From a candidate division WOR-3 bacterium (lineage in GTDB: Bacteria > Hydrothermota > Tepidihabitantia > Tepidihabitantales > Tepidihabitantaceae), in NCBI GenBank assembly GCA_965648905.1, contig CBFGIT010000047.1, positions 1-16,834 on the forward strand: DNA of 16,834 nucleotides, read 5' to 3'. Made by a program: the position numbers and the translations under genes. This document shows, piece by piece, positions 1-16,834 of this stretch (the first letter of the stretch is position 1; each line of letters starts with the position of its first letter). A model generated the notes under the pieces. It had not been told where the DNA came from. It was given only the letters and a program-made list of their open reading frames with translations, and did no database searches.

Positions 1-263
1 TTGTAACTGCCGTTCCGGTAGCCGGTCCGTGTCTCGGTCCGCTCACCCGGCTTGGCCTGCAGGTGGCCGACCAGCTGGGCCAGCATCACCCCTTCCATGA
101 GCCGTTTCAGGGCCTGGCGCATCGGGGCCATCATCGGCTCGGCCTCATCGTCGGCAAAGAAGTCCTTGTACTCCTGCCAGTGGTCGATATAGTGTTGCTG
201 CCAGCCAGCCGCCTCGCGCTTCGAGGTGCGGCTCAGGGTGTAGATGTAGTCATTGTCGGGCAT
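1..263 (-). CDS. IS256-family (Mutator-like) transposase, N-terminal part, runs off the window start
   Basis: Manual translation from ATG at 263 (SD AAGGAGA 7 nt upstream): MPDNDYIYTLSRTSKREAAGWQQHYIDHWQEYKDFFADDEAEPMMAPMRQALKRLMEGVMLAQLVGHLQAKPGERTETRTGYRNGSY. The HL..ER..R..YRNG.Y motif is typical of the IS256 transposase N-terminus. Absent from the ORF track because it has no stop in the window. Confidence 0.88.
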   Translation of the reverse strand, partial: MPDNDYIYTLSRTSKREAAGWQQHYIDHWQEYKDFFADDEAEPMMAPMRQALKRLMEGVMLAQLVGHLQAKPGERTETRTGYRNGSY

Positions 264-362
264 GGGCTGTTCTCCTTTGGTTTACTAACTTCACGGCCTG
301 AGAGAGGATACGCCCTGCCCGGCGCTTTTCCAGTCAATTTACACACAATCAAGGATACTACC
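1..362 (-). mobile_element. Left end of an IS256-family insertion sequence, terminal inverted repeat ~338-362
   Basis: Minus strand 362->338 reads GGTAGTATCCTTGATTGTGTGTAAA, resembling IS256-family ends (GG/GA start, ...TGTGTAAA), ~75 nt upstream of the transposase start. The other end is outside the window, so the boundary is uncertain by 1-2 nt. Confidence 0.75.
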
Positions 363-382
363 CGCGCGGGGCCTGACCGCGC

Positions 383-410
383 TTGACAGGCAGATAGTAA
401 TCGGCAATAT
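383..410 (+). promoter_or_regulatory. Candidate sigma70-type promoter for the NTPase gene
   Basis: TTGACA 383-388, 16 nt, CAATAT 405-410. An alternative -10 TATGAT at 408-413 would need a 19-nt spacer. Confidence 0.5.
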
Positions 411-636
411 GATGACATGACGAAGTCCGCAGCCGGCCCGGTTCCGTTAGTCTTGGGTAAGCGGAAAGATGAAAGACGTGACCGCGAAGCACCCCGTTAG
501 TTGGCCCCCAGCGAAGCCCGGTGTCAGCGCGTGTCGGACAGGCCGATTGCCGCCATCGTCGGCTAGGAGCTCCTGAGAGTCTCGAGTGTTTCGACGGCCT
601 GCCTAGGTATGCCGCACAAACGAAATGGAGGTATAG

Positions 637-2949
637 GTGACGAGTGAAGAGATCAAGCATCTGGCCAAACAGTTCCTCAGAACCTACAACTACCTTGCTA
701 AGGATGTCGACCCGCACGCCATCGTGTTCAGCCGGCCTACTGGACTCGGTGTCACAGATGAGATCCTCGTGTACATTCACAGGCGAGGCGCCGAAGCCGA
801 GCTGGAATCGGAACTCCGTTCACTGGCTAGGAGATTCGAGAGGGTGCCAGCCGGACCTGGTGGCAGACGCTTTTTCCTCGCGCCCGAACCGCTGGGCGTT
901 GCGCCGCCAGTCGTCAGTGAGTTCGGCTTCACATATCAGGTCCCGGCTTTTTTCTTCGACCGAGAGTTTACAAGTCTCAAGCCAACCACGACGCTCAAAC
1001 AGCTTGAGAGAGACGCTGCGAGGTTTGACCAAGAGCGCATCGACCAACCTTTTCGGACTGACGGTCATGCCGGGGCTGACCTGCTGGCGCACCTTCTATC
1101 TGAACTACGGACGCCATTGGAGCCGTCGCTCCGCATTGTCGTCGCACCAGCGGGATACGGAAAGACCGTTCTAATCGCGGGGCTCTATTCCAAGCTGAAG
1201 GAAGAGTTCACACGGAACAAGAATCAACAGAAGATGGGCATGCGTCCGCTCCTAATGCTACCAGGGCACCTTGGACGCGCCGCAGACCTCTCAACTCTCG
1301 TGAACAACTTCATCGGTGAAGAGTACGACTTCGGAATGCTCAGCGAGGAGGGTTTCTCATTCTGGGTGCGAAACAACTTTGGCGTGTGGCTCCTGGACGG
1401 CTTGGAAGAACTGATCTTGAAGTCTCCTGAGGAGTTCATGCTGGAACTACTCAATGACTACATCGCGGCGCCCAACACAGGCAACCCTCAAATAGTGGTT
1501 GCCGTCAGAAAGCCAATCTTGGCGACTTCGCCCGAACTCAAGAGCATCATTGATGACTACAAGGACTACGGTGTCCGGGTCTACGAGCTGGTTGACTGGT
1601 CAGAGACGCAAGCAGAGGCTTACTTCAGGAAGAATCTCCGAATCTCCGGCGCCGAGACCGAGGACTTCCTGCGTGAGTTCCGGCGGTCAGTTACCCTACG
1701 CGACATATGTCGTGTACCGTACTACTGCAGATTGGTTGCGGACCTAAGAAACGATGGCAAGATGCGGGCATTCGCCGACGGCTACGACCTGGTCAGTCAC
1801 GCGGTAAGCCAAATCTGCGAGCGCGAGTTTACGAAGAACCTCGATCCCGACGTGTTCCCCGTAACGACTCAGATGGAACTGCTTGCGGAACTCGCCGGCC
1901 AGCAGATGCGCGGCCACCGGATCACGCGGGAGCTTCTGACTGACCACGCTGAGGTCATATTGTCTGGCTGCCCCGAAGAAGTCAAGTTAAGTCAGACCGA
2001 GGCCATGAGACAGCACGCATTGCTGACTGGAGCCAGCTCGGGGAGCGACTCGGAGCTGGAGTTCACGCAGGACATCATCAAACAGTACCTGGAAGGCATG
2101 TACCTTGCTGGCGAGCTTGCCCGAATTAGAGTAGATGCGCTGCACCTGCAGGAGATGGAAACAGGGTCGTTGACGTTGGAGTTTCTCCGGAAACACACAT
2201 CCGACTTGGACTGGGCTGCGGTGATGTCGCATGCCTGCACTTTGTGTTCATCCCGGAATGACGAGGGTATCGGATTCCGCAACGCTGTGAAAGTCCTCTT
2301 GTCGTCCGGCGCACCCGACAAGGCTGCTTTCCTACGCGATGAGATGCAGGAGAAGAACCTCACGGGTATCGAGTTCAGAGGCCTTGCTCTCTCGTCAGTT
2401 CGTTTTTGCGGTTCCAAGCTTGACGGAGCGGTGTTCGCTGATTGCGACTTGGCGGGGTGCAATTTTGACGGTTGTCTCTTCCGGAATACGGCGTTTGACG
2501 GCCGGATTGAGTTGACTGGCGCCACTACGAAAGGCGCACTTTTCGAGGTCATCCGTGTGGATGGCAAAGTCATTGGTGACAAGAAGGCCATTGAGCGTTG
2601 GTTCTATGACAAGACCAAGGTCAAGCCGGAACACATCGAGCCGTGTCAGGCCGCCGTAAACACTCGCCGCGTCCTGGAGAAAGTCTTCCGCAAAGGCAGA
2701 GGAGGGAAACTGCCAATGCAGTTCCTGCTCCGAACGCGCTGCGAAGGCGTCTCTGCGGATAGATGTGTCAAGGCCTTAGTGAAGGCAGGATACCTGCGGG
2801 AAACCGGCGACTGGGTGAAACCTGCCACCATGCGGTTCGCTGAAATCACATGTTTCGTGGAGCGTGACTCTGCGACTGAAGGGCTACGTACGGTTCTTGA
2901 CGGTCTATGCGACGAACCGGGCTGCATCCACGTCCGGTCTCGCTGCTAG
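637..2949 (+). CDS. NACHT/STAND-type P-loop NTPase with pentapeptide repeats, putative defence or signalling protein
   Basis: 770 aa, GTG start with GGAGG at 627-631. Walker A APAGYGKT (1144-1167), Walker B WLLDGLEE (1387-1410), post-NTPase helical PYYC, winged-helix-like LEFTQDIIKQYL, pentapeptide repeats NLTGI-EFRGL-ALSSV-RFCGS-KLDGA-VFADC-DLAGC-NFDGC-LFRNT from 2356. Confidence 0.85.
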   Translation: MTSEEIKHLAKQFLRTYNYLAKDVDPHAIVFSRPTGLGVTDEILVYIHRRGAEAELESELRSLARRFERVPAGPGGRRFFLAPEPLGVAPPVVSEFGFTYQVPAFFFDREFTSLKPTTTLKQLERDAARFDQERIDQPFRTDGHAGADLLAHLLSELRTPLEPSLRIVVAPAGYGKTVLIAGLYSKLKEEFTRNKNQQKMGMRPLLMLPGHLGRAADLSTLVNNFIGEEYDFGMLSEEGFSFWVRNNFGVWLLDGLEELILKSPEEFMLELLNDYIAAPNTGNPQIVVAVRKPILATSPELKSIIDDYKDYGVRVYELVDWSETQAEAYFRKNLRISGAETEDFLREFRRSVTLRDICRVPYYCRLVADLRNDGKMRAFADGYDLVSHAVSQICEREFTKNLDPDVFPVTTQMELLAELAGQQMRGHRITRELLTDHAEVILSGCPEEVKLSQTEAMRQHALLTGASSGSDSELEFTQDIIKQYLEGMYLAGELARIRVDALHLQEMETGSLTLEFLRKHTSDLDWAAVMSHACTLCSSRNDEGIGFRNAVKVLLSSGAPDKAAFLRDEMQEKNLTGIEFRGLALSSVRFCGSKLDGAVFADCDLAGCNFDGCLFRNTAFDGRIELTGATTKGALFEVIRVDGKVIGDKKAIERWFYDKTKVKPEHIEPCQAAVNTRRVLEKVFRKGRGGKLPMQFLLRTRCEGVSADRCVKALVKAGYLRETGDWVKPATMRFAEITCFVERDSATEGLRTVLDGLCDEPGCIHVRSRC

Positions 2950-3017
2950 GACTGGCATTCGGACGCTGCCGGAGAATGGTCCGCGACTGCAGCGTCGTCA
3001 TCTCTTGTCTATCCCCC

Positions 3018-3281
3018 ATGCCCCCGCGCCAGCAGCTTGAGTCCCGCATCAGGTGTGCGCTCAACGTGCTGGGCATCGTGCCGGCGCAGCAGTTCGGTTA
3101 TCTGAGTTTCGGCCGGAGCGTGGCCAAGGCTCGGAGGTCAGTCAACGGGAAGGACCCGGTGACGCTCTGCGGAACCCTCGTGGAGCGCTACGCGAAGCTG
3201 GGCCTGGAGCGACCGGTGATGTACCGGCTGCTGGCCGCCGTGTTTACCATCCGGCCAGACCAGGACTGGCCTGCGAGCTAG
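3018..3281 (+). CDS. Small helical protein resembling the SIRV/Adnaviria coat-protein C-terminal domain, possibly 5'-truncated
   Basis: In-frame ATGs at 2976 and 3018. Codons from ~3030 are mostly G/C-ending like host genes. Motif L-x3-GI-x7-Y-x2-FG-x2-VA-K-A at 3060-3131. Start uncertain, no clear SD. Confidence 0.55.
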   Translation: MPPRQQLESRIRCALNVLGIVPAQQFGYLSFGRSVAKARRSVNGKDPVTLCGTLVERYAKLGLERPVMYRLLAAVFTIRPDQDWPAS

Positions 3282-3298
3282 AGCCGGCAGAGGCGAGG

Positions 3299-3340
3299 CA
3301 GAAGACAGAGTGCAGAATGCAAATGTCAAAGTGCAAAACG
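3299..3340 (+). repeat. Degenerate heptamer tandem array, 6 units
   Basis: cagaaga cagagtg cagaatg caaatgt caaagtg caaaacg. Confidence 0.75.
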
Positions 3341-3371
3341 GCGAGCAGCGAGTGGCGAGGCTGTCTTCCGC

Positions 3372-3399
3372 TTGCGTTCGGCCGGATGAGCGCTACACT
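3372..3399 (+). promoter_or_regulatory. Candidate promoter for rfbD, probably leaderless mRNA
   Basis: TTGCGT 3372-3377, 16 nt, TACACT 3394-3399, then 8 nt to ATG 3408. No SD. Confidence 0.55.
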
Positions 3400-3407
3400 G
3401 GTTTCTG

Positions 3408-4256
3408 ATGCGCTGTCTTGTCACCGGCGCTGCCGGTCTGCTCGGAACCGAGCTGGTCGCATTTCTTAGACACCAGAATCAGGAGGTGCACGGCTGGGAC
3501 CTGCCGAAGCATGATGTGACCGACGTGAACCGGTTCATCAATGACGCGCATTCGCTCGGGCCCGAGGTCATTTTCCATCTGGCTGCCTGGACCGACGTTG
3601 ATGCCTGCGAGAAAGACAAGGCAAAGGCGGTCGCCGTGAACTTTCAGGGGACATGGACCGTGGCGTTGGCCGCAGCCGAACTCGGGTGCAAGATTGTCTA
3701 CCTGAGCACGGACTACGTTTTTGACGGCAGCGCCAGACGACCGTACCGCGAAAAGGACAAGCCGAATCCGCTGTCGGTCTATGGCCGGACCAAGCTGGCC
3801 GGTGAGCAGGCAGTGGAGAACGACTGCAAGCGCCGATTCATTGTCCGCACGAGTTGGCTGTACGGCAGGCACGGTCGGAACTTCGTTGATACCATCCGCC
3901 AGAAGTCAGCAGAACAGGCCCAAATAGAGGTGGTTAGCGACCAGGTTGGGTCGCCGACCTGGGCACGAGACCTGTGCCGACCGCTCTGGGAGCTGGCCCG
4001 CAGTGACTCGTATGGCACATATCATCTGACGAATTCCGGCCGGTGTTCGTGGTTTGAGCTGGCCGAGGAGGTGGTGCGTCTGACCGGAAGCAGTTGCCGG
4101 GTTGAGCCGGTGACGACTGAGAAGGCTGCCCGGCCCGCACCACGACCTCATTTCTCAGTGCTTGACAACCGCGCGTTCCGCTCGAAGTTCAACAAGGAGT
4201 TGAGGCCGTGGCAGGACGCGCTCAAGGCGTATCTTGGCGAAGTACCGGCAGCCTAG
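3408..4256 (+). CDS. rfbD: dTDP-4-dehydrorhamnose reductase (RmlD)
   Basis: VTGAAGLLG Rossmann motif, HLAAWTDVDACE, STDYVFDG, YGRTKLAGE, IVRTSWLYG, DQVGSPT, APRPHFSVL. Confidence 0.95.
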   Translation: MRCLVTGAAGLLGTELVAFLRHQNQEVHGWDLPKHDVTDVNRFINDAHSLGPEVIFHLAAWTDVDACEKDKAKAVAVNFQGTWTVALAAAELGCKIVYLSTDYVFDGSARRPYREKDKPNPLSVYGRTKLAGEQAVENDCKRRFIVRTSWLYGRHGRNFVDTIRQKSAEQAQIEVVSDQVGSPTWARDLCRPLWELARSDSYGTYHLTNSGRCSWFELAEEVVRLTGSSCRVEPVTTEKAARPAPRPHFSVLDNRAFRSKFNKELRPWQDALKAYLGEVPAA

Positions 4257-4638
4257 AATCGGCGCTGACTGCATCATTACAGTCGGTGACCGTATTGTGT
4301 TGATTGAGCGGGCGTTTGAGCCCAAAGGTTGGGCTCTGCCCGGCGGTCTGGTCGAAGACGGCGAGACGGTCGAGACGACCGTGCGGCGGGAGATGATGGA
4401 GGAGACCGGCCTCGAGCTTGCCGAGCTCAGGCTCTTTGGGGTCTACTCTGAGCCGGGCCGTGACCCGCGGTTTGACTGCATCTCGGTAGTGTTTCAGGCC
4501 CGGGGTCTGGGTGAGCTGCGCTCAGGCGACGACGCAGCCAGTGCTCGGTTGTTTCTGCCCGCAGAAATCCCCTGGGCCGCAATGGCTTTTGACCACGGCC
4601 GGATTCTTTCCGACTTCCTCAGGCAGACCGGTCAGTAG
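4234..4638 (+). CDS. NUDIX hydrolase (ADP-ribose pyrophosphatase/MutT-like)
   Basis: NUDIX box GGLVEDGETVETTVRREMMEETGL, plus YSEPGRDPR, GDDA and AFDH motifs. TTG start overlaps the rfbD end. Confidence 0.9.
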   Translation: MAKYRQPRIGADCIITVGDRIVLIERAFEPKGWALPGGLVEDGETVETTVRREMMEETGLELAELRLFGVYSEPGRDPRFDCISVVFQARGLGELRSGDDAASARLFLPAEIPWAAMAFDHGRILSDFLRQTGQ

Positions 4639-6107
4639 GTCCGCGCGTAGTAGATCCGCGTCGTGGTCTTGCTGCCGCAGGCGATGCAGGGCCCTTCGAT
4701 CTTGTCCTGTTCGTCCAGGACCATGACGCGGGGTGTGGTTCTGGTCTCGTCGATGATTTGGTTTTCGCACTCCTGCGAGCCGCACCAGTGCACCAGAATG
4801 AAGCCGGGACGTTCTTCGAGCTTCTGCTTGAACTCGTCGAAGCTCGCGGCCTGCCGGGTCATCTGCTGCATCCGCTCCAGCGCGGCCTGATACATCGCTG
4901 TCTGGACCTGGTCGAGCAGTCTCTCAAGCTCGGGTTTCAGTTCGGCCAGCTTGACAAACTGCTTGCCCGCGCCGTTGCGCGGCACGAGCACGGCCTGACC
5001 TTTCTGGACGTCTTTGGGCCCGATTTCGATTCGCACCGGAATTCCGAGCATTTCGTACTGGTTGTACTTCCAGCCCGCGGTCTGTTTCGGGTCGTCGTCG
5101 AGCTTGACGCGCAGGCCGACAAGTTGCTCCGGTACCCGGCGGCATTCGGCGAGCACGGCTTCGTCGTTCTTGCCGAACAGGATGGGAACCACAACCGCCT
5201 GGATTGGGGCGACCCTGGGCGGCAGGAACAGGCCGTGGTCATCGCCGTGCGTCATTACCAGGGCACCAATCAACCTGGTGCTCACGCCCCACGAAGTACC
5301 CCAGGGGTGTTTCTCGACGTTGTCCTCGTCAAGGTACTTGATGTCGAATGCGCGGGCAAAACCCTGGCCGAGATTGTGCGAGGTTCCGGCCTGGAGCGCC
5401 TGACCGTCAGGCATCATCGCTTCCATCGTGTAGGTCCGGTCAGCACCGGCGAACTTCTCCGATTCCGGCTTCAGACCGGCGAGCACTGGTATTGCCAGGT
5501 CGTTGCGGATGAAGTCGAGATAGACGTCGAGCATCCGGCGGGCCTCTTCTTCGGCTTCTTCGCGGGTGCGGTGCAGGGTGTGGCCTTCCTGCCAGAGGAA
5601 CTCGCTCGTGCGCAGGAAAAGCCGGGTGGCCTTTTCGGCCCGGAAGATGTTGCACCACTGGTTGACGAGCACCGGCAGGTCACGGTAGGACTTGACCCAG
5701 CGGGCGAACATGGCGTTGATAATCGCCTCGGACGTGGGGCGAAGGGCGAGCCGCTCTTCGAGCTTGTCCGAACCACGATGCGTCACCCACCAGACCTCGG
5801 GGGCAAACCCCTGGACGTGTCGCGCCTCTTTCTGGAAGAACGACTCGGGAACAAGGGTCGGGAAATAGGCGTTGAGGTGGCCGGTGGCCTTGAACCGGGC
5901 GTCAAGCCGTGCCTGCATGTTCTCCCACAGGGTGTAGCCGTAAGGCCGAATCACCATGCAGCCGCGCACCGGCGCATAGTCGGCCAGCTCGGCCTTGAGC
6001 ACGACTGCGGAGTACCATTCGGAGAAGTTCTCCTGTTTGGATGGAATCTCTCGGACAATGCCGGTTGGCTTTGCCGAATCCGGCCGGCGGCTCTTATCTT
6101 CGTTCAT
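4632..6107 (-). CDS. proS: Proline--tRNA ligase, archaeal/eukaryote-type
   Basis: FSEWY, VRGCMVIRPYG, RPTSE, FLRTSEFLWQEGHT, QAGTSHNLGQ, SWGVSTRLIG, GIPVRIEIGPKD, C-terminal Cys cluster and terminal ARTY, no INS editing domain. Start placed at ATG 6107 (MNEDK) rather than 6335. Confidence 0.96.
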   Translation of the reverse strand: MNEDKSRRPDSAKPTGIVREIPSKQENFSEWYSAVVLKAELADYAPVRGCMVIRPYGYTLWENMQARLDARFKATGHLNAYFPTLVPESFFQKEARHVQGFAPEVWWVTHRGSDKLEERLALRPTSEAIINAMFARWVKSYRDLPVLVNQWCNIFRAEKATRLFLRTSEFLWQEGHTLHRTREEAEEEARRMLDVYLDFIRNDLAIPVLAGLKPESEKFAGADRTYTMEAMMPDGQALQAGTSHNLGQGFARAFDIKYLDEDNVEKHPWGTSWGVSTRLIGALVMTHGDDHGLFLPPRVAPIQAVVVPILFGKNDEAVLAECRRVPEQLVGLRVKLDDDPKQTAGWKYNQYEMLGIPVRIEIGPKDVQKGQAVLVPRNGAGKQFVKLAELKPELERLLDQVQTAMYQAALERMQQMTRQAASFDEFKQKLEERPGFILVHWCGSQECENQIIDETRTTPRVMVLDEQDKIEGPCIACGSKTTTRIYYARTY

Positions 6108-6115
6108 GACGCCGT

Positions 6116-6143
6116 ATACTAGCCGCCCGGCTCTTTCAGTCAA
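6116..6143 (-). promoter_or_regulatory. Candidate promoter for proS, probably leaderless mRNA
   Basis: Minus strand: TTGACT (6143-6138), 16 nt, TAGTAT (6121-6116), 8 nt, ATG. No SD. Confidence 0.6.
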
Positions 6144-6161
6144 GCACGAGCAGAGGCAGGG

Positions 6162-6231
6162 AAGATGGCAGAGACCTGAATACAGAACGTAGAATGCAGA
6201 GTACAGAGGGCAGAATGCGGGATGCGGAATG
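6162..6231 (+). repeat. Degenerate heptamer tandem array, ~10 units, consensus CAGAATG
   Basis: aagatgg cagagac ctgaata cagaacg tagaatg cagagta cagaggg cagaatg cgggatg cggaatg. Confidence 0.85.
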
Positions 6232-6301
6232 GCCGGGCAAGCGGCAGACGGCGGTTCCGAACGTGGTGGTCGAGCGCCGGGTTCCGGCGCAACGCGCGCT
6301 A

Positions 6302-6329
6302 TTGATTTGTGCCGGAAAGATTGTATTAT
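6302..6329 (+). promoter_or_regulatory. Candidate promoter of the rplM operon
   Basis: TTGATT 6302-6307, 16 nt, TATTAT 6324-6329, ~100 nt before rplM. Confidence 0.6.
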
Positions 6330-6429
6330 TGCCATTCCAGACGATGAGCCCGGAAAAACAGTCCGTAGTCCGGCTCAGGGCTGGAAATGATTTGACAGTA
6401 GGTGAGTTACTAGTCTAAGGAACGCCATA

Positions 6430-6855
6430 ATGAAGACGACCGTTGCCCGAAAAGAGGACCTGCATCCGGAGTGGTATCTGATTGATGCCCAGGGCATGGT
6501 CCTTGGCCGGCTGGCGAGCCGGGTTGCGACTCTCTTGATGGGCAAGCACCGGCCCGCGTACACGCCCCACGTTGACTCAGGCGACCACGTGGTCGTCGTC
6601 AACGCCGGGGGGATTCGTGTTACCGGCGACAAGTACGAGAGCAAGCTGTACCGCCGCCATTCGTTCTACCCCGGCGGGCTGAAGACAAGGACGTACCGCC
6701 AGGTTGTGGAGCGGTTCCCAACCCGGCCGCTCGAACTGGCCGTGAAGCGGATGCTGCCGAAGAACCGACTTCAGGACCGGCGCATGCGGCGGCTGCACGT
6801 CTATGTAGGAGCAGAACACCGCCACCAGGCCCAGAAACTAACCCCAACGAAGTGA
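6430..6855 (+). CDS. rplM: 50S ribosomal protein L13
   Basis: WYLIDA, LGRLAS, GKHRPAYTPHVDSGDHVVVVNA, YPGGLK, AVKRMLPKN. SD AAGGA upstream. Confidence 0.98.
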   Translation: MKTTVARKEDLHPEWYLIDAQGMVLGRLASRVATLLMGKHRPAYTPHVDSGDHVVVVNAGGIRVTGDKYESKLYRRHSFYPGGLKTRTYRQVVERFPTRPLELAVKRMLPKNRLQDRRMRRLHVYVGAEHRHQAQKLTPTK

Positions 6856-7247
6856 ATATGGACAAGCCACATTTTGCTACCGGCAGTCGCAAGTCCGCAA
6901 CCGCTCGAGTCTGGCTGGTCCCGAGTAGTTCGGAGAACACGGTCAACGACCGAGGTTTTGACAGCTACTTCGGCCGAGCCGACCTGGTGGCGGCGGCGCT
7001 CGCACCGCTCAAGACCACCGGTCTGGCGGCCCAATTCGGGATTCGCTGCCACGTTACCGGCGGCGGGCTTTCGGCCCAGGCTGCCGCGGTTGCGCTGGGC
7101 GCGGCCCGAGCCCTGGTTGAGTATGACCCTGAGCTCCGCAAGACCCTGCGCAGCGCCGAGCTCCTGAAGCGCGACCCGCGGGAAAAGGAGCGGATGAAGT
7201 ACGGGCTGGCCAAGAGGAGGAAACGCTTCCAGTGGACCAAACGTTAA
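6852..7247 (+). CDS. rpsI: 30S ribosomal protein S9
   Basis: [42 protein letters not shown] overlap with rplM, alternative ATG at 6858. Confidence 0.97.
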
Positions 7248-7945
7248 CGCTCAGACAACTGCTTGAGGCCGGTGTCCATTTCGGACACCATTCCCGTCGC
7301 TGGAATCCGAAGATGAAGCCGTTCATCTTCGGCAAGCGACAGGGCATCTTTATCATCGACCTGGAGAAGAGCCTGGAGCGTCTGCGTGCGGCGTACGACG
7401 CGGCTCGCAAGCTGACCGAGTCCGGCAAAGACCTGCTCTTTGTCGGCACCAAGCAGCAGGCTCGGCCGATTATCGAGGAAGAGGCGACCCGCTGCGGTTC
7501 ATGTTTCGTCACCGAGCGCTGGATTGGCGGGTTGCTGACCAACTACGAAATCGTTGCCAGCCGAATCAGCCGTCTGGCTCAGTTGGAGCGGATGATCAGC
7601 GACAACCAGTACGGCGCGACTACCAAGAAAGAGACGATTCTGCTCCAGCGCGAGCACAAGAAGCTGATGCACATGTTCAGCGGGCTGCGACAGATGGACC
7701 GGCTGCCGGGCGGCCTCTTCGTCATCGACCCGGTGCGCGAGGCGACCGCGGTTGCCGAGGCCCGGCGCGTGCGGATTCCGGTCATCGCGTTGATTGATAC
7801 CAACGGCGACCCGGAAGGGATTGACTATCCGGTTCCCGGCAACGACGATGCCCTGCGGTCGATTCGGCTCGTCACCTCGACGATTGCCAACGCGGTGATG
7901 GAAGGGCGCAAGCAGTTCGACGCTGAACTTGAGGAGGTAAGGTGA
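7232..7945 (+). CDS. rpsB: 30S ribosomal protein S2
   Basis: [45 protein letters not shown] start inside rpsI. Confidence 0.98.
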
Positions 7946-8535
7946 GTCAGGGAACCGACAAGGTAGTCGACCTCCGCCGCCGAACCGGGGCCGGTATCAT
8001 GGACTGCAAGACCGCACTTGAGGAGACCGGCGGCGACGTCGAGAAGGCGATTGAGGTTCTGCGCAAGCGCGGCATTGCCAAGGCGGCGCGTAAGGCCGAG
8101 CGGCCGACCGCGGCGGGCGTGGTCGATGCTTACATCCATCCGGGTGAGCGGCTCGGGGTGCTGGTCGAGGTTGACGTCGAGACCGATTTCGTGGCGCGCA
8201 ACCAGGAGTTCCGACGGTTCGTGCGCGACATCGCGATGCACATCGCCGCGGCCGACCCGATGGCGATTGAACGCTCGGGCGTTGCCCAGGACGTCGTTGA
8301 CCGGGAAAAGCGCATCTACGAGGAGCAGGTGACCCAGTCCGGCAAACCGGCGAGCATTATCGAGAAGATTGTCCTCGGCAAGCTGGAGAAGTTCTACGCC
8401 GACGTCTGCCTGCTCGAACAGCCATTCGTCAAGACCCCGGAGAAGTCGGTCGGCGACTATCTCAAGGAAACAATCGCCAAGTTCGGAGAGAACATCGTCA
8501 TCAGGCGCTTTGCCCGCTTCAAGCTGGGTGAGTAG
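7942..8535 (+). CDS. tsf: Translation elongation factor Ts, short form
   Basis: [36 protein letters not shown]. 197 aa, GTGA overlap with rpsB. Confidence 0.97.
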
Positions 8536-9211
8536 TCGGCGCTTCAACTCGGTTCTCGTAAAACTATCGGGTGAATGCCTGGCCGACCAGGCGCTGCTTG
8601 CGTCGGTTGCCGCTCAACTCCGGACGTGTCAGCGTCGGGGGGTCAGGGTTGCGGTCGTGGTCGGCGGCGGCAACATTCTGCGCGGCCGGGACTCAGGCGA
8701 TGCCGACCAGGCGGTGGCGGACCGGGCCGGGATGCTCGCAACCGTGGTCAACGGCCTGCTGCTGGCCGAATTCCTGGGCCGGGTAGTTCCGGTGAGCCAC
8801 TTCTCGGCTTTGGGTGTGGCCGGCACGGTTCAGGCATTCGACCTCTGGCGGGCACGCGCCGAGCTGGCTTCGGGCAAGGTACTGATTCTTTCCGGCGGCA
8901 CCGGCAACCCGTTCTTCTCGACCGACTCGGCCGCGGCGCTGCGCGCGGCCGAACTGAAGATGGAGGCGATTCTCAAAGGCACGCGCGTGGCCGGGGTGTA
9001 TTCGGACGACCCGGAGAAGAATCCGAAGGCGCGTCTGTACCGCCAGCTTTCTTTTGAACGGGCGCTGGCTGAGCGGCTCAGGGTTATGGACCTGACCGCG
9101 TTCGCGTTCTGCATGGAGCGCAGGATACCGATTGTCGTCTTTGCCATCAGCCGGCCCAAAGCAATCCTGGACATTGTCCAGGGAAAACGAATCGGGAGCC
9201 TAATATGCTAG
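8528..9211 (+). CDS. pyrH: UMP kinase
   Basis: VKLSGE, VVGGGNILRG, GMLATVVN, GTGNPFFSTDSAAALRA, GVYSDDP, VMDLTA. Start placed at GTG 8528 overlapping the tsf end. Confidence 0.95.
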   Translation: MSSRRFNSVLVKLSGECLADQALLASVAAQLRTCQRRGVRVAVVVGGGNILRGRDSGDADQAVADRAGMLATVVNGLLLAEFLGRVVPVSHFSALGVAGTVQAFDLWRARAELASGKVLILSGGTGNPFFSTDSAAALRAAELKMEAILKGTRVAGVYSDDPEKNPKARLYRQLSFERALAERLRVMDLTAFAFCMERRIPIVVFAISRPKAILDIVQGKRIGSLIC

Positions 9212-9762
9212 ACAAGGTTTACGCTGAGTATCGCGGTCGGATGAACAAGGCGGTCGAGGTGCTTGAAGCCGAGTTTGCCCGCATCCGTACCGCCCGGGCC
9301 AATCCGGCCATCCTCGACGGCGTCAAGGTCGAATACTACGGCACGCCCACGCCCCTGAAGCAGGTCGCAAGCATCTCGGCGCCCGAGCCGAGACAGCTTG
9401 TGGTCCAGCCCTGGGACCGGTCAATCCTCGGCGAGGTCGAGAAGGCGATTCTCAAGGCCGAGCTGGGCCTGGTTCCCAAGGTCGAGGCCAATCTGATCCG
9501 CATCCCCATTCCGGCCCTGACCGAGGAGCGGCGGCGCGAGCTGGCGCGGCTCTGTGCCAAATTGACCGAGGACGCGCGGGTGGCCGTGCGCAACATCCGC
9601 CGCGAGGCGAACGACGCAGTCAAGAAGCTCGAAAAGGACAAGAAGATAACCGAGGACGATTCCAAAATCGGCGTCAAGAAGGTGCAGGACCTGACCGACG
9701 AGTATGTGAAGAAGCTCGATGAGCTCCTGCGCCGCAAAGAAGCCGAAATCATGGAGCAGTAA
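9205..9762 (+). CDS. frr: Ribosome recycling factor
   Basis: IRTARANP, VEYYG, QPWD, IPALTEERR, RVAVRNIRR. Confidence 0.98.
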   Translation: MLDKVYAEYRGRMNKAVEVLEAEFARIRTARANPAILDGVKVEYYGTPTPLKQVASISAPEPRQLVVQPWDRSILGEVEKAILKAELGLVPKVEANLIRIPIPALTEERRRELARLCAKLTEDARVAVRNIRREANDAVKKLEKDKKITEDDSKIGVKKVQDLTDEYVKKLDELLRRKEAEIMEQ

Positions 9763-9807
9763 CAGGCCCGAGGGTTCGCCGTCCTCTCGACCGAAAGGAG
9801 CAGGAGG

Positions 9808-10527
9808 ATTCCAGAGTCAGAGCCGGGCCGCGCCAGTGCCGGCCTGCCGCGTCACATCGCGGTCATCATGGATGGCAACGGCCGCTGGGCGCGCCAGCGC
9901 GGCCTGCCCCGGGCGTTCGGTCACCAGCAGGGGGTCAAGGCTCTGCACGAAGCGGTCGAGGTCTGTGACGAGGTCGGGGTCAAGTACCTGACCGCGTACA
10001 CCTTTTCCACCGAGAACTGGTTCAGGCCCAAATCCGAGGTGGACCTGCTGCTTAAGCTGATGGGCCAGACCATGGATGATGAGCGTCCCGGGCTTATCAA
10101 GAACAACATCCGGGTGCGCGCCATCGGCCGGCTCTCAGACCTGCCCGACGGACTGAAGCAGGCTCTTGACCGGCTCATCGCCGATACGGCCGCGAACACC
10201 GGACTGACCTTGACCCTGGCCATCAGCTATGGCGGCCGAACCGAGATACTCGATGCCTGCCGCCGGGCAGTCGAGGCCGGGCGTGCGCCCGAGACCGATG
10301 CTGATTTCGGGGCGCTGCTCTACGACCCGTCTTTGCCTGACCCGGACCTCTTGATTCGGACCGGCGGCGACCGGCGCATCTCCAACTACCTGCTCTGGGA
10401 GCTTGCCTACACCGAGCTGCACTTCACCGAAGTGCTCTGGCCCGACTTTCGGCGCGACCAACTGCTGGCCGCCATCAACGACTATGGTCAGCGCCAGCGT
10501 CGGTTCGGCCGGGTTACCGAGGAGTAA
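9808..10527 (+). CDS. uppS: Isoprenyl transferase (undecaprenyl diphosphate synthase)
   Basis: PRHIAVIMDGNGRWA, YTFSTENWFRP, YGGRTEI, PDPDLLIRTGG, RISNYLLW, LWPDF, RRFG. The conserved motif begins upstream of ATG 9868, so the start is proposed at ATT 9808 after AAAGGAG. Confidence 0.93.
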   Translation: MPESEPGRASAGLPRHIAVIMDGNGRWARQRGLPRAFGHQQGVKALHEAVEVCDEVGVKYLTAYTFSTENWFRPKSEVDLLLKLMGQTMDDERPGLIKNNIRVRAIGRLSDLPDGLKQALDRLIADTAANTGLTLTLAISYGGRTEILDACRRAVEAGRAPETDADFGALLYDPSLPDPDLLIRTGGDRRISNYLLWELAYTELHFTEVLWPDFRRDQLLAAINDYGQRQRRFGRVTEE

Positions 10528-10528
10528 C

Positions 10529-11320
10529 ATGCTGCGCCGTGTTCTGCTCGGAACCGCGCTGGTTGTCGTTGCCGTACTTGCCGTGTTCAGCCACCGACTC
10601 GCACTCGCGGCTCTGGTTGCGGCATGGAGCGTGCTTGCCACGCTTGAGTTCCTCAGCCTGCTGCGCCGGGCCGAGATTGAACTGAGCCGGTGGCTCCTGG
10701 GCGTGCTGAACCCGGCGATTGTTGCCGCGGCCTGCGTCGGGATGCTCCATGAGTTCCTGATTGTGCCGGTCGCCGTTGTGTTTCTGGCCGCGGTCGCCCG
10801 GCGCGACACCAAGCCGCGCATTCCGGTCTACGGGACGTTCGTCCTTATCTACCTCGGATTCCTGCCTGCCCATCTTGTCATGCTCAAGGGGCTGGCTCTT
10901 GAGCGGGGTCTTTCTTCGTGGCTCGTGCTCTTCCCGCTGGCGCTCACCTGGACCAACGACACCGCGGCCCTGCTGTTCGGCCGGCTCCTGGGCCGCCACA
11001 AGCTCTCGCCTGCAATCAGTCCGAACAAGACCGTGGAAGGTTATCTTGCCGGACTGGCGGTCTCGGCGCTGCTTGCAGCCTTCTATCTTTCGCGGCTGGA
11101 GCCGTTCGCCCATCAGCCGGTCTGGTGGCGGGCGGCAATCGGCATCGGTCTGGGCACGCTCGCCCAGTTCGGCGACCTGTTCGAGTCAATCTTCAAGCGG
11201 GCCGCAGGGCTGAAAGACAGCTCGGCCGCGCTGGCCGAGCACGGCGGGTTCCTCGACCGGGTTGACAGCCTGCTGTTCACGATTCCGGGGCTGTACTATC
11301 TGGTTCGGTACCTGCACTGA
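10529..11320 (+). CDS. cdsA: Phosphatidate cytidylyltransferase
   Basis: Hydrophobic protein with WTNDTAA, ISPNKTVEG, GDLFESIFKR, KDSS, HGGFLDRVDS. ATG 10529 follows GAGGAG. Confidence 0.95.
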   Translation: MLRRVLLGTALVVVAVLAVFSHRLALAALVAAWSVLATLEFLSLLRRAEIELSRWLLGVLNPAIVAAACVGMLHEFLIVPVAVVFLAAVARRDTKPRIPVYGTFVLIYLGFLPAHLVMLKGLALERGLSSWLVLFPLALTWTNDTAALLFGRLLGRHKLSPAISPNKTVEGYLAGLAVSALLAAFYLSRLEPFAHQPVWWRAAIGIGLGTLAQFGDLFESIFKRAAGLKDSSAALAEHGGFLDRVDSLLFTIPGLYYLVRYLH

Positions 11321-12330
11321 TGAGACTCACCGACCCGATCATCCGCGAAGGGCCACGGCTCAAGGTCAACTACGTTGCCTGCGATTCGCTTGGGACCAGA
11401 GGTATGTGTGTCTGCATCGAGACGCCGGACGTGGTCGTGACGGTAGACCCGGGTGCAGCGGTCGAACCCGGCCATTTCCCTTTGCCCGTCGAGCAGCGCC
11501 ATGCCCTGTTGAAGGAGCAGCAGGCTGCGGTGCGGGCCGCGTGTGCCCGGTCCCGGCTCATCGTCATCAGCCACTATCATCTGGACCATTTCTTCGACGC
11601 CCGCGACGCCGAATGCTACGGCGGCAAGGTGTTGTTTGTCAAGAACCCGGATGACATGCCGGCCAAGCAGCTCGGAACGGCCCGAGCATTTCACAAGACG
11701 ATTGACGGCCTGCCCGAGCAGGTTACCGTGGCCGACGGCCGGAAGTTCAAGTATCGCAAGACCACGGTTGCGTTTTCACCAGCGGTCTGGCACGGGGCTG
11801 AAGGCGCAGAGCCGGGCCGGGTGATTATGACCGAGGTCGGCTGGGGCAGAGAAAAGGTGCTGGTTTCGTCCGACGTCGGCGGTCCGTTGACGAGAGAGAC
11901 GACCGGCATTATCGTCAGCGCCAAAGCGCGGACCGTGATACTTGACGGTTATCCGACCTACCTGCTCGGCCAGTTTGCCACCGACTACAACCTGGTCCGG
12001 AGTATCGTGAACGTCTGCCGGATTCTGGCCGCGCCTGCGGTCAAGACTCTGGTGCTTGACCACCACATGGCCCGGGACTACCGCTATCCGGCGTTCTACA
12101 AGCTCGCCCATGACCGGGCCCGCGACCTGGGCAAGACCTTCGGTACTGCGGCTGAAGTGCTGGGCCGCACAAGCGTGGTGCTCGAAGGGTTCCAGAACTA
12201 CGGCCCGACCCGCTGGCACAAGTGGCAGCCGCTTGAGCGGGCTGAGGCACGCCGGGTTCTGGAGCGGGCGCGTGACGAAGGTCGGGTCACACCCGACTGG
12301 CTCGACGAGTTCGACCGCTGGGTTGTCTGA
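11320..12330 (+). CDS. UPF0282-like metallo-beta-lactamase-fold hydrolase
   Basis: DSLGTRGM, VDPGAA, ISHYHLDH, ADG, FS..VWHG, SDVGGP, LDHHMARD and TAAEVLG match the motif series of the mainly archaeal UPF0282 family. TGATG coupling with cdsA. Confidence 0.8.
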   Translation: MRLTDPIIREGPRLKVNYVACDSLGTRGMCVCIETPDVVVTVDPGAAVEPGHFPLPVEQRHALLKEQQAAVRAACARSRLIVISHYHLDHFFDARDAECYGGKVLFVKNPDDMPAKQLGTARAFHKTIDGLPEQVTVADGRKFKYRKTTVAFSPAVWHGAEGAEPGRVIMTEVGWGREKVLVSSDVGGPLTRETTGIIVSAKARTVILDGYPTYLLGQFATDYNLVRSIVNVCRILAAPAVKTLVLDHHMARDYRYPAFYKLAHDRARDLGKTFGTAAEVLGRTSVVLEGFQNYGPTRWHKWQPLERAEARRVLERARDEGRVTPDWLDEFDRWVV

Positions 12331-12385
12331 GCTTCCCGCTCCGTGACAAGACCCAGACCGTCCCTTGCGCCGCCTTCTTTCCTGC

Positions 12386-12413
12386 TTGACTTGGACTCAA
12401 GGGGCGGCATAAT
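12386..12413 (+). promoter_or_regulatory. Candidate promoter of the large secreted protein gene
   Basis: TTGACT 12386-12391, 16 nt, CATAAT 12408-12413. Confidence 0.65.
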
Positions 12414-12591
12414 TAGTCAGGTTACGGTTGCATCCGAGTTCCCTCAGGCGATAGCTTTGCAGTGTGGCAGAGAGGCTGCACGGGCTGGTTCTGTGCCGGG
12501 TGGTTGTGCAGTACCGCCCAGACCAAGAGTGAACCACCGGCAAGTGTGCTGTGCAGAACAGCACACGAGAAACGTCTCAAGGAGGCAAGAC

Positions 12592-15500
12592 ATGAGAAAA
12601 GCCCTACTGGCAGCCGGGTTCGTGCTGCTGGTCGTCTCGGCATTCGCCGCGCAGTTTGAGCCGGCGATTGACCCGGAGACCGGCCTGCTGCTCAATGCAC
12701 CCGGCCTGCCCCAGAACAGCGGGGCGAGTTCCCCGCCAGCCAAGGGTTATGTCCCGGCCTATCAGGCTCCGGTTCCGCCCGAGGCTGAACAGGATGCGGT
12801 CATCTGGGGCGCAGAGACCAGATTGACCTTCAACTCCGTCACCGACTACACGTCGTCCAGCTACAACAACCGGCGTTCGGTTGTGGTCGATCCGAGCGGT
12901 CGAGTACACGTTGCCTGGATGTCCTACCAGACTCCGGGTTCGTACAGCCCCCAGGTCTACTACAAGCGTTGGTACTCAGGCACCGGCTGGACTGCGGATA
13001 CCTGCGTTTCAGCGGACCGTGCCTCAATCGGGTCGTGCACGTACCCGGCCTTGGCTTGCGACTCAAGTGGAGTGGTCCACCTTGTTTTCCAGCACTATGC
13101 ATCGGTCGCGCCGACCGGATACTACATCATGTACAAGAACTGCACGCCCACCGCGTCAGGCAACGGTGGCTGGCAGGCGACATCGACCCAGATTTCGCTG
13201 AGCACCGCGACCTGGTACAAGTACTACCCGTCAATCTCGACCACGCCCAACGGCAATGTCCAGGTTGTCTGGTATACTTACTACTCCACGGCCGGCTATA
13301 TCCTGCAGTTCCGCGAGCGGGTGGGCACGACCTGGCAGAGTCAGGTAGCCCTCGACTCCGGTCCCGCGAGCTATTGGTACATGTGGACGCCGACAGTGGC
13401 CGGCGGCCGCGACAACAACGTCCACGTGACGTTCTACGGCCGGATTGTTTCGGGCGGTGGTTCATACTACTACCCATACTACAAAGGCCGTTTCAGCGGC
13501 ACCTGGATGACCTCGTGGCAGCGGCTTTGCCCGACCACTTCCTACTACCAGTACTACCCGATTGTTGCGGTCAACCCGAGGACCAACCGGGCCCACTGCG
13601 TCTGGCAGGGGTATGACCCCGGTTATTCCTACTACCGCATTATCCACTCCGAGAGGCTCGGTACCACTGCGTCTGACACTTGGCAACTTGTTGCCGACAC
13701 GGTATCTGAGTCCGGCTTGAACTACTACCAGTACTGGCCTTGTTTCTCGTTTACTAACGACGGGCGGGGTCATGTCGTGTGGTATGGTACGAGTACGGCG
13801 TCACCTTCATACACCAAGATACGCTATAACGAACGGTCTTACCCGGGAGGCACTTGGGGTACTCCAGAAAACATCTCGCTCAACACCTCGACCTCTTCCT
13901 ACTACCCGATGGTCAACAACGGCGGCAATGGCGCGGACTCGAACTCGATTCACGTTATCTGGTCTGACTACCGGGACGGTAACTACGAAATCTACTACCG
14001 CAAGGGCAACCCGCCCGCACCGGCGGACATCGGTGTCAGCCGGATTGTCCGGCCCAACGGATTGTATGCCATGGGCTCGATTTCGCCTTCGGTCTGGGTC
14101 AAGAACTACGGAACCGCGGCCCAGTCCAACTTCGGAGTGAAGCTGGACATCGGCACGACCTATTCCCAGACCGTGACCGTGACCAGTACGCTCCAGCCCG
14201 GCGACAGTGTCAACGTCACATCGTTCCCGGCCTGGAACCCCTCGGCGAGCGGAATCTATGCGGTGCGCTGTTCGACCAGACTGACCGGCGACGCGAACAA
14301 CACCAATGACCGGTTGACTGCAACCGCGGTGATTGCTGACTTTGTTGAGCAGTTCGAGGCCTCGAACGGCAACTACACCGCGAGCGGCCAGTGGCGCTGG
14401 CGCGTGCCCAATGCTCCGCGGCCGCCGGCTCCGTCGCCGACCAAGTGCTGGCAGTTGCCTGATACGGGCACCTACCAGAACAGCTCCAACGATTCACTGA
14501 GGTCGTGCGCGTACTTTGCCACCCGCGACACGCCGGTGGTCATCTTCCAACACTGGGCCAATTCAGAGAGTTACTACGACGGTCTCCACGTCAAGTATTC
14601 GACGAACGACGGCGCGACCTGGACGTTGATCTACCCGGACACGGCAGGCGGCAAGTGCCGGTACTACTACGGCCAGCTCTACGACGGCGAGTGGGGCTAT
14701 TCCGGCACCTGGGGCTGGGAACTGGCCTGGTTCAAGATACCGGTTGCCAACGCCACCTCGTTCAAGCTGATGTGGCAGTTTACGAGCGACCCGTCGGTCG
14801 TATACAACGGTTGGATGATTGACGACGTTGCCGGGCTCGGGTTCCGCAAGGCGGTCGATGTCGGTACCAAGACGATCCTCGGGCCGAGCGGGACGATTCC
14901 GGTCGGCACCGTGGTCACACCGCGCGCGGTCGTGTTCAACTACGGCTCCGGCACGCAGTCGTTCAACGTCAAGTTCTCAATCGGCTCAGTCTATGCCGAC
15001 TCGCAGAACGTCACGAACCTCGCGCCGAACGACTCGGCAGTGCTTGCCTTCACGGACTGGACTGTGCAGCGTGGTGGGTTCAGCGTCAAGTGTTCGACCA
15101 AGCTCGCGACCGACGAAATCCCCGCCAACAACCGCAAGACCGATACGGTCTTCGGCCGGCTTGTGGATGCTCAGCCCGTGGCGATTGTTCAGCCGGTCGG
15201 CGGCTCGTCCGTTGACTCAGGCGTCGCGATTTCGCCGCAGGTGCGGGTGAGGAACAACGGCTCGCAGGCCGCGTCGTTCAATGTCTTGTTCCGAGCGCCT
15301 TCGTACTCGGCAACAAGAATCGTCGCTTCGTTGCCGCCCGACTCAGAGCGACTGGTAACCGGCTATGCAAACTGGACACCACGCCAGCGCGGCTGGAACG
15401 TGATTGCCTGCTCGACCCAGCTTGGCGGTGACACGGTTCCGGAAAACAACCGGATCCTCGACAGCGTGTTTGTCCAGGTGCACGACGTCGGGGCACGGGT

Positions 15501-16834
15501 CATCGTCGCACCGATCGGCGCGCTGCCCCCTGGCCCGGTGACTCCGGCCTGCACCATGACCAACTACGGCAACGCGGTCGAGCCGACCTGGGCCTACTTT
15601 GCGGTCTGGCAGGGTGCGACTCAGGTCTGGTTTGACAGCGTCAGCCTGGCCGGCTGGCAGGGCGACACCCTGGTTCAGTTCGGCACGTACAATGCCGGCG
15701 CCGGTGCGTTCACGACCGCGTTCTGGACTGCGCTTGGCACGGATCAGGTTCCGGCCAACGACACGGTGCGCGGCAGCTTCATGACCGGCACGGTCGACAT
15801 GGAGGTGACCGCGATCACTGCGCCGACCGGCGCAATCGACACCGCGGCCACGGTTACGCCCGCAGCCACGGTGAAGAACAACGGCACGCTGGCAGCGACG
15901 TGCGATGTCTGGTTCTTCATCGACTCGGCCGGCACCCGCATCTACTCAAGCACGCGAAACATCGCCGGTCTGGCACCTGGTGCATCCGCGCCGGTGACGT
16001 TTGACGAGAAGCCCAAACCGCACTCGATCGGCGACTACGCGACCCGGTGCTCGGTATACATCGCGTATGACGGCAACCCGGCCAACGACGTGAAAGACGG
16101 CACGTTCTCGTTCCGGGGCACGCCGCCGCCGCCGCCCGGCTGGACCGAGAAAGAACCGATGCCTGTCGGAGCTAAGCCGGTGAAAGACGGTGGCTGGCTC
16201 TCGTTCTCGGATCTGGGCGGAGTACGCAAGGTGTTTGCGGCCCGAGGCAACAAGCAGGCTGACTTCTATGTCTTTGATGCCGATGGCGGCACCTGGACCA
16301 AGAAGGCAGACTGGCCTGCGGGCACTGAGGCAAAGCCGCCTGCCAAGGGTGCAACCGGGACCGCGCTTGCGCTTGAGCCGAACACCCGCATCTTCGCGCT
16401 CAAAGGCAACAACACGCTTGGGTTCTGGTCGTACAGCATCATCAGCGACTCCTGGAAGCAGCTTGCCGACATCCCGCAGGGGACGGGCAAGAAGATCAAG
16501 GGTGGTGACGACCTGGTGTACCATGACGGCAAGGTCTACTGCCTGAAGGGTCTCACCAACGAGTTCCTGCTCTACAACCCTGACACTGATTCCTGGACAC
16601 CGCTGGCCAATGCACCGGCCGCCAAGTACACCAACGGCTCGTGGCTCTGCTTGGATGAAGTCAACGGCAAGATTTACTGCCACCAGGCCAAGGATCACGG
16701 GTTCTACGCCTACGACGTCGCGGCCGGGACCTGGAGCTCAGCGCTCAAAGGCATGCCGACGGTGAACAGCCTGGGCAAGAAGAAGAAGTCGAAAGACGGC
16801 GGGTCAGCCGCCTTCTATGCCGGCTACATCTTCG
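12592..16834 (+). CDS. Large secreted modular protein (>1414 aa, 3' incomplete): signal peptide, 7-blade beta-propeller, CARDB/Ig-like repeats, beta-sandwich domain, Kelch-like propeller
   Basis: SD AAGGAGG 12579-12585, ATG 12592, signal MRKALLAAGFVLLVVSAFA. Frame read by hand with no stop to 16834. Seven (V)HVVW-type blades ~12800-14010, five D..V..I..P / N.G / ND(N) Ig-like units, Kelch-like repeats from ~16138. Absent from the ORF track. Confidence 0.92.
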   Translation, partial: MRKALLAAGFVLLVVSAFAAQFEPAIDPETGLLLNAPGLPQNSGASSPPAKGYVPAYQAPVPPEAEQDAVIWGAETRLTFNSVTDYTSSSYNNRRSVVVDPSGRVHVAWMSYQTPGSYSPQVYYKRWYSGTGWTADTCVSADRASIGSCTYPALACDSSGVVHLVFQHYASVAPTGYYIMYKNCTPTASGNGGWQATSTQISLSTATWYKYYPSISTTPNGNVQVVWYTYYSTAGYILQFRERVGTTWQSQVALDSGPASYWYMWTPTVAGGRDNNVHVTFYGRIVSGGGSYYYPYYKGRFSGTWMTSWQRLCPTTSYYQYYPIVAVNPRTNRAHCVWQGYDPGYSYYRIIHSERLGTTASDTWQLVADTVSESGLNYYQYWPCFSFTNDGRGHVVWYGTSTASPSYTKIRYNERSYPGGTWGTPENISLNTSTSSYYPMVNNGGNGADSNSIHVIWSDYRDGNYEIYYRKGNPPAPADIGVSRIVRPNGLYAMGSISPSVWVKNYGTAAQSNFGVKLDIGTTYSQTVTVTSTLQPGDSVNVTSFPAWNPSASGIYAVRCSTRLTGDANNTNDRLTATAVIADFVEQFEASNGNYTASGQWRWRVPNAPRPPAPSPTKCWQLPDTGTYQNSSNDSLRSCAYFATRDTPVVIFQHWANSESYYDGLHVKYSTNDGATWTLIYPDTAGGKCRYYYGQLYDGEWGYSGTWGWELAWFKIPVANATSFKLMWQFTSDPSVVYNGWMIDDVAGLGFRKAVDVGTKTILGPSGTIPVGTVVTPRAVVFNYGSGTQSFNVKFSIGSVYADSQNVTNLAPNDSAVLAFTDWTVQRGGFSVKCSTKLATDEIPANNRKTDTVFGRLVDAQPVAIVQPVGGSSVDSGVAISPQVRVRNNGSQAASFNVLFRAPSYSATRIVASLPPDSERLVTGYANWTPRQRGWNVIACSTQLGGDTVPENNRILDSVFVQVHDVGARVIVAPIGALPPGPVTPACTMTNYGNAVEPTWAYFAVWQGATQVWFDSVSLAGWQGDTLVQFGTYNAGAGAFTTAFWTALGTDQVPANDTVRGSFMTGTVDMEVTAITAPTGAIDTAATVTPAATVKNNGTLAATCDVWFFIDSAGTRIYSSTRNIAGLAPGASAPVTFDEKPKPHSIGDYATRCSVYIAYDGNPANDVKDGTFSFRGTPPPPPGWTEKEPMPVGAKPVKDGGWLSFSDLGGVRKVFAARGNKQADFYVFDADGGTWTKKADWPAGTEAKPPAKGATGTALALEPNTRIFALKGNNTLGFWSYSIISDSWKQLADIPQGTGKKIKGGDDLVYHDGKVYCLKGLTNEFLLYNPDTDSWTPLANAPAAKYTNGSWLCLDEVNGKIYCHQAKDHGFYAYDVAAGTWSSALKGMPTVNSLGKKKKSKDGGSAAFYAGYIF

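What the first reader, a model, noticed from the sequence alone, without database searches (positions are those of the whole stretch)
637..2949. NLR-like NTPase with unusual architecture: degenerate REase-like N-domain, NACHT, pentapeptide repeats, Cys/His-tipped C-domain
Seen: the first ~110 aa have an alpha-beta-beta-beta-alpha-beta pattern (AKQFLRTYNY, IVFSR, EILVYIH, RFFLA) like Mrr-type restriction-endonuclease folds, but no (D/E)xK motif. The usual NACHT F-x-H motif reads FTQ. After ~9-12 pentapeptides comes a ~110-aa basic, winged-helix-like domain (CVKALVKAGYLRETGDWVK) with EPCQ and CDEPGCIH, possibly binding Zn. Established: bacterial NACHT/STAND proteins (bNACHT, Avs) are often anti-phage, and pentapeptide repeats in Qnr/MfpA mimic DNA. 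Inference: a candidate defence sensor with no evident catalytic effector, perhaps using a DNA-mimic to catch phage DNA-binding proteins. It lies next to an IS and by eye has more A/T-ending codons than the core genes.
Basis: partly seen in the sequence, partly recalled or inferred. Interest (0 to 1): 0.7.

Follow-up and report, generated by a model that had tools for sequence, protein, structure and literature searches.

The report
Dead-nuclease NLR with zinc winged-helix tip
This gene encodes a bacterial relative of animal NLR immune sensors, from a rare and scattered family that begins with a probably nuclease-like domain lacking the cutting residues and ends in a positively charged winged-helix domain with four conserved, likely zinc-binding residues; it likely works alone as an anti-virus switch that would be tripped by foreign nucleic acid, which nobody has tested.

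Summary
The ORF is real and belongs to a conserved ~780-aa family (76 of 81 full-length representatives keep the Cys/His tail). Layout: Mrr-like N-domain, NACHT module, 14 pentapeptides, winged-helix C-domain. The N-domain has lost its catalytic Lys family-wide (0 of 109). The C-domain is basic in 74 of 75 homologues and keeps C670/C758/C763/H765 in 72 of 75, so a zinc clasp is likely. FTQ is a recurring family variant (Gln in 23 of 75). The gene is foreign-looking, absent from 271 other genomes of its phylum, and has no fixed partner; 3 of 5 readable loci adjoin defence-like genes. The DNA-mimic idea is not supported: about 3.5 capped, near-neutral coils against eight in dimeric MfpA. Best reading (0.4): a stand-alone anti-phage NLR whose zinc winged-helix tip senses nucleic acid and whose dead nuclease domains act without catalysis; reversed polarity is the main rival. 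Defence of some kind: about 0.65. No function was tested. New variant of a known kind; this scan noted the family before in another genome (e1-1127411).

The parts
637..2949 (+). Whole gene, 770 aa: dead REase-like domain - NACHT - helical arm - pentapeptide beta-helix - zinc winged helix
637..960 (+). Mrr-like REase-fold N-domain without catalytic residues (res 1-108; H27 and Y46-x-H48 where Mrr has D and Q/E-x-K)
   Evidence: secondary structure; HHalign prob 84.9, E 6.4e-6, controls at most 23; residue counts; Atlas lead
1036..1641 (+). NACHT nucleotide-binding domain (res 134-335): Walker A 1144-1167, Walker B 1384-1410, sensor Arg291
   Evidence: Pfam NACHT weak, E 0.019; invariant G173, G175, K176, D254, E258, R291 in 75 of 75; NLRC4 Z 19.6
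1642..2121 (+). NACHT helical domain 1 and winged-helix domain (res 336-495), with FTQ at 2062-2070
2122..2352 (+). Helical arm (res 496-572), the most variable region of the family
   Evidence: mean pairwise identity 0.19 in 75 homologues
2353..2565 (+). 14 pentapeptide units (res 573-643), about 3.5 coils of beta-helix
   Evidence: Pfam PF00805 E 1.3e-5; parse and charge; Alr1298 Z 12.1, rmsd 1.6
2629..2946 (+). Basic winged-helix C-domain (res 665-770) with likely zinc ligands C670 (2644-2646), C758 (2908-2910), C763 (2923-2925), H765 (2929-2931)
   Evidence: zinc binding is inferred from conservation, geometry not measured
627..632 (+). Ribosome-binding site GGAGGT
   Evidence: sequence
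383..413 (+). Possible promoter: TTGACA at 383-388, TATGAT 19 nt later
   Evidence: sequence; the consensus scan, which allows 16-18 nt, found none, so weak
1..362 (-). 5' end of a Mutator/IS256-type insertion sequence (transposase start at 263), cut by the contig end; a neighbour, not part of the system

Best explanation
The protein is a single-gene NLR-type (NACHT) switch that likely defends against phage or other mobile DNA: its basic, probably zinc-clasped winged-helix tip would bind invader nucleic acid, which would open the NACHT module into an ATP-bound oligomer and cluster the N-terminal dead-nuclease domains, and these would arrest the cell or the invader without cutting. Shown here: the domain order, intact Walker motifs, family-wide loss of the nuclease motif, the conserved Cys3-His set, the conserved basic surface, rarity and patchiness, no fixed partner gene. 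From established NLR knowledge: the C-terminal region holds the switch shut and oligomerisation gathers the N-terminal domains. Inferred: the defence role, nucleic acid as the trigger, and the output (binding nucleic acid or recruiting a host or neighbouring enzyme). The pentapeptides are read as a rigid stalk, not a decoy.
For: NLR core: best structural matches are NLRC4, NOD2, NLRP3 (Foldseek E 1e-11; NLRC4 Z 19.6, rmsd 5.7, 399 aligned). Accessory: 1 of 272 genomes of its phylum; not upstream of rmlD in 4 of 4 informative same-family genomes; GC3 in the lowest 4%; relatives named from Syntrophobacteraceae, Chryseobacterium, Nanoarchaeota, Chloroflexota, Ca. Saccharicenans. Neighbours: L022 directly behind an LmuB-like ATPase (PADLOC E 3e-50) and an Mrr-like ORF; L016 behind a toxin-antitoxin pair and an AAA/PLD/AAA/HerA/methyltransferase cluster; L017 in an integrase-relaxase-coupling-protein element with a PDC-S06-like ATPase (E 2e-63). 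Tip: winged helix, net positive in 74 of 75, K/R at 682, 688, 728 in 97, 89, 89%; not hypervariable (identity 0.32 against 0.25 for the N-domain and 0.19 for the arm), which fits a constant ligand. Polarity: one member has a protein kinase fused in front of the dead nuclease (P0145); five 616-655-aa relatives keep NACHT (three with a detectable N-domain) but lack repeats and tip. Precedent: bNACHT01 is a stand-alone anti-phage NACHT needing its Walker A Lys (Kibby preprint, passages).
Against: No function tested. Only 5 loci had readable neighbours; 2 of them (the window and L034) lie among housekeeping genes, and no background rate of defence neighbours was measured. No PADLOC model fits the protein or 4 other full-length relatives beyond a Walker A stretch. 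Not found in phage, plasmid or viral contig collections. No catalytic effector, so the killing step is unexplained. The top fold matches of the tip are mostly transcription factors and are weak and tied (Z 6.2-7.5), which suits a regulator as well. All STAND triggers in Lee et al. 2026 are proteins (sections 11, 13). A recent paper reads inactive REase domains as sensors or decoys, not outputs (PMC12839542, passages). The kinase fusion is one case; the short relatives may be cut by contig ends or have a partner gene that I could not see.
Confidence: 0.4

Rival explanations
1. Defence switch with reversed polarity: the dead nuclease domain is the nucleic-acid sensor and the zinc winged helix is the output, binding and blocking or condensing DNA once the NACHT ring multiplies it.
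For: Inactive REase domains are proposed as non-enzymatic nucleic-acid sensors (PMC12839542, passages). [quoted passage not shown] A conserved aromatic (W 69, Y 26 of 109) fills the former catalytic position 46.
Against: Short relatives lack the whole C-module yet keep N-domain and NACHT; the one enzyme fusion is N-terminal (P0145).
Confidence: 0.2
2. Non-defence STAND regulator, laid out like MalT: NTPase, repeat sensor, C-terminal DNA-binding domain that controls transcription of host genes.
For: [quoted passage not shown]
Against: No shared neighbour or target operon in 5 loci; extreme rarity and patchiness (1 new hit in 1,601 sampled genomes of four other phyla) is unusual for a regulator with fixed targets; 3 of 5 loci adjoin defence-like genes.
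Confidence: 0.15
3. The N-domain is an atypical but active nuclease with a rearranged site, switched on by oligomerisation as in bNACHT25.
For: R/K33 (95 of 109), D/E41 (92 of 109) and E53 (86 of 109) are semi-conserved; it would supply the missing effector.
Against: Asp at the first catalytic position in only 32 of 109, no D/E at 46, no Lys at 48; no invariant polar residue before D108.
Confidence: 0.1
4. One reading: the pentapeptides are a DNA-mimic bait that catches phage DNA-binding proteins.
For: True pentapeptide beta-helix; MfpA and Qnr mimic DNA (PMC8145042, passages); median net charge -3 in the wide family.
Against: 14 units, about 3.5 coils, against eight coils joined head to head in an MfpA dimer; both ends are occupied by other domains; net charge -1 here and median 0 in the close family; Qnr family scores 12-17 bits against cut-offs of 240-480.
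Confidence: 0.07

Closest known systems
Bacterial NACHT / NLR-related anti-phage proteins (bNACHT; Kibby et al., bioRxiv 10.1101/2022.07.19.500537; sections 6 and 12 and passages read, tables and figures not seen)
   Same: NACHT module with the D[GAS]hDE-type Walker B; three-part layout; pentapeptide repeats, inactive domains, wHTH adaptors and 'hybrid' C-termini (repeats plus a small domain) are all in their catalogue; stand-alone gene like bNACHT01.
   Different: This combination is not named in the text I could read; neither the NA-iREase2 nor the NCC-H Pfam model matches; the WHD His is Gln here; no member tested that I could find.
bNACHT25 (Mrr-like REase - NACHT)
   Same: Mrr-like domain in front of a NACHT module (passage).
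   Different: Its REase is predicted active; here the motif is lost family-wide and the C-terminus is pentapeptide plus zinc winged helix.
Avs1-24 STAND receptors (Lee et al. 2026, PMC13581612; abstract, sections 5, 11, 13 read)
   Same: STAND switch with a C-terminal sensor region.
   Different: Their sensors are mostly TPR, WD40 or FGE-type of 400 aa or more and bind phage proteins; here about 275 aa follow the WHD; 'pentapeptide' occurs 0 times in the main text and in the 7 readable supplements.
MfpA / Qnr pentapeptide DNA mimics
   Same: Same beta-helix repeat.
   Different: Stand-alone eight-coil dimers; here about 3.5 capped coils inside a large protein.
MalT-type STAND transcription activators (layout recalled, not read here)
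   Same: NTPase, then repeats, then a C-terminal DNA-binding-type domain.
   Different: NACHT-type core, extra dead-REase head, winged helix with Cys3-His; MalT model matches only the Walker A stretch (E 0.094).

Membership tests
Bacterial NACHT (bNACHT) | Walker A GxxxxGK[ST] | tested here: met
   APAGYGKT 170-177; G173, G175, K176 in 75 of 75
Bacterial NACHT (bNACHT) | Walker B D[GAS]hDE signature (small residue, then two acidic residues) | tested here: met
   DGLEE here; D257 in 62 of 75, E258 in 75 of 75; definition
Bacterial NACHT (bNACHT) | HD1 and winged-helix extension after the NTPase | tested here: met
   NLRC4 match over residues 107-590, Z 19.6
Bacterial NACHT (bNACHT) | Conserved WHD histidine (NLRC4 H443) | tested here: not met
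   Gln478 in this copy; His in 48 and Gln in 23 of 75, at least 5 changes on the tree, so the family meets it only in part
Bacterial NACHT (bNACHT) | NTP-dependent phage protection | not testable with these tools
   needs a phage challenge
Mrr-like PD-(D/E)xK nuclease | REase fold | tested here: inconclusive
   Right element order; HHalign 84.9% to 24 Mrr_cat matches, 35% to the 7 canonical ones alone, controls at most 23%; Atlas top three Mrr_cat at 0.76-0.85, a lead only; the domain was not folded and searched alone
Mrr-like PD-(D/E)xK nuclease | Catalytic D and (D/E/Q)xK | tested here: not met
   Lys at 48 in 0 of 109; D/E at 46 in 0 of 109
Pfam NA-iREase2 (PF22723) | Score over the model's cut-off | tested here: not met
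   No match at the gene in G000, G272, G273; none for the N-fragment
Pfam NCC-H (PF22730) | Score over the model's cut-off | tested here: not met
   No match at the gene in G000, G272, G273; none for the C-fragment
Qnr/MfpA DNA mimics | Eight coils, head-to-head dimer rod | tested here: not met
   14 units, capped; feature from PMC8145042
Qnr/MfpA DNA mimics | DNA-like acidic surface | tested here: inconclusive
   Net charge -1 is only a proxy; surface potential not computed
Named Avs families | Match to an Avs model; large TPR/WD40/FGE sensor | tested here: not met
   No PADLOC 2023 hit; sensor type differs. PADLOC predates Avs7-24
STAND clades of Lee et al. 2026 | Listed among the 589 clades and scored for defence | not testable with these tools
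   Main supplementary tables too large to read; 7 readable files have no hit
   Preprint supplement not readable; 'clade 11' occurs 0 times in the main text
Winged-helix DNA-binding domains | Three-helix bundle with wing | tested here: met

The most novel reading that the evidence does not exclude
The family is a nucleic-acid-sensing bacterial NLR: a zinc-clasped winged helix on a beta-helix stalk reads a structural mark of invader DNA or RNA (ends, replication intermediates or unusual helices) and fires a NACHT oligomer with no enzyme of its own. That would be the first STAND receptor with a non-protein trigger that I could find, a possibility Lee et al. 2026 leave open, and an enzyme-free effector route.
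Probability: 0.2. Interest if true: 0.82.

Novelty: new variant of a known kind. Interest (0 to 1): 0.5.

Why it matters
The mapped bacterial STAND receptors detect phage proteins and most kill with an enzyme. This family has kept, across lineages at 21-47% identity, a dead nuclease at one end and a basic zinc winged helix at the other, with no partner gene. It is a compact single-gene test case for two open questions: can a bacterial NLR sense nucleic acid, and how do enzyme-free NACHT proteins stop phage? The zinc winged-helix domain matches no Pfam model. Its recurring His-to-Gln change at the site whose mutation hyperactivates NLRC4 and bNACHT25 is a natural probe of autoinhibition.

Tried and rejected
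PADLOC and NCBIfam gave no family for the protein. NA-iREase2 and NCC-H models do not match. No relatives in plasmid, phage or viral contig collections. Phylum samples gave almost no new loci: 1 new hit in 401, only the centre genomes, 1 of 5; only two candidates were scored per genome in the large samples. The Kibdelosporangium hit (L018/L035) shares NACHT and repeats but not the N- or C-domain and was dropped from the neighbourhood count; L023 was dropped because its contig holds little beyond the gene. Complex prediction of N-domain with C-domain plus zinc returned no answer. No sequencing run was listed. No PDB sequence match for the C-domain profile; Foldseek gave nothing at E 0.001 for it. 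A search for the C-domain in other architectures returned only 10 family members, weak evidence. Z-alpha/ZBP1 rows (Z 6.4-6.5) are tied with dozens of other winged helices and were not used as evidence. An exact empty-site comparison failed: the same-genus contig starts 95 bp before rmlD. The careful tree did not finish; the quick tree was used. The published Cell version of Kibby et al. is not held. Literature searches that found no description of this architecture.

Full report
Observation. The ORF 637-2949 encodes 770 aa with a good ribosome-binding site. Pfam finds pentapeptide repeats at 574-634 and a weak NACHT match at 168-334 (E 0.019). The AlphaFold model built on 30 relatives is confident (mean pLDDT 89, pTM 0.76). 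Its best structural matches are NLRC4, NOD2 and NLRP3 (NLRC4 Z 19.6, rmsd 5.7, 399 aligned).

The family. The word search returned 31 relatives at 36-47% identity, 30 of them over at least 94% of the length. The exhaustive profile search listed 150 representatives; 81 are 700-900 aa and 76 of these end in the Cys-Cys-His tail. Of 218 fetched proteins, 145 carry N-domain, NACHT, repeats and C-domain together (the set is redundant, includes fragments, and the profiles were built from part of it). Named members are a Syntrophobacteraceae and a Chryseobacterium MAG, a Nanoarchaeota archaeon, Chloroflexota and Ca. Saccharicenans; databases call them hypothetical or pentapeptide proteins. The Atlas holds two matching unnamed clusters of 68 and 57 members.

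N-domain. The order of elements fits the REase fold. A profile of 109 N-domains aligns with a profile of 24 Mrr_cat matches at 84.9% (E 6.4e-6). It scores 35% against the 7 canonical ones alone and 86% against a degenerate subfamily; reversed and 30 block-shuffled controls reach at most 23%. The Atlas gives Mrr_cat clusters first, at lead-level scores. So the fold is likely but was not shown by a structure search. The catalytic motif is gone family-wide: Lys at 48 in 0 of 109, W or Y at 46 in 95 of 109, Asp at 27 in 32 of 109. R/K33, D/E41 and E53 are semi-conserved, which leaves a small chance of an atypical site. The Pfam NA-iREase2 model does not match.

NACHT module. G173, G175, K176, D254, E258, R291 and R396 are invariant in 75 diverse members, so the NTPase is under selection. 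Position 478 is His in 48 and Gln in 23 of 75, with at least 5 changes forced on a quick tree. Kibby et al. report that changing the matching His hyperactivates NLRC4 and bNACHT25 (passage); the repeated natural Gln suggests this family tolerates it (inference).

Repeats. Fourteen units make about 3.5 coils with a net charge of -1 (family medians 0 and -3), with the arm on one side and the C-domain on the other. MfpA has eight coils and mimics DNA as a head-to-head dimer (PMC8145042, passages). The same review notes that such repeats can simply be scaffolds. I read them as a stalk.

C-domain. Folded alone on 114 sequences it reaches pLDDT 93.7. The 50 listed matches are dominated by winged-helix proteins (CAP, SarA, IscR, MarR, PadR types) at tied, middling Z of 6.2-7.5, which gives the fold but no function. 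Residues 671-731 are net positive in 74 of 75 members, with K/R at 682, 688 and 728 in 97, 89 and 89%. C670, C758, C763 and H765 are all present in 30 of 30 close and 72 of 75 wide members, while other cysteines outside the repeat core are not kept in the wide set. A Cys3-His zinc clasp tying the tail to the start of the domain is the simple reading; I could not measure the geometry. It is not Pfam NCC-H. The domain is more conserved (0.32) than the N-domain (0.25) or the arm (0.19).

Context. The gene is in 1 of 272 genomes of its phylum and was newly found in 1 of 1,601 sampled genomes of four other phyla. In 4 of 4 informative same-family genomes other genes lie upstream of rmlD. GC3 is 0.671, with 34 of 876 long ORFs as low. 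Five loci have readable neighbours. L022 lies directly behind an LmuB-like ATPase and an Mrr-like ORF. L016 follows a toxin-antitoxin pair and an AAA/PLD/AAA/HerA/methyltransferase cluster. L017 sits in an element with integrase, relaxase and coupling protein, near DUF4747, NA37 and a PDC-S06-like ATPase. L034 (GC 0.57 against 0.64, with a Uma2 gene about 1 kb away) and the window lie among housekeeping genes. No neighbour is shared, so the gene acts alone or with host factors. Three of five is suggestive, with no background measured. The IS upstream is real, but 4 of 6 copies of its end lie 15-21 nt before a TTGACA, like promoter-targeting Mutator elements (PMC3942029, passages), so it is weak evidence about the gene.

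Mechanism. By NLR logic (established) the part after the winged-helix domain holds the switch shut and senses, and oligomerisation gathers the N-terminal domains. Two weak signs fit this polarity: one member has a kinase fused ahead of the dead nuclease (P0145), and five 616-655-aa relatives lack repeats and tip. A conserved basic winged helix in the sensor position points to nucleic acid as ligand (inference). The output would be non-catalytic. I give this 0.4, reversed polarity 0.2, a non-defence regulator 0.15, an atypical nuclease 0.1, DNA mimicry 0.07. Against it: all triggers mapped by Lee et al. are proteins, and inactive REases have been proposed as sensors or decoys (PMC12839542, passages).

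Known and new. It is a bacterial NACHT by three of four sequence features tested, the WHD His failing in this copy. Each part type appears in the Kibby catalogue (sections 6 and 12). I found no paper describing this combination, but Kibby Table S1 and the large tables of Lee et al. could not be read and may list it. Added here: the family-wide dead site, the winged-helix fold and basic surface of the tail, the Cys3-His set, the His/Gln switching and the case against mimicry. Verdict: new variant of a known kind, interest 0.5.

Noticed in passing
window 337-388; G000 C6, C24, C46, C49, C41: The end of the Mutator/IS256-type IS lies 15-21 nt before a perfect TTGACA in 4 of 6 copies (TTGATG in a fifth). 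Promoter targeting is described for p-MULT 3 and the ISKra4 group, while PMC3942029 calls IS256 insertion random; the subfamily of this element was not determined.
   Followed up: partly
protein P0145 (1083 aa): Family member with a Ser/Thr kinase fused ahead of the dead nuclease domain, the only enzyme fusion seen among the 150 listed representatives.
   Followed up: partly
proteins P0162, P0163, P0170, P0172, P0178: Sister group of 616-655 aa with the same NACHT type (N-domain detected in three) but no repeats or zinc winged helix; completeness and neighbours unknown.
   Followed up: partly
window 3016-3320 and 3290-3360: A degenerate ORF-like stretch 83% identical to G000:C55:7288-7571, followed by a short-unit repeat dispersed at about 20 places in the genome.
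   Followed up: no
L040-L056, L058: A conserved ~320-aa protein in many relatives of this genome ends in an Mrr-like domain that keeps the Asp but lacks the Q/E-x-K motif.
   Followed up: no
L016:2153-9230: Six-gene cluster AAA, PLD, AAA, HerA-like, unknown, methyltransferase with no full PADLOC system match; looks like a restriction-type defence operon.
   Followed up: partly
L017:3938-6559: DUF4747, a probable membrane protein and an NA37 gene in a row inside a mobile element; no PADLOC hit.
   Followed up: no
L035:6445-12121: Kibdelosporangium NACHT-pentapeptide gene followed by an ATPase-like ORF and a deoxyribosyltransferase-like/S1 ORF near integrase-like genes; a different architecture.
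   Followed up: partly
window 11320-12330: Archaeal-type metallo-beta-lactamase-fold protein (NCBIfam PRK04286 models, below cut-off) behind cdsA.
   Followed up: no
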